Assembly: GCA_023666265.1 (NCBI GenBank)
Contig: JAMPCH010000001.1
Coordinates: forward strand, 87,808 to 151,807
Source of the DNA: Roseburia sp.
GTDB taxonomy: Bacteria > Bacillota > Clostridia > Oscillospirales > Ruminococcaceae
Length of the DNA: 64,000 bases
Reading direction: 5' to 3'
In this document: positions 1 to 64,000 of the stretch, in pieces
How the letters are laid out: the number at the start of each line of letters is the position of its first letter
How positions within the stretch are numbered: the first letter of the stretch is position 1
Translations under genes and position numbers: made by a program
Notes under the pieces: generated by a model
Databases searched by the model: none
The model's input: only the letters and a program-made list of their open reading frames with translations
Told to the model about the DNA's origin: nothing

Positions 1-210
1 TACGGGCTGTAATGTTCATTATAATAAGCCTTTTAATGTATTGAGAGAGACGAATCGAAGGATCGGAAAAGATCGAATATTCGCTTCTGAAGTCAAGACC
101 GTATCCCAAAAACGTGACCTGCCGTTATGCACGCCTGCCCTAAAAATAAAGACGAAAACGATAAGAGATCGGCGTTAAAAGACGAAATCCACCAAATTTT
201 GCGGTTTCTA

Positions 211-240
211 TTGACAAAAAGCGCTAGGTGTGGTACAATG
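211..240 (+). promoter_or_regulatory. sigma-A type promoter (TTGACA-17-TACAAT with TG extension) driving the metK leader
   Basis: Read directly: ttgacaaaaagcgctaggtgtggtacaat. Confidence 0.6.
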
Positions 241-256
241 GAGCTATACAAAAAAG

Positions 257-465
257 TCCTTATCAAGAGCAGCGGAGGAACAGGTCCCGTGAAGCTGCGG
301 CAACCGTTCGTTTTTTACGAAAATGGTGCCAAATCCTGCGCCCTACGGCGGAAGATGAGGGAGTGAATAATACGCTCCCTTAAGAGAGCGTATCGTAAAA
401 GTCGTTTCGGAGGAGTTTTTCGGAACGGTCGGGAGCGGTACGCGATTCGGGGAGCTTTTTTGTAG
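257..465 (+). promoter_or_regulatory. SAM-I (S-box) riboswitch aptamer plus expression platform/terminator
   Basis: tccTTATCAAGAGcagcGGAGGaAcaGGtCCcgtGAAgctgcggCAACC ... GGTGCcAAatCC ... gAAGATGAGGga matches the S-box consensus (P1 cTTATC/GATGAG). A GC stem plus the T-run gggagcTTTTTTg near 455-462 lies upstream of metK. Confidence 0.85.
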
Positions 466-538
466 AAAAAATAAAAATCCTCCAACGACCAGGGAAAGAC
501 CGGTCGCGAGGATCGGAACAGAAGGAAAGGACAAAATC

Positions 539-1711
539 ATGGCAAAATACTTTTTCACGTCGGAAAGCGTTACCGAGGGACACCCCGATAAGATCTGTGA
601 CCGTATCTCCGACAGCATTTTAGACGCGATGTTAGCGCAAGACCCGATGTCCCGCGTCGCCTGTGAGACCTGCACGACGACGGGTATGGTACTGGTCATG
701 GGCGAGATCACGACAAAGGCGTCCGTCGATATCCCCGCGATCGTCCGCGAGACCGTCCGCGAGATCGGCTATGACCACGCGGAGTACGGCTTTGACTGTA
801 ACACCTGCGCCGTGATCACGACGCTCGATAAACAGTCGCCCGATATCGCGATGGGCGTCGATAACGCGCTCGAGGGGCGCGATAAAAACGAAATGGACAC
901 CGGCGCGGGGGATCAGGGGATGATGTTTGGCTACGCCTGTAACGAGACGCCCGAGCTGATGCCCCTCCCGATCTCGCTCGCGCATCGGCTCTCGAAAAAG
1001 CTCACCGAGGTACGTAAAAGCGGCGAGTTCGATTACCTCCTCCCCGACGGGAAGTCTCAGGTCACGGTCGAATACATAGACGGGAAGCCCGCTCGGGTCG
1101 ATACCGTTGTGATCTCCTCCCAGCATAAGGCTTACGCGACGCTCGATCAGATCCGCGCGGATATTATCGAAAAGGTCATTCGCGCGACGATCCCGACCGA
1201 TCTTTTAGATGAAAACACAAAGTATTTCGTCAATCCGACCGGGCGCTTTGTGATCGGCGGACCTCAGGGCGACAGCGGGCTAACGGGGCGTAAGATCATC
1301 GTCGATACCTACGGCGGTTACGCGAGACACGGCGGCGGCGCTTTCTCGGGGAAGGATCCGACAAAGGTCGACCGTTCGGCGGCTTACGCGGCGCGGTATG
1401 TGGCGAAGAATATCGTCGCCGCCGGGCTAGCGGAGAAATGTGAGGTCGAGATCGCTTACGCGATCGGCGTGGCGAAGCCCGTATCCGTTCTCGTGGACGC
1501 TTTTGGGACGGGGAAGGTCAGCAACGAACAGCTCAGCGAAGCGGTCACGAAGGTATTCGATCTTCGCCCCGCCGCGATCATCGAGGCGCTTTCGCTTCGG
1601 AAGCCGCAGTACAAAGAGCTTTCCGCATACGGGCATATGGGTCGGGAGGAACTGAACGTCGCTTGGGAAAAGACCGATCGTATCGAGGCGCTGAAAAAAG
1701 CGCTTCAATAA
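539..1711 (+). CDS. metK: S-adenosylmethionine synthetase
   Basis: N-terminus [25 protein letters not shown] and motifs [16 protein letters not shown] are canonical MetK. 390 aa. Confidence 0.97.
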
Positions 1712-1779
1712 GAAGAGGGTCGCGGGCGGCGCACGCCTTCCATAAAAAATAATCGTAACAGCCGAAATTTTTCACCCGT

Positions 1780-3207
1780 ATGTCAGAGAGGAAATTATCC
1801 GATATGGAAAAAGAAGACGAGGTAGAGATCGAACGTAAGGAAGTAAAGGGGATCAAGATCCATACGCTGAACTGCGTTATGATCATCGTCGCGTTCGTGT
1901 TTTACGTTTTTGTTATTTTAGCGACGTTTCAGATGCGGACGCAATATCGCGAGCTTTTATCGGCGACGGAGGATTATATCGCCTGTGAACGCTTCGCGGA
2001 TCAGTTTTCCGACGCCTCGGATTATCTCTGTGATAAAGTAAGGCTTTATGTGATCAACGGAAATCGGGCATACGCGGACGACTATTTTGAGGAGATCGAC
2101 CGAACGATGAGGCGCGATCAGGCGCTCGACGGGATCATAAGCTTAGTCGACGACGAAAATACCGAGGCGGAGATGACACACGCGCGTGAAAAGGCGGATC
2201 GGCTGATAGAGCGCGAGATCTACGCGATGCGGCTCGCCTCGGAGGGGCGCGGCGCGGCGCTCGACGAACTCGACGAACGTATCCGCGCGGTCGAGCTGAC
2301 AAAAGCGGATGCGGCGCTCTCGGCGGAGGAAAAGCTCCTCGAGGCGCAAAAGCGGGTATTCGGCTCGGTTTATCAGAACGAAAAACAGGCGATCAACGTA
2401 TACGTCGAGAAATTTATCGACCGTCAGATCGGGCTGATCGATGAAAAAAAGGCGAGCTGTGCCGAAGAGCTCACGCGCACCCTGAATAAACAGGTCGTGT
2501 TTATCAGCGTCCTATTCATCATGAATATCGTGATCTTTATCCTGATCGTTCACCTGATCGTCCGTCCGTTAAAGATCTATATGGATTGTATCCGAGACGG
2601 CGAAATGCTCAAAATCATCGGGGCATACGAGTTTAAATACCTCGCGCTGACCTATAACAGTATTTACGAGATCAACTGCGCGAACGAGCAAATGTTAAAA
2701 TATAAGGCGGAGCATGACCCGCTTACGGGACTTGTGAACCGCGAGGCTTTTGAGCAGTATATCGAGCTTTGCAGCCATGACGCGAATATCGCGCTCTTGA
2801 TCGTCGACATAGACGAATTTAAACAGATCAACGACCGCTATGGTCATCAAACGGGGGACGCCGTTTTAAGACGTGTCTCAAAGCTTTTAAAGGTTCATTT
2901 CCGCGCGACGGACTGTGTGGCGCGGATCGGCGGTGACGAATTCGCGGTGATCGTATTGGATATACCGATCACGGCGAAGGAGAACCTCGAACGAAAGATC
3001 AACTCGATCAGCGAGCTTTTAGCCTATCCCGAGCCGAATATCCCGCATGTGACTTTAAGCGTCGGCGCGGCTTTTTCCGAGAGCGGTTATTCGGAGGAGC
3101 TTTATAATCGGGCGGATACGGCGCTTTATTACGTAAAAGAACACGGGAGACACGGATACGCCTTTTATAACGAGAGTATGGGGCGTAAAACAAATTCAAA
3201 TACTTAA
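1780..3207 (+). CDS. Membrane-anchored diguanylate cyclase (GGDEF domain) with N-terminal TM and coiled-coil region
   Basis: C-terminal LTGLVNREAFE...RYGHQTGDAVL...RIGGDEFAVI (GGDEF signature). Hydrophobic segments near the N-terminus. Confidence 0.85.
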   Translation: MSERKLSDMEKEDEVEIERKEVKGIKIHTLNCVMIIVAFVFYVFVILATFQMRTQYRELLSATEDYIACERFADQFSDASDYLCDKVRLYVINGNRAYADDYFEEIDRTMRRDQALDGIISLVDDENTEAEMTHAREKADRLIEREIYAMRLASEGRGAALDELDERIRAVELTKADAALSAEEKLLEAQKRVFGSVYQNEKQAINVYVEKFIDRQIGLIDEKKASCAEELTRTLNKQVVFISVLFIMNIVIFILIVHLIVRPLKIYMDCIRDGEMLKIIGAYEFKYLALTYNSIYEINCANEQMLKYKAEHDPLTGLVNREAFEQYIELCSHDANIALLIVDIDEFKQINDRYGHQTGDAVLRRVSKLLKVHFRATDCVARIGGDEFAVIVLDIPITAKENLERKINSISELLAYPEPNIPHVTLSVGAAFSESGYSEELYNRADTALYYVKEHGRHGYAFYNESMGRKTNSNT

Positions 3208-3221
3208 AGAGACAAGTCTCG

Positions 3222-3270
3222 GGTTTCGGAAATCTACCGAAGCCCGAGGCTTATTCTTTTATTATTTATG
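3222..3270 (+). terminator. Rho-independent terminator after the GGDEF gene
   Basis: Inverted repeat ctcgggtttcgg/ccgaagcccgag followed by a T-rich tract. Confidence 0.6.
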
Positions 3271-3370
3271 TGCATTTTCGTAGGTCGGCGGGCTTTCGTG
3301 CCTTTCGCCGCGATCGTTTTGATCCGCGTCTTTTTCGGCGGAAAAAGCTCGGCGCTCCCGCTGATTTTCA

Positions 3371-3399
3371 TTGACAAATACTGCCGCGTGTGATAAAAT
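3371..3399 (+). promoter_or_regulatory. Consensus promoter (TTGACA-17-TAAAAT, TG-extended) for purL
   Basis: ttgacaaatactgccgcgtgtgataaaat. Confidence 0.6.
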
Positions 3400-3494
3400 A
3401 GAGAAAGAGATTAAAGGGTCGCTTTTACCTTTGGGTATTCGCGGCGTTAAAACGAAACTCGGAGAAACACCGACGAAAAAGAAAGGGATTTGAT

Positions 3495-6400
3495 ATGTCA
3501 GTTTATCGAATTTATGTCGAAAAAAAGCCGCAGTACGCGGTAGAAGGAGAGGCGGTACTGTCCGATCTTAAAACCGCGCTTAGGGTCGAGGGGATCGACG
3601 GGGTACGGGTCATAAACCGATACGACGTCGAGGAGATCAGCCCCGAGGATATGAAACGGGCGATCCCGACGGTTTTTTCCGAGCCGCCGGTAGACCGCGT
3701 ATTTGATGAGCTTCCGTCCCTCTCGGAGAATGAGCGGATGTTCGCGGTCGAGTTTCTCCCCGGTCAGTTTGACCAGCGCGCCGACAGCGCGGCGCAATGT
3801 ATCCAGCTTCTCTGTCAGGGCGAACGACCGATCGTAAAATACGCGAAGATCTATCTTTTAAGCGGGTCGATCGGCGACCCCGACTTTGAGAAGATCAAGC
3901 ATTTCCTCATCAACGCGGTCGAATCCCGCGAATGTGGCTTTGAGACCTATGAAACGTTGAAGCTGAAATATGAGATCCCGACCGAGATCGCGGTTCTTGA
4001 CGGCTTCCTCGACCTCGACCGCGAAGGACTGAACGATTTTATCCGTCGCTATGGTCTCGCGATGGATACGGACGACATCAAATTTTGTCAGGATTATTTC
4101 AAGACCGAAAGGCGTGACCCGACCGTGACCGAGATCCGAATGATCGATACCTATTGGTCGGATCATTGCCGTCATACGACGTTCGGGACGATCATCGATC
4201 ATGCGGAGATCAATGCGCCGTATATCGCGGAGACCTATCGCGAATATCTCGTGGATCGGGAGGAGCTCGGGCGCGGGAATAAGCCGATCTGTTTAATGGA
4301 TCTCGCGACGCTCGCGGCGAAAAAGCTAAAAGCCGACGGGGTCTTAAAGGATCTCGACGAGAGCGAGGAGATCAACGCCTGCTCGGTAAAGCTGACTGTC
4401 GACGTGAACGGGAAGGACGAGCAATGGTTGCTCATGTTCAAAAACGAAACGCATAATCACCCGACGGAGATCGAACCCTTCGGCGGCGCGGCGACCTGTC
4501 TCGGCGGCGCGATCCGCGATCCGCTGTCCGGGCGCGCTTATGTGTATCAGGCGATGCGCGTGACCGGCGCGGGCGATCCGCTCCTCCCCGTATCGGAGAC
4601 GATCAAGGGGAAACTCCCTCAGCGTAAGATCACGACGACCGCCGCCGCGGGATATTCCTCTTACGGAAATCAGATCGGCTTAGCGACGGGTCATGTCGCG
4701 GAGATCTATCACGACGGCTATACGGCGAAGCGTATGGAGATCGGCGCGGTGATCGCCGCCGCTCCCGCCGATCATGTTCGCCGCGAAAGACCCGCGCCGG
4801 GGGACGTCATTATCCTTCTCGGCGGTAGAACGGGGCGGGACGGTTGCGGCGGCGCGACCGGCTCGTCAAAATCGCATAGCGTTTCGTCGCTCGAGAGCTG
4901 TGGCGCGGAGGTACAAAAGGGGAACGCGCCCGAGGAGCGAAAGCTCCAGCGGCTGTTCCGTGACCGCGAGGCGACGATCTTGATCAAGAGATGTAACGAC
5001 TTTGGCGCGGGCGGCGTATCCGTCGCGATCGGGGAGCTCGCGGACGGGCTTACGATCGACCTAAACGCCGTTCCGAAAAAATACGATGGGCTCGACGGGA
5101 CCGAGCTCGCGATCTCGGAGTCACAGGAGCGTATGGCGGTCGTCGTGGATAAAAACGACGTAGAGCGCTTTATCCGCTTAGCCGAGGGCGAAAACCTCGA
5201 GGCGACGCCCGTCGCCGTCGTTGAGACCGAGCCGCGACTTAAAATGAATTGGAACGGGAAGACGATCTGTGATATTTCCCGGGAATTTTTAAACTCAAAC
5301 GGCGCGGAAAAGCATACCGATGTTTCCGTTCCGAACCCTTCCGTTTCCTACACGCGGGGTTATAAAAATACCGTCTCGGATTGGGAAAGACTTGTTAGTG
5401 AGCTGAATGTCTGCTCCCAGCGGGCGTTAGTCCAGCGCTTTGACGCGACGGTCGGCGCGGCTTCCGTTTTGATGCCCTTTTCGGGTAGGACACAGCAGAC
5501 CCCCGTTCAGGCGATGGCGGCGAAGCTCCCCGTACCGGGCAGTGAAACGACGACCGCCTCTTTAATGAGCTGGGGCTATAATCCCGAGGTCGCGGTTCGG
5601 TCGCCGTATCACGGCGCGGCGCTCGCGGTCGTCGAAAGTATCGCGAAGATCGTCGCAGCAGGCGGGAGTAGTAAAAAATGCTGGCTCACCTTCCAAGAAT
5701 ATTTCGAGCGGACACAAGGAGACCCCGCGCGGTGGGGGAAGCCCTTCAGCGCCCTTCTCGGTGCGTATAAGGCTCAGATCGCGCTCGGTTGCGGCGCGAT
5801 CGGCGGGAAGGATTCCATGAGCGGGACCTTTGAAAAGATCGACGTTCCGCCGACTCTCGTTTCCTTCGCCGTATCGACCGCGAAGGCGGATCGGGTCATC
5901 TCCGCCGAGTTTAAGTGTCCCTTCAGTAAAATCTATTTTATCGCGCCGAAATACGACGAAAATATGCTCCCCGATTTTGAGGAAGTAAAACGGGTATTCT
6001 CGATCGTCGAAGACGCGATTTCCGACGGGAGAGCGATCTCCGTTTGGTCGCTCGCGAACGGAGGTCTCGCCGAGGGGATCTTTAAAATGACCTTAGGAAA
6101 TCGGATCGGCGCGAAATTAAAGCCCTTATCGGACGAGCGGCTCTTTTCGCTTTGTTACGGCGCGTTCGTGATTGAGGCGAACGGGACGATCGAGGGCGCG
6201 GAGGAGATCGGCGAAACAATCGACGAATATAAGATCTCCTGCGGCGATACCGTTTTAGACGTTGAAGTGCTCGAAAAGAAATGGGACGCGGTCTTAGAGC
6301 CGATCTTTAAAGGAAAAACAAAAACCGTTCTTCCCGCGCCGGAAAAGATCACCTTTAAGGGAAGTACGCCCGTACTATGCGCCCCCGCGAATAAGATCGC

Positions 6401-7199
6401 GAAGCCGCGCGTACTGATCCCCGTCTTCCCGGGGACGAACGGCGAATATGATATGGCGGACGCGTTTAACCGTAACGGCGGGATCGCGGAGCAATTCGTG
6501 ATCCGTAATTTAAGCGCAGCGCATATTAGGGAATCGGTAGAGGCTTTCGCAAAGCGGATCGCCGAGAGCCAGATCATCGCGATCCCCGGCGGCTTTAGCG
6601 GCGGGGACGAGCCGGAGGGCTCGGGGAAGTTTATCAACGCCTTTTTCCGAAATCCGATCATACGGGAGGCGGTTCACGAAATGCTCGGTCGCCGCGACGG
6701 ACTGATACTCGGGATCTGTAACGGCTTTCAAGCGCTCGTCAAGCTGGGACTTGTTCCGTTCGGCGAGATCGTTTCGCTTACCGAGGAAAGCCCGACGCTT
6801 ACCTTTAACTCGATCAATCATCACGAGTCACAGCTTGTAAATACCCGAATCTGTACCGATAAGTCGCCGTGGCTGATGTACTGTAAGCCCGACGAGATCT
6901 ATTCCGTCCCGATCTCTCACGGCGAGGGGCGGTTCGTCGCGCCGGAGGGCGTTCTGAAAAAATTAGCGGAAAACGGACAGATCGCGACGCAGTACGTCGA
7001 CCTCTCGGGAGATCCGACGATGGATATCCGCTATAATCCGAACTGCTCCATGCGCGCGATCGAAGGAATCCTATCGCCGGACGGACGCGTTTTCGGGAAA
7101 ATGGGGCATAGCGAGCGGATCTCGTCGAACTGTTGTATCAACGTGGACGGGAATAAAGAGATCCCGATGTTTAAGGCGGGGATCGACTATTTCTCTTAA
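3495..7199 (+). CDS. purL: Phosphoribosylformylglycinamidine synthase, single-chain large form
   Basis: 1234 aa. Central PurM-like AIR-synthase-related repeats and a C-terminal class-I glutamine amidotransferase region (GICNGFQAL). Typical clostridial single-polypeptide FGAM synthase. Confidence 0.9.
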   Translation: MSVYRIYVEKKPQYAVEGEAVLSDLKTALRVEGIDGVRVINRYDVEEISPEDMKRAIPTVFSEPPVDRVFDELPSLSENERMFAVEFLPGQFDQRADSAAQCIQLLCQGERPIVKYAKIYLLSGSIGDPDFEKIKHFLINAVESRECGFETYETLKLKYEIPTEIAVLDGFLDLDREGLNDFIRRYGLAMDTDDIKFCQDYFKTERRDPTVTEIRMIDTYWSDHCRHTTFGTIIDHAEINAPYIAETYREYLVDREELGRGNKPICLMDLATLAAKKLKADGVLKDLDESEEINACSVKLTVDVNGKDEQWLLMFKNETHNHPTEIEPFGGAATCLGGAIRDPLSGRAYVYQAMRVTGAGDPLLPVSETIKGKLPQRKITTTAAAGYSSYGNQIGLATGHVAEIYHDGYTAKRMEIGAVIAAAPADHVRRERPAPGDVIILLGGRTGRDGCGGATGSSKSHSVSSLESCGAEVQKGNAPEERKLQRLFRDREATILIKRCNDFGAGGVSVAIGELADGLTIDLNAVPKKYDGLDGTELAISESQERMAVVVDKNDVERFIRLAEGENLEATPVAVVETEPRLKMNWNGKTICDISREFLNSNGAEKHTDVSVPNPSVSYTRGYKNTVSDWERLVSELNVCSQRALVQRFDATVGAASVLMPFSGRTQQTPVQAMAAKLPVPGSETTTASLMSWGYNPEVAVRSPYHGAALAVVESIAKIVAAGGSSKKCWLTFQEYFERTQGDPARWGKPFSALLGAYKAQIALGCGAIGGKDSMSGTFEKIDVPPTLVSFAVSTAKADRVISAEFKCPFSKIYFIAPKYDENMLPDFEEVKRVFSIVEDAISDGRAISVWSLANGGLAEGIFKMTLGNRIGAKLKPLSDERLFSLCYGAFVIEANGTIEGAEEIGETIDEYKISCGDTVLDVEVLEKKWDAVLEPIFKGKTKTVLPAPEKITFKGSTPVLCAPANKIAKPRVLIPVFPGTNGEYDMADAFNRNGGIAEQFVIRNLSAAHIRESVEAFAKRIAESQIIAIPGGFSGGDEPEGSGKFINAFFRNPIIREAVHEMLGRRDGLILGICNGFQALVKLGLVPFGEIVSLTEESPTLTFNSINHHESQLVNTRICTDKSPWLMYCKPDEIYSVPISHGEGRFVAPEGVLKKLAENGQIATQYVDLSGDPTMDIRYNPNCSMRAIEGILSPDGRVFGKMGHSERISSNCCINVDGNKEIPMFKAGIDYFS

Positions 7200-7264
7200 T
7201 AAATCGTCTCGCATATACTTTCATAAACGAAAAAAACAGGAACGATGAAGGACGGGAGGACGGA

Positions 7265-8116
7265 ATGAAATATAAGCTGACGCTTTGGTTGCGCTTTATG
7301 AGAGGCTGTCTTAAAACGGGTTGGAAAGCTTATCTGTTCGGTCTCGTGGTCGTCCTCCTCCTTTATTTTTCGGAAGGGCTTCACGGACGGGAGATCAGCG
7401 CTCTTACGGTTGTTCTGATCGCGGTCGGGGTCGCGGGATTTTTCGCGTTGATCTTTTCGCTGACCGGGATCATACACGTTTCGCGGGTCCACAGCTATCA
7501 GCGGATCTATGAGGAAAAGGGTTGGTGCCGCGAGATGTGTGAGGCTTTTGAGGAAAAGCATATCCGAGGGAAAAAGCCGAATAACTTCACCCGTATCTAT
7601 TACGCCGAGATCCACCTTCGTATGGGCGATCCCGAGCGTGCGAGATTTCTTTTGGATCAGCTTCGTATCCCCGAAACCGACGCGATCAACCGCGTTCTTT
7701 ATCTTGTCCTTTATATCCAGACCGCTTTGTTTCAGGGCGATGTCCCGCTGGCGCGGAATATATGGGACAGTAATCGATTTTTCCTTGATAAATTCATTTA
7801 CGATAATCGGTATAAGATCCAGATTGCGTTCCTTCGGATCTGTCAGGTAACGATCGAGGCGGCGGACGGGAATTACGCCGAGGCGTTAGACCTAATCGGG
7901 CGGTATATGCCCGCGAAAAAGAACGCCTTCGGCGCAATGGATTTCTTGGCGTTACAGGTCTATGTTTATCATCAAACGGGTTCGGCGGAGAACGAGGAGC
8001 GGGCGATCCGATACATGGAAAAAGCAATCGAGGAGACGAAATTTGAGGCGGAACGCCAACGGATCAACGCCCGCGTGATGCTTTCGGACGCGCGAAGCGG
8101 AAAGCTCCCGTTGTGA
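7265..8116 (+). CDS. Hypothetical membrane protein: two predicted TM helices plus an alpha-helical (TPR-like) soluble domain
   Basis: Hydrophobic stretches LFGLVVVLLLYF and LTVVLIAVGVAGFFALIFSL. No recognisable catalytic motif. Confidence 0.5.
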   Translation: MKYKLTLWLRFMRGCLKTGWKAYLFGLVVVLLLYFSEGLHGREISALTVVLIAVGVAGFFALIFSLTGIIHVSRVHSYQRIYEEKGWCREMCEAFEEKHIRGKKPNNFTRIYYAEIHLRMGDPERARFLLDQLRIPETDAINRVLYLVLYIQTALFQGDVPLARNIWDSNRFFLDKFIYDNRYKIQIAFLRICQVTIEAADGNYAEALDLIGRYMPAKKNAFGAMDFLALQVYVYHQTGSAENEERAIRYMEKAIEETKFEAERQRINARVMLSDARSGKLPL

Positions 8117-8217
8117 GTATTTGGAGAAAACGCCGGTGGCGTTCAAATAACACGGGTGAAAAGTTCCTGATTTTAAATTTTGTGAACGTTTCACCCAACA
8201 AGAAAGGAATGGTTAAA

Positions 8218-9996
8218 ATGTCGGTAAAAATCGGGATCAGACCCGTCATTGACGGGAGGCAGTTCGGGATACGCGAAAGTCTCGAGGAACAAACAATGTC
8301 GCTCGCGCGGGCGGCGGAAAAGCTCATTACGGAAAATGTCCGTCATGCGAGCGGAGAACCGCTCGAATGTGTGATCGCGGATACGACGATCGGAGGGATC
8401 GCGGAGAGCGCCGCCTGTCGTGAAAAATTCTCACGCGAAAATGTTGTGGCGACGCTCACCGTCACGCCATGCTGGTGTTATGTGACCCAAGTCATCGACG
8501 AAGACCCGAATACGATCAAGGCGGTATGGGGCTTTAATGGGACGGAGCGCCCCGGTGCGGTATTCCTCGCCGCCGCGATGTCCGCTTACGCACAGATCGG
8601 AATGCCTTGCTTCTCCATTTACGGGCATGACGTAAAGGATGCGGACGATATGGAGATCCCCGCCGACGTCGCCGAAAAGATCCTTCGCTTCGCGAAATGC
8701 GCGGCGGCGGTCGGCGATATTCGCGGGAAGAGTTATGTCAACATCGGCGCGGTCGCAATGGGGATCGCGGGTTCGTACTGTAACGAAGCCTTTTTCCGTG
8801 AATACCTCGGCATGCACCCCGAGTGGGTCGATATGTCGGAGATCATCCGCCGCGAAAAGCTCGGGATCTATGATAAGGCGGAGTATGAAAAAGCACTCGC
8901 CTGGATCAAAGAGAACTGTAAAGAGGGCGTCGATATTAACCCGACCGACGGAATGTTTTATCAAAGAACGTTCCTGGCCGATGAGGAGAAGGAACAAAAC
9001 TGGGAATTTATCGCGAAAATGACCTGTATCTTTACGGATATCCTTCGCGGAAACCCGAAGCTCGCGGAAATGGGCTGGCTCGAGGAGGCGAAGGGAAGGA
9101 ACGCGGCGCTCGGCGGCTTCCAAGGTCAGCGCATGTGGACGGATTTTATGCCGAACGCGGATTTCACCGAGGCGATCCTCAATTCGACCTTCGACTGGAA
9201 CGGGAAGCGCGAGCCGATCCCATTCGCGACGGAAAACGACGGGCTGAACGGTACGGCGATGCTTTTGATGCACGAGCTGACGGGGAAGGCGACGGTCTTC
9301 GCCGACGTAAGGACGTACTGGTCGCCCGAGGCGGTAGAGCGCGTTACCGGCTGGAAGCCGGAGGGAAAAGCGGCGAACGGCTTTATCCATATGATCAACA
9401 GCGGCGCGGCGGCGCTCGACGGGACCGGCGCGTCGACCGAGAACGGCGAAAGCGTGATGAAAAGCTGGTGGGATATGACCGACGAGGACATTAAGGCTTG
9501 TCTTGATCAGACGAAGTGGTGTTGCGCGAATCTCGGCTATTTCCGCGGCGGCGGATTTTCGAGCAGCTTTTCGACGAAGGGCGTTATGCCTTGTACCTTT
9601 ACGAGAGTAAATTATGTGAAAAATCTCGGACCGACGATCCAGATCGTCGAGGGGTACACCGTCGAACTTCCCGAAAACGTCAATAAGATCCTTTTGGACA
9701 GGACGGATAAAACGTGGCCGTCTACCTGGTTCGCGCCGATCTGCGACGAAAAGGCGTGTAAGGACGTTTATACCGTTATGGCGAGCTGGGGCGCGAATCA
9801 CGGCGCATTCGTATACGGTCATATCGGGGACGACCTCGTGACCCTCGCCTCGATGCTCCGTATCCCCGTTTCGCTCCATAATATCGCGGAGGAGCGCTTA
9901 TACCGTCCGCACTGCTGGACAGCGTTCGGGACGAAAGATCCCGAGGGCGCGGATTACAGAGCCTGCGCCGCTTACGGGAGTCTGTACCGTACCTAA
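8218..9996 (+). CDS. fucI: L-fucose isomerase
   Basis: Near-collinear match to E. coli FucI (KIGIRPVIDGR, TVTPCWCY, WGFNGTERPGAV, FSIYGHDV, GKSY, WNG.REP, ATENDSLNG, ADVRTYWSPEA, RVN..KGLGP, TWFAP, MASWGANHG). Start chosen at the second ATG (MSVKIGI), which has better RBS spacing. Confidence 0.95.
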   Translation: MSVKIGIRPVIDGRQFGIRESLEEQTMSLARAAEKLITENVRHASGEPLECVIADTTIGGIAESAACREKFSRENVVATLTVTPCWCYVTQVIDEDPNTIKAVWGFNGTERPGAVFLAAAMSAYAQIGMPCFSIYGHDVKDADDMEIPADVAEKILRFAKCAAAVGDIRGKSYVNIGAVAMGIAGSYCNEAFFREYLGMHPEWVDMSEIIRREKLGIYDKAEYEKALAWIKENCKEGVDINPTDGMFYQRTFLADEEKEQNWEFIAKMTCIFTDILRGNPKLAEMGWLEEAKGRNAALGGFQGQRMWTDFMPNADFTEAILNSTFDWNGKREPIPFATENDGLNGTAMLLMHELTGKATVFADVRTYWSPEAVERVTGWKPEGKAANGFIHMINSGAAALDGTGASTENGESVMKSWWDMTDEDIKACLDQTKWCCANLGYFRGGGFSSSFSTKGVMPCTFTRVNYVKNLGPTIQIVEGYTVELPENVNKILLDRTDKTWPSTWFAPICDEKACKDVYTVMASWGANHGAFVYGHIGDDLVTLASMLRIPVSLHNIAEERLYRPHCWTAFGTKDPEGADYRACAAYGSLYRT

Positions 9997-10035
9997 TCGA
10001 TAAAATTGCTTTGGCGGGAAGTAGAATGATGTAAA

Positions 10036-10071
10036 AAGTCGCGCCTTCGGTCAAGAGAACGGAGGCGCGAT
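10036..10071 (+). terminator. Hairpin terminator after fucI
   Basis: cgcgccttcgg...ccggaggcgcg inverted repeat followed by an A/T-rich tract. Confidence 0.45.
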
Positions 10072-10129
10072 CTAATAAAAATGATAGAGAGGACAACTTA
10101 TAGTTTTTTAACGAACGGAGGGCTGATAA

Positions 10130-10492
10130 ATGGGCGGTACGGATTACGTTTCCGAAATCCTAAAGTGCTGTCAACGGAGAGAACAAGCCTTGTTGAACGA
10201 TCGATCAATGGGCAGGTATAATCGATATTTTGATAAAATGAGAAAGCTTGCACGAAAGCTTATTGATGAAAACCGACAAGAGAAGCTATTACCGTATCTG
10301 GAAAGCGAAAGCATTTCCGTTCAAAGGGATATTGCGGGTCTCTTGTTTCATTGTTATCCCGATTTGTGCGGACAAAAATTTCGGGAAATTTCCGGTATGA
10401 CGATAGAAACAGGTCTCCCGAAGCATTTAGTGGTTGTGGCGGCTGCGGCTAAATGCAATTTAAAATACGGCGTTCCGAAGGATTTTCCGTAA
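10130..10492 (+). CDS. Hypothetical protein (120 aa) in low-GC islet
   Basis: ORF with local GC roughly 45% against ~58% in flanking genes. No recognisable domain. Confidence 0.45.
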   Translation: MGGTDYVSEILKCCQRREQALLNDRSMGRYNRYFDKMRKLARKLIDENRQEKLLPYLESESISVQRDIAGLLFHCYPDLCGQKFREISGMTIETGLPKHLVVVAAAAKCNLKYGVPKDFP

Positions 10493-10536
10493 CATTGAAA
10501 TTTTTCGATCTCTCGAAATTTAGAGGAGGATATTTT

Positions 10537-11010
10537 ATGACAAACAATGAGATCATGTCGCTGATCGATCGTTCTCTGTTTGCAACGATCGGTTATACGG
10601 ACGAAACGGGGAGGCAGAATGTTCGCAGGGTTTTCTGTGTATGGCACAAAGGATTGGGCAGACATCTCATATCGACAAATACAAGCTCGGCTCATGTTCA
10701 AAGCCTCATAAAGAACGGAAACGCGTGTCTTTATTTTTCGGACGATGTAACATTTGAGGGGATCTGTTTATACGGGAATGTTGTGATCCACTTTGAAAGA
10801 GAAGTTAAAGAGCTTCTCTGGAACGAAGGTGATGAGAAGTATTATCCGAAGGGAATAGACGATGAGGATTATTGCGTGATGGAATTTATCGCGAAAGACG
10901 GGCGCTTTTATCGCTACGACGGGAAGGGGGATCTGTCGAGCGATGAGATCTCCTCGTTTGATAAAGGCAAGGAATTTGAAAACGGATATTCCAAAATCGG
11001 AAAGTCGTAA
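10537..11010 (+). CDS. Pyridoxamine 5'-phosphate oxidase-like (FMN-binding split-barrel; Nim-like fold) protein
   Basis: About 158 aa. RBS gaggagga 6 nt upstream of the ATG. Sequence pattern typical of PNPOx-like small proteins. Confidence 0.55.
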   Translation: MTNNEIMSLIDRSLFATIGYTDETGRQNVRRVFCVWHKGLGRHLISTNTSSAHVQSLIKNGNACLYFSDDVTFEGICLYGNVVIHFEREVKELLWNEGDEKYYPKGIDDEDYCVMEFIAKDGRFYRYDGKGDLSSDEISSFDKGKEFENGYSKIGKS

Positions 11011-11049
11011 TATGGATGGATAGCGGAGATAAGACGAAAGGAGCGGATC

Positions 11050-11580
11050 ATGAAAATAATAGCGATCGGAGCCGTGACGGCGGGCGGAAAAACAACGGTT
11101 GTAAACGCTGTAAAAGAACGGCTGACAAGAACGGCGTCGCTTCACTTTGACGATTATTCATTCGAGGGAGAGGTCGAGGACTTCCCAAAATGGATATCGG
11201 AAGGGGCGGATGTTCACGTATGGGATCTATCTCCGCTAAAAACGGATATCGAAAGGATCATTCACAGCGGCGAATATGACTATCTATTGTTGGATTATCC
11301 GTTCGCGTACCAACACCAAACGATCAAGGACTATTTGGATCGCTGTATATTTATCGATACGCCGTTGGATATAGCGATGGCTCGAAGGATTCTCAGAGAC
11401 ATGAAAGAGGCTACGGCGGATGAAATTCGCAATGAGCTGGATAACTATTTAAAATATACAAGAGTCGCTTATGCTCAAATGTCGGAAGATCCGGCTTCCG
11501 ATTATGATTATGTGATCGACGGCGCAAAGGAGCTTGAGGACATTGTCAACGAAGTTATGGAGATTGTTTTAAGGCGCTGA
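11050..11580 (+). CDS. P-loop NTPase / small-molecule or nucleoside kinase-like protein
   Basis: Walker A motif IAIGAVTAGGKTT at the N-terminus. 176 aa. Confidence 0.55.
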   Translation: MKIIAIGAVTAGGKTTVVNAVKERLTRTASLHFDDYSFEGEVEDFPKWISEGADVHVWDLSPLKTDIERIIHSGEYDYLLLDYPFAYQHQTIKDYLDRCIFIDTPLDIAMARRILRDMKEATADEIRNELDNYLKYTRVAYAQMSEDPASDYDYVIDGAKELEDIVNEVMEIVLRR

Positions 11581-11648
11581 ACTTCGACTGACAGGGCAAA
11601 GCGACGGTAAGCGAAAAAGCGGAAAAGCGGAAAGGAGCATTCATAACA

Positions 11649-12281
11649 ATGGCTTTTGACTATAAAAAGGAATATAAGGAATACTATATGCCGCCCAAAA
11701 CGCCGACGATCGTCACGATACCGCCGATGAATTACATCGCCGTTCGGGGTAGGGGAGACCCGAACTCGGAGGACGGCGAATACAAGCGGTCGATCGGGCT
11801 TTTGTACGGGATCGCGTTTACGATCAAGATGAGTAAAAAGGGAGATCATCGGATCGAGGGGTATTTTGATTACGTCGTACCGCCGCTCGAGGGCTTTTGG
11901 TGGCAGGACGGGGCGAAAAATATAGACTATTTGCATAAAGAAAATTTTAGGTGGCTGTCGCTGATCCGCCTGCCCGACTTCGTCGGAAAAGCCGATTTTG
12001 ACTGGGCGGTCGAGGAAGCGACCCAAAAGAAGAAAACGGATTTTTCCAAGGCGGAGTTTTTGCGCTATGACGAGGGATTATGCGTACAATGTATGCACAT
12101 CGGGAGCTATGACGACGAGCCGGAGACCGTTCGGCTCATGAATGAGTTCGCGGAACGGGAAGGGTATGCGCCGGATATTTCGGACAAGCGCTTTCACCAC
12201 GAAATATATCTCTCGGACGCAAGACGCGTCGCTCCCGAAAAGCTGAAAACGGTTATTCGTCATCCTATAAAGAAGTTATAA
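11649..12281 (+). CDS. GyrI-like small-molecule-binding domain protein
   Basis: 210 aa. Pattern typical of the GyrI-like/AraC effector-binding fold (YF..PP..G.WWQDG). Confidence 0.5.
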   Translation: MAFDYKKEYKEYYMPPKTPTIVTIPPMNYIAVRGRGDPNSEDGEYKRSIGLLYGIAFTIKMSKKGDHRIEGYFDYVVPPLEGFWWQDGAKNIDYLHKENFRWLSLIRLPDFVGKADFDWAVEEATQKKKTDFSKAEFLRYDEGLCVQCMHIGSYDDEPETVRLMNEFAEREGYAPDISDKRFHHEIYLSDARRVAPEKLKTVIRHPIKKL

Positions 12282-12342
12282 GGTCTTATCGAAGCAACAA
12301 AGCCCGAAAGCGGTCTTATCCGACCACTTTCGGGCTGTAGTT

Positions 12343-13725
12343 TTATGGTTGATCATCATTTACCGACGGTTCGACAATATTCAGGCGAATGTCGTCGAGT
12401 CCGCTTTCGAGCGACAACCAGTTTTTGACAGCCTGCTCTTCTTCGGCGGTAAGCGGTTCGGCGGCGTTAGCGGTGAGCAGTATGTACTCCCCGTTCCCGG
12501 TCGAAATAAGTCCGCACCCGCAGTCGGTAAGCTTGGTGAAAATTTGTTCTACATCGCTTGAAAGTACGTTATAATCAACCTTTTCAGCCAATTGCTCGCG
12601 CATTTCGTCGATGGTCTTCGCCTGTTCGTCGAGTGTTTTTTGCTGTTCGGTGAGCCGATCCTGTAATTGTCCTATTGTATTTTCCTGTAATGCTATCGTG
12701 ACCTTGTCGGTGTTTTCGATCTCTGTTATCCTATTTTGCGTTACGTGGAGCGTGTAATCCTTGAGATCATACCGCGTCAGTTCCTGTTCGAGGCGCGCTA
12801 TAACATCGTCGGAGATCGTTGCGCCCACCAGCGATACGGAGATCACGTGATTAACGTGATCGGTGCTGCTCTGAACCATTTGTGTGTCGGTGAACACCAT
12901 TTCGTTCGATAAATAATTTGAAACCTTCCGCTCCATAGCGCTGCTAAAAACGGTTATCCCGCCAACAAGTATACTTGGGATTATTGTGATAACAGTAATG
13001 GACGTGATAACTCGTTTTATACGCTTTTGTTTTTTCCTGTCAAGAACGTCGTGGGTCGGAACACGCAACAGCCTTGTCACAAACGCCGACGAGAGCATAA
13101 TAAACAGCGTATTTATCGCGAATAAATAAAACGCACCGAGAAAAAACCGAAGCTGTAAGGTAGCGATACCATAGCCCGCTGTGCAAAGCGGCGGCATAAG
13201 CGCGGTAGCGATAGCGACACCCGGGATAACGTTGCTCTTTTTTTGGCGCGTGTTGCCGATCATTCCCGCGACACCACCGAAGAGCGCGATCAGCACGTCC
13301 CAAAGCGTAGGGCTTGTTCGCGCTATCATCTCGCTTGTCGGATCGTCAAGAGGAGTAATCAAAAAGTATATTGTCGATGTGATCAGACTGATAACGACCT
13401 GTGTCACAAAGCCGGTAAACGCTTTACGCAGCATAGTCAAATCGCACGTCGCGAGGGAATAACCCATCGTCAAAATTCCGCTCATCAGTGGCGAAATGAG
13501 CATCGCCCCGATTATTACCGCCGTTGAGTTTACGTTCAGTCCGATGGACGCGATTAGGATCGCCAGCATCAATATCCACATATTCGAGCCGTGGATGATG
13601 GTGTTTTCCTCCATCATCTCACATAGCTCCTCGTGGCTCATCATATCCCCGCGGATATTGAGCAGATTGCGGAAATATTTTTTTATCGCGTTTTTTCGGC
13701 TTGTCGTTTTTGTCGACACTGTCAA
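12343..13725 (-). CDS. DUF389 (TIGR00341) family integral membrane protein with C-terminal coiled-coil extension
   Basis: Multiple TM segments (LISPLMSGILTMGYSL...PPLCTAGYGIAT) characteristic of DUF389. C-terminal Q/E-rich helix. Confidence 0.65.
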   Translation of the reverse strand: MTVSTKTTSRKNAIKKYFRNLLNIRGDMMSHEELCEMMEENTIIHGSNMWILMLAILIASIGLNVNSTAVIIGAMLISPLMSGILTMGYSLATCDLTMLRKAFTGFVTQVVISLITSTIYFLITPLDDPTSEMIARTSPTLWDVLIALFGGVAGMIGNTRQKKSNVIPGVAIATALMPPLCTAGYGIATLQLRFFLGAFYLFAINTLFIMLSSAFVTRLLRVPTHDVLDRKKQKRIKRVITSITVITIIPSILVGGITVFSSAMERKVSNYLSNEMVFTDTQMVQSSTDHVNHVISVSLVGATISDDVIARLEQELTRYDLKDYTLHVTQNRITEIENTDKVTIALQENTIGQLQDRLTEQQKTLDEQAKTIDEMREQLAEKVDYNVLSSDVEQIFTKLTDCGCGLISTGNGEYILLTANAAEPLTAEEEQAVKNWLSLESGLDDIRLNIVEPSVNDDQP

Positions 13726-13793
13726 AACCTCTTTTCAAAAAAGTGATCCGATCGGTAAAGCAGTACAAGGATACGCAGTATACTGCTCGTACA

Positions 13794-15023
13794 CTACTTA
13801 CCGAAATTCATTTTTCGCTCGTTATCCGACGGCTTTCGTAAGATCGAATTTTTGGGAAAGTCCGCCTTAATGGGGAAGGTGATCCGCTCCATCGCGTGAT
13901 TGGCGGCGTGAATTTTTTCCCCCTTTTCGTTGTACATTTCCGTCGGGGTAAAGCGGATCGGCTTACGCCCCGGGGAAAGGATCTCAAGTTCGTCGTCCAA
14001 TGTGAAGTAATTCCGCTGGATCACGGTCACTTTTCCCTCCGAACAGCCTTCGATCGTTCCGACGAAATCGCAGTCGCGGAAATAACGACTGCTTTCGTAG
14101 TATTGCGCCGCGTCCTCACGATCGAAGAAAAAGCCGGTACAGTACGGGCGGTGGCTGACCTTATCGACCTCCTCTCTCGTCCACTTCGGCGCGCTTTCGC
14201 CGCGAATCGCATGATCGAGCGCACAGCGATAGGCGTTCGTAACGATCGCGGTATAATAAGCGGATTTCGCCCGTCCCTCGATCTTGAGGCTGTCCGCGCC
14301 TGCCTCTAAAAGGGCGGGAAGATGTTCGATCATACAAAGATCGCGGGCGTTTAAGATATAGCTCCCGCGATCGTCCTCGGCGATCTCGTATCGCTCGCCT
14401 GGTCGCGTTTCCTCCGTTAAGTAATATTTCCAGCGACAGGGCTGAGCGCATTCTCCGCGATTCGCGTCGCGCTTTGCCAAATATTTCGACAAAAGACAGC
14501 GCCCCGAAAAGGAAACGCACATCGCCCCGTGGACGAATACCTCAAGCTCAAGCTCGGGCGGCGTATTCTTACGGATCTTACGAAGCTCGTCGAGACTTAC
14601 CTCACGCGCTAAGACGACGCGCTTCGCGCCGAGCCGATACAATTCGTTCGCGGTCTCATAATTCATGACCCCGACTTGGGTAGACATATGGATCTCGAGG
14701 TCGGGCGCGTATTTTTTTGTGAAAGAGAGTACGCCGAGGTCGGCGACGATCGCCGCGTCGATCCCCGCGTCGGCGGCGGAACGGATAAAGCGCGGATATA
14801 AGGCGATCTCGTCGTTCGTCGGGACGGTGTTACAGGTCAGATAGACCTTTACGCCCCGTTTATGCGCGTAGGCGACGGCGCGTGAAAGCTCCTCGGGATC
14901 AAAATTTTTGGGATTCGCCCGCATACCGAAGGCTTGTCCCCCGAGATATACCGCGTCACAGCCGTAATCGACGGCGGCCTCGAGGCTCTCATATTCGCCC
15001 GCCGGCGAAAGAAGCTCAGCCAA
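13794..15023 (-). CDS. Peptidase U32 family protein (collagenase-like)
   Basis: MAELLSPAG...YLGG..FGMRA...E...H..GVKVYLT.NT signature of U32. 409 aa. Confidence 0.85.
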   Translation of the reverse strand: MAELLSPAGEYESLEAAVDYGCDAVYLGGQAFGMRANPKNFDPEELSRAVAYAHKRGVKVYLTCNTVPTNDEIALYPRFIRSAADAGIDAAIVADLGVLSFTKKYAPDLEIHMSTQVGVMNYETANELYRLGAKRVVLAREVSLDELRKIRKNTPPELELEVFVHGAMCVSFSGRCLLSKYLAKRDANRGECAQPCRWKYYLTEETRPGERYEIAEDDRGSYILNARDLCMIEHLPALLEAGADSLKIEGRAKSAYYTAIVTNAYRCALDHAIRGESAPKWTREEVDKVSHRPYCTGFFFDREDAAQYYESSRYFRDCDFVGTIEGCSEGKVTVIQRNYFTLDDELEILSPGRKPIRFTPTEMYNEKGEKIHAANHAMERITFPIKADFPKNSILRKPSDNERKMNFGK

Positions 15024-15054
15024 GCTTGATCTCCTCCTTTCCGATCCGTTCCGA

Positions 15055-15294
15055 TCAAAGCACCGTATAAAGATCCGAGGCGCCGTCCTTCCCGACGACC
15101 TCCGCGACCTTAACGACCTTTACTCTGAGCGGTGTCTTCCCGATATTGATCTCGATAACGTCCTCGGGCTTTACCTCATAAGAGGCGCGGGCGATCTTAC
15201 CGTTTACGGTGATCTTTTCCGCGTCACAGGCTTCGTTCGCGACCGTTCTTCTTTTGATAAGGCGCGAAACCTTTAAATATTTATCCAGTCTCAT
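15055..15294 (-). CDS. S4-domain RNA-binding protein
   Basis: MRLDKYLKVSRLIKRRTVANE... S4 domain. 79 aa. Confidence 0.8.
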   Translation of the reverse strand: MRLDKYLKVSRLIKRRTVANEACDAEKITVNGKIARASYEVKPEDVIEINIGKTPLRVKVVKVAEVVGKDGASDLYTVL

Positions 15295-15434
15295 TTTTAT
15301 GAACCTTCCTTCCCGAAATTTGTACGGTTTTTGTATATCGGTTAAAATTCTTTAAAAATAAAAAACGGATTGTTCTGAACACCGCCAACCGCGCCGACAC
15401 AGCAATCCGTTTCATTTCAAAATAAGCGATAAAT

Positions 15435-15710
15435 TTACTTTGCAACAGCGTCCTTTAACGCTCTACCCGCCTTAAACGCGGGGATCTTTGCCGCCTCGAT
15501 GGAGATCTTTTCCTTCGTCTGCGGGTTGATGCCTTCGCGAGCCTTCCGTTCACGTACCTCAAATGTTCCAAAGCCTACAAGCTGTACCTTATCACCCTTC
15601 GCGAGCGTGTCGGTGATCGTGTCGATAACCGCCGTGAGTGCGGCGTTTGCGTCCTTCTTACTGATTCCCGCCTTGTCTGCTACTGCCGTAATGAATTCTG
15701 CCTTTGTCAT
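15435..15710 (-). CDS. hup: DNA-binding protein HU
   Basis: MTKAEFI..VA....SKKDA..AL......I...L..GDKVQLVGFGTFEVRER.AR.GRNPQT canonical HU. Confidence 0.95.
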   Translation of the reverse strand: MTKAEFITAVADKAGISKKDANAALTAVIDTITDTLAKGDKVQLVGFGTFEVRERKAREGINPQTKEKISIEAAKIPAFKAGRALKDAVAK

Positions 15711-15758
15711 TTTAAACCTCCAAAAAATAAATCCTTTCCGTACCAGCCGGTCGTCGTC

Positions 15759-16553
15759 TTAAATCGAGGAATCCCGAACCGTTTCCCAAAAGTCGCGCAG
15801 CTCGCTTTGAGATAAATCCGAAAAAAACCTTCCCTCTTTCTCGGCTAGGGTCTCGACCTGACTAAATTGTATTATAAACCGATTTATCGCAAATGTCAAG
15901 GCTTTTTCACTATCTTTTTTCAAAAATCTTGCCAAGTTTGTGCAGTAGAACAAAATATTCCCTAATTCTTCCTCTGTCTTTATATCGTTTTCCTCTAAAA
16001 CGGCGCTTTCGAGCGATGCGATCCCTCCCTTTACGGTCGCTATGATCTCGCCCGCGTCGGGATAGTCGTGACCCGCGTTCGTCGCACGCTTCCATACCTT
16101 CTCGCCCCGCATCAGCGCGGGAAGCAGCTTCGGGACGCTGTTTAGGCGATCCGTAACGCTTTTTTCCTCCTTCGACTTACTTTTCAGCGAGTCCCAGTTA
16201 CGAAGCACCTCGTCGGAATCCGATACCCGGACCGAGCCGAACACGTGCGGGTGACGGTAGATCAGCTTTTTACAGATCCCGTCCGCGACGTCGTCGAGAT
16301 CAAAAACACCCTTCTCCGCCTCAAGCTCGCTATGAAAGATCACTTGAAGTAAAAGGTCGCCCAACTCCTCCTTTAAAAGATCGGGGTCGTCGCTGTCGAT
16401 CGCCTCGGCGACCTCATAAGCCTCCTCTAAAACGTCCTTTCGGATCGAGTGGTGATCCTGTTCTCTGTCCCAAGGACAGCCATGGTCGCTCCGAAGCTCC
16501 TTCATGATCTCGCGGAGATCGTCCACCGTATATTTTTCCTTCATTTTAAACAT
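15759..16553 (-). CDS. mazG: Nucleoside triphosphate pyrophosphohydrolase MazG
   Basis: GCPWDREQ...EEAYE...LGDLLLQVIF...RHPHVFG tandem MazG motifs. Confidence 0.9.
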   Translation of the reverse strand: MFKMKEKYTVDDLREIMKELRSDHGCPWDREQDHHSIRKDVLEEAYEVAEAIDSDDPDLLKEELGDLLLQVIFHSELEAEKGVFDLDDVADGICKKLIYRHPHVFGSVRVSDSDEVLRNWDSLKSKSKEEKSVTDRLNSVPKLLPALMRGEKVWKRATNAGHDYPDAGEIIATVKGGIASLESAVLEENDIKTEEELGNILFYCTNLARFLKKDSEKALTFAINRFIIQFSQVETLAEKEGRFFSDLSQSELRDFWETVRDSSI

Positions 16554-16578
16554 CTTGTATCTTCCTTTCCGTTTTCCT

Positions 16579-18273
16579 TTATTTTACAACTTTTTCGGGG
16601 ATTTTACAAGGCTTTTTTTCATTTTTTCCCCAAAGATCCCGAAAAATTTCGCCAAGCTCCCGCGCGTCAAAGAGAAAGAGCAGGAATAAATAAAGGAAGG
16701 ACGCGATCCCCAAAGGAAGGAGTACGCCCGGGATCGATCCGAGCTTCTCGGAAACGATCGGGTATATAAAGGAAAGGCAGGCGGCGCAGATCGTCCCCGC
16801 CAGCAGGGACGGGAGGGTGGCGGAGAATAACGGGAGCTTCAGCGCTCGCCGCTTTTTGAGCGAGTAATACGCGAACCCCGTGATCGCGATGTTTGAGATC
16901 ACGGTCGCGAGCGCCGCGCCGGAAATATTGATCGTCGGGATCGTAAGAAGCGCCACATTCAATAAAAACTTGGTTAGTCCGCCGTAGAGGGTCAGCTTTA
17001 CGGGTGTTTTAAAATCGCCGTAAGCGTGAAATAAGGTAAAGATCGCCCCGCCGAGTCCGCTTATGACTCCGCCGAGACTAAGGATACGTAGCGGAAGGAC
17101 GCTTACCGCGACCTCGGCGGCTCGGATCGGGTAAAGGAGGCGAAGGATCGGCTCGGACAGTACCGCCATCATCAGCGAGATCGGTACGGCGATCAGCGCC
17201 GTTCCCTTTAACATCAGCGTAACGCATCGTTCCAAGTGATCCGGGCGATCCGTCTCCACCGCGAAGACGAGCTTGGGGAGCGAGCATCGCGCGATCAGCC
17301 CCGCCGCCGCCGAGGTCAGCATATAGACGGAAAGCACAAGCCCCGAATAGCTTCCGTACAGGAAATTCCCCGGGTCGGCGGGCGCGGAGGAGAGCGCCGC
17401 CGAAAGCGAGGGAACGGACGAAAAGGTATCGGGAAACAAGCTTCGCGATAGGTTGATACAGTTTGAAACGGTGAGAAGGTCGGTAAAGGAGATCAGGTTA
17501 GAGGCGGCGGCGCCCGCCGCGACGGGGAGCGAGCGGAGGAAAATATCCTTCATGATCTCCGCCGTTTCCTCAAAAGGAACTTTCGGGAGCTTTACGCCCC
17601 TTCGAGCGGTCTTTGTTTCCCGGCGAACCTTTCGGACGATATAAAACGTCCCGCAGTATTCGCCGATCGTAACGCCGAGGATCGCCGCCGCCGCCGCGTA
17701 GGGGAGCGCTTTTTCGGCGCTGTCAAAATATTCCGCTCCGCGAATATACACAAAGTAAGAAGCGCCGACGCCGATCCCCGCTTTTACCGCCGCCTCGATG
17801 ATCTGAGACGCGGCGGTCGGGAGCATATCGGACATTCCCTCGTAATATCCCCGATAGACCGCCGTGACCGAACAGCTGAAAACGGCGGGCGCGATCATCA
17901 AGATCGCGGGGAGGCTTCCCGGCGAATTGGCGACATAGTAGGCGAAGGGAGCGGAGATCATATAAATGACCGCCGTCCCCGCCAGACCGATCCCCCCGCC
18001 GAGTAAGATCGCGCTTCGGCGAAAGCGGAAGATCTCGCGGTATTTTCCCTGCGCGGCGTACCGCGCGGTGACTTGGGTCACGATCGTCGGGATACCCGAA
18101 CAGGTAAACGCGAGGATCGGCGTAAATATACTGTACGCGGTCGTAAAATAGCCCATTCCTTCTCCGCCGAGAATATTACCGAGCGGGATCTTTAATACAG
18201 CCCCTAAGCCCTTCGTGATAAACATCGCGATAAACATGATCGCCGCGTTCAGCGCAAATCCTTTTTTCTTCAT
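16579..18273 (-). CDS. MOP-superfamily flippase (stage V sporulation protein B-like / polysaccharide biosynthesis protein)
   Basis: 564 aa, around 14 TM helices. Position next to mazG matches the clostridial spoVB context. Confidence 0.7.
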   Translation of the reverse strand: MKKKGFALNAAIMFIAMFITKGLGAVLKIPLGNILGGEGMGYFTTAYSIFTPILAFTCSGIPTIVTQVTARYAAQGKYREIFRFRRSAILLGGGIGLAGTAVIYMISAPFAYYVANSPGSLPAILMIAPAVFSCSVTAVYRGYYEGMSDMLPTAASQIIEAAVKAGIGVGASYFVYIRGAEYFDSAEKALPYAAAAAILGVTIGEYCGTFYIVRKVRRETKTARRGVKLPKVPFEETAEIMKDIFLRSLPVAAGAAASNLISFTDLLTVSNCINLSRSLFPDTFSSVPSLSAALSSAPADPGNFLYGSYSGLVLSVYMLTSAAAGLIARCSLPKLVFAVETDRPDHLERCVTLMLKGTALIAVPISLMMAVLSEPILRLLYPIRAAEVAVSVLPLRILSLGGVISGLGGAIFTLFHAYGDFKTPVKLTLYGGLTKFLLNVALLTIPTINISGAALATVISNIAITGFAYYSLKKRRALKLPLFSATLPSLLAGTICAACLSFIYPIVSEKLGSIPGVLLPLGIASFLYLFLLFLFDARELGEIFRDLWGKNEKKPCKIPEKVVK

Positions 18274-18395
18274 AGCCTACCTCCCGGATTCCGATACGTC
18301 GGATAATATAATATATTGCCGTTTGTCCGATTTCATTCTTTTTTGGCGGGGAAGAAGTCCTTCCCAAGAAATATCTCGTCCAAAAATTCCTTTTT

Positions 18396-18424
18396 TGCTT
18401 GACGTAAAAGGAGAAATATGGTAA
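18396..18424 (+). promoter_or_regulatory. Promoter TTGACG-17-TAAAAT upstream of the tmk-like gene
   Basis: ttgacgtaaaaggagaaatatggtaaaat. Confidence 0.5.
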
Positions 18425-18468
18425 AATAATACAGAAAACATTTGAGTCGCTTTTAGGAAAGGGTTTTT

Positions 18469-19128
18469 ATGCTGATCGTTATAGAGGGGCTGGACGGCTG
18501 CGGTAAATCGACCCAGCTCGAGCTCCTTAAAAAAACATACACAAACGCTCATTTTATCACCTTCCCGTATTATAATACCCATAGCGGGCGGATCATCAGC
18601 GATTATCTCGCCGATCGCTATCGCGAAAGCGACCCCGGCGTCAGCGCGTATTCCGCGAGCGCCATGTACGCGGTCGATCGATACACGAGTTATAAAACAC
18701 ATTGGGAAGCGCTTTATCAAAGCGGAGCGCCGCTTTTTTCGGCGAGGTATACCTCCTCAAACGCGATCTATCAGATGACGAAGCTGACGCGGGAGGATTG
18801 GGACGGTTATCTCGCGTGGCTTTTTGACTTTGAATATAAAAAGCTCGGGCTTCCCGAGCCGGATCTGACGATCTTCCTTGATATGCCGATCGCGATCTCT
18901 CAGAGGCTCTTAACGGAGCGGTACGGCGGGGAGGAAGAAAAAAAGGATCTCCACGAACGAAACGTTCCTTTTTTAAACGCCTGCCGTGAGGCGGCGCTTT
19001 ATGTCGGGGAACGCTTTGGCTGGGAAACGATCCGTTGTGATCGGGACGGCGAGCCGCGACGCGCGGAGGAGATCGGAGAAGAGATCCTTAAAATATTAAG
19101 AAAAAGGAAGATAGAGACCAATGCTTGA
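18469..19128 (+). CDS. tmk: Thymidylate kinase-like P-loop kinase
   Basis: MLIVIEGLDGCGKSTQ N-terminus (dTMP kinase P-loop). 219 aa. Confidence 0.7.
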   Translation: MLIVIEGLDGCGKSTQLELLKKTYTNAHFITFPYYNTHSGRIISDYLADRYRESDPGVSAYSASAMYAVDRYTSYKTHWEALYQSGAPLFSARYTSSNAIYQMTKLTREDWDGYLAWLFDFEYKKLGLPEPDLTIFLDMPIAISQRLLTERYGGEEEKKDLHERNVPFLNACREAALYVGERFGWETIRCDRDGEPRRAEEIGEEILKILRKRKIETNA

Positions 19129-19999
19129 ATTCAGACCGATCCTTCTTTCGGATAAGGCGTGGGCGGACGAGCTTCTCGCTTTTTCGGATTTTCGCGGCTG
19201 TGAATACAGCTTCGGGAACAATTATTGTTGGCAGGAGGTCTTTGAGACCCGTATTTGTCGTTATAAGGATTTTTATCTGATCCGTAATAAAAACGGCCTC
19301 TTTTTCCCCGCAGGGCGGGGCGATCTCGCGGAGGTTCTTCGCGAGCTTCGGGAATATTGTAAGGAAAATTCCGTCCCCTTTTTCTTTACGACCATGAATA
19401 AGCTGTCCATGCTGACGTTAAAGGAGCTCTACGGCGCAAGCGCCGAGGTAGACACAAATCCCGACTGGTACGATTATATTTATGAATATCGCGCGCTGAC
19501 CGAGCTCAGCGGGAAAAAATATCACGCCAAGCGAAATCATATCGCGCGGTTCAGCGAAAATAACTGGAGCTATGAGGAGATCACGCTTGAAAATATTGAC
19601 GAATGTCGCGAAATGAACGAGGAATGGCGTCGTCGGAACGTTTGTGAATGTCCGGGCGATACGGATAAAAGCGACGAGGTCTGTGCGGTACGAAAAGGCT
19701 TGGATCATTTTTTTGAACTCGGGCTTATCGGCGGGCTGATCCGCGTGAACGGCTCGATACAGGCGTTCACCTTCGGCGAAAGAGTAAACAGCGACACTTT
19801 CGTCGTCCACGCCGAAAAAGCCTTCACCGATTATCAGGGCGCGTATCCGATGATCAACCGCCGATTTCTTTTACATTCCTGTCGGGATTACCGCTATATC
19901 AACCGCGAGGAGGATATGGGGGAAGCAAATTTAAGAAAAGCGAAGCAGTCGTACTATCCCTGCTTCATGGAAGAAAAATTCAGCGTAAGGATCGTCTGA
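19121..19999 (+). CDS. DUF2156 (lysyl-PG synthase C-terminal-like, GNAT fold) protein
   Basis: 292 aa. Pattern consistent with standalone DUF2156 proteins of Firmicutes. Confidence 0.5.
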   Translation: MLEFRPILLSDKAWADELLAFSDFRGCEYSFGNNYCWQEVFETRICRYKDFYLIRNKNGLFFPAGRGDLAEVLRELREYCKENSVPFFFTTMNKLSMLTLKELYGASAEVDTNPDWYDYIYEYRALTELSGKKYHAKRNHIARFSENNWSYEEITLENIDECREMNEEWRRRNVCECPGDTDKSDEVCAVRKGLDHFFELGLIGGLIRVNGSIQAFTFGERVNSDTFVVHAEKAFTDYQGAYPMINRRFLLHSCRDYRYINREEDMGEANLRKAKQSYYPCFMEEKFSVRIV

Positions 20000-20021
20000 A
20001 CGGAAGGAAAGGAAAAACGTA

Positions 20022-20564
20022 ATGGTTTATTGTTTTTTAGCGAACGGGTTTGAGGAAACGGAGGCGATCGCCCCGATCGATATTTTACGTAGGAGCGAGA
20101 TCAAGGTCGTTACCGTCGGGATCGGCGAGGAGGTCGTCGTAAGCTCTCACGGGGTCGCCGTGATCCCCGATATTACCGAGGTGGATTTCGTCCCGACCGA
20201 GGAGCTTGAAATGATCCTTTTACCCGGGGGGATGCCCGGAACGCTCAATCTCGAGAAAAGCCGAACCGTGCGGGACGCGATCGACTACTGCGTCAAAAAC
20301 GACCGATATATCGCCGCGATCTGCGCGGCGCCGTCGATCCTCGGTAAAATGGATCTTTTAGTCGGGAAAAAGGCGACCTGTTTCCCCGGGTTTGAGAAAT
20401 TCCTAAACGGCGCGGAGGTCTCCGACGCGCTCACCGTCCGCGACGGTAAGATCATTACCGCGAAGGGCGCGGGAGCGGCGATCGAGTTCGGTTTGACGCT
20501 ATCGGCGGCGCTGGCGGGCGAAGAGACCGCCGCGAAGGTCCGCGAGGCGATCCAATGTCGATAG
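20022..20564 (+). CDS. DJ-1/PfpI (ThiJ) family protein
   Basis: VYCFLANGFEETEAIAPIDILRR...AAICAAP with conserved nucleophile-elbow Cys. Confidence 0.85.
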   Translation: MVYCFLANGFEETEAIAPIDILRRSEIKVVTVGIGEEVVVSSHGVAVIPDITEVDFVPTEELEMILLPGGMPGTLNLEKSRTVRDAIDYCVKNDRYIAAICAAPSILGKMDLLVGKKATCFPGFEKFLNGAEVSDALTVRDGKIITAKGAGAAIEFGLTLSAALAGEETAAKVREAIQCR

Positions 20565-21109
20565 GGAAGCCGGAGCTTCGCCGCGAGCTTTTGCTTCGTC
20601 GGCGAAGTATGGATAAAAGTACCAAGAAAGAATACGACGATTCCATTCATACTAAACTTACGGAGCTGATCCGCGCGACCGAACCTCGGGCGATCTTATC
20701 ATATCTCTCGACCGAGCTCGAGGTCGGGACGATCGAATTCCTTCGGGAGATGATCTTGTTGGGAAAAGCGGTCTACGCGCCCCGATGTGAAAACGGGATT
20801 ATGCGTTTTTTTCGGCTTTACGATCTCTCTGCGCTGAAAAAAGGCGCGTTCGGGATCCCCGAGCCGTCCGGTTCGGAGGAATTTTTCGGCGGACGGGATT
20901 CGGTTTGTATCACGCCGGCGCTGATGTTTAGCCGCGACGGCTATCGGCTCGGCTATGGGGGCGGCTATTATGACCGATTTTTGGGAGATTACGACGGACT
21001 TTCCGTCGGGATCTGTTACGACAGCTTTATCGGCGAGATCCCGAGAGAGGCGTTTGACCGCCCGGTTCGGCTTCTTATCACGGAGAAGGAGACCATCGAT
21101 CTAAGGTAA
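20555..21109 (+). CDS. 5-formyltetrahydrofolate cyclo-ligase
   Basis: GYGGGYYDRFL motif. 184 aa. Confidence 0.85.
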   Translation: MSIGKPELRRELLLRRRSMDKSTKKEYDDSIHTKLTELIRATEPRAILSYLSTELEVGTIEFLREMILLGKAVYAPRCENGIMRFFRLYDLSALKKGAFGIPEPSGSEEFFGGRDSVCITPALMFSRDGYRLGYGGGYYDRFLGDYDGLSVGICYDSFIGEIPREAFDRPVRLLITEKETIDLR

Positions 21110-21141
21110 TACCGCGAACGGCGGAAAGGAATGATATTATT

Positions 21142-22752
21142 TTGGAAGACAGAAAAAACGACAATGTGGAAAGTCTTGCCGCGTTTTTACATAGCGGCAA
21201 CGAAGATGCGGGTTCCGCGCTGAAAACGGAAGCCGCGCCTTCGCCGCGCGAAAAATCGGTTTCCTACCCGGAAAATCTTTCCGACGTTCTGTTTTCTCTC
21301 GATCATAAAAAAAAGGAGAGGAGCGCGGCGAGAAGGACAGAGCCGAAGCCGCGTCCCGCGCCCTCGCCCGCTTTGGAGAAAAAAGTTCCCGAAACAAAAA
21401 AAGCGGAGGACGGTGTCCGCGAGACGCCGTATTATGACGAAACCGAAAAAAAGCCCGTCCATTACGATAACGCCGCGACCCAGATGATGGAGATCGGCGC
21501 GGCGCAAAAAAACAGGATCCGCGAGCTTCGGTCGGAGGAGGAAGAGGAGGAAAGGCGCTCTCGCCGCGAGATCGCGGACATGAGGATCCGCTATGAAAAA
21601 CAACGCCAGCGTTCCCGCACCTTTGCCTTTATCCTGATCGGCGCTTTCCTCTCGGTCGTGATCATCGGGGTATCCGCTTATATTTCTTCTTATATCGTGA
21701 CCTTCGCGCTCGATCTTACGGGGATCGCGACGAACGACTTTCGGCTCGACATCGAGATCCCGAGCGGCGCGAACGTCGAGACCGTCGCCGCCATTTTACA
21801 GGAAAACAATATTATCCAGTCCGCGAAATTCTTTCGGCTTTTCGCCGATTTTACGCATAAATCCGATAACTTCCAGTCGGGGACGTATACGCTCAGCTCG
21901 ACGATGTCTTATATGACGATCTTTAGCACGCTCCAAGACACCAGTATCGAATATAAGACCGTGACGATACGGATCGTAGAGGGTATGACCGCCTCGGAGA
22001 TCGGTAAGCTCCTCGAGGAGAATAAGGTTTGTTATGCCGAGGATTTTGAGCAGTATTATAAAAATATCCAAAACAACTACGATTTTGAGAAAAGAATTCG
22101 GGAAAAGTCGTCGAAATTTAATCAGCTCGAGGGATATTTATTCCCCGATACCTATGAATTTTACGCGACGCTCGACGTTCCCGAGCTGGAATATGAATCC
22201 AAGGAGGAAAGAAAGAAGAGCGAGGACGAACAGCGCAGCCGGGAACTCGAAAACGCCGAAAGCGCCGCCAAAAAAATGTACCAAAATTTTAACGAAAAAA
22301 TGACGAAACAGATGTATAAACAGATGGGCGAAATGAATATGACGCTCGACGAGGTCATCACGCTCGCGTCTATGGTTCAAAAAGAGGCCGCCGGTACGGA
22401 GGATATGTATTATGTCGCGAGCGTCTTTTTAAACCGTATCCGAAATTCGGAGGCTTATCCGAACCTCCAGTCGGACGTTACCGTTCTCTATGTTGAGAAC
22501 GAGATCCGTCCGTATCTCGACGCGTCCTCCGCGCGATACGGTCGTTTCGCGAACGCTTATAACACCTATGTTTGTGAAGGGATCCCCGCTGGACCGATCT
22601 GTAACCCCGGGCTTGACGCGATCGAAGCCGTTTTAAACGCCGCGTCGACCGACTACTTTTACTTCTGCGCGAATAAGGAGACGGGAGAAGTCTATTACGC
22701 GACGACGCAGGAGGAGCACGAGGTCAATCTCGTTCTCGCGGGTCTCGCGTGA
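21142..22752 (+). CDS. mltG: Endolytic murein transglycosylase MltG/YceG family with long charged N-terminal region
   Basis: TM segment, then YceG-like domain (LEGYLFPDTYEF, GLPAGPICNPG). E/K/R-rich insert. Confidence 0.8.
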   Translation: MEDRKNDNVESLAAFLHSGNEDAGSALKTEAAPSPREKSVSYPENLSDVLFSLDHKKKERSAARRTEPKPRPAPSPALEKKVPETKKAEDGVRETPYYDETEKKPVHYDNAATQMMEIGAAQKNRIRELRSEEEEEERRSRREIADMRIRYEKQRQRSRTFAFILIGAFLSVVIIGVSAYISSYIVTFALDLTGIATNDFRLDIEIPSGANVETVAAILQENNIIQSAKFFRLFADFTHKSDNFQSGTYTLSSTMSYMTIFSTLQDTSIEYKTVTIRIVEGMTASEIGKLLEENKVCYAEDFEQYYKNIQNNYDFEKRIREKSSKFNQLEGYLFPDTYEFYATLDVPELEYESKEERKKSEDEQRSRELENAESAAKKMYQNFNEKMTKQMYKQMGEMNMTLDEVITLASMVQKEAAGTEDMYYVASVFLNRIRNSEAYPNLQSDVTVLYVENEIRPYLDASSARYGRFANAYNTYVCEGIPAGPICNPGLDAIEAVLNAASTDYFYFCANKETGEVYYATTQEEHEVNLVLAGLA

Positions 22753-22802
22753 TCATTTTCCCAAAGTGAAGCAAAAATTATTTTAAAATAAAAATATGTA
22801 TG

Positions 22803-22849
22803 AACCGTTCGGGAAAGCTTTCCCGAACGGTTCTATTTTCCGCGCCTAA
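22803..22849 (+). terminator. Rho-independent terminator after mltG
   Basis: Perfect inverted repeat gaaccgttcgggaaagc/gctttcccgaacggttc followed by tattttcc. Confidence 0.75.
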
Positions 22850-22892
22850 CGCATAAATATGATTGTGTAATACGTTCACAAACGAGGATAAT

Positions 22893-23153
22893 ATGAACAA
22901 TCATCGCATTATTTTGGAAAATCGTTCGCTTTTACACGCGACGGGCGTCAAAAGCACGGAAAGCTTCCGGGACGAGAGGATCGTCCTTCATACCGAATGC
23001 GGCGATCTCGCGATCTATGGGAGCGCTCTTTCCGTTCATGAGCTGGACATGGGTTCGGGCGATTTTGAGGTCAGCGGAAGGATCGACGCGCTGAAATATC
23101 TTTCCGACGATCGACATATCCCCGATAATTTTATCAGTAAATTATTTCGTTAG
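22893..23153 (+). CDS. yabP: Sporulation protein YabP
   Basis: About 86 aa. IILENRSLLHATGVKSTESF...IVLHTE.G.L.I.G..L.V pattern of YabP. Followed by yabQ/divIC as in Bacillus. Confidence 0.8.
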   Translation: MNNHRIILENRSLLHATGVKSTESFRDERIVLHTECGDLAIYGSALSVHELDMGSGDFEVSGRIDALKYLSDDRHIPDNFISKLFR

Positions 23154-23183
23154 TTCCATGGCTGAAAGGGAAGGGCTTACGCT

Positions 23184-23741
23184 ATGTATGATTCCACGCG
23201 GGAAATTTTGGAGCAGATCGGGATCTTTGCGTTGATCGGCGTTGTACTTGGCGTCGGGTATGATCTCCTTCGATTTTTTCGTATTTTGTTTCGTAAGGGG
23301 CGGCTGTTGATCCATTTAGAGGATCTTTTTTACCTACCGTTTTGCGCGTTTTTGATCTTTTGTTGCGTCGTCGAATACGGTGGGGGAAAGCTTCGGCTTT
23401 ATCATCTGCTCGCGGCGGGCTTTGGCGCAGCGGTGTATCTCATAACGCTCGGACAGCTTACGCGTCTGATCGCGCGGGCGATCCGCTCGTTTTTTGATTT
23501 TTTATGGAAGGCGCTAAAAAAACCGATTTATGGTTGTTATCGCTTAATTTACCAAATTTTTTCCTCAATGTTTGGCGCATTGTGCCAAAAAATCGAAAAA
23601 ACAGTAAAAATTATCCGATTTTACTTGAAAAAAGCAAGCGAAATGTTGTATAATAAGAATAATTCTAAAATAGGGAAATCATATGAAACGGGCGGTGAGG
23701 AACGGCATGTTATTCAAGCAGAAGTCAGAAAAAAAGCATAG
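23184..23741 (+). CDS. yabQ: Spore cortex biosynthesis membrane protein YabQ
   Basis: Hydrophobic 185-aa protein immediately downstream of yabP. Conserved gene order. Confidence 0.65.
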   Translation: MYDSTREILEQIGIFALIGVVLGVGYDLLRFFRILFRKGRLLIHLEDLFYLPFCAFLIFCCVVEYGGGKLRLYHLLAAGFGAAVYLITLGQLTRLIARAIRSFFDFLWKALKKPIYGCYRLIYQIFSSMFGALCQKIEKTVKIIRFYLKKASEMLYNKNNSKIGKSYETGGEERHVIQAEVRKKA

Positions 23742-24009
23742 ACGTTCTTTCTTTATGGGACTGCTTGGCGTCGCCGCATTACTTTATGCCGTGATTTCGC
23801 TTGTGTCGATCCAGGTGGACATCGCGCAAAAATCGACCGAATACGAGGAGCTTTCCGCGAAGCTGACGCAGATCAAAACGGAAAACGAACAGCTCGAGCG
23901 GTATTCGAGCGACGAATATCGGCTCGATTATATCGAGGAGATCGCGCGCGAGGAGTTGGATTATTCCTACGCGGACGAAAAAATCTATTATTTTGTCCCG
24001 AGCGATTGA
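23683..24009 (+). CDS. divIC: Septum formation initiator family protein (DivIC/FtsB)
   Basis: TM segment plus coiled coil (LSAKLTQIKTENEQLERY) and C-terminal EEIAREELDY. Conserved yabP-yabQ-divIC order. Confidence 0.8.
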   Translation: MKRAVRNGMLFKQKSEKKHRRSFFMGLLGVAALLYAVISLVSIQVDIAQKSTEYEELSAKLTQIKTENEQLERYSSDEYRLDYIEEIAREELDYSYADEKIYYFVPSD

Positions 24010-24141
24010 TGTTTTTCACCGCGAAAAGCCGTATACGCCTTCGTTCGGGTCGGCGATAAGACGTTTTTGGGTATACTGTAATATAAGGTGGGGCGGGCTT
24101 AGGTTCGCTTTTTTTCGATTTTATGGAAGGGATCGTTCGGC

Positions 24142-24249
24142 ATGAAAAAGAGGGATCGTGAAAGACTTTCCGTTGCGGCGAGGATCGGAGCGCTCGCGCT
24201 CGCGTTTTTGTTCCTTTTGGGGTTTATTTTACAGGCGTTTATCCGTTAG
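24142..24249 (+). CDS. Candidate small membrane protein (35 aa) not in the ORF track
   Basis: ATG at 24142. MKKRDRERLSVAARIGALALAFLFLLGFILQAFIR: positively charged N-terminus plus a single hydrophobic helix. Sits in an otherwise empty 530-nt intergenic region. Weak RBS. Confidence 0.3.
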   Translation: MKKRDRERLSVAARIGALALAFLFLLGFILQAFIR

Positions 24250-24293
24250 GAGAGCCGAAGGGGAGGACCCTGTAAAAAATTAACAAAAATGCT

Positions 24294-24322
24294 TGATTTT
24301 TTTTGGAAAAAGATGTATAATA
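24294..24322 (+). promoter_or_regulatory. Promoter TTGATT-17-TATAAT (TG-extended) starting the long PduL leader
   Basis: ttgattttttttggaaaaagatgtataat. Confidence 0.55.
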
Positions 24323-24539
24323 AGTTTAGACTACACCGCACAATTATTGTCGTTCGAGTGGCAGTCAGATTTTTCGTCAGATTGTACAGATTTTATGCAG
24401 GAAGGCTGACGCCTTTCAAAGAAAATTTGTGCAATATGGCGGAAAATATGGCTGTCAATCGGACGGCAAAGCCGCAGGCGGTAATTGTACGGTGTTGCCG
24501 TTACTACGTTTATTCTATTCACAATGGAGGAATTTCAAA

Positions 24540-25121
24540 ATGGCTGAAAAAATTTTAATCGAAACCTCTGCGCGTCATATCCATGTGACGCAGGAAGCGC
24601 TCGAGGCGCTGTTTGGGAAAGGCGCGGCGCTTACGAAGAAAAAGGATCTGTCCCAGCCGGGACAGTACGCCTGTGAAGAACGGGTGACGATCGTAGGACC
24701 GAAGAAAGAGCTCGCGAACGTTTCGATCCTCGGACCCGTTCGCTCCGCGACCCAAGTCGAGCTTTCGGCGACCGACGCGCGCTCGATCGGGATCCCGATC
24801 GTGGTTCGCGAATCGGGAGACATCGAGGGGACACCCGGCTGTAAGGTAATCGGACCCGCCGGCGAGATCGAGATCGATAAGGGCGTGATCGTCGCGAAGC
24901 GCCACGTTCACCTTACCCCCGAGACCGCCGAAAAGCTCGGCGTAAAGAATAAGGATATCGTTTGGGTAAAGGCGGAAACGGACGGTAGAGCCGCGATTTT
25001 AGGCGACGTTGTGATCCGTGTCAGCGATCAGTTCGCGGACGCGATGCATATCGACACCGACGAATCCAACGCGATCGCCGCGACCCCGAACCTAATGGGC
25101 GAAATCATCAAGTCTTTATAA
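24540..25121 (+). CDS. pduL: Phosphate propanoyltransferase / PduL-type phosphotransacylase
   Basis: Two PduL repeats with SARHIHVT and AKRHVHLT motifs. Near-collinear with Salmonella PduL (QPGQYA.EE.VT.VGPKG...LGP.RS..QVE.S.TDAR..GI, MHIDTDE.NAA). Confidence 0.9.
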   Translation: MAEKILIETSARHIHVTQEALEALFGKGAALTKKKDLSQPGQYACEERVTIVGPKKELANVSILGPVRSATQVELSATDARSIGIPIVVRESGDIEGTPGCKVIGPAGEIEIDKGVIVAKRHVHLTPETAEKLGVKNKDIVWVKAETDGRAAILGDVVIRVSDQFADAMHIDTDESNAIAATPNLMGEIIKSL

Positions 25122-25251
25122 GCTTTAGAGCGATCCCGCCGCGCTGTTGTATCTTTGGAATACTTCAAGATACGGCGCGGCGGAATTTTATATATTATTC
25201 GGCGATTTGTTCCTATCGGATCAGAAAGGCGAACAAAAGGGAGCTGATAAA

Positions 25252-25845
25252 ATGAACTGTTGCGGAACAAGGATTATTGAAACGGATCGGCTGATCCTAC
25301 GCCGATTTGAGGTCTCGGACGCGGCGCTGATGTATCGGAATTGGGCTTCCGACCCGGAGGGCACAAAATTCCTAACGTGGAAGCCGCATAAGGACGAGGA
25401 AGAAACAAGAGCGCTCTTATCCGAATGGGTCGCCGATTATGAGAGATCCGACTGTTATAACTGGATCATCGTCTTAAAGGGCGAAAGAGCCGAACCCGTC
25501 GGCTCGATCAGCGTCGTTCGGATCGAGGAGACGACGCGCTGTATGACGATCGGCTATTGTATCGGAAAGGCGTGGTGGCGACGGGAGATCACCTCCGAGG
25601 CGCTGGACGCCGTGATCGATCACCTTTTTAAAAATACCGACGTCCTGAGGATCGAGTCATACCATGATTCGGATAATCCCAACTCGGGCGGGGTAATGAA
25701 GAAATGCGGCATGAAGTACGAGGGGACGTTACGCGGACACGATCTCAATAATCGCGGGATCGTGGACGCATGTTATTACTCGATCTTAAGAGATGAGCCG
25801 CGAGAACGCCTTCCCAAAAAAATAAACGAACAAAATCATTATTAG
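25252..25845 (+). CDS. GNAT family N-acetyltransferase (RimJ/RimL-like)
   Basis: TDRLILRRFE..DA..MY.NW.SDPE N-terminus typical of the GNAT acetyltransferase family. RBS aaagggag. Confidence 0.8.
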   Translation: MNCCGTRIIETDRLILRRFEVSDAALMYRNWASDPEGTKFLTWKPHKDEEETRALLSEWVADYERSDCYNWIIVLKGERAEPVGSISVVRIEETTRCMTIGYCIGKAWWRREITSEALDAVIDHLFKNTDVLRIESYHDSDNPNSGGVMKKCGMKYEGTLRGHDLNNRGIVDACYYSILRDEPRERLPKKINEQNHY

Positions 25846-25857
25846 GAGGATCATCGT

Positions 25858-26688
25858 ATGGATCACAACGAAAAGCTGAAAAAATGTCTGGAAAGTGTTC
25901 GAAAAAAGACGAACTTTGTGCCGAAGGTTGCGCTCACGCTCGGATCGGGGCTCGGGGCGCTCGCCGACGAGATCGAGACCGAGGCGGTCGTCGATTACAG
26001 CGAGATCGAGGACTTCCCGATCTCGACCGTTCCCGGTCATAAGGGGCGGTTCGTGTTCGGTAAAATGGACGGCGTTCCCGTCGTCATTATGCAAGGGCGC
26101 GTTCACTATTACGAGGGCTATGAAATGCGGGACGTCGTACTTCCCGCGCGGCTCATGAAGCTGATGGGCGCGGAGGTGCTTTTCCTCACAAACGCGAGCG
26201 GCGGGATTAACGCGAACTTTTCGGCGGGGGATTTTATGCTCATCACCGATCAGATCTCTAACTTTGTACCGAGCCCGCTGATCGGACCGAACCTTGACTC
26301 CTTCGGGACGCGTTTCCCCGATATGAGCGAGATCTATGATAAAGACCTCCGTAAGATCATTGTCGATACGGCGGATTCACTCGGGATCAAGCTCCAACAG
26401 GGCGTTTATATCCAGCTTACCGGGCCGAATTTTGAGTCGCCCGCCGAGATCCGTATGTGCCGTGCGCTCGGCGCGGACGCGGTCGGGATGAGTACCGCCT
26501 GTGAGGCGATCGCCGCGAATCACGCGGGGATGAAAATTTGCGGGATCTCGTGCGTGGCGAACCTCGGCTGTGGCTTAACGGAAAATCCTCTCACGCATAA
26601 AGAAGTTATGGAAGCCGCCGATAAAGCCGCGCCGCTCTTTAAAAAACTGATCCGCGCCTCGATCGTTCATATCGCGGAGAAAATGTGA
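25858..26688 (+). CDS. punA: Purine nucleoside phosphorylase, PunA/MTAP family (inosine/guanosine or methylthioinosine-type)
   Basis: [12 protein letters not shown].....YSEI..FP.STV.GH.G..VFG...GV.VV.MQGR.HYYEG......V.P.R.M..LG...L..TNA.GG.N: PNP-I family. Confidence 0.85.
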
Positions 26689-26689
26689 A

Positions 26690-27760
26690 ATGAAAAATGA
26701 ATTAAGAGATCGGGTTGAGAACGTCCGACTTTCCGACGAGGGAAAATGCGTCGTTATTTTAGATCAGACGAAGCTCCCAAATGAGGTCGAGTTTATCGAG
26801 CTGAAAACGGCGGAGGAATTTTATGACGCGATCTATACGCTGAAGGTGCGCGGTGCGCCCGCGATCGGGATCTGTGCGGGCTTTGCGCTATATGTTATCG
26901 CGAGCCGCTTCCCCGAGGGGTCGAAGGAGTTTTTTTTAAAAAAACTGATCGAAGTGAAACGCTATCTCGCCTCCTCGCGTCCGACCGCCGTCAATCTTGT
27001 TCACGCGCTCGATCGAGTGGAACGGGCGGCGCTTTCCGAAAGGGAAGCGGAGATCCCGGATATTCTGACGAAAATGCGATCGGAGAGTATCGCCATTCAA
27101 GACGAGGATATAGAAATGTGCCGCGCAATCTCGGAGTACGGACTAACGCTGATCCGGGACGGAGACGGCGTGATCACGCATTGTAACGCGGGACCGCTCG
27201 CGACCTCGGTCTATGGGACGGGGCTCGGCGCACTGATCCTCGGGGCAGAGCGCGGGTCGCACTTTCGCGCGTATGTGGACGAAACGCGCCCGCTTTTACA
27301 GGGGGCGCGGTTGACCGCTTATGAACTGGATCGGGCGGGGGTAGACGTAACGCTGATCTGTGACAATATGGCGGGCGTGATTATGAAGCAGGGGAAAGCG
27401 AACGCCTGTTTTGTCGGTTGTGATCGCGTCGCGGCGAACGGCGATACCGCGAATAAGATCGGGACGAGCGGTCTCGCGATCCTCGCGCATTACTACGGTA
27501 TCCCGTTTTATGTATTCTGTCCGTCGTCGACCGTCGATTTCGGCTGTAAGACGGGCGCGGATATTGTGATCGAGGAACGCGATCCCTCGGAGATCGGCGA
27601 AATGTTTTTCAGCCGCCCGATGTCGCCGCGCGGCATTCGCTGTTATAATCCCGCGTTCGATGTAACGGAGGCGAAGCTGATCACGGCGATCGTGACCGAA
27701 AAGGGGATCTGTCGATACCCGTATACGCGGTCGCTCGCGGAGCGACTCGGCACGATTTAA
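26690..27760 (+). CDS. mtnA: S-methyl-5-thioribose-1-phosphate isomerase (eIF-2B alpha/beta/delta family)
   Basis: 356 aa. [13 protein letters not shown]...[43 protein letters not shown] motifs of MtnA. Confidence 0.9.
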
Positions 27761-27811
27761 GGCTACACCGCACAATGATCGGCGTACAGATGTGCGGGCA
27801 AAGGCGTAGCC
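27761..27811 (+). repeat. Nested hairpin carrying the recurrent CACCGCACAAT motif (mtnA-mtaD spacer)
   Basis: ggctac-A-ccgcaca[atgatcggcgtacaga]tgtgcgg-gcaaaggc-gtagcc. No following U-run. Confidence 0.5.
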
Positions 27812-27860
27812 GTTCATTGCGCGGTATTGCCTTAACTAAAGCACGGAAAGGAATGTTAAA

Positions 27861-29126
27861 ATGAAACTCAGATTTTATAACGCGAAGATCATGACGATGG
27901 AAAACGATTGCTCGGTGATCGAGGGAGAGCTTCACGTTGAAAACGATCGGATCGCCTATATCGGTCCCGAAAAAGGGGAGGAGACCTTTGATCGAGAGAT
28001 CGACGCGGGCGGGAATTTACTGATGCCGGGCTTTAAAAACGCGCACACACACTCGGCGATGACGTTCCTTCGCTCTTACGCGGACGACCTTCCGCTCCAG
28101 AGCTGGCTCAACGATCGGGTCTTCCCGATGGAGGCGAAGCTTACGCCGGACGCGGTATACTGGTTCTCGCGTCTCGCGATTCTAGAATATTTAACAAGCG
28201 GTATGACCGCGAATTTTGATATGTATATGAAAACCGACGCGATCGCGCAGGCGAGCATCGACAGCGGCTTTCGCACGGTGCTTTGTGACTCGATCAACAA
28301 TTTCGGCGGCTCGGTAGAACAGATGGAGAAGGATTATGACCGCTTCGGCGGTATGAGCGACCTGATCTCTTATCACCTCGGCTTTCACGCGGAGTATACG
28401 ACGAGTATGGAGATCATGAAGGAGATAGCCGCGCTCGCGAATCGAAGAAGGCTTCCCGTTTTCGTCCATAATTCGGAAACGAAAGCCGAGGTAGAGGGCT
28501 GTAAGGAGCGGTACGGTATGACCCCGACGGAAACGCTCGAAAGCATCGGGATGTATAATTACGGCGGCGGCGGCTATCATTGCGTCCATATGTCCGAGGA
28601 GGATATTCGGATCTTTAAGAGGCGAGGGCTTTACGCGGTAACGAACCCCGCCTCAAACCTAAAGCTCGCGAGCGGGATCGCGCCGATCTGTACCTTCCTC
28701 GAGAATGAGATCCCCGTCGCGATCGGGACGGACGGTCCGGCGAGCAACAACTGTCTCGATATGTTCCGCGAGATGTTCCTCGTGACGGGACTTCAAAAAA
28801 CGGTTCGTGAGGACGCGGCGGCGTGCGCCGCGACGGAGGTATTAAAAATGGCGACGATAAACGGCGCGCGCGCCATGCGGCTCGATGCGTGCGACTGCCT
28901 TAAAAAAGGGAAAAAAGCGGACTTTATCGAGATCGACTTAAGTCAGCCGAATATGCGTCCTTTAAATAACATCGCGAAAAATATCGTATACGCGGGGAGC
29001 AAGCAGAACGTTAAGCGGACGATCGTCAACGGGAAGATCCTATACGAGGACGGAAGCTTTTTCGTCGGCGAAACGCCCAAGGATATTTACCGAAAGGTAG
29101 GTCAAATGTTATCAAAAATGAAGTAA
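27861..29126 (+). CDS. mtaD: 5'-methylthioadenosine/S-adenosylhomocysteine deaminase (amidohydrolase superfamily)
   Basis: LLMPGFKNAHTHSAMTFLRSYADDLPLQSWL N-terminal metal-binding HxH. 421 aa. Confidence 0.85.
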   Translation: MKLRFYNAKIMTMENDCSVIEGELHVENDRIAYIGPEKGEETFDREIDAGGNLLMPGFKNAHTHSAMTFLRSYADDLPLQSWLNDRVFPMEAKLTPDAVYWFSRLAILEYLTSGMTANFDMYMKTDAIAQASIDSGFRTVLCDSINNFGGSVEQMEKDYDRFGGMSDLISYHLGFHAEYTTSMEIMKEIAALANRRRLPVFVHNSETKAEVEGCKERYGMTPTETLESIGMYNYGGGGYHCVHMSEEDIRIFKRRGLYAVTNPASNLKLASGIAPICTFLENEIPVAIGTDGPASNNCLDMFREMFLVTGLQKTVREDAAACAATEVLKMATINGARAMRLDACDCLKKGKKADFIEIDLSQPNMRPLNNIAKNIVYAGSKQNVKRTIVNGKILYEDGSFFVGETPKDIYRKVGQMLSKMK

Positions 29127-30472
29127 AAGCGACGATCGAGCTTCCGGGATACGCCGAGAGGATCATCGGACGGCTTATCGAGCGCGGCTTTGAGGCGTAT
29201 GCCGTCGGCGGGTGCGTCCGCGACCTGTTACTCGGCGAGCTGCCGAAGGACTATGATTTTACGACGAACGCCCGCCCCGAGGAGGTAAAACTTGTTTTTG
29301 CGGATCATAAGACGTACGACTGTGGGTTTCGGTTTGGGACGGTCGGCGTTTTATGGGAGGAGAAGGCGGCGGAGATCACGACCTTTCGCCGCGAGAGCGG
29401 GTATTCCGATTTGCGCCGACCCGATGAGGTGGTTTTTACAAGAGAGTTGAAGGAAGACCTAAAACGCCGCGATCTTACGATCAACGCGATGGCGTTTTCC
29501 CCCGAGAAAGGGTTGATTGACCCCTTCGGGGGGAGAGCGGATCTTTCGCGTGGGATCGTTCGGGCGGTCGGGGAAGCGGAGCAGCGCTTTCGCGAGGACG
29601 CGCTCCGTATCCTTCGCGCGCTTCGCTTTGCTTCCCGGCTCGGCTTTGGGATCGAGGCAAAGACGGCGGCGGCGATCCACCGCTGTAAAGCGCTTTTAAA
29701 AAGGATCTCGGGGGAGCGGATCTATGCCGAGCTGTCGCGACTGCTTTGCGGGAAGGACTGTGAAGCGGTTTTAAGGGATTTTTCCGACGTTTTCGCGGTG
29801 CTGATCCCCGAGATCGGCGCGTGTGTCGGTTTTGAACAGCATACCAAGTACCACGACCGCGACGTATACGAGCATACGATCGGGGCGGTCGCGGCGATCC
29901 GACCGCTCCCGCATCTGCGGCTCGCGATGCTTCTCCACGACCTCGCGAAGCCGGTTTTTTTCACACTCGAGAACGGGACGGGACATTTTAAGGGGCACGC
30001 GAAGGGTAGTCTCGAGATCGCGCGGAGAGTGACACGCGAGCTGAAAATGGATTCCGCGACCGCCGAACGAGTCTGCATGCTCGTGAAATATCACGATATG
30101 GTGATCGAGGATCGCGTACCACTTTTAAAACGATACCTGAACCGCTTCGGCGCGGAGCTTTTGGGCGAGCTGATCGAGGTGCATATCGCGGACGATTCGG
30201 CGAAGGCGGCGGAATATCGCGACCGTATCCGGGAATACCAAAAGACGGAAGATACGGTTCGCGAAATTTTAAAGGAAGAACAGTGCTTTCAAATTCGCGA
30301 TCTCGCGATCGACGGGAACGACCTGTTGACGATCGGCTTAAAAGGGAAGGCGGTCGGAGATACCCTAAGGCACTTATTGGACGGGGTAATCGACGAGCGG
30401 TATAAAAATCGGAAGGAAGCCTTACTAAAGGCGGCGAAAGAGTATAAGGAGAAAATCAATGAGTTCGGTTGA
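29123..30472 (+). CDS. cca: CCA-adding tRNA nucleotidyltransferase; annotated from the conserved N-terminus although no ATG/GTG/TTG precedes it (possible frameshift)
   Basis: The frame-2 translation from 29123 reads [55 protein letters not shown]... RDLTINAMA, the polymerase-beta-type head of CCA enzymes. The HD-like region follows. The first in-frame start (ATG) is only at 29411. The upstream in-frame stop is at 29012-29014. Confidence 0.75.
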   Translation, partial: [449 protein letters not shown]

Positions 30473-31478
30473 CATCGGAATTGATCTGGGAACGGCGAAT
30501 ACGATCATCACGGTCGGGGGAAAAGGGATCGTTGTAAACGAGCCGAGTATCGTCGCGTATGATAAAAAGAAAAAAGAGGTACTCGCGGTCGGGTCGGAGG
30601 CATATCGAATGCTCGGGAGGACGCCCGAGTATATCATCGCGGTGAAGCCGCTTCGCGACGGGGTGATCTCGGACAACGAGATGGCGGAGGAGATGATCGT
30701 CGAGTTTATCCATAAGGTAAGCGGGACTATGCTCTTAAAGCCGCGCGTTCTGATCTGCGTTCCGTCCTCCGTGACCGATGTAGAGCGCCGCGCCGTTGTG
30801 GAAGCCGCGCTTACGGCGGGCGCGCGAAAGGTCTATATCATCGAGGAGCCGATCGCGGCGCTCCTCGGCGCGGGGTTCGATATATCCAAGCCGAACGGCA
30901 TGATGGTCGTAGATATCGGGGGCGGGACCGCCGATGTCGCGGTTGTTTCGTTCAACGGGATCGTGGTATCGGAATCCGTCAAGGTCGCGGGAAATAAATT
31001 CGATGCGGCGATCTCGCGGTATATTTCGCAGAAGTACAAGGTGCTGATCGGGGAAAAGTCCGCCGAACAGGCGAAAATTCAGCTCGCGAACGTCTTTGAC
31101 CCGAGCCCCGAGCGAAAAATGACGGTAAAGGGACGGCATTTACTGCGCGGACTTCCCGCTTCGGTCGAGATCAGCGAGATCGACGTCGAGGAGGCGGTCA
31201 GGGATCTCACGACCGACATTATCGACAGTATCAAAAAGGTGTTTGAAAAAACGCCGCCGGAGCTGGTCGGCGACATACACGAAAACGGGATTACGCTGAC
31301 CGGCGGGGGAGCGCTCCTCGGCGGTCTCGCGCCGCTCGTGTCGAAGGAGCTCGGCGTTCCCTGTCATGTGGCGGATCACGCGCTCGAATGCGTCGCGCGG
31401 GGGATCGCGTCTGCGTTTCATCTCTCGGACGAGCTTTTGGACGGTTTTGAGCAGATCTCGCTTTATCGGTATAAATAG
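30459..31478 (+). CDS. mreB: Rod shape-determining protein MreB/Mbl
   Basis: IGIDLGTANT...VAVKPL.DGVI.D motifs. 339 aa actin-like. Confidence 0.93.
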   Translation: MSSVDIGIDLGTANTIITVGGKGIVVNEPSIVAYDKKKKEVLAVGSEAYRMLGRTPEYIIAVKPLRDGVISDNEMAEEMIVEFIHKVSGTMLLKPRVLICVPSSVTDVERRAVVEAALTAGARKVYIIEEPIAALLGAGFDISKPNGMMVVDIGGGTADVAVVSFNGIVVSESVKVAGNKFDAAISRYISQKYKVLIGEKSAEQAKIQLANVFDPSPERKMTVKGRHLLRGLPASVEISEIDVEEAVRDLTTDIIDSIKKVFEKTPPELVGDIHENGITLTGGGALLGGLAPLVSKELGVPCHVADHALECVARGIASAFHLSDELLDGFEQISLYRYK

Positions 31479-31547
31479 GATATAGCCTTAAAATATTTCA
31501 TCGGACATAAAGTTAGGAAAAGCAAGTGATTCTTCCATAAACGAAAA

Positions 31548-31584
31548 ACACCGTACAATCGTTCGATCTCCGATTGTGCGGTGT
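31548..31584. terminator. Bidirectional palindromic terminator between mreB (+) and trpA (-); member of the CACCGYACAAT palindrome family
   Basis: acaccgtacaatcg-ttcgatctc-cgattgtgcggtgt (14-bp stem including one G.U). Flanked by aaaa upstream, which gives a U-run for the minus-strand transcript. Confidence 0.65.
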
Positions 31585-31594
31585 CGGTTTACAT

Positions 31595-32365
31595 TCAACG
31601 CTTCATTCCGTCTGTCATACTTTTTACGTAATCGTAGATTTTCTGCGGCGCGTCCTTCCCGTATTTTTCCGCGAGCTTTACGATCGCGCTTCCGACGATC
31701 ACGCCGTCCGAAAGCGCCGCCATTTTTTCCGCCTGTTCGGGGGTATTGATCCCGAAGCCGATCGCGGCGGGGACTTTGGCGTATTTTTTTACCGTTTCCA
31801 TGATCGAGGAAAGATCGGTCTTGATCTCGCTCCGCTCGCCGGTAACGCCCATGGACGAAACGATATAAAGAAATCCCTTCGCCTCCTCGGCGATCATCCT
31901 GATCCGTTCCTCGCTCGTCGGCGCGATCAGCGAGATCACGTCGATCCCGTATTTTTCGGCGACCTCGGCGACCTCGTTCTTTTCCTCATAGGGAAGGTCG
32001 GGACAGATCAGACCGTCCACGCCGATCTCGCCGCACTTCTCAAAAAATCGGTCGTAGCCGTACCGAAAAACGGGATTCAGATAGGTCATAAAACAGATCG
32101 GGATCTCGGTCTGCTTTCGTATCTCCTCGGCGAGGAGGAAAGCGCGGTCGGTCGTCATTCCCGCGGAAAGCGCGCGGATATTCGCCTCTTGGATCACGGG
32201 TCCCTCGGCGATCGGGTCGGAGAAGGGTATCCCGATCTCGATCAGATCCGCTCCCGCGCGAACCGCCGCCATAATATTTTCGACGCTTGTATCAAAATCG
32301 GGATCGCCCGCCGTTAAAAACGCGATAAACGCTTTCCGACGAAACGCGTTTTTTATTTTATTCAT
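31595..32365 (-). CDS. trpA: Tryptophan synthase alpha subunit
   Basis: FLTAGDPD...IE.GIPFSDP.A.GP.IQ motif. Start placed at MNKIKNAF (RBS gaggag 9 nt upstream), overlapping the trpB stop by 8 nt. Confidence 0.9.
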
Positions 32366-33542
32366 GTAGATCAACTCCTCTGTATCTTGCGATTGCCGCA
32401 ACGTCCTTATCGCCTCTCCCGGAGAGGCAGACGATGATAATGTCGTCCTTTTTCATAGTCGGCGCGATCTTCATCATATGCGCGACGGCGTGGGCGCTTT
32501 CGATCGCGCAGATAATCCCCTCCGTTCGGGCGATGTACTCAAACGCGTCCACCGCCTCGTCGTCGGTCACGGGGACGTATTCCGCGCGCCCGATCTCGTT
32601 TAAATAGGCGTGTTCGGGACCGATCCCGGGATAGTCGAGCCCCGCCGAGATCGAGTAAACGGGCGCGATCTGACCGTATTCATCCTGACAAAAGAGAGAT
32701 TTCATACCGTGAAAGACCCCGAGCGTCCCCGTCGCGATCGTCGCGGCGTGTTTCCCGCTCGAGATGCCCTTTCCCGCCGCTTCACAGCCGATCAGCCGAA
32801 CGTCCTTATCGTTGATAAAGTTATAAAACATTCCCATGGAGTTGCTCCCGCCGCCGACGCACGCCATGACCGCCGTCGGGAGCTTTCCTTCCTTTTCGAG
32901 GATCTGCGCGCGGGTTTCCTTCCCGATCACGCTTTGAAAGTCCCGAACGATCATCGGGAAGGGGTGAGGTCCCATGACCGAGCCGAGGACATACAGCGTA
33001 TCGTCCACGCGCTTCGTCCATTCGCGCATTGCCTCGTTTACCGCGTCCTTTAACGTCATCGTCCCTGTCGTGACGGGATTTACCTTCGCGCCGAGAAGCT
33101 CCATACGATAAACGTTCAGCGCCTGACGAACCGTGTCCTCCTTCCCCATAAAGACCTCGCACTCCATTCCGAGGAGCGCCGCCGCCGTCGCCGTGGCGAC
33201 CCCGTGTTGACCCGCGCCCGTTTCGGCGATGACGCGGGTCTTACCCATTTTCTTCGCGAGAAGCACCTGTCCGAGAACGTTATTGATCTTATGAGAGCCG
33301 GTGTGGTTAAGATCCTCGCGCTTGAGATAAATTTTCGCGCCGCCGAGATCCTTCGTCATTCGTTCGGCGTAATAGAGGAGGGAAGGTCTACCCGCGTATT
33401 CGCGGTTGAGCCGATCCAGCTCCTCGTTAAACGCCGGGTTGTTTTTATAAAATTCATACGCCTTTTCGAGCTTATGGATCTCGTTCATCAGCGTCTCGGG
33501 GACGTACTGTCCGCCGAAATCACCGTATCTGCCTTTTGACAT
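32358..33542 (-). CDS. trpB: Tryptophan synthase beta subunit
   Basis: PLP-dependent fold: [30 protein letters not shown]. 394 aa. Confidence 0.95.
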
Positions 33543-33569
33543 ATTCTTGTTCCCTTTCTTTTGATTTTT

Positions 33570-34184
33570 TTATGGAAGCGCTTCGCGCGCCGCTCGGACG
33601 GCTTCGATCATTTTTTCACGATCCTTCTTCCCGTCCGTTTCGATCCCGCTGCTGAGATCGATGGCGTAGGGTCGATATTGTCGGATCGTCTCGGGGAGAT
33701 TTTGCGGCGTAAGCCCCCCCGCCAAAAAGAACGGAGACCCGACCGAGGCGTTTCCCAAAAGTCGATGATCAAACGTTTTACCCGATCCCGTCCCGCTGTC
33801 GAACAGGAGATAATCGGCGTGAAACCGCTCCGCCGCTCGAACGTCCTCTGTCGAGCCGACCTTTACCGCCTTTATGATCGGCGCTTTACAGATCGCGCGA
33901 AGCGATCGGAGATAGCCTTCGTCCTCGCTCCCGTGAAGCTGGATTAGGTCGACGATCCCTCGGTCAAAACATTCCGCACAGCGTTCGGGCGGCGCGTTCA
34001 CAAAGACGCCGACCGAGCGGATCCTTTGATCGAGGCGTTTTTTTAGCTTTTCCGCCGTTTCAACCGAAATATTCCGATGACTTTTTGGGAAAAAGAGGAT
34101 AAACCCGACATAATCGGGGAGCGCCTCGTTCGCGTAGTCAATATCACATTCCCGAAACATTCCGCAAAGCTTGATCCTTGTCAT
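33570..34184 (-). CDS. trpF: Phosphoribosylanthranilate isomerase
   Basis: MTRIKLCGM..., 204 aa TIM-barrel PRAI. Confidence 0.85.
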   Translation of the reverse strand: MTRIKLCGMFRECDIDYANEALPDYVGFILFFPKSHRNISVETAEKLKKRLDQRIRSVGVFVNAPPERCAECFDRGIVDLIQLHGSEDEGYLRSLRAICKAPIIKAVKVGSTEDVRAAERFHADYLLFDSGTGSGKTFDHRLLGNASVGSPFFLAGGLTPQNLPETIRQYRPYAIDLSSGIETDGKKDREKMIEAVRAAREALP

Positions 34185-34187
34185 ACG

Positions 34188-34970
34188 CTATGCCTCGTTC
34201 TTCAGCCGTCGGATCTCCTCGGTGATATTCCCGCTTTTCATCAGCGTTTCCCCGATCAGGACGGCGTTTACGCCGCTCTCGCGAAGCCTTTGAATATCCT
34301 CGGGCGTTCGGATACCGCTCTCCGAGACAAAGATACGATCCCTTGGGACAAGCTCGCGTAAGCGCGTACTAAGGCTCAGATCGACGGTAAAATCCCGGAG
34401 GTTTCGGTTATTGATGCCGATGATCTGTGCGCCCGCCTCTACGGCGGATGCGACCTCCGCCTCGTCGTGCGCCTCGACCAACGCGCTAAGTCCGAGCGAA
34501 TGTGCGAGGTCGAGGTATTCTTTGAGCCGCTTCGGCGGGAGGAGCGAACAGATCAAGAGGATCGCCGACGCGCCGATCAGCTTCGTCTCATAGATCATAT
34601 ATTCGTCCACGATAAAGTCCTTTCGGAGTACCGGGAGCTTTACGGCGCTCGCGATCTCGCGGAGATACTGACTTTTTCCCATAAAGTAAAACGGCTCGGT
34701 AAGACAGGAGATCGCCGCCGCGCCCGCCTTTTCATACTCCTTCGCGATATTTAAATAGGGGAAATCCTGTCGGATCATCCCCTTTGAGGGGGAGGCGCGT
34801 TTTACCTCACAGATTAGCGCGATCGGCTCACGCCGAAGCGCGTCGCGAAAGGAGGGCGGGGTAATGTCGGCTTTTAAAGCCGCTCTTTTTACGGACGAGA
34901 GCGGGATCTCCTTTTTGAGCGCGACGACCCGCTCTTTTGTTCGCCGCGCGATCTCCTGTAAAATATCCAT
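34188..34970 (-). CDS. trpC: Indole-3-glycerol phosphate synthase
   Basis: IAE.KR.SPSKG, LTE...F.G, INNRNL motifs. Confidence 0.9.
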   Translation of the reverse strand: MDILQEIARRTKERVVALKKEIPLSSVKRAALKADITPPSFRDALRREPIALICEVKRASPSKGMIRQDFPYLNIAKEYEKAGAAAISCLTEPFYFMGKSQYLREIASAVKLPVLRKDFIVDEYMIYETKLIGASAILLICSLLPPKRLKEYLDLAHSLGLSALVEAHDEAEVASAVEAGAQIIGINNRNLRDFTVDLSLSTRLRELVPRDRIFVSESGIRTPEDIQRLRESGVNAVLIGETLMKSGNITEEIRRLKNEA

Positions 34971-34984
34971 TGTTGATCTCCTTT

Positions 34985-35992
34985 TTAGATTTCATTTGAA
35001 ACGGCGATAAAATCGTTCAGCGTTTGAAGCGCCTTTCCGCTGTCGATCATTTCCGCCGCAAGACGGATCCCTTCCTCGATCGGGACTTCCTTCGCGATAT
35101 GGATCGCCGCGCCCGCGTTTAAAAGGACCGAATCGCGCCCCGCGCCCTTTTTCCCGTTTAAAATCTCCTTCGCGATCGCCGCGTTTTCCTGCGGCGTCCC
35201 GCCGCGAAGCTCCTCGATGGAATGACGCTCAAGACCGAACTGGTCGGGCGTGATCTCGTATTTATGAAGCTCGCCGTTACAGATCTCAACGACGGCGGTC
35301 GGCGCGCCGACCGAGATCTCGTCGAGCCCGTCCCGTCCGTATAACGCCATACCGCGCTTTACGCCGAGCCGAGAAAGAACGCGCGCCATCGTCTCGGTCA
35401 GCTCCTCGCTGTATACGCCGAGAAGCTGTAAATTCGCGTGCGCGGGATTTGTGAGCGGACCTAAGATGTTAAAGATCGTCGGGATCGCAATCTCTTTACG
35501 TACCGGTCCGACGTATTTCATCGCCGTGTGGTATTTCTGAGCGAAAAGGAAGCAGATATTCACGCGATCCAGTAAGGAAACGCATTTTTTAGCGTCCTGT
35601 TGAAGGTTCACGCCGAGCGCCTCGAGACAATCCGCCGCGCCGCATTTACTGGAGGCGGCGCGATTTCCGTGCTTGGTGACCTTTACGCCCGAGGCGGCGG
35701 AGACCAGCGCCGAGAGCGTCGAGATATTGATCGAGTTCGCGCCGTCTCCGCCCGTTCCGACGATCTCGAGAAGGTCGCCGTCATAGGTCACGCGATCCGC
35801 GTACTCACGCATAACATAGGCACAGGCGCTGATCTCCTCGACGGTCTCTCCCTTCATATGAAGGGAGGTCAAAAAGGCGGCGATCTGGGTCGGGAGCGCC
35901 TCTCCGCCCATGATCTCTTTCATCACGGCGGAGGCCTCGTCATAGGACAGGTCAACGCCGCCGATCGTTTTCTTTAAAGCTTCTTGGATCAT
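34985..35992 (-). CDS. trpD: Anthranilate phosphoribosyltransferase
   Basis: GTGGDG.NS.NISTL...A..G..V.KHGNR motifs. Confidence 0.92.
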
Positions 35993-36016
35993 TGTTTTTC
36001 GTTCCTTTCTTTCAAT

Positions 36017-36613
36017 TTAAAATATGGAATGACTTAAAAAATTTTCCAGCATTTTTTTCCCGTGAGCGGTCAAAATGGACTCGGGGTGAAACTGGACGCC
36101 GTAGATCGGGAGAGAGGTATGGCGAACGCTCATGACCTCGCCGTCGTCGGTCTCGGCGGTGACGGTAAGACAGGCGGGTAGCGTCTCGCGGATCGCCGCG
36201 AGCGAATGATACCGCGCGACCTCGGTCGAACCGGGAAGTCCGTAAAATAAAGGACATTTAATATCCAGCTTTGCGGTCGATCTTTTACCGTGCATCAGCT
36301 TTTTCGCGTAGCTTACCGTCGCGCCGAAAGCTTCGCAGATCGCTTGATGACCGAGACAAACGCCGAGAATGGGGATCGACCCGTCGGAGCGCTTCACCAG
36401 CTCCTCACAGATCCCCGCCTCCGACGGTGTTTTCGGTCCCGGCGAAAGAATGATCCGCGACGGATTCAGACTGAACGCGTCTTCGGGAGACAGCTCGTCG
36501 TTTCTGACGACCCGGATATTCGGCTCGAGCTCGCCGACGAGCTGATAAAGATTGTACGAAAAGCTGTCGTAATTATCGATCAATAAGATCATCATAACTC
36601 CTTCCTCGGTCAT
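36017..36613 (-). CDS. trpG: Anthranilate synthase component II (glutamine amidotransferase)
   Basis: ILLIDNYDSFSYNL, GVCLGHQ, HPES triad motifs. The ATGA start overlaps the trpE stop. Confidence 0.9.
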   Translation of the reverse strand: MTEEGVMMILLIDNYDSFSYNLYQLVGELEPNIRVVRNDELSPEDAFSLNPSRIILSPGPKTPSEAGICEELVKRSDGSIPILGVCLGHQAICEAFGATVSYAKKLMHGKRSTAKLDIKCPLFYGLPGSTEVARYHSLAAIRETLPACLTVTAETDDGEVMSVRHTSLPIYGVQFHPESILTAHGKKMLENFLSHSIF

Positions 36614-38082
36614 ACTTTTACGCCCTGTGAGGCTTCGAGCGCGTTCATGACCGCTTTTGCTTTATTGATACATTCGTTATATTCCTTTTCGGGGACGCTG
36701 TCCGCGACGATCCCCGCGCCCGAGCGGACAAAAACCTTCCCGTTCTTTTTAAACGCGAGTCGGATCGCGATACAAGCGTCGAGATTTCCCGTAAAATCTA
36801 TATACCCGATCGCGCCGCCGTAGATCCCGCGTTTGTTGTTTTCGAGTTCGTTGATGATCTCACAGGCACGGATCTTCGGCGCACCCGAAAGCGTCCCGGC
36901 GGGGAGGACCGCGTCGATCGCGTCTAAGGCAGATCTCCCCTCGGCGATCTCTCCGCGTACCGTTGATCCGATATGCATGATATGGGAATATCGCTCGATC
37001 GAGAGATATTTTTCGACCTGTACCGTACCGAATTTACTGATCTTCCCGAGGTCGTTCCTCCCGAGATCGACCAGCATATTATGCTCGGAAAGCTCTTTTT
37101 CATCGGAAAGAAGCTCTTTTTCGAGCCGCTGATCCTCTTCGTCGGTCGCTCCGCGCGGACGTGAACCGGCGAGCGGGAAGGTATGAAGGATCCCGTTTTC
37201 GAGCTTCACGAGCGTTTCGGGCGAAGCGCCGGAGACCTCCATATCGTCGCTGCTGAAATAGAACATATACGGCGAGGGATTTGTCGTCCGAAGAAGTCGG
37301 TACGCGTCGAGAAGGCTTCCTTTAAAATCCGCCGCGAGACGGTTCGAGAGAACGACTTGAAAAATATCGCCTTCATAAATATATTTTTTCGCCCTCTCGA
37401 CCATTTGTTCGTATTCGTCTTTACTGAAGAGCGGACGAAAATCCGAGGTAAGCGCGGCTCGCTCGTGTCGGGTCGGCTCGCCCTGTTCGATCAGGAGCTG
37501 CATCTCGTTCAGGGTCTTTTCCGCAATCCGATAATTATTTTCGAGGTCGTCGGTTCGGATATTTACGATGAGGATGATTTTTTGGCGGACGCTGTCAAAG
37601 GCGATGACTTTATCAAAGAGCATCAGATCGACGTCCTTAAATCCTTCCTCGTCCCGCGCGTCGAGCGTTAAACAAGGCTCGGCATACTTGATATAATCAT
37701 AAGAAAAATATCCGACCAATCCGCCGGTAAAAGAGGGAAGTCCCTCGATCCTCGGGCTGGTATGATCCGAGAGGAGCTTTTGGATCACTTCCCTCGGCGC
37801 GGAGGGTTCGCTTACGCTCGTCTCGCCCGTTACGACGTTTTTTACCGTCGTTTTACCGTTTGTACAAGAGATCTCGAGCGTCGGGTTATATCCGAGGAAG
37901 GTATACCTTCCCCATTTTTCCCGATTTTCGACGCTTTCGAGAATGTAGCAATGCCGACTGTAATTTTTTAGGATACGAAGCACCTCGATCGGCGTCCGAA
38001 TATCGGACATGATCTCGCGGCTGATCGGGACGATCCGATACCTTCCGCAGTATTTTTTCGCCTGTTCAAGAGTAGGGTACAT
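36610..38082 (-). CDS. trpE: Anthranilate synthase component I
   Basis: Chorismate-binding C-terminal domain (GGAIGYI, ADSVPE.E). Start placed at the internal MYPTLEQAKKY rather than the ORF-track 5' extension. Confidence 0.9.
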   Translation of the reverse strand: MYPTLEQAKKYCGRYRIVPISREIMSDIRTPIEVLRILKNYSRHCYILESVENREKWGRYTFLGYNPTLEISCTNGKTTVKNVVTGETSVSEPSAPREVIQKLLSDHTSPRIEGLPSFTGGLVGYFSYDYIKYAEPCLTLDARDEEGFKDVDLMLFDKVIAFDSVRQKIILIVNIRTDDLENNYRIAEKTLNEMQLLIEQGEPTRHERAALTSDFRPLFSKDEYEQMVERAKKYIYEGDIFQVVLSNRLAADFKGSLLDAYRLLRTTNPSPYMFYFSSDDMEVSGASPETLVKLENGILHTFPLAGSRPRGATDEEDQRLEKELLSDEKELSEHNMLVDLGRNDLGKISKFGTVQVEKYLSIERYSHIMHIGSTVRGEIAEGRSALDAIDAVLPAGTLSGAPKIRACEIINELENNKRGIYGGAIGYIDFTGNLDACIAIRLAFKKNGKVFVRSGAGIVADSVPEKEYNECINKAKAVMNALEASQGVKV

Positions 38083-38402
38083 AAAAAGCCGTCCTTTCCG
38101 TAACAAATAAAAAACGCCCCCAAAATCAACATAAAGCTGAAATTTAAGGACGAATAGATCGCGTTGCCACCTTAATTCACGGCGTAAAGCCGCACACCTC
38201 ACCGGGTACAATCATACCCTCGCAAATAACGCTTGCCCGCGTCGCGGAATACTCGGTCGCCGAAAAACGACCTTTGACCGCGCCCTCCGTGGTCCATTTA
38301 ATGAACTGCGTTCTGCGACATTCTCAGCGCCTGCCGCTCTCTGTAAGTGCACAAACATTTTTATCTCCACTTCGACGGTTTGATCGAAGAAAATATTTAA
38401 TT
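38083..38402 (-). promoter_or_regulatory. T-box riboswitch leader, Trp specifier (UGG), for trpEGDCFBA
   Basis: On the minus strand, the T-box sequence AATTAAGGTGGCAACGCG (plus-strand coords 38158-38178) is followed by gggggcgUUUUUUaUUUg. The upstream stem-I region carries AGAGC...TGAGA and a loop ..cattaaaTGGAccac.. with the UGG codon followed by A. Confidence 0.8.
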
Positions 38403-38408
38403 TTATTT

Positions 38409-38437
38409 ATTGTATCACGTTTTTGGCGATTTGTCAA
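38409..38437 (-). promoter_or_regulatory. Consensus promoter TTGACA-17-TACAAT (TG-extended) for the trp leader; the -35 overlaps the aguB stop codon
   Basis: Minus strand: ttgacaaatcgccaaaaacgtgatacaat. Confidence 0.65.
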
Positions 38438-39345
38438 CGGTTTTTAAAAAATTTTTCGTTTCCTCGCGCCGTTTCGGTGATTTTCCCGTACATTTCGGGT
38501 CTCCTGTCGCGGAATACGCCCCAGCTCATTCTAAAATCACGGATCTCGTCGAGATCGTATTCGCCGACAAGGACACAGTCGCTCTCGCGATCCGCCGATC
38601 GGATCAGCTCGCCGGTGCAGTCGGTCAAAAAGGAGCTTCCGTAAAAGCACAGGGAGGAGGATTGCTCTTGATTATCGGGGGAGGGGAGGATCGTTTCCGT
38701 CCCGACCCGATTCGCGGCGATCACGGGGATCAGGTTCGCCGCCGCGTGACCCTGCATACACCTTCTCCAATGCGGCATACTGTCGCATTCCAGGATCGGC
38801 TCCGAGCCGATCGCGGTCGGATAAAATAAAAGCTCCGCCCCCATCAGCGCCATACACCGCGCCGCCTCGGGAAACCATTGATCCCAACAGATCCCGACGC
38901 CGATCTTACCATAGCGCGTCTCAAAGACGCGAAAGCCCGTATCGCCGGGCGTAAAATAAAATTTCTCCTGATAAAAATGATCGTCGGGGATATGGGTCTT
39001 TCGATAGAGCCCGCAAAGCGAGCCGTCCGCGTCGATCACGGCGACGCTGTTATAAAGCACGGTCTCATATTGTTCATAAAAGCTTATGATAAGAACGGAG
39101 TTCAGTTCCTTCGACAAAGCGGTAAAACGGATCACCGCCTCGTTTCGCTCGGCGGGCTTGGCTAAAGAATAATGTTCATACTTTCGTTCTTGACAAAAAT
39201 ACGGCGTTTCAAAAAGCTCGGGAAGGAGAACGATATTCGCGCCGTCCGCGACCGCCTCACGGGTATATCGTTCGGCTTTTTCGAGCGCTTTTTCCCGTTC
39301 GATCGGGATCGAGATTTGTACCGCCGCCGCCTTTATTTTTCTCAT
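38434..39345 (-). CDS. aguB: N-carbamoylputrescine amidase (carbon-nitrogen hydrolase family)
   Basis: KAAAVQ, LPELF, Cys in GVGICWDQWFPE (catalytic E-K-C nitrilase triad context). 303 aa. Confidence 0.85.
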   Translation of the reverse strand: MRKIKAAAVQISIPIEREKALEKAERYTREAVADGANIVLLPELFETPYFCQERKYEHYSLAKPAERNEAVIRFTALSKELNSVLIISFYEQYETVLYNSVAVIDADGSLCGLYRKTHIPDDHFYQEKFYFTPGDTGFRVFETRYGKIGVGICWDQWFPEAARCMALMGAELLFYPTAIGSEPILECDSMPHWRRCMQGHAAANLIPVIAANRVGTETILPSPDNQEQSSSLCFYGSSFLTDCTGELIRSADRESDCVLVGEYDLDEIRDFRMSWGVFRDRRPEMYGKITETARGNEKFFKNR

Positions 39346-39375
39346 ATTTCGTGATTCCTTTCTTTTTCCGCTCGG

Positions 39376-40476
39376 TCATTCCTTCGTGACCGCCGGGATC
39401 TGTTGCGTGATACAATGGATATTCCCTCCGCCGATCAGTATGTCGCGCGCGTAGATCGGGACGACCCTCCGGGTCGGGAAAAGCTCGCTCAAGATCTCAC
39501 GCGCTCTTTCGTCCGCCTCGTCGCCGAAAAACGGCATCACGACCGCGCCATTGGCGATATAAAAATTGACATAAGAGGCGGCGAGACGTTCTCCCGGCGT
39601 TCGGGTCGGCTCAAAATTCATGGTATCCAGCCCCGCGCACTCCTCAGCGGTGATCGCTACGGGCTTTGGGAGCGGGAGCTTATGGACTTTTATGCTTCTC
39701 CCGCGTACGTCCGTTTCCGCTTCGAGGGTTTTAAGACAGGCGCGGCTCAGCGCGTACTGCGGGTCTTTTTCGTCGTCCGTATAGGCGAGAACGACCTCCC
39801 CGGGCTTCACGAACGCGCAGATATTATCGACGTGTTCGTTCGTTTCGTCCCGATAAATGCCGTTTTTCAGCCAGATAACCTTTGATACGCCGAGATAGCT
39901 TTTAAGCCTCTCCTCGATCTCCGCTTTCGTTAAATTCGGGTTTCGCCCCGCGCTTAAAAGACAAGCTTCGGTCGTGATACAAGTCCCTTCGCCGTCCACG
40001 TGGATCGAGCCGCCCTCTAAAATAAAATCCCCCGCGTCGTAGAGATCCTTTTCGTATAGGTCACAGAGCTTTCGCGCCATACGGTCGTCCTTATCCCATG
40101 GGAAATACAGCCCGTCCGTCAGTCCGCCCCAAGCGTTAAAGCCCCAATTGACCCCGCGGATCTCGGTTCCGTTCGTGACGAAGGTCGGCGCATAATCCCG
40201 CGCCCAAGCGTCGTTTGAGGACATCTCGACGACGCGGATTCGTTCCGAAAGCATTCTCCGCGCGTTTTCGTATTGGCGGTCGCTCGCACAGACCGTGACC
40301 CTTTCGCTGTCCGCGATCGCCTCACAGACCCGAGCGAACGCCTTTCGGGCGGCGTATCCGCCGTATTGCCATGAATCCGCGCGCTCCGGGAAGATCAGGA
40401 TACAGCCGTCGTGCGGTGAAAATTCGGCGGGCATATAAAATCCGTCGGCGGACGGCGTACCGTTCATAACTCTCAT
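39376..40476 (-). CDS. aguA: Agmatine deiminase
   Basis: FYMPAE..PHDGC...P......W, NDAWARD, GGNIHCITQQ (C-terminal catalytic Cys): agmatine deiminase/PAD family. Confidence 0.88.
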   Translation of the reverse strand: MRVMNGTPSADGFYMPAEFSPHDGCILIFPERADSWQYGGYAARKAFARVCEAIADSERVTVCASDRQYENARRMLSERIRVVEMSSNDAWARDYAPTFVTNGTEIRGVNWGFNAWGGLTDGLYFPWDKDDRMARKLCDLYEKDLYDAGDFILEGGSIHVDGEGTCITTEACLLSAGRNPNLTKAEIEERLKSYLGVSKVIWLKNGIYRDETNEHVDNICAFVKPGEVVLAYTDDEKDPQYALSRACLKTLEAETDVRGRSIKVHKLPLPKPVAITAEECAGLDTMNFEPTRTPGERLAASYVNFYIANGAVVMPFFGDEADERAREILSELFPTRRVVPIYARDILIGGGNIHCITQQIPAVTKE

Positions 40477-40552
40477 ATAAGTGAACGCTCCTTTTTTGCG
40501 GAAGGGTTCTTCCTTTCGCGAAACCGATTTTGAGGATTTGTGTTTTCCTCGG

Positions 40553-41476
40553 CTATTCCGCTAAAGCCGATCTTTCCTCCGACGTTTTGTTTCGGAAGGC
40601 GATGATTTTTTCGGCGCAGTTATCACATACCTCGACGATCACAAAGCGAATGTCCTTATAATCGACGTGCGGGGAATTTTCCGAGCTTTCGGGCAGATAA
40701 CCGAGGAGGTCGGTCACAAAGCCCGAGATCGTGTCATATTCATGATCGTCGGGAAGCTCGTAGCCGAAAAGCTCTAAGACCTCGTCGGGATCGGCTTCGC
40801 CGTTGATTTCGTATTTATCGTCGTTGATCTTTTTGATCGGCATATCCTCGGCGTCGTATTCGTCTTGGATATTCCCCATAACGGATTCGATCAGATCCTC
40901 GAGCGTAACGATCCCCGCCGTCCCGCCGTATTCGTCGATCACGACCGCCATACCCGTTTTTTGGCTGGTGAGGAAGGTGAAGGTATCGCTACAAGAACAG
41001 CTCTCGGGGATAAATACCGCGTCGCGGATAAATTCGCGAAGGCGGAAGTTCTCCAGGTGTTCGTCGCCGATCAGACAGAGTAGGTCTTTAACGATCACGA
41101 TCCCGATGATCTTATCGAGACTTCCCTCATAGACGGGGAGGCGGGAAAAACCCTTCTCCAAAGCGATATAAATAATATCGTCGAGCGAATCGCCGACCTC
41201 GATCGCGGTGATATTGACGCGGTGGGTCATAACGTCGGAGGCGGTCAGATCGTTAAACTCAAAAACGTTATTGATCATCTCGACCGAGGTATCCTCGATC
41301 GCGCCCGTTTCGTTCCCCGCGTCGACGAGCGAAAGAATATCGTCCTCGGTGATATTATCTCCGTAATTCCCGCCGACCGCCTTCCTTAAAAGCGAGGTCA
41401 GTCCTTTATTTAAAAGGATCAGCGGCGAAAGTAAGATCCTCGCCGCCTTATTCGGTTTTCGATCGTCCGTTTCCAT
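40553..41476 (-). CDS. CBS-pair plus CorC/HlyC transporter-associated domain protein lacking the usual N-terminal DUF21 membrane domain
   Basis: DVMTHR...I...L......G.SR.PVY CBS motif. C-terminal CorC_HlyC-like segment. Only about 45 N-terminal residues precede the CBS pair. Confidence 0.7.
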   Translation of the reverse strand: METDDRKPNKAARILLSPLILLNKGLTSLLRKAVGGNYGDNITEDDILSLVDAGNETGAIEDTSVEMINNVFEFNDLTASDVMTHRVNITAIEVGDSLDDIIYIALEKGFSRLPVYEGSLDKIIGIVIVKDLLCLIGDEHLENFRLREFIRDAVFIPESCSCSDTFTFLTSQKTGMAVVIDEYGGTAGIVTLEDLIESVMGNIQDEYDAEDMPIKKINDDKYEINGEADPDEVLELFGYELPDDHEYDTISGFVTDLLGYLPESSENSPHVDYKDIRFVIVEVCDNCAEKIIAFRNKTSEERSALAE

Positions 41477-41503
41477 GCTTTTTATCCGTTTCCTTTCCGC
41501 GAT

Positions 41504-42265
41504 CTATTTTAATCCGAAAAATCGGATCGCGTTTTCGTTACAAGCTCGAAGTAATTCTTCCGTCGCGATCCCCTTGATCTCCGCCGCCCTTTGGGCAATC
41601 TCATAGATCATACCGCTGTGACAGCGCTTCCCGCGATACGGAACGGGCGACATATACGGCGAATCCGTCTCAAGCATCATACGGTCGAGCGGGATCGCTT
41701 TACATGCCTCCGCCGCCTTTTTCGCGTTTTTAAAGGTCAAAACGCCCGTAAAGCTGATCATCATACCGAGATCTAGAAGCTCCCGCGCCGTTTCGGCGCT
41801 CCCCGAAAAGCAATGAACGACCCCCTTCGGGCGGTATTCGGCTAAAAGCTCGATCGTTTCCTTCGTCGCCTCGCGGGAATGAACGATGATCGGAAGGTTT
41901 TCTTCCCGCGCGAGAAGGATCTGTTCGCGAAAGCGCTCACGCTGGAGCTCTTTATCGTGTTCCTCGCGGTGATGATCCAGTCCGATCTCGCCGACGGCGA
42001 CTACCTTCGGGCGGCGACAGAGCGTCCGAAGCCGATCGAGATAGTCGTCGGGAAGGGAAGCGGTCTCCTCGGGGTGGATGCCGACGGCGGCGTACATTCC
42101 GCCGTATCGCTCCGCGAGGCGGATCGCCGCCTCGCTGCTTTCCAAAGTACAGCCGACGTTGACGATCCGATCAACCTTCTCCCGAAACAGCTCGTCGAGC
42201 AACTCGAAGCGGTCGGCGTCAAAAGCCTCATCGTCGTAATGCGCGTGTGTATCGATCACTTTCAT
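41504..42265 (-). CDS. tatD: TatD family metal-dependent hydrolase (DNase)
   Basis: MKVIDTHAH, VGIHPEE, GEIGLD, ETDSPY motifs. Confidence 0.92.
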   Translation of the reverse strand: MKVIDTHAHYDDEAFDADRFELLDELFREKVDRIVNVGCTLESSEAAIRLAERYGGMYAAVGIHPEETASLPDDYLDRLRTLCRRPKVVAVGEIGLDHHREEHDKELQRERFREQILLAREENLPIIVHSREATKETIELLAEYRPKGVVHCFSGSAETARELLDLGMMISFTGVLTFKNAKKAAEACKAIPLDRMMLETDSPYMSPVPYRGKRCHSGMIYEIAQRAAEIKGIATEELLRACNENAIRFFGLK

Positions 42266-42550
42266 AAGATCTGTTCTCCGTGTCTGTTTTTCTACTTCTT
42301 TATTTTAAGTGAAAAATCGCCGTTTGTAAATGAACGGAATGCACAAAAATAAATCGTGCGGAACGGTCTCGATTATCGCATATAAACAATATGCGATGAA
42401 ACGATCCGAAAATAATAAAAACAACCGAATTTTTTGTAGGAACGCTCCTTCTCAAAAAAATCACTCCAAATTTGGTAAAAGTGTACATTGTAAACATTTA
42501 CATTATATGGTATAATAGTTGTAATTGTACATGATACGATCGAGAAGGGG

Positions 42551-43555
42551 ATGAAAGGCATGAGCGTAACGATCAAAGACGTCGCAAAAGCGGCGAACGT
42601 TTCGGTTGCGACGGTTTCCCGTGTCTTAAATAAAAAGACGAACGTATCCGACGAGGCGGTCGAGGCGGTCAACCGCGCGATCGAGCGGCTCGAGTACAGT
42701 CCGAATTTTCTCGGTCGCGATCTCAGAAAAAGCGAAACAAGGCGTATCCTCGCGATCATCGCCTCCACGGAACAGAGCTTTTATTCCGAAGTCCTGCGCG
42801 GTATGGAGGAGGCGGCGGGCGCACGGGGATACGACGTCCTGATCGCGACGACGCGCGACGATCCAAAGCATGAGATGCACCTACTGGAAATGCTTTTTTC
42901 GCGCTCGGTAGACGGCGCGGTCTTACTCGGACCCAAGCTCGACGCGCGGACGATCTCGGCGCTCTCGGAAAATCATAATATCGCGATCTGTCTCGAGCGG
43001 CTCGAGAACTGTAACGTCCTCACCGTTACGATCAATAACGTAAGCGCGGGGCGCGACGCCGTAAACTACCTGATCCGAAAGGGGCGAAGGCGGATCGGCT
43101 TGATCACCACGAAACAGCGAAGCCAGTCCTCGGTCGATCGGGAACGGGGATATCGCGAAGCGCTCGCGGAAAACGAGATCGAATATGACGAATCGCTCGT
43201 TTATTACGGCGATTATTCGCCCGAGTCGGGAACGCACGGCTGTGAAGCGCTCATGTCGCTTCAAGACCCGCCCGACGCGATCTTCGCGATCTCGGATATG
43301 ATCGCGATCGGCGCGATGAATTACGCGGCGGCGCATCGGATCGGGATCGGGAAGGACATCTTATTTTTCGGCTTTGATAATATCCAGTATTCCCGTATTT
43401 TTATCCCGCATCTCTCGACTGTCCAACAGCCCTGTTTTTTACAGGGGAAGCTTGTCGTCGAGAAGCTGATCGACAATATGAAATCGGAAACGCCCGACCG
43501 CTCGCTCTATATGCTCCCGCATAGCCTCATTCTCCGGGAAACGACGGGCGATTAG
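42551..43555 (+). CDS. LacI family transcriptional regulator
   Basis: N-terminal HTH TIKDVAKAANVSVATVSRVLN, then a periplasmic-binding-protein-like sugar-binding domain. Confidence 0.92.
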   Translation: MKGMSVTIKDVAKAANVSVATVSRVLNKKTNVSDEAVEAVNRAIERLEYSPNFLGRDLRKSETRRILAIIASTEQSFYSEVLRGMEEAAGARGYDVLIATTRDDPKHEMHLLEMLFSRSVDGAVLLGPKLDARTISALSENHNIAICLERLENCNVLTVTINNVSAGRDAVNYLIRKGRRRIGLITTKQRSQSSVDRERGYREALAENEIEYDESLVYYGDYSPESGTHGCEALMSLQDPPDAIFAISDMIAIGAMNYAAAHRIGIGKDILFFGFDNIQYSRIFIPHLSTVQQPCFLQGKLVVEKLIDNMKSETPDRSLYMLPHSLILRETTGD

Positions 43556-43594
43556 ACGAAAGCCGACAATTTTTTAAAAAAGGATCTATCGTTT

Positions 43595-45937
43595 ATGAAC
43601 ACGATAAAAAATATCATTTATTTTAGCTCGCCGGGCGATCTCGATCGATGGGAGGAGCTTTGTCTCCCGATCGGGAACGGATATATGGGCGCGAGCTTTT
43701 TCGGCGGAATCGACCGCGAGCGGATCGTTTTAAACGAAAAAACGCTTTGGACGGGCGGACCTTCGCCAAAGCGACCCGCTTATAACGGAGGAAATCGCCT
43801 CGACGCCGTTCGATCCGTTCGGGAAGTCCGGCGGCTTTTATACGAGGGGAGGTATGAGGAAGCGCTTCGCCTTCTCCCCGACCTGACCTGTGACGACCGC
43901 GAAAACGGCTATGGCGCTTATCAGCTTTTTTGTGACGCGAAGCTCGACTTCCCGGGGCTCGACCCCGGGCGGGTAGCGGACTATACGCGAGGGCTCGACC
44001 TCGACCGATCTCTGTATACTTGTTCGTTCGAGCTGGACGGCGTTCGTTATATCCGCGAAGCGTTCGCCTCTTATCCCGACCGCGTGGTCTGTATCCGCCT
44101 TCGGAGCGATCGGGCGGGGAAGATCGGTTTTACACTCTCGTTGGATAAAGTCCAAAACGGCGGATCGGTAAAAGCTGGCGGCTCGACGCTTGAGGTTTTC
44201 GGTGCGCTCGAGGATAACGCGCTTCGCTATTTCGGCGCTTTTTCGGTCAAGCTCAGCGGCGGTACGCTGGATCACGATCGGGATCGTTTGACGGTCGTCG
44301 GCGCGGATGAGGCGGTCTTGTATTTTTGCGCGGCGACCGATTATTCGGACGAATATCCCGCTTATCGGAACGGGATCGACCCCGCCGATCCCGTTCGCGG
44401 TCTTTTGGAACGCGCACGCGGTACGGGCTTTGACCGCCTGTATGAACGGCATTATAACGATTATTCCGCGCTGTTTCATCGTGTTTCGCTTTCTTTAAAC
44501 GGGGAAGGAGGCGAGATCCCCCCGGTCGATACGCTTCTTGAGGATTATCGGAACGGCTCCGAGCTCGCCGCCTCAAGGCTCGAACCGCTCTATTTCCAGT
44601 TCGGGAGATATATGCTGATCTCCTCCTCCCGCGAGGGGTCGCTCCCCGCGAATTTACAGGGGGTCTGGAACGAGAGCAACACGCCGCCTTGGTGTTGTGA
44701 TTATCACATCAACGTCAACCTCCAAATGAACTACTGGGGCGCTTATAATACGAACCTTTTTGAAACGGCTAAACCGCTGATCCGCTATTTGGATAAAATG
44801 AGAGCGCCGGGAAGGATCACCGCCAAGGAATATTACGGGATCGCCTCGACCGAGGAAGAACCCGAAAACGGCTGGATCGCGCATACACAGGCGACGCCTT
44901 TTGGCTGGACGTCGCCGGGCTGGGATTTTTACTGGGGCTGGTCCACCGCCGCAGTCGCTTGGCTAATGCAAAATCTTTGGGAATATTATGAATTTACGCT
45001 GGATCGCGAAACGCTTAAAGAGGAGATCTATCCGATCCTTCGCGAGAGCGTTCGGTTTTATACCCGATGGCTGATCTATGACGACCGTCAGGATCGGCTC
45101 GTCTCATCGCCGACCTATTCGCCCGAACACGGTCCCGTTTCGATCGGGAATACTTATGAACAAAGTCTTATCGAACAGCTTTATCTTGATTTTATCAAGG
45201 CCTCGGAGGTTTTGGATTCGGATCACGAGCTGAGAGCGGTCGTTTCCGAGCAGGTCGGTCGGTTAAAGCCCTTTTTTGTCGGTCGGCGCGGACAGCTCAA
45301 GGAATGGTTTGAGGAAGACCGACCCGATTTTGACGGGTCAAAAGTCCAACCGAACCACCGCCATATTTCCCATTTATTGGGGCTTTACCCCGGGAAGGCT
45401 ATTTCCCGAAAAACGCCCGAGCTGATGAAAGCCGCGATCGTCACCATGAACGAGCGCGGGGACGAATCGACGGGCTGGGCGAGAGCGTATAAGCTGAACC
45501 TATGGGCGCGGACGGGCGACGGAGATCGGGCGTATAAGATCCTTCACGGGCTTCTCGCGGGCTGTACCTTCCCAAATTTGTTCGATTTTCACCCGCCGTT
45601 TCAAATCGACGGGAATTTTGGGGGAAGCGCGGGGATCGCCGAGCTTTTACTTCAAAGCCATGAGGGCGTGATCGTGCCGCTCGCGGCGCTCCCCTCCCAT
45701 TGGAAGAGCGGCGCGTATCACGGGCTTTGTGCGCGGGGCGGCTTTGAGATCTCGGCGGAATGGAGCGGCGGAAAAGCGCGTCGGATCACCGTTCTTTCAA
45801 ATTGGGGCGGGGAATGTCGGATCGAAACGACGCTTCGTCAAGTCTTTGACCAAGACGGGAAGGTCGATCTCGACGAGCGGGACGGCGTACTTCGGTTCAT
45901 GACCGTTAAAGGCGGTGTTTATCGAATTGAAGAGTAA
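43595..45937 (+). CDS. Glycoside hydrolase family 95 (alpha-L-fucosidase-like)
   Basis: N-terminal W..LPIGNGY.GA.FFGG...ER..LNE.TLWTGGP signature of GH95, and a six-hairpin catalytic-domain region. 780 aa. Confidence 0.85.
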   Translation: MNTIKNIIYFSSPGDLDRWEELCLPIGNGYMGASFFGGIDRERIVLNEKTLWTGGPSPKRPAYNGGNRLDAVRSVREVRRLLYEGRYEEALRLLPDLTCDDRENGYGAYQLFCDAKLDFPGLDPGRVADYTRGLDLDRSLYTCSFELDGVRYIREAFASYPDRVVCIRLRSDRAGKIGFTLSLDKVQNGGSVKAGGSTLEVFGALEDNALRYFGAFSVKLSGGTLDHDRDRLTVVGADEAVLYFCAATDYSDEYPAYRNGIDPADPVRGLLERARGTGFDRLYERHYNDYSALFHRVSLSLNGEGGEIPPVDTLLEDYRNGSELAASRLEPLYFQFGRYMLISSSREGSLPANLQGVWNESNTPPWCCDYHINVNLQMNYWGAYNTNLFETAKPLIRYLDKMRAPGRITAKEYYGIASTEEEPENGWIAHTQATPFGWTSPGWDFYWGWSTAAVAWLMQNLWEYYEFTLDRETLKEEIYPILRESVRFYTRWLIYDDRQDRLVSSPTYSPEHGPVSIGNTYEQSLIEQLYLDFIKASEVLDSDHELRAVVSEQVGRLKPFFVGRRGQLKEWFEEDRPDFDGSKVQPNHRHISHLLGLYPGKAISRKTPELMKAAIVTMNERGDESTGWARAYKLNLWARTGDGDRAYKILHGLLAGCTFPNLFDFHPPFQIDGNFGGSAGIAELLLQSHEGVIVPLAALPSHWKSGAYHGLCARGGFEISAEWSGGKARRITVLSNWGGECRIETTLRQVFDQDGKVDLDERDGVLRFMTVKGGVYRIEE

Positions 45938-46556
45938 AACTTCGATTTATGAGCTTTTACGTCTTCGGAGCATCTCTCCGAACGATCCCGAAGCCGAAAA
46001 GATCGACCCGTCGGAGGTATGCTCTTTTTCGGGTTATCGCCCGTCGAAGCTCCCCTTTCGGTGGGATAAACGAGACGGCGGTTATCGGAAGGTCCGCGAG
46101 ATGATCCGAGAGGAGATCGTCTTATTCGCCGAAAGCGGCGTACATTTTTTTCAGACGGGGATGGCGAGAGGGATCGACCTGCTCTGCGGCGAGCTCGTCC
46201 TCGAGCTACGGAAAAAATATCCGATCAATCTGACCTGCGTCGTCCCCTGTATAAATCAATGTATGGGCTGGGGCGCGGAGGATCAGGAGACGTATTTTCG
46301 CCTGATCAAAGCGGCGACGAACGTCGTTCAGGTCACGGGCGAGTCGTATTCAAACGGCTGTATGTTAAAAAGAGATCGGTATCTTGTCGATACCGCACAA
46401 TATATGATCGCCGTTTTTGACGGGAAAAAGGGCGGTACAATGTTTACGATCAATTACGCGAGACAACAAAAGCGAACGATCATTGTTTTGAACCCCTCCG
46501 ATCATTCACGAACGGAATTGGTTCACGGAAACGAGGAAGGAGTACTTTATGTCTGA
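45915..46556 (+). CDS. DUF1273 / YpsA-like SLOG-family protein
   Basis: FSGYRPSKLPF...IREEIVLFAESGVHFFQTGMARGIDLLCGELVLELRKKYP.INL.CVVPC..Q...W.....Y..I...A..V.....ESYS...C...RD.Y.VD....IAVFDG.K.GGT..TI.YA matches the YpsA/DUF1273 pattern. Overlaps GH95 by 23 nt and GH2 by 8 nt. Confidence 0.65.
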   Translation: MFIELKSKTSIYELLRLRSISPNDPEAEKIDPSEVCSFSGYRPSKLPFRWDKRDGGYRKVREMIREEIVLFAESGVHFFQTGMARGIDLLCGELVLELRKKYPINLTCVVPCINQCMGWGAEDQETYFRLIKAATNVVQVTGESYSNGCMLKRDRYLVDTAQYMIAVFDGKKGGTMFTINYARQQKRTIIVLNPSDHSRTELVHGNEEGVLYV

Positions 46557-49500
46557 TGTTTTATTTAACGACAACTGGCAATTTGTACTGAAAGAGATCG
46601 GGACTCCGTTTGACGAAATGGAACGCGAATACGCGTGGAGCGACGTGGAGTTACCGCACGATTGGCTGATCGAGGATACCGCCCGATTATATGAAACGGG
46701 CGAGGGCTGGTATAAAAAAGAATTTGACGTGATCGGCTACGGAAACCACAAAGCCTATATCCTCCGCTTTGATGGCGTATATATGAACAGTACGGTCTAT
46801 GTCAACGGAACGGAGGTCGGGACATGGAAATACGGTTATTCCTCGTTTAACTATGATATTTCCGCCTTCCTTCACGAGGGGAAAAACCGTATCCACGTCA
46901 GGGTATGTCACGAAGCGCCGAATACGCGTTGGTACTCCGGCGCGGGTATCTATCGGAACGTATACCTTCGGACGACGAGCCGCATCCATATTAAGGAAAA
47001 CGGCGTTTATATCTCGTCAAAAAAGATCGGCGAACGCTGGCTCACGCGGATTGAGACCGAGACGAGCCACGACGGCTGCCTGCTTCGGCATACCGTTTTA
47101 AATCGGCGGGGGATCCCCGTCGCGATCGTGGAGGGCGAGGTCAAAGACTGCTTTTCCCGCGTTCAGATCTGGGCGGAAGAGCCGTTCCTTTGGAGTATAG
47201 AAGATCCGTACTGTTATAAATTAAAAACAGAGCTTTTATTGGACGGCGTCATTTTGGACAGGGTCGAGAACGAGTTCGGTTTCCGAACGATCGAATTCAG
47301 CCCGGAAAACGGGTTTTTACTGAACGGTGTTCGGACGAAGCTTCACGGCGTTTGTATGCACCACGATCTCGGCGCGCTCGGCGCGGCGATGAATACCCGC
47401 GCCTTGGAGCGTCAGCTTGAGATTTTAAAAAGCTTTGGCGTGAACGCGATCCGAACCTCCCACAATATGCCCGCCCGCGAGCTGATCGAGCTTTGTGACC
47501 ACATGGGCTTTTTGGTGGATAACGAGGGCTTTGATATGTGGGAGCTTCCCAAAAACGACAACGATTACGCCCGTTTTTTCCCCGAATGGTATGAACGCGA
47601 CGTTAAGGCTTGGGTCGAGCGGGATCGTAACGCGCCCTGTGTGATCTTATGGAGCATCGGGAACGAGATCTTAGACACACACCAAAGCGCGCGAGGTCTC
47701 GAGGTCGCGAAAATGCTTTGTAAAGCGGTATATCGCTCGGATAAATACGGAAACGCCCGCTGTACGATCGGGTCGAACTATATGCGTTGGGGAAACGCGC
47801 AGAAGGTCGCCGACTATCTAAAGCTCTCGGGCTATAATTATACCGAGGACGTATACGACGAACACCACGCGGCTCACCCGGACTGGTTCATTTACGGAAG
47901 CGAGACCGCTTCGACCGTCCGCTCTCGCGGCGTTTATCATATGCCCGCGTCCGTACCGCTCCTGACACATGACGACCAGCAATGCTCCGATTACGGGAAC
48001 AGCATCGTCGGCTGGGGAAAAAGTCAGGAACAGGCGTGGATCGACGACCGCGATCGTGATTACTGCGGCGGTCAATTCGTATGGACGGGATTTGACTATA
48101 TCGGCGAGCCGACGCCGTACAGTACCAAAAATTCCTATTTCGGGATCGTCGATACGGCGGGCTTCCCCAAAAACGCGTATTATTTTTATAAGGCGGTCTG
48201 GACGGACGGGGAGAGCGAACCCTTCGTCCATATCCTCCCGTACTGGGATTTTAATATCGGCGAGGAGGTCGACGTGTTCGTTTATTCGAATGTCGAGACG
48301 ATCGAGTTATTTTATAACAATCGCTCCTGTGGTCGTCAACAAATCGATCTAAAGCATGGGAAGCGGCTTCACGGTGAATGGAAGCTCCCTTATAAAAAAG
48401 GTACGCTGATCGCCTGTGCTTATGATAAGGAAGGAAATCGGGTCGCCGAGAGCTCGGCTTGTTCCTTCGGAGACGCGGCGGAGATCGCCGTATCGGCGGA
48501 TCAAAGCACCTTCCTCGCGGACGGGAGAGATCTGATCTTCCTCGAAATATCGGTAAAGGACGAAATGGGGATCACGGTCGAAAACGCCCGAAATCGGATC
48601 CGGGTATCCGTAAACGGTCCCGCACGGCTCGTCGGACTCGATAACGGCGACAGTACCGATTATGACAGCTATAAGGGGAGAAGCCGCCGCCTGTTCGGCG
48701 GAAAGCTCCTCGCGATGATCCAATCCACCTTTGAAACGGGGACGGTCACGGTAACGTTCGAGAGCGAAGGACTTCCGAAAAAGACGATCGTTCTCGAGGC
48801 GTTAAAATGCGAAAAGCCGGTCGGCGTATCGGTCGTTAAACGATATTTTTTAAACGAAGACGAGGAAGAGGTCTCGGATATTCCCGTTCGAAAGATCGAG
48901 CTTAGCGCGGATCGGACGGCGCTCGATACCGAAAATCCCTCGGCGCGTATCCGCTTTAAGATCTATCCGCCGAACGCGACCTATTCCGATATTGAATGGA
49001 AGTGTGTGCTCGATAACGGCGTTTCGATCGGTACTTCCGAAATAGCACCGACGGAAAGCGGGGCGGTCGTGACCGCACTCGGCGACGGAAATTACCGTAT
49101 CCGCGCCTCCTGCCGCAACGGAGGAAGCGTTCCGCAGGTGATCTCCGAGCTTACTTTTACGAACAGCGGTTTCGGGAGCGCGCTCCACAATCCTTTTTCG
49201 TTTATATCCGCGAGTCTTTATTCCTCGGGGAGCGAACCGCTGAACACGATCGCGCGCGGGGCGATCGGCGGGATACGTCACCGTACCGTCATCGGGTATG
49301 ACCGGGTCGATTTCGGATCGGAGGGGAGCAATCGCCTGATCTTAAGCTGTGGGCATAGCGGCGACAGTACGCCGATCCCGATCGAGGTATGGCTCGGCGA
49401 GCCGGGCGAGGGCGGCGAGATCCTCGACGTTCTCGATTTTAAAAACAACGGGCTTTGGGACAGCTTCGCGCCTCAGGAATTTACACTCTCAAAGCGGATC

Positions 49501-49941
49501 ACGGGTATTCGGACGATCACCTTTGTCATCAGCGAGCCGATCATCTTCGGCGGCTTTGAGTTTGAGCGGCGAAACAAGGCTTATGAACAGCTCGGCGCGG
49601 CGAACGGAGACAGCTTATACGGCGACGATTATCGGATCGAGGGCGAGAGCGTCCTAGACATCGGGAATAACGTCCTGATCAGCTTTAACGGTTTGGATTT
49701 CACGGACGGTACGGAACGCGTCACGATCTGTGGAAGGACGCCCAACGAGGTAAACGCGATCCAGCTCCGTTTCAGCGACGAAAACGGGAACAAAACGACC
49801 CAGCTTTTGGATTTCCCGTATTCCGACGAGGACGAGATCATGACGTTTCCACTTGACGAGCGGATTGTCGGGAAAAACGACGTCAGCTTTGTCTTCCTCC
49901 CGGGCTGTCGGTTTGATTTCCGATGGTTTCGGTTTGAGTGA
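46549..49941 (+). CDS. Glycoside hydrolase family 2 (beta-galactosidase/beta-glucuronidase-like) with a large C-terminal extension of beta-sandwich/carbohydrate-binding-like domains
   Basis: FNDNWQF...DV.LPHDW..ED, GEGWYKK.F, NRI.V.V, YSGAGIYR.VYL (GH2 sugar-binding domain), NAIRTSHN.PA.ELIELCD..G..V.NE (TIM barrel). 1130 aa. Confidence 0.85.
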   Translation: MSDVLFNDNWQFVLKEIGTPFDEMEREYAWSDVELPHDWLIEDTARLYETGEGWYKKEFDVIGYGNHKAYILRFDGVYMNSTVYVNGTEVGTWKYGYSSFNYDISAFLHEGKNRIHVRVCHEAPNTRWYSGAGIYRNVYLRTTSRIHIKENGVYISSKKIGERWLTRIETETSHDGCLLRHTVLNRRGIPVAIVEGEVKDCFSRVQIWAEEPFLWSIEDPYCYKLKTELLLDGVILDRVENEFGFRTIEFSPENGFLLNGVRTKLHGVCMHHDLGALGAAMNTRALERQLEILKSFGVNAIRTSHNMPARELIELCDHMGFLVDNEGFDMWELPKNDNDYARFFPEWYERDVKAWVERDRNAPCVILWSIGNEILDTHQSARGLEVAKMLCKAVYRSDKYGNARCTIGSNYMRWGNAQKVADYLKLSGYNYTEDVYDEHHAAHPDWFIYGSETASTVRSRGVYHMPASVPLLTHDDQQCSDYGNSIVGWGKSQEQAWIDDRDRDYCGGQFVWTGFDYIGEPTPYSTKNSYFGIVDTAGFPKNAYYFYKAVWTDGESEPFVHILPYWDFNIGEEVDVFVYSNVETIELFYNNRSCGRQQIDLKHGKRLHGEWKLPYKKGTLIACAYDKEGNRVAESSACSFGDAAEIAVSADQSTFLADGRDLIFLEISVKDEMGITVENARNRIRVSVNGPARLVGLDNGDSTDYDSYKGRSRRLFGGKLLAMIQSTFETGTVTVTFESEGLPKKTIVLEALKCEKPVGVSVVKRYFLNEDEEEVSDIPVRKIELSADRTALDTENPSARIRFKIYPPNATYSDIEWKCVLDNGVSIGTSEIAPTESGAVVTALGDGNYRIRASCRNGGSVPQVISELTFTNSGFGSALHNPFSFISASLYSSGSEPLNTIARGAIGGIRHRTVIGYDRVDFGSEGSNRLILSCGHSGDSTPIPIEVWLGEPGEGGEILDVLDFKNNGLWDSFAPQEFTLSKRITGIRTITFVISEPIIFGGFEFERRNKAYEQLGAANGDSLYGDDYRIEGESVLDIGNNVLISFNGLDFTDGTERVTICGRTPNEVNAIQLRFSDENGNKTTQLLDFPYSDEDEIMTFPLDERIVGKNDVSFVFLPGCRFDFRWFRFE

Positions 49942-50069
49942 TACCACTTCATCGAATATACAAAAAACGCCGATGCGATCGGTGTTTCAACCTGTCGAAA
50001 AAGTCCAGCACCCGCCGGACTTTTTCGCATTACTGTGGTATAATAAGAGTAAGGAAAGAGGTGGCGGAA

Positions 50070-50745
50070 ATGATAAAAAAGGAACAGTCGAGAACGGCAC
50101 AAGTGGAAATATTCAGCGTAGAAGAGTTCGTCCTGCGGGATCATCTGCTGAGAAAATAGACATCGTGGTGGATTTTACGCGTATTTATGATTTCGTGGAC
50201 GACCTGTACTGCCACGACAACGGCAGACCCGGGATAGACCCCGTCGTGCTGTTCAAAATGGTTCTGCATCAACATCTTTACGGAATTCCCTCGCTTCGGA
50301 GAACGGCGGCGGAGGTCAGCATGAATGTAGCATACCGGTGGTTTCTCGGATATATGATGAACGAACAAACGCCCCATTTTTCAACGGTCAGCCGTAATTT
50401 CAAGCATCGGTTCAGTAAGGAGACGGTTGTGATAAAAACGAATATGTCCTTGATACGGTGATTGTGCCGGGAAACATTCACGACAGCGTCTCGTTCGACC
50501 CGCTTTATGACAGTCTGACGTCGCACTTCCCGCAAGTAAAAACATTGTCGCCGACGTGGCATACAAAACGCAGCGGATCTGCAAAAGGATCATAGACGAC
50601 GGGAGGATCCCCGTACTTCCCTACAAAAGACCGATGAGCAAAAAAGGATTTTTTAAACCGTATGAATTTGTACTTGATGAATATTTCGATTGCGTAATTT
50701 GTCCCGAAAATAAAATCTTAGGCTATACAACTATCTACAGAGACG
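50070..50745 (+). pseudogene. IS1182-family (DUF772 N-terminus) transposase pseudogene with A-run frameshifts, probably an internal deletion, and 3' truncation
   Basis: MIKKEQSRTAQVEIFSVEEFVLRDHLLRK|IDIVVDFTRIYDFVDDLYCHDNGRPGIDPVVLFKMVLHQHLYGIPSLRR...AYRWFLGY...PHFSTVSRNFKHRF, then after a frame switch VPGNIHDSVSFDPLYDSLTSHFPQVK, then after another IVADVAYKTQRICKRIIDDGRIPVLPYKRPMSKKGFFKPYEFVLDEYFDCVICPENKILGYTTIYRDG. Sense is lost beyond about 50745. Frame switches sit at gagaaaatag (~50150) and gataaaaacg (~50440). Confidence 0.75.
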
Positions 50746-50858
50746 GGTTCCTTGCTAAATCCGAGTGTTTCTTCGATTTCTCGATGCGTATATCCCTTTT
50801 CCAACATCTCCTCGATTTCCTTTTCGTACTGCTTTATGTGTTTGTAACTTCTTGGCAT
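50718..50858 (-). mobile_element. 46-codon HTH ORF fragment resembling the N-terminus of IS30-family transposases, truncated
   Basis: Minus strand: RBS aaaggagg, then MPRSYKHIKQYEKEIEEMLEKGYTHREIEETLGFSKEPVSVDSCIA*. The pattern YKH[IL]..(E)(K/R)..I.....G.T..EI...LG resembles the N-termini of IS30-family transposases (family assignment tentative). The ORF stops after 46 codons and abuts the IS1182 remnant. Confidence 0.4.
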
Positions 50859-51005
50859 AGCAAAAGCCTCCTTTGGTTCTATTTTACCACAGGAGGTCTT
50901 TTTTGTCTATGTCTGTCTTTACCGGTTCGGTTTAGTCATTTGTATTTAGCGGAATGTCACTCTCACTCAATCAATTTTGACTTTTTCGACAAGCTGAATC
51001 TTTAT

Positions 51006-52673
51006 TTACTTTTGAACGGCTTTTTGATCCTCCTCGCGGATCTGGACGCGGCGGATCTTTCCGCTGATCGTTTTGGGGAGTTCCTCGACGTATTCGATCA
51101 CGCGCGGATATTTATACGGCGCGGTATTCTTTTTTACGTAATTCTGAAGCTCCTTAGTAAGCGCGTCGCTCGCGGTATAGCCCTTCGCGAGAACGATCGT
51201 GGCTTTTACGACCTGTCCGCGGATCGGGTCGGGCGTTCCCGTGACGGCACATTCAAGAACCGAAGGGTGTTGGATCAAGACGCTTTCGATCTCGAAAGGT
51301 CCGATCCGATAGCCGCTCGCCTTAATGACGTCATCGTTCCTCCCGACGTACCAATAATACCCGTCCTCGTCGCGCCAAGCCGTATCGCCGGTATGATAAA
51401 CGCCGTTACACCATGTCTCGTTCGTCAGCTCCTCGTCCTTATAGTAACAACAGAACAGACCGTCTTTCCCTCGTTCCGCGCGGATCACGATCTCGCCGAC
51501 CTCACCCGCATGAACCGAAACGTCGTTTTCGTCGACAATATCCACCTCGTAAAGGGGAGAAGGCTTCCCCATTGAGCCGGGCTTTGGCGTTGTTCCGACT
51601 AAATTCGCGAGGATCACGGTGGATTCGGTCTGACCGAACGCCTCCATCAGCTTTAAGCCCGTAAATTCGAGCCAGCGGTTATATACCTCGGGATTCAGCG
51701 CCTCGCCGGCGATCGCACTATATTTCAGCGAAGAAAGATCGTATTTTTCAAGTCCTTCCTTAATAAAAAAGCGATACATCGTCGGCGGCGCACAAAAAGA
51801 GGTCACCTTATATTTTTGTAGAATATTCAACATATCGGACGGGACAAACTTATCGAAATCGTAAACAAAGACACAAGCCCCGACCGACATCTGACCGAAA
51901 AGCTTCCCCCAAACCGCTTTTCCCCAGCCGGTATCGGAGACGGTCAGGTGGATCCCGTCGCTGTCCACATTCTGCCAATGTACGGCGGTCTGGATATGAC
52001 AAAGGGCATAGCGGTGGTTATGGACGACCATTTTGGGGTAGCCGGTCGTTCCCGAGGTGAAATATAGCAGCATATGATCGTAGGAGCTCGTCTCGATCCG
52101 CTCTAACGAGGACGGGAACTTTTGGATCTCATCGTCGAAGGAGAGCCAGCCCTCTTTTTTTCCGTTCGCGATCATTTTTATGAGGGAGATATTCAACTCT
52201 TCCTCCGCCTCGTCCACGAATTTTTCTATATCGGGGTTATAGCCGGTACAGAGAATGGCTTTGACCTCGGCGCTTGTAAAGCGATACGTAAAATCGTGGG
52301 TGGTGAGGAGGTGCGTCGCGGGAATGATAACGGCGCCGATCTTCATCAGTCCGATAAAGGCGTACCAAAATTGATAATTCCTTTTTAAGACGAGCATGAC
52401 CTTATCGCCCTTACGAATCCCGAGGCTTAAAAAGAAATGAGCGGCTTTTGACGAAAGCTCGGAGAGACGCCGATAGCTGAATCTCGTCTCATTCCCCTCG
52501 AGATCGACGTGGAGCAGGGCGGGGCGATCCGGGTTCAGCTCGCCGAAGCGGTCGATGATGTCATAGGCGAAATTATAATTCTCGGGGCAGCTCAGCTCAA
52601 AGCGATCGAGTATCCCGTTTTCGTCGAAGCCCTCCGTAACAAAGCGCTTATAATAATTTTTGATTTCTTCCAT
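51006..52673 (-). CDS. AMP-dependent acyl-CoA synthetase/ligase
   Basis: YFTSGTTGYPK AMP-binding motif. 555 aa. C-terminal GKI.R lysine motif. Confidence 0.85.
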   Translation of the reverse strand: MEEIKNYYKRFVTEGFDENGILDRFELSCPENYNFAYDIIDRFGELNPDRPALLHVDLEGNETRFSYRRLSELSSKAAHFFLSLGIRKGDKVMLVLKRNYQFWYAFIGLMKIGAVIIPATHLLTTHDFTYRFTSAEVKAILCTGYNPDIEKFVDEAEEELNISLIKMIANGKKEGWLSFDDEIQKFPSSLERIETSSYDHMLLYFTSGTTGYPKMVVHNHRYALCHIQTAVHWQNVDSDGIHLTVSDTGWGKAVWGKLFGQMSVGACVFVYDFDKFVPSDMLNILQKYKVTSFCAPPTMYRFFIKEGLEKYDLSSLKYSAIAGEALNPEVYNRWLEFTGLKLMEAFGQTESTVILANLVGTTPKPGSMGKPSPLYEVDIVDENDVSVHAGEVGEIVIRAERGKDGLFCCYYKDEELTNETWCNGVYHTGDTAWRDEDGYYWYVGRNDDVIKASGYRIGPFEIESVLIQHPSVLECAVTGTPDPIRGQVVKATIVLAKGYTASDALTKELQNYVKKNTAPYKYPRVIEYVEELPKTISGKIRRVQIREEDQKAVQK

Positions 52674-52726
52674 TGTCCGATTTCCTTCCTCGTATTTTTA
52701 AAAGCCGTTTGTCGTGAGAGATCGTT

Positions 52727-53281
52727 TCAGATCAGGATCGCGAGCAGTTCGCAGTCGCCGTCGAGCGCGATCATTCCGTGAGGATTCGCGCTGTCGAAAT
52801 AGATACAGTCGCCCTCGTTCAGATATTCCGTTTTGTTTCCGATCATAAATTTCATTTTACCCTTGATGACGAATTCCATTTCCTGCCCCTCGTGTACGGA
52901 TAGGTGAACGGGCTTTGTACGGTCGGGTTCATAGGGGACGTGTACCATGATCGGTTCGATCTTTTTATTTTTAAATAAGTACGCCATATGCTGATAGGTG
53001 AGTCCGATCCTTCGCTCGATCGGAAGTCCTTCGCCCTTACGGACGAGCGAATAGGTCTGGAGCGTCGGGGTCATACCCGTTAGGAGCTCGACCATTTCGA
53101 TCCCGAGCGCTTGGGCGCATTTATCCAGCTCGGAGAGCGAAAGATCTTTTTCGCCGTTTTCATAGGCGATATATTCGCTCGGGTCGATCTTTGCCGCCTT
53201 CGCTACCTCTTCTACCGTAAAATCGAGACTTTCCCGGGTCGCTTTGAGCCTTGCGGATACTTCGCTGATGTCGTATTTCAT
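52727..53281 (-). CDS. XRE-family HTH transcriptional regulator with C-terminal cupin domain
   Basis: N-terminal HTH (LKATRESLDFTVEEVAKAAKIDPSEYIAYENG). C-terminal cupin (G.EMEF...G......G.....L.EGD.IYFD...PH). Confidence 0.8.
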   Translation of the reverse strand: MKYDISEVSARLKATRESLDFTVEEVAKAAKIDPSEYIAYENGEKDLSLSELDKCAQALGIEMVELLTGMTPTLQTYSLVRKGEGLPIERRIGLTYQHMAYLFKNKKIEPIMVHVPYEPDRTKPVHLSVHEGQEMEFVIKGKMKFMIGNKTEYLNEGDCIYFDSANPHGMIALDGDCELLAILI

Positions 53282-53397
53282 AGCCTTTTCCTTTCCGTTT
53301 TGCGTTATACGATTTATGAGTCGACGTTTTTATGAAAAAATCGTCAAAAATCGACATATAATGTAATTATAGCACATAATTCGGGAAAAAGCAATCG

Positions 53398-54024
53398 TTA
53401 ATTTTTGTATTTACAAAATTCTTTTAGGGTACATTGTCCGCAGTCGGGCTTTCGCGCGGTACAGACCTGTCTCCCGTGGTGGACGAGCCGATGACACATC
53501 AAAAGTCCTTCCTCGGGCGGGACGATCTGTGAAAGCTGCTGCTCCACCTTTTTTGCGTCCTTACTGTCGGTCAGCCCGAGGCGGTTCGTGAGGCGTATCA
53601 CGTGAGTATCACAGACGAGCGCGGGCTTACCGTAAAGGTCGCCGCAGATCAGGTTTGCGGTTTTTCTTCCCACCCCAGGGAGCTTTGTCAGCTCCTCGAT
53701 CGTATCGGGGACTTTCCCGTCGTATTCGTCCCGGAGCTTTTTACACATTTCGGAAATATCCCGTGCCTTTGTTTTATATAGACCGCAACTGTGGATATGC
53801 GCTTCGATCTCGGAGACCTCGGCACTTGCGAAGGCGTCGATCGTTGGGAAATCTCGGAACAGCGCGGGTGTGACGAGGTTGACGCGTTTATCCGTACACT
53901 GGGCGGATAAACGAGTGGCGATCAGGAGCTCGTGCGGTTTTTCGTAGATCAGCGCGCATTGAACATCGGGGTAACCGATCCGAAGCAATTCAATGACTTT
54001 CAGCGCCTTTTGTTTTTTTGTCAT
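53398..54024 (-). CDS. nth: Endonuclease III
   Basis: HhH-GPD (LPGVGRKTANL) plus C-terminal 4Fe-4S cluster C-x6-C-xx-C-x5-C. Confidence 0.92.
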   Translation of the reverse strand: MTKKQKALKVIELLRIGYPDVQCALIYEKPHELLIATRLSAQCTDKRVNLVTPALFRDFPTIDAFASAEVSEIEAHIHSCGLYKTKARDISEMCKKLRDEYDGKVPDTIEELTKLPGVGRKTANLICGDLYGKPALVCDTHVIRLTNRLGLTDSKDAKKVEQQLSQIVPPEEGLLMCHRLVHHGRQVCTARKPDCGQCTLKEFCKYKN

Positions 54025-54052
54025 AGTATCCGTCCTTTCACGTGTTTTAAGG

Positions 54053-55576
54053 CTACATCAAGGGTGAGAATATTTTAAGGAAAGCTCGGACGATCTGCGT
54101 CCTCATCGGGATATTCTTAAAGAAATCGGGCGTGATCCTTTCCGAAGCGGAAAGCGCCTTAAAAAACGAATCCTGCGCCTGTTTTACCGCTTTAGAGCGG
54201 TACATCCATACGCCGTTCTCAAAGTGGAGATAAAAGCTTCGAAAGTCGAAATTACAAGTCCCGACGATCGCGGTCATTCCGTCGCTGATGATCATTTTGG
54301 TATGCATAAAGCCGGGTGTAAATTCATAGATCTCAACGCCGTTATCGATCAAGCCCTGATAATTGGAGCGCGTCATCTCAAACACCATTTTTTTATCGGG
54401 GTGATGCGGCGTAATGATCTTTATGTCGATCCCGCTTTTCGCCGCGCGGATCAGACAGCTCTCCATCGTGTTATCGAGGATCAGATACGGCGTACAGATA
54501 TAAACGCTCTCTTTCGCGCTGTCGATGACGTTGATATAAGCGTTCTCGTGGATCATCTCCTGAAAAAGCGGTTCATCCGAAAAGGGGATGACGAAGCCGT
54601 CGTTTTTCGCCTGATAAGCGGGGAGATATTTGTTAAATTCGGGCTTTTCCTGTGTGGTGAAATACCACATCTCGAGGAAGAGGACCGTTACCTTTTTGAC
54701 CGCGTCTCCGTCAAGCTTTACGGAGGAATCTTCCCAAAACCCGAAGCGTTTTTTTCGGTTAATATACTCGTCCGCGATATTGATCCCGCCGGTATATGCC
54801 GTTTTACCGTCGATGATCGCGAACTTACGGTGATCCCGATAATTTAAAAACTGGTCGAGCGAGGGCTTATAGGGATTAAAGACAGCCGTCCGAATCCCGA
54901 GCTTTTCCATTTTTTCGGGGAAATCGGAGGGGAGGAGGTTGATCGTCCCGATGTCGTCGTATAATAGTCGTACTTCGACGCCCGCAGCGGCTTTTTTTGT
55001 CAGGATCTCCAGCGTTTTACGCCACATCTCGCCGTCGCCGATAATAAAGTATTCGAGGAAGATGAAATGCTCCGCCTTGTTAAGGTCGACGACGAGCCTT
55101 TCAAAAAACAGAGAGCCGGGGTTTAAAAATTCCGTCTCGGTAAAGGCGTAGATGTTGCTTCGGGAATTGTTGATGATATAGCTCGCCTCCCGCTTTAAAT
55201 GCGCGTTTTTTTCTCCGATCATATTTAAAAGCTCGTGATCAGCCGTGATAATGCCCGCCGAGCTCTCGACCGCGTTTTTGAGCCGCTCGGTGTTCTTTTT
55301 GTTGAGATGGTTTCGCCCGAACAGGATATAGAGGAGAGCGCCGCCGACCGGGATCGAAAGCACCGGGATCAGCCACGCGATCTTAAAGCTCGAGTTATAG
55401 TTTCGATCCACGATCGCGAGGACAAGAAAAAAGTCGATGACGAGAAAGAAGAAAAAGATCGGGACGGAAAGCGCGGAAAGAAAGATCGCCGGAAGGACGA
55501 TCAATAATATTTGGATCAGGATCAGCATACTTATGATAAAAAGCCTGCCGGTCAGGAACTTGAATATTTTTCTCAT
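54053..55576 (-). CDS. cls: Cardiolipin synthase (phospholipase D family)
   Basis: Two N-terminal TM segments and two HKD motifs (HRKFAIIDG..., HTKMIISD). 507 aa. Confidence 0.9.
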   Translation of the reverse strand: MRKIFKFLTGRLFIISMLILIQILLIVLPAIFLSALSVPIFFFFLVIDFFLVLAIVDRNYNSSFKIAWLIPVLSIPVGGALLYILFGRNHLNKKNTERLKNAVESSAGIITADHELLNMIGEKNAHLKREASYIINNSRSNIYAFTETEFLNPGSLFFERLVVDLNKAEHFIFLEYFIIGDGEMWRKTLEILTKKAAAGVEVRLLYDDIGTINLLPSDFPEKMEKLGIRTAVFNPYKPSLDQFLNYRDHRKFAIIDGKTAYTGGINIADEYINRKKRFGFWEDSSVKLDGDAVKKVTVLFLEMWYFTTQEKPEFNKYLPAYQAKNDGFVIPFSDEPLFQEMIHENAYINVIDSAKESVYICTPYLILDNTMESCLIRAAKSGIDIKIITPHHPDKKMVFEMTRSNYQGLIDNGVEIYEFTPGFMHTKMIISDGMTAIVGTCNFDFRSFYLHFENGVWMYRSKAVKQAQDSFFKALSASERITPDFFKNIPMRTQIVRAFLKIFSPLM

Positions 55577-55756
55577 AAATACCCCCGTTAAAAGTAGACG
55601 TTTTTGTAATGAAAAGGTAGAACCCGGATAAAATATATTATACAGGAAGCGGAAAAAATAATCAAGACTTTTTCAAAGAAAATGGAAGAAATCGAAAATT
55701 TTGAACGGTAGGATCGGGTTCGGCGGAAAAACCGTTCATCATTTTCGAAAAGATGT

Positions 55757-55785
55757 TGACAATTTCGAAAAATACCGTTATAATT
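55757..55785 (+). promoter_or_regulatory. Perfect consensus promoter TTGACA-17-TATAAT for the CaCA antiporter gene
   Basis: ttgacaatttcgaaaaataccgttataat. Confidence 0.65.
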
Positions 55786-55826
55786 GTCATAAGATGTTGT
55801 ATCACCGCGAAAGGATCGTTAAAAAA

Positions 55827-56837
55827 ATGGACATATCAAAACAACTCTTGAATTATATTTCGGAACTTACGGCGGATAACGGCGCGGTCGTGGTCGTGAC
55901 CGCCGCCGTGATATTGATCCTCGGCTTTGTCATGCTCATTAAGGGGGCGGATCTCTTCGTCGACGGCGTGTCAAAGGTCGCGGCAAAAATGAAGATCCCG
56001 CTGATCGTGATCGGGCTTACGATCGTCGCCTTTGGGACAAGCGCGCCCGAGGCGGCGATCAGTATCAATTCGGCGGTACAGGGGAACGCGGGGATCTCCG
56101 TCGGAAACGTTGTCGGGAGCAATATCATGAACGTCCTCTTGATCCTCGGTATATCGGCGCTTTTCGCACCGCTTCCCGTTAAAAAGACGACTTTTCGCTA
56201 TGAGATACCTTTCGTGATCTTGATCACGATCATTTTCGCCGTTCTCGGGACGATCGGCGGGAGTATCGGTAAGCTCGACGCGATCCTGCTTTTGGCGCTG
56301 TTCGCGCTGTTTTTTGTGTATCTGATCTTACTGTCTAAAAAAGGAGGAGACGCGGGCGAGGACGTTCCTGCCCTTACCGAAAAGGACACCGTCCCGAAAA
56401 TGATCGTACTGATCTTGATCGGGCTCGTCGCGATCGTCCTCGGGAGCGATTTTACCGTTACGGGCGCGACCGCGATCGCGGAAGCGCTTAGGGTAGACGA
56501 TCGGATCATCGGTTTGACGATCGTCGCTTTTGGAACGTCTCTCCCGGAGCTTGTAACCTCGGTGACCGCCGCGCGAAAAAAACAGACCGACATCGCGATC
56601 GGGAATATCATCGGAAGCAATATTTTTAATGTTTTATTCGTGGTCGGGTTGGCGGGCGTCGTATCACCGATCCCGATCGATTTTTGGGCAAGCTTCTTGG
56701 TCGACAGCTTGATCGCGGCGGCGGCGGCGCTCTTACTTTGGCTTTTGGTAATGAAGGATCAAAAGCTCTCAAAAACAGGCGGTATCGTGATGCTGGTCGG
56801 CTACGCCGCGTATTTTATATACCTTATCATGAATTAA
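55827..56837 (+). CDS. Sodium/calcium exchanger (CaCA family, YrbG-like) membrane protein
   Basis: Two alpha-repeat motifs GTS.PE (IVAFGTSAPEAA and IVAFGTSLPELV). 10 TM segments. Start at MDISKQ. Confidence 0.88.
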   Translation: MDISKQLLNYISELTADNGAVVVVTAAVILILGFVMLIKGADLFVDGVSKVAAKMKIPLIVIGLTIVAFGTSAPEAAISINSAVQGNAGISVGNVVGSNIMNVLLILGISALFAPLPVKKTTFRYEIPFVILITIIFAVLGTIGGSIGKLDAILLLALFALFFVYLILLSKKGGDAGEDVPALTEKDTVPKMIVLILIGLVAIVLGSDFTVTGATAIAEALRVDDRIIGLTIVAFGTSLPELVTSVTAARKKQTDIAIGNIIGSNIFNVLFVVGLAGVVSPIPIDFWASFLVDSLIAAAAALLLWLLVMKDQKLSKTGGIVMLVGYAAYFIYLIMN

Positions 56838-56891
56838 CCGTAAAATTTATTCCTGTTTTGTCAGAATAGGAACAGAAAGGGTCGGAAATAT

Positions 56892-58268
56892 ATGGAAGAA
56901 AAAACAGAACTCGAACGTTTTATTACTGCCCCCGACGAAGAAGAAGCTTCGGGCGATCGGGAGGAGGCGGAGACGGACGAGGTAAGCGTCAATGATACAG
57001 TTCTCAAACGGGAAGGGGAAGCTCCTTATGGTGAGGAGACGAGCTCCGAAGAGGAAGAGGAGCTTTCCGAAGAGAGAGAAGAGCTTCCCGAGGAGGAAGA
57101 GGTTTTTTCCGAAGCGGAAGAGACTTTAGCGGACGAACCCGAGCCGACGATCCCGACGGATCAATCGATCGCGGAGACGGAGACGATCCTTCCCACAGAG
57201 GAAAAAACCACAACGACAGAGACGGACGGATCATGGAGATCGGCGGGAAAGCCGCGTTCCGCCGCCGTCGGGCTCGGGATCGCCAACATCGCGGTCGCGG
57301 TTTTAACGCTCGGGACGGTCGCGGCGAGCTTTCTCTTTTTTAAAGAGAGCCTCTTGTCCTTTCAGACCGAAACGGAAGAGCTTCAACAGAAGATCGATTC
57401 GCTCGAGGAGGAAAAACGGCTTCTCGAATCGGATTACATAGAGGTCATGAATATTTTAGAGGAAGAGCCGGACGACAGCGCCGTTTTATCGGGGATCGAA
57501 GCCGAATCGGGAAAGATCTTGATCTACGACTCTTCGGTCGGGTATTCGTGGATTCCCGTTTTATCGGAGCTTCCACAGCATAATTATCGAAAGAGCGGTT
57601 TTTTTGTGGACGAGCGCGGACGAATGCGCTATACCGAGCGTGGGGAAGCCTCGTCCTACTTCGGGATCGATGTTTCGTCGTACCAGGGAGATATCGACTG
57701 GCAGCTCGCGAAGGAAGACGGGGTCGAGTTCGCGTTCCTTCGGATCGGTTATCGCGGATATGGCGAAGAGGGAAAGCTTTGTGCCGATGAGAAATTTGTT
57801 CAAAATTACGAGGGCGCGCATGACGCGGGGATCGACATCGGGATCTACTTTTTTTCACAGGCGATAACGTCGGAGGAGGCGGCGGAAGAAGCGTCCTTTT
57901 TATTGGATCTCCTCGACGTGAGAACGCTCGAATACCCGATCGTATACGACTGGGAAACGGTCGTAACACCGGAGGACGATCCGCCGCCGCGAACCGAAGA
58001 CGTTATGCCGCAGACCCTAACGCTCAGCGCGATCTCTTTTTGTGAAGCGATAGAGGACGCGGGTTATGAGGCGATGATCTATACAAATAAAAAACAGGCG
58101 GTCATGAAGTACGACCTTCGTCAGCTTAGAGCGTACCCGGTATGGCTCGCGTATTACGATACGAATTTAAATTACTGCTATGATTTTGATGTATGGCAGT
58201 ACGGAACGGGGTCGGTCGACGGGATCGAGGGAGAGGTCGACCTAAATATCGCCATGATCAAGCGATAG
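56892..58268 (+). CDS. GH25 family muramidase (lysozyme) with poly-acidic N-terminal region, one TM segment and a coiled coil
   Basis: C-terminal GIDVSSYQGDIDW...F.FLRIGYRG... (GH25 signature). N-terminal approximately 100 aa highly E/D-rich. Confidence 0.8.
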   Translation: MEEKTELERFITAPDEEEASGDREEAETDEVSVNDTVLKREGEAPYGEETSSEEEEELSEEREELPEEEEVFSEAEETLADEPEPTIPTDQSIAETETILPTEEKTTTTETDGSWRSAGKPRSAAVGLGIANIAVAVLTLGTVAASFLFFKESLLSFQTETEELQQKIDSLEEEKRLLESDYIEVMNILEEEPDDSAVLSGIEAESGKILIYDSSVGYSWIPVLSELPQHNYRKSGFFVDERGRMRYTERGEASSYFGIDVSSYQGDIDWQLAKEDGVEFAFLRIGYRGYGEEGKLCADEKFVQNYEGAHDAGIDIGIYFFSQAITSEEAAEEASFLLDLLDVRTLEYPIVYDWETVVTPEDDPPPRTEDVMPQTLTLSAISFCEAIEDAGYEAMIYTNKKQAVMKYDLRQLRAYPVWLAYYDTNLNYCYDFDVWQYGTGSVDGIEGEVDLNIAMIKR

Positions 58269-58271
58269 GCT

Positions 58272-59087
58272 TTATGAAAGCTTTTGGTATACGGCGGAGC
58301 AGAAATGGATCTGTGTTTTTAGGCTATTAAGATCATTCAGCTTTTCTTTATCCTCGCGCGAGGTCTTATAATAGTACGGCGTCATGGAAAATAACGAAAG
58401 GATCTCTTTGTTTGTGCATAGCTCGATCGTTTTGTGAACGTTTTCCGAGGAGATCAAGGCGAACCCGTCGATCTCGGGGTCGGAGACTTCGTTTTTATAC
58501 GGTCGTTCATAGACCGCTTGTTTCAGCTCCCAAAGATGTTCACGAAGCGGATAAGCGGTAATAAAACAGCCGTTCTCCTTGAGCAGGCGGCGGTACTCGA
58601 GGAGCGAAAAGGGCGCGAAAAACGATAAAATAACATCACAGCTATGATCGGGTAAGGGAATATCGTATACGGTCGCGACGGCGAGCTTTAGTTCCTTACA
58701 TCGTCCCGCGCCGACGGATACGGCTTCCTTTGAAACGTCGATCCCGTAAAACTCGGTTTCGATCCCGTCTTTTTTCAGCGACTCGTACAGATTGGCGGTA
58801 TACCAACATTCCCCACAGCCGCAGTCTAAGATCGTACAGCCTTTTGTCGCGACCGATCTCAGCTGTCTGTCGATCACCGTCAAAAGCGGGCGATAATATC
58901 CCCGATCAAGGAAATCCTTCCGCGCCCGAACCATGAGTTTATCGTCCCCGTGGCGGGAGCTTTGGGAGCGAAGGAGGTTCAGAACGCCTTTTCGCGAGCG
59001 GTCGAAGCAATGACCGGCGGCGCAGTAAAAGCTGTTTTCTTTTTGGGAAAGTTCGGTTTTACAGATCGGACAAATATAATAGTTCAT
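58272..59087 (-). CDS. rlmA: 23S rRNA (guanine-N1)-methyltransferase RlmA-like class I SAM methyltransferase with N-terminal Zn ribbon
   Basis: CPIC...C...H.FD..R.G N-terminus. ILDCGCGEC SAM-binding motif. Confidence 0.75.
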   Translation of the reverse strand: MNYYICPICKTELSQKENSFYCAAGHCFDRSRKGVLNLLRSQSSRHGDDKLMVRARKDFLDRGYYRPLLTVIDRQLRSVATKGCTILDCGCGECWYTANLYESLKKDGIETEFYGIDVSKEAVSVGAGRCKELKLAVATVYDIPLPDHSCDVILSFFAPFSLLEYRRLLKENGCFITAYPLREHLWELKQAVYERPYKNEVSDPEIDGFALISSENVHKTIELCTNKEILSLFSMTPYYYKTSREDKEKLNDLNSLKTQIHFCSAVYQKLS

Positions 59088-59302
59088 CTCGAAAACTCCT
59101 AAAGATTATTTTCTGTTTATTATTTTATTATAAGAACCGCACGCCGTTAGCCGAATCAAAGATTCGGACGGCTGAGCGAACCTTGAAATATATGATCGCC
59201 GCTTGACGCGGCGCGGCGGCTTGCGCCGCCTTGTTGGAACTGCGTTCCAACTCATATATTATAGTCTTTTTTGGACAAGATGTCAACCGAAAGGGGGATT
59301 TT

Positions 59303-59995
59303 ATGTACCGTTGTGTTTTATTTGACTTGGACGGGACGCTTTTAAATACGCTGGAAGGGTTGGCGGACGCGGGGAACTACGCGCTTTCGGAACTGAGCCT
59401 ACCGACGCATCCGATCGAGTGCTATCGTTCCTTCGTCGGGAACGGTATCCCGAAGCTGATCGAGCGTATGCTTCCGCCGAATACGGAAAAGGCGATCTTT
59501 GAAAAAGCACACGATCTGTTTTGTTCTTATTATGATATACATATGAATGATAAGACCTTCCCGTATGACGGGATCGCCGCGCTGTTAATGCGGCTGAAGG
59601 ATTCGGGGATCAAGCTGGCGGTCATTACGAATAAAGCTCATTCCTTCGCGGAGGGAATGCTTCACGCCGCTTTCGGCGATATTTTCGATATAATTTTCGG
59701 GAGCGTCGAGGGGAAGCCCAAAAAGCCCGATCCTTACTGGGCGCTTCGGGCGCTGGAGACACTCTCGATAAAGCCCGAGGAGGCGCTTTATGTCGGCGAC
59801 AGCGGAGTGGATATGAACACCGCGAAAAACGCGGGGATCGTTTCCTGCGGCGTTTTATGGGGATTTCGCGATCGGGACGAGCTGATCGGGAACGGCGCAA
59901 AATATCTTTGTAAAAATTCCGAAGAATTAGCCGCTTTGATTTACGGAAAGGATCAGGTATCGTCAAATTGCTATGAAAACAGAGCGGATTATTGA
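59303..59995 (+). CDS. HAD-superfamily hydrolase (phosphoglycolate phosphatase-like)
   Basis: LFDLDGTL motif I, ITNK motif II, GDS.VD motif IV. Confidence 0.85.
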   Translation: MYRCVLFDLDGTLLNTLEGLADAGNYALSELSLPTHPIECYRSFVGNGIPKLIERMLPPNTEKAIFEKAHDLFCSYYDIHMNDKTFPYDGIAALLMRLKDSGIKLAVITNKAHSFAEGMLHAAFGDIFDIIFGSVEGKPKKPDPYWALRALETLSIKPEEALYVGDSGVDMNTAKNAGIVSCGVLWGFRDRDELIGNGAKYLCKNSEELAALIYGKDQVSSNCYENRADY

Positions 59996-60098
59996 TAATT
60001 TTTACTGATTATGTATAATTGCTATTGCTTTTTTATGATAAATATGCTAAAATACACATATAGGTTTTTATAACGTTACGGACGCATGATTTTGGGTG

Positions 60099-61832
60099 AT
60101 GAAATTGAAGAAAACGGAAAAATTCGGTTTTGTGTTTTTATGGGTTGCCTTGGCGATCGCGGTTTTATCGGTCGTCGGTATTTTTGTGTCCTCTTTTGGC
60201 GAAGGCGAGGCGGACGAGGAGGAAACCATCGTTGACGAAGGTTTTGAGTCCTTTGAGCTTGGCTGGAAAAATCAATACGGGCTGTCTTATGATCTGACAA
60301 AGGTCTTTCAGCGGGAGAGAGTAAACGATACGACGACCGTTGTTTCCGTAACAAAAAATATCCCCGATGATTTTAAAGGCGGCGCGTTGTTCTTTCGGAC
60401 GAATAATGTCGTCGTGAATGTTTATTTAAATGATAAGCCGGTCTCTTATGTATATGAAAACGGGGATTATCTCGGTATGCCGACCTTTCAGTCATATCGA
60501 CTGATCCGCTTTAACGAAAAGGACGCGGGGAAAGAGATCCGGCTCGAGATGTACCCGACGCTGTTTTCGTTTAACTGCGGGATAGATAACGTATATTTCG
60601 GCGACTCGTCGATGATCGTTATGAATAAGGTCGCCGACGGGATCTTCCCGTTGATCCTGACCGCGATCCTTTTTTTCGCGGGATTGTTTTTTGTCTGTAT
60701 CGGGGTCATTACACATAACGTTATGGAGCATTATCGCGGAATGATTTTTTACGGTCTGTTTTCCGTGTTCCTCTCCGTTTGGATCTTGAGCGGTACGGTA
60801 TGGATCTATCTGTTCACCGATAATCCGAAAGTGATCGACATCGGACTTCACCTTTATTTAATGACGGCGATCTTATTCGGGCTTCTTTACGTCTATGATG
60901 TTTTTCGGTTGGTTCATATCTCGATGTATCGGGTACTGCTTTGTGTCTGGGCTTTGATGACGGTCGCTTTTGTGGCGCTGATGATCAGCGGCATTCTCCA
61001 GCCGGGTCAGCTCTTATTTGTTGAGCATATCTTGATCGTGATCGCCGCAGTCGTTCTCTTGATCGAAATGTTCAGCTATTTGGTTTATCATCAAGGAAAT
61101 AAGGAAAAGACGAAGCTCTTTAATTTCGGGATCATCTTCTTTGTTATTTTTGGGCTTTATGATATTTGTCGGTTTTATCAGGGGAATGACGGCGACTATT
61201 CCGCGGCGACGCGGATCGGCGTGATCCTTTTGACCGTGACCGCCGCCGCGATGGAGATCAAAGAGGCAATCACACTTCTCCAGCTCGGGATCAAGGCGGG
61301 GAAGATCGGTAAGATCGCCTATACCGACGCGAATACCGGGATCGGGAATTCTGCGGCATTCAAACTTAAAATGGATATGCTCGAGGTCACGCGAACGAAT
61401 TACACCTATATCGGGATCATTCAATTCGACGTGAATAACCTTAAGATCATTAACGATACGAAGGGGCATGAAGCGGGAGACCTTTTGATCAAAACGGCGG
61501 CGAATATCATCGACCGAAGCTTTGGAACGATCGGGACTTGTTATCGAGTGGGCGGCGACGAATTTGTCGCGATCACCACATACAGTCACGCGCCGTTGGC
61601 GTGTGAAGAGGCGATCTCGAGATTTGAATCGCTGATCGAACAGTTTAACCAAAATCCCACAAAGCCGTTTGAGCTTAGGATCGCTTACGGCGTCGCGTAT
61701 TATCAGAATACCGAGAACCGCTATATTACTTTAAAAGAAGTACATAAGATCGCGGACGAACGTATGTATAACAAGAAAAAAGAATTAAAAGCGCGCTATG
61801 CGAAAACTCCCGAGGAGGCGGTGATCCGATAA
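60099..61832 (+). CDS. Sensor diguanylate cyclase: 7TM-DISM-like membrane/extracytoplasmic N-terminus plus C-terminal GGDEF
   Basis: N-terminal signal/TM plus extracellular approximately 170 aa, then 7 TM helices. RVGGDEFVAIT GGDEF motif. Confidence 0.85.
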   Translation: MKLKKTEKFGFVFLWVALAIAVLSVVGIFVSSFGEGEADEEETIVDEGFESFELGWKNQYGLSYDLTKVFQRERVNDTTTVVSVTKNIPDDFKGGALFFRTNNVVVNVYLNDKPVSYVYENGDYLGMPTFQSYRLIRFNEKDAGKEIRLEMYPTLFSFNCGIDNVYFGDSSMIVMNKVADGIFPLILTAILFFAGLFFVCIGVITHNVMEHYRGMIFYGLFSVFLSVWILSGTVWIYLFTDNPKVIDIGLHLYLMTAILFGLLYVYDVFRLVHISMYRVLLCVWALMTVAFVALMISGILQPGQLLFVEHILIVIAAVVLLIEMFSYLVYHQGNKEKTKLFNFGIIFFVIFGLYDICRFYQGNDGDYSAATRIGVILLTVTAAAMEIKEAITLLQLGIKAGKIGKIAYTDANTGIGNSAAFKLKMDMLEVTRTNYTYIGIIQFDVNNLKIINDTKGHEAGDLLIKTAANIIDRSFGTIGTCYRVGGDEFVAITTYSHAPLACEEAISRFESLIEQFNQNPTKPFELRIAYGVAYYQNTENRYITLKEVHKIADERMYNKKKELKARYAKTPEEAVIR

Positions 61833-62152
61833 TGAGCTATGGAGATTTTTTCCTTCGGTTTGAAGAACCTGTTTATGTTTGTGAACGTTGCGGAAATATT
61901 CTGCGCTTGTTGTTTTGTGGCGAGAACGATGAGATACAATGTGATTTTTGCGGCTGTATGATGACAAAAACCGATCAAAAGCTCTCCGAGGAGGAGGGGA
62001 TTTTGATGTACTACACAACGAACGAAGCGCTGGTTTTTCAGAGTAAAATTTTTCAAAAATATGTAAGAAACAGTAAATGGTATAGCTCAAACGCTCACAC
62101 CGCGCGTGATGTGGAACGGAAGCGGGAAAACAGACGTTATATGTTTTTTTAA
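61832..62152 (+). CDS. Small zinc-ribbon protein (CxxC...CxxC), translationally coupled to the GGDEF gene
   Basis: VCERCGN...CDFCGC pattern. TAATG overlap with the upstream stop. Confidence 0.5.
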   Translation: MSYGDFFLRFEEPVYVCERCGNILRLLFCGENDEIQCDFCGCMMTKTDQKLSEEEGILMYYTTNEALVFQSKIFQKYVRNSKWYSSNAHTARDVERKRENRRYMFF

Positions 62153-62242
62153 TTTATTTAATCGTAATTCATCTCTGTCGAAACGGGAAGCCCTCGGCAG
62201 GGATGGATTCTTGTATTTTATCATAGCGAAAGGAAGTAAAAA

Positions 62243-64000
62243 AATGTTCTCAAAAGAAAGGTTTTTGACGGATTTTCAAAAGGTGCTGAATGACGAATAC
62301 GGCGTAGCGGCAGGGAAGGCGACGCCCGCACAGATCCATCACGCGGTATCGGACGCGGTCATGCGCTCGATCTCCGACGATTGGTCAAAGAGTAGGGAAG
62401 CGCATCTTTCCGCGCGGCGCGCCTGTTATTTTTCCATGGAGTTTTTGATGGGAAGGGCGGTCTATAACAACCTCCTTTGTCTCGGGATCGATAAAGAAGT
62501 CCAAAAAGCGCTCGAGGAGGTCGGCGCCGATCTCTCCGACTTAGAGGAGATCGAGGACGCGGCGCTCGGAAACGGCGGGCTCGGACGGCTTGCGGCATGT
62601 TTTTTGGACAGCGCGGCGACAATGGATCTCCCGCTCGACGGCTATGGGATACGCTATAAATACGGCTTATTCAAGCAGTCGATCGAGGATGGCTTTCAGC
62701 GGGAAGCGGCGGATCATTGGACGCGCTTCGGCGATCCGTGGAGTAAGCGGGTGAACGCGGACGAGGTGACGGTCGTCTACGGGGATCAGACTGTGCGTGC
62801 CGTACCTTACGATATGCCGATCGTCGCATACGGAACGAACCATGTCGGAACGCTTCGCCTTTGGCAGTCGAAACCGATCAATGAATTTGATTTCGGCTTG
62901 TTCAACGATCAGAAGTACGATGAGGCGTGCCGTGAGCAATGCCGCGCGGAGGATATTTCCCGCGTTTTATACCCGAACGATGATACGCGGGAAGGGAAGA
63001 TCCTTCGCTTAAAACAGGAATATTTTTTCTCCTCCGCCTCGGTACAGGATATTGTCAAAAAATATAAGGCACGGGGGGGAGACCCGAGAAAAATTTATGA
63101 AAAGATCGCGATCCAGCTTAACGATACCCACCCGGTCATCTCGATCCCCGAGCTGATCCGAATCCTTACAGACGAAGAGAGACTGGATTTCTTTGAATCG
63201 CTCGAGATCGCGAAAAAAACCTTCCATTATACAAACCATACCATTATGGCGGAGGCGCTTGAAAAATGGAGTGTCGAGATCGTCCGAGAGGTCTTACCGC
63301 GTATTTATGAGATCATTTTACAGATCAACGAGGCGTTTATCGGGGAAATGTATAAGGCGGGGAAGCTCCAAAGTGAGATCTATCCGCTTAAACCGATCTC
63401 CGCCGACATGATCCATATGGCGAAAATGGCGATCTACTGTTCCTCTCATGTGAACGGCGTCGCCGAGATCCATACCGAGATCCTGAAAAACGACGCTTTA
63501 AAGGAATGGTATGAGATCTATCCCGAAAAGTTCCTGAACGAGACGAACGGGATCACGCCCCGAAGGTGGCTCGCGCTTTGTAACCCCGAGCTTTCCGCGC
63601 TGATCAACGAGCTGAATAAGGGGAGCGAGTGGGTCACGGACTTAGAACAGCTCCAAAAGCTGAAATGGTTCGCGGACGACCGCCACGAGCTTCAGCGCTT
63701 TATGGACATCAAGCACGAGAAAAAGCGTCAGCTCGCCGCGTATATCCGCGAGCATGAGGGCGTCGAGATCGACCCCGACAGTATTTTTGACATTCAGATC
63801 AAGCGGCTTCACGAATATAAGCGTCAGCTTTTAAACGCCTTCGGGATCTTGTACCTTTATTTTGGGATCAAGGACGGCTCAATCCGCGATTTTTATCCGA
63901 TGACCTTTATTTTTGGGGCAAAATCCGCTCCCGGCTATCGACGCGCGAAAGGGATCATTAAGTATATCAACGAGATCGGGAAGCTCGTCAACGGCGACCC
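62243..64000 (+). CDS. glgP: Glycogen/alpha-glucan phosphorylase (partial, runs off window)
   Basis: YFSMEFLMGR, GNGGLGRLAACF, DGYGIRY, NDTHP motifs. Confidence 0.92.

Follow-up and report, generated by a model that had tools for sequence, protein, structure and literature searches.

Recurrent hairpins in the window

The window, by which we mean the whole 64-kb stretch of DNA analyzed here, carries the motif CACCGYACAAT in the leader of pduL, at the junction of mtnA and mtaD, and between the convergent genes mreB and trpA (Table 1). Exact matches numbered five, against a mean of 0.00 in 100 dinucleotide-preserving shuffles, none of which had any match, and these five pair up as three inverted pairs, hereafter sites 1, 2, and 3. 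All three sites were intergenic, between called ORFs, and the identities of the neighboring genes were checked with Pfam. The original prediction of a recurrent palindromic motif in at least three intergenic regions was thus borne out. With one mismatch allowed, the sole additional match in the window was 46391-46401, where 0.68 such matches were expected by chance; by eye it looks like protein-coding sequence, and we treated it as chance. A 21-nt consensus of the family termini described below fitted five of the six arms of sites 1-3 with 2-5 mismatches and matched nowhere else in the window. The 9.5 kb upstream of the window contained no copy of the element, and the 73.5 kb read from the source genome held three loci with it. 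The window sequence is identical to contig JAMPBL010000001.1 of the MAG GCA_023666715.1.

Table 1. Positions of the three sites and their associated features in the window.
Feature	Position	Strand	Description
Sigma-70-type promoter-like site, pduL operon	24293..24321	+	TTGATT, 17 nt, TATAAT
Site 1, probable long-form MITE copy, 171 bp	24329..24499	+	assigned by termini, fold, and homology to long copies
Site 1 termini			left degenerate GACTACACCGCACAATT; right AATTGTACGGTGTTGCC
Site 1 flanks	24325..24328 (left); 24500-24503 (right)		TTTA left, GTTA right; 3/4 identical
Site 1 arms, CACCGYACAAT	24334-24344; 24484-24494	+; -	pduL leader
Site 2, probable MITE copy, 71 bp	27761..27831	+	GGCTACACCGCACAATG ... 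CATTGCGCGGTATTGCC; between mtnA and mtaD
Site 2 target-site duplication	27757..27760 (left); 27832-27835 (right)		TTAA
Site 2 5' arm, CACCGYACAAT	27766-27776	+	
Site 3, core-only copy	31548..31584	.	ACACCGTACAATCG, 9-nt loop, CGATTGTGCGGTGT; between convergent mreB and trpA
Site 3 arms, CACCGYACAAT	31549-31559; 31573-31583	+; -	

The two 11-nt arms of site 1, separated by 139 nt, form the base of a 163-nt hairpin at 24333-24495. The 221-nt pduL leader had a predicted dG of -95 kcal/mol (z = -9.45), and the plus strand of site 1 folded into 68 bp, 10 of them G-U, interrupted by a single C.A mismatch and by three G.A mismatches at intervals of 10-12 bp, with a dG of -84.8 kcal/mol vs -53.7 kcal/mol for the minus strand. 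The element starts 8 nt past the -10 box of the pduL promoter, and the ribosome-binding site of pduL lies ~30 nt downstream of the hairpin. Given this starting point, mRNA of the pduL operon would begin with the site 1 hairpin, a few nt from its predicted 5' end, and the ribosome-binding site would be left free. The tetranucleotides around site 1 look like a decayed 4-bp target-site duplication. GTTTA is present on both sides of the site, and a comparison of 24500-24520 with L111:170-185, from the relative described below, shows ~9 extra nt (CTACGTTTA) in the window downstream of it, so the boundaries of the insertion are placed approximately.

Site 2 lies between the stop codon of mtnA and the start codon of mtaD. 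The mtnA stop codon, TAA at 27758-27760, is inside the left TTAA of the element. Only the 5' arm had been noticed from the sequence at first; the 3' arm, CATTGCGCGGTATTGCC at 27815-27831, is diverged (diverged arm CATTGCGCGGTAT). Once transcribed, site 2 would form an intercistronic hairpin.

Site 3, a 14-bp stem (one C.A mismatch) capped by a 9-nt loop, had neither the GGCAA outer termini nor a recognizable target-site duplication, and it differed from the 21-nt terminus consensus by five mismatches on one side and more than six on the other. Its assignment to the family, judged from a 12-14-nt core by itself, is less certain than that of sites 1 and 2. On the minus strand the stem is followed by UUUUUCGUUUAU (about 31536-31547), much like an intrinsic terminator for trpA. 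This U-run on the trp side, together with the 14-bp stem and 9-nt loop, agrees with the earlier placing of the hairpin at a terminator position. A terminator consensus scan that allowed loops of 3-8 nt did not return it, the loop here being 9 nt. Site 3 is probably a decayed or co-opted copy that is now the terminator of the trp operon.

Termini and distribution of the family

We scanned one genome per species for 185,579 bacterial and archaeal species with the pattern CACCGYACAAT-N(3-33)-ATTGTRCGGTG and obtained 108 hairpins, vs ~8 estimated by chance. About 77 of the 108 had full termini, nearly all in Clostridia genomes or MAGs and often several per genome. Another ~11 came from unrelated phyla and lacked outer termini, a number near the chance estimate. 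Aligned matches revealed an extended palindrome, TTAA-GGCAA-CACCGCACAAT-T ... A-ATTGTGCGGTG-TTGCC-TTAA, so that the motif forms the core of a longer terminal inverted repeat, the 17-nt GGCAACACCGCACAATT, which in most cases has TTAA beside it. The invariance of the 11-nt core was partly imposed by the search pattern; outside it, conservation was 66-89% for GGCAA, 77% for the next T, and 56-70% for the TTAA flank. Paired termini numbered 77 in all, three of them more than 1 kb apart and not counted as elements, and GGCAACACCGCACAATT was found on both ends of the 74 copies, whether short or long.

The same 17-nt termini occurred in dozens of species labeled Oscillospiraceae, Ruminococcus, Acutalibacteraceae, Ruminiclostridium, Subdoligranulum, Neglectibacter, Gemmiger, and Allofournierella, with other matches labeled Clostridiales and similar. 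Spread across several families, they are not the species-specific repeat first supposed. The hosts are gut and rumen Clostridia of the Oscillospiraceae, Ruminococcaceae, and Acutalibacteraceae type. Named isolates among the scan matches were Neglectibacter caecimuris, Allofournierella massiliensis, and Gemmiger, and the genomes RUG394, RUG13579, UBA6468, and RUG12424 each had 3-6 copies among the fetched loci. Based on rough ORF calls in these other genomes, copies were mostly intergenic, 24 in convergent, 41 in tandem, and 7 in divergent gene contexts. The usual place was 5-50 nt past a stop codon and beside unrelated genes, and in ~10 copies the core was 4-6 nt from the ORF end, as expected with the stop codon in the flanking tetranucleotide.

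Several loci contained the 11-nt core without GGCAA termini (L012:1214-1239, L015, L024, L077, and L084; also L005, L074, and L079). These core-only hairpins had a GAAA or 3-nt loop followed by a U-run and occupied orthologous positions in several species of Acutalibacteraceae and Ruminococcus. They resemble conserved terminators and may be old co-opted copies like site 3.

Neither the window elements nor 18 copy-bearing loci had a match at gathering score in Rfam 15, and a search of 24-32 kb of the window at E<=10 returned only a spurious plant miRNA model. This was the microRNA precursor MIR7533 at 24346-24470 (29.9 bits, E=0.006, gathering score 230), a match far below the gathering score that we rejected as an artefact obtainable from any long hairpin. 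A scan of viral contigs with the two-arm pattern gave 0 matches. Literature searches by motif sequence returned unrelated primers only, and a general MITE survey (PMC11602168) contains no account of this family in its main text. In the sources reached by these searches, made by sequence and by MITE plus taxon, we found no description of such a MITE family in this clade.

Target-site duplications

For 71 distinct copies, with GGCAA...TTGCC set as the ends of the element, we compared the 4-mers lying just outside. Inverted outer flanks would indicate more stem, and direct outer flanks a target-site duplication. Exact, non-palindromic direct repeats were present in 13/71 copies (ATAG, CTAA, TAAT, TTAG three times, TCAA, CTTG, TAAA, TTAT, CAAG, TTGA, and others), whereas 20,000 permutations of the right flanks among elements gave 1.26 on average and never exceeded 7. 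TTAA stood on both sides in a further 7 copies, so identical 4-mers on both sides were seen in only 20/71 in total. Inverted 4-mers occurred in two copies, both of which were non-family hairpins. The commonest flanks were TTAA, CTAA, and TTAG. Because direct 4-mers numbered 13 where 1.26 were expected and inverted ones only two, we conclude that the element duplicates 4 bp of its target. In the window this duplication is exact at site 2, imperfect at site 1 (TTTA/GTTA), and absent at site 3.

Empty sites in relatives

A metagenome scan with MtnA yielded the closest relative found, L111, in which PduL was 94%, MtnP 90%, and MtnA 82% identical. Upstream of pduL, L111 had the same TTGATT-17-TATAAT promoter and the same ribosome-binding site, but the ~185-nt segment that holds site 1 was absent as one clean gap. 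The ORFs overlapping site 1 were likewise absent from L111, the whole segment being gone there. The two halves in the pduL leader had been likened to the terminal inverted repeats of a MITE-sized insertion, and a 171-bp element that is missing in the relative fits that description well. At the mtnA-mtaD junction, L111 and two further loci (L112 and L114) had the mtaD ribosome-binding site almost immediately after the stop codon and no element in between. Locations therefore vary between related genomes, at both sites in L111 and at site 2 in the other two, and the insertions at sites 1 and 2 are specific to this lineage. Since L111 keeps the genes without the element, neither site 1 nor site 2 is a conserved leader or a regulator site.

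Length classes, subfamilies, and activity

Copies fell into two length classes, short (43-65 bp, 35-71 at the widest) and long (166-177 bp, 166-236 at the widest), and the element had no coding capacity. Site 1 aligned with long copies in Neglectibacter caecimuris (L054) and two rumen MAGs (L036 and L046), with common strings that included CAGTCAGATTTTTCGTCAG and CGGAAAATATG. Further long subfamilies had the same termini and unrelated interiors, such as a 168-nt copy in L101. Other loci contained derivatives with internal deletions, solo ends, and nested ends; these and the length classes are typical MITE debris.

A 172-nt subfamily in Subdoligranulum variabile was found in 19 places on 8 records totaling 1.7 Mb, with TTAA on both sides. 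The copies were 92-100% identical, apart from one weaker partial match at 76%, and such near-identity suggests recent activity. The records, from strain TSDC17.2-1.1 (L130 and L131, accessions OY725879.1 and OY725839.1, and six more), are plasmids according to PLSDB. They are 55-387 kb long and mostly unannotated, with three copies within 40 kb, and may in fact be pieces of the chromosome. Two human-fecal virome contigs (L132:261-432 and L133:1-172; MT838915.1 and MT839603.1) deposited as 'UNVERIFIED: Bacteriophage sp.' also carried a complete copy of 172 nt, with TTAA to its right, and fifteen such records matched partially. The explanation could be phages that carry the MITE, or bacterial DNA present in viromes.

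Smaller and compound forms were also observed. At L029:2340-2390, a 34-nt mini-element (GGCAACACCGCATAATTCAGGTGTGCGGATTGCC) with TTAA on both sides was nearly identical to the left end of the long form, and because of this likeness a short hairpin appears to be nested within the 5' end of the long form. Tandem or nested termini and half-elements, being either a solo end beside a complete copy or two 5' arms with one common 3' arm, occurred at L068:3508-3735, L078:6510-6563, and L081:5664-5899 and suggest repeated insertion into, or rearrangement at, existing copies. At two orthologous loci in two species (L030:2802-2839 and L065:1701-1738), with flanks ~90% identical and the element at the same site, the 16-nt center was inverted (TGCGTCTTCATGCCGA vs its reverse complement, TGCGTCCTTGTGCCGA). 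This suggests either that the center flips between the termini or that two independent insertions took place in opposite orientations, and it may account for the occurrence of short copies in both orientations.

No transposase gene bounded by the termini was found in ~1 Mb of fetched DNA, and clustering the ORFs of >=220 aa from these loci gave no recurrent transposase-like protein family. Candidates for a parent insertion sequence in L054, L068, and L101 were rejected, as their widely spaced termini enclosed ordinary genes or the 168-nt element and no transposase.

RNA-level features

Four long copies from four genomes, site 1 included, each had 9-10 G-U pairs on the same strand, which folded better than its complement by roughly 27-34 kcal/mol. 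The better-folding strand coincided with the transcribed strand in 7 clear cases and with its complement in 2; a further 3 were ambiguous. This count was not significant, and the Subdoligranulum subfamily was split 2:2; an orientation bias, suggestive in the window-type subfamily, became mixed once the Subdoligranulum copies were added and was set aside. Site 1 and the Neglectibacter copy had purine-purine mismatches and the string CAGTCAGATTTTTCGTCAGA in common. Among the 24 short copies kept by the flank filter, self-complementarity of the centers was significant in only ~40%, and we accordingly claim no covariation-supported structure.

Where copies are transcribed, folding predicts that they would form stable RNA hairpins. 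At the 5' end of the pduL mRNA, the site 1 stem could protect the message or, as a long double-stranded RNA, be a target of RNase III. The likeness of the termini across families, combined with a strand-specific, G-U-rich hairpin in which purine-purine mismatches recur, also allows the speculative idea, to which we assign a low probability, that a conserved host or element-encoded factor reads the hairpin as RNA or single-stranded DNA. If true, the element would be a portable module setting mRNA 5' or 3' stability or termination, for example on the pduL operon.

Origin of the element

The 17-nt termini, 4-bp target-site duplications, empty sites, and multiple dispersed copies all support the MITE alternative within the original prediction, and we consider it very probable that the three sites are copies of such a non-autonomous transposable element. 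A transposase of the DDE type, provided in trans, would bind the termini and excise the element, which would then be pasted into AT-rich tetranucleotides, with TTAA-like (YTAR-like) targets preferred and 4 bp duplicated. In GC-rich genomes such tetranucleotides would be found mostly in intergenic DNA and at TAA stop codons, and a TTAA-like target, rare inside GC-rich genes, would be tolerated just past them. Such targeting would explain why copies lie a few nt past genes and why the flanking TAA is sometimes a stop codon, as in mtnA. The family of the transposase is a guess, because ~1 Mb of fetched DNA contained no autonomous element. Against the MITE reading stand also the identical flanking 4-mers in only 20/71 copies, the imperfect duplication and approximate boundaries of site 1, the core-only form of site 3, and the strand asymmetry of the long copies, which a purely DNA-level parasite does not need.

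In one alternative, the long form is a functional, strand-specific structured RNA, for example a small RNA or a module acting in cis on stability or processing, with mobility secondary or historical. The concentration of G-U pairs on one strand in four genomes, its folding advantage, the features common to the window and Neglectibacter copies, and the 7 vs 2 orientation count all favor this reading. Yet the orientation count lacks significance, with Subdoligranulum evenly divided, long subfamilies with the same termini have wholly different interiors, short-form centers are often not self-complementary, and the closest relative lacks the element. On balance we regard a primary RNA function as unlikely. 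Propagation as a REP-type element, an extragenic palindrome spread by a RAYT (Y1) transposase as in Proteobacteria, is very unlikely. The copies are indeed short, intergenic, imperfect palindromes past genes, and a CTAC motif adjoins sites 1 and 2, but CTAC is absent from the family consensus and the conserved part is a terminal inverted repeat around a variable center of up to ~140 nt. The REP label offered initially is further weakened by the significant 4-bp duplication, which REP propagation does not leave.

A regulator could also account for stem sequences that are conserved across many species and for two window copies just upstream of start codons. It would act either through a conserved cis-regulatory RNA motif or through a site for an RNA- or DNA-binding protein that co-controls pduL, mtaD, and others, much as had been proposed for the PduL and MtaD leaders. 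This is contradicted by L111, which has the genes, promoter, and ribosome-binding site and no element, and by the position of copies elsewhere, mostly just past the stop codons of unrelated genes rather than in leaders. The target-site duplications, the lack of an Rfam match, and an arm spacing that ranges from 3 to ~140 nt, unsuited to a dimeric operator, are further points against it, and we judge shared regulation to be very improbable. Chance recurrence of the 11-mer in ordinary terminator hairpins has practically no probability as a general explanation. It would suit the ~11 scan matches from unrelated phyla, whose number approaches the ~8 expected, and is conceivable only for core-only hairpins such as site 3. 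It is refuted for sites 1 and 2 by flanks that are common beyond the searched core and by the 0/100 window shuffles with any match.

Comparison with known systems

Correia elements of Neisseria and ERIC/IRU elements of Enterobacteriaceae are ~100-160 bp, non-coding, and intergenic, are bounded by terminal inverted repeats, and make short target duplications. Each is an imperfect palindrome over its full length, and its transcript folds into a long RNA hairpin; there are shortened variants, and several genera share the elements. The window family is like them in its small, non-coding, palindromic form, its inverted termini, its duplications, and its shortened variants. It differs in terminus sequence, in its anaerobic Clostridia hosts, in the abundance of very short forms of 43-65 bp, and in duplicating 4 bp at a TTAA-like target where Correia duplicates TA. 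Overall, the feature is a real but fairly ordinary MITE family, comparable to Correia and ERIC elements.

Insertion sequences of the IS5 family make 4-bp duplications at YTAR targets. MITEs derived from IS5 resemble the window family in this duplication, and the flanks TTAA, CTAA, and TTAG and termini starting with GG were noted in the latter, but many of its duplications are not YTAR (TCAA, CTTG, CAAG, and TAAT). No IS5-like parent was found in the ~1 Mb of fetched DNA, and an IS5-type origin, suggested by analogy, is a lead only. REP/BIME sequences with RAYT are similarly short extragenic palindromes past genes and can stabilize upstream mRNA, but, unlike the window family, they have no target-site duplication and no long variable center. 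The pneumococcal BOX, RUP, and SPRITE repeats and bcr1 of Bacillus cereus are also dispersed, small, non-coding intergenic repeats of Gram-positive bacteria, and some are MITEs with inverted termini. They have no sequence relationship to the window family and are confined to a genus or species group, whereas its termini are the same in several families.

For annotation, hairpins of this kind in Oscillospiraceae and Ruminococcaceae MAGs should be masked or labeled as copies of a mobile element and not taken for leaders, candidate riboswitches, or regulons. Copies serve as presence/absence markers between close strains, and the family points to a putative transposase with a wide distribution among important anaerobes of the gut and rumen. 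Insertions can coincide precisely with a stop codon or separate a promoter from its ribosome-binding site, here in central metabolic genes (pduL, methionine salvage, and trp), and the 68-bp hairpin with which the pduL operon mRNA is predicted to begin is a natural perturbation of expression that can be tested.

Two other features of the window were recorded. A SAM riboswitch (RF00162, 89.9 bits) lies at 257-361 on the plus strand, upstream of the SAM synthetase gene at 539-1711 (S-AdoMet_synt domains). Three tandem 21-nt repeats resembling CCGAAGAGGAAGAGGAGCTTT occupy 57046-57121, presumably within a gene encoding an acidic repeat.
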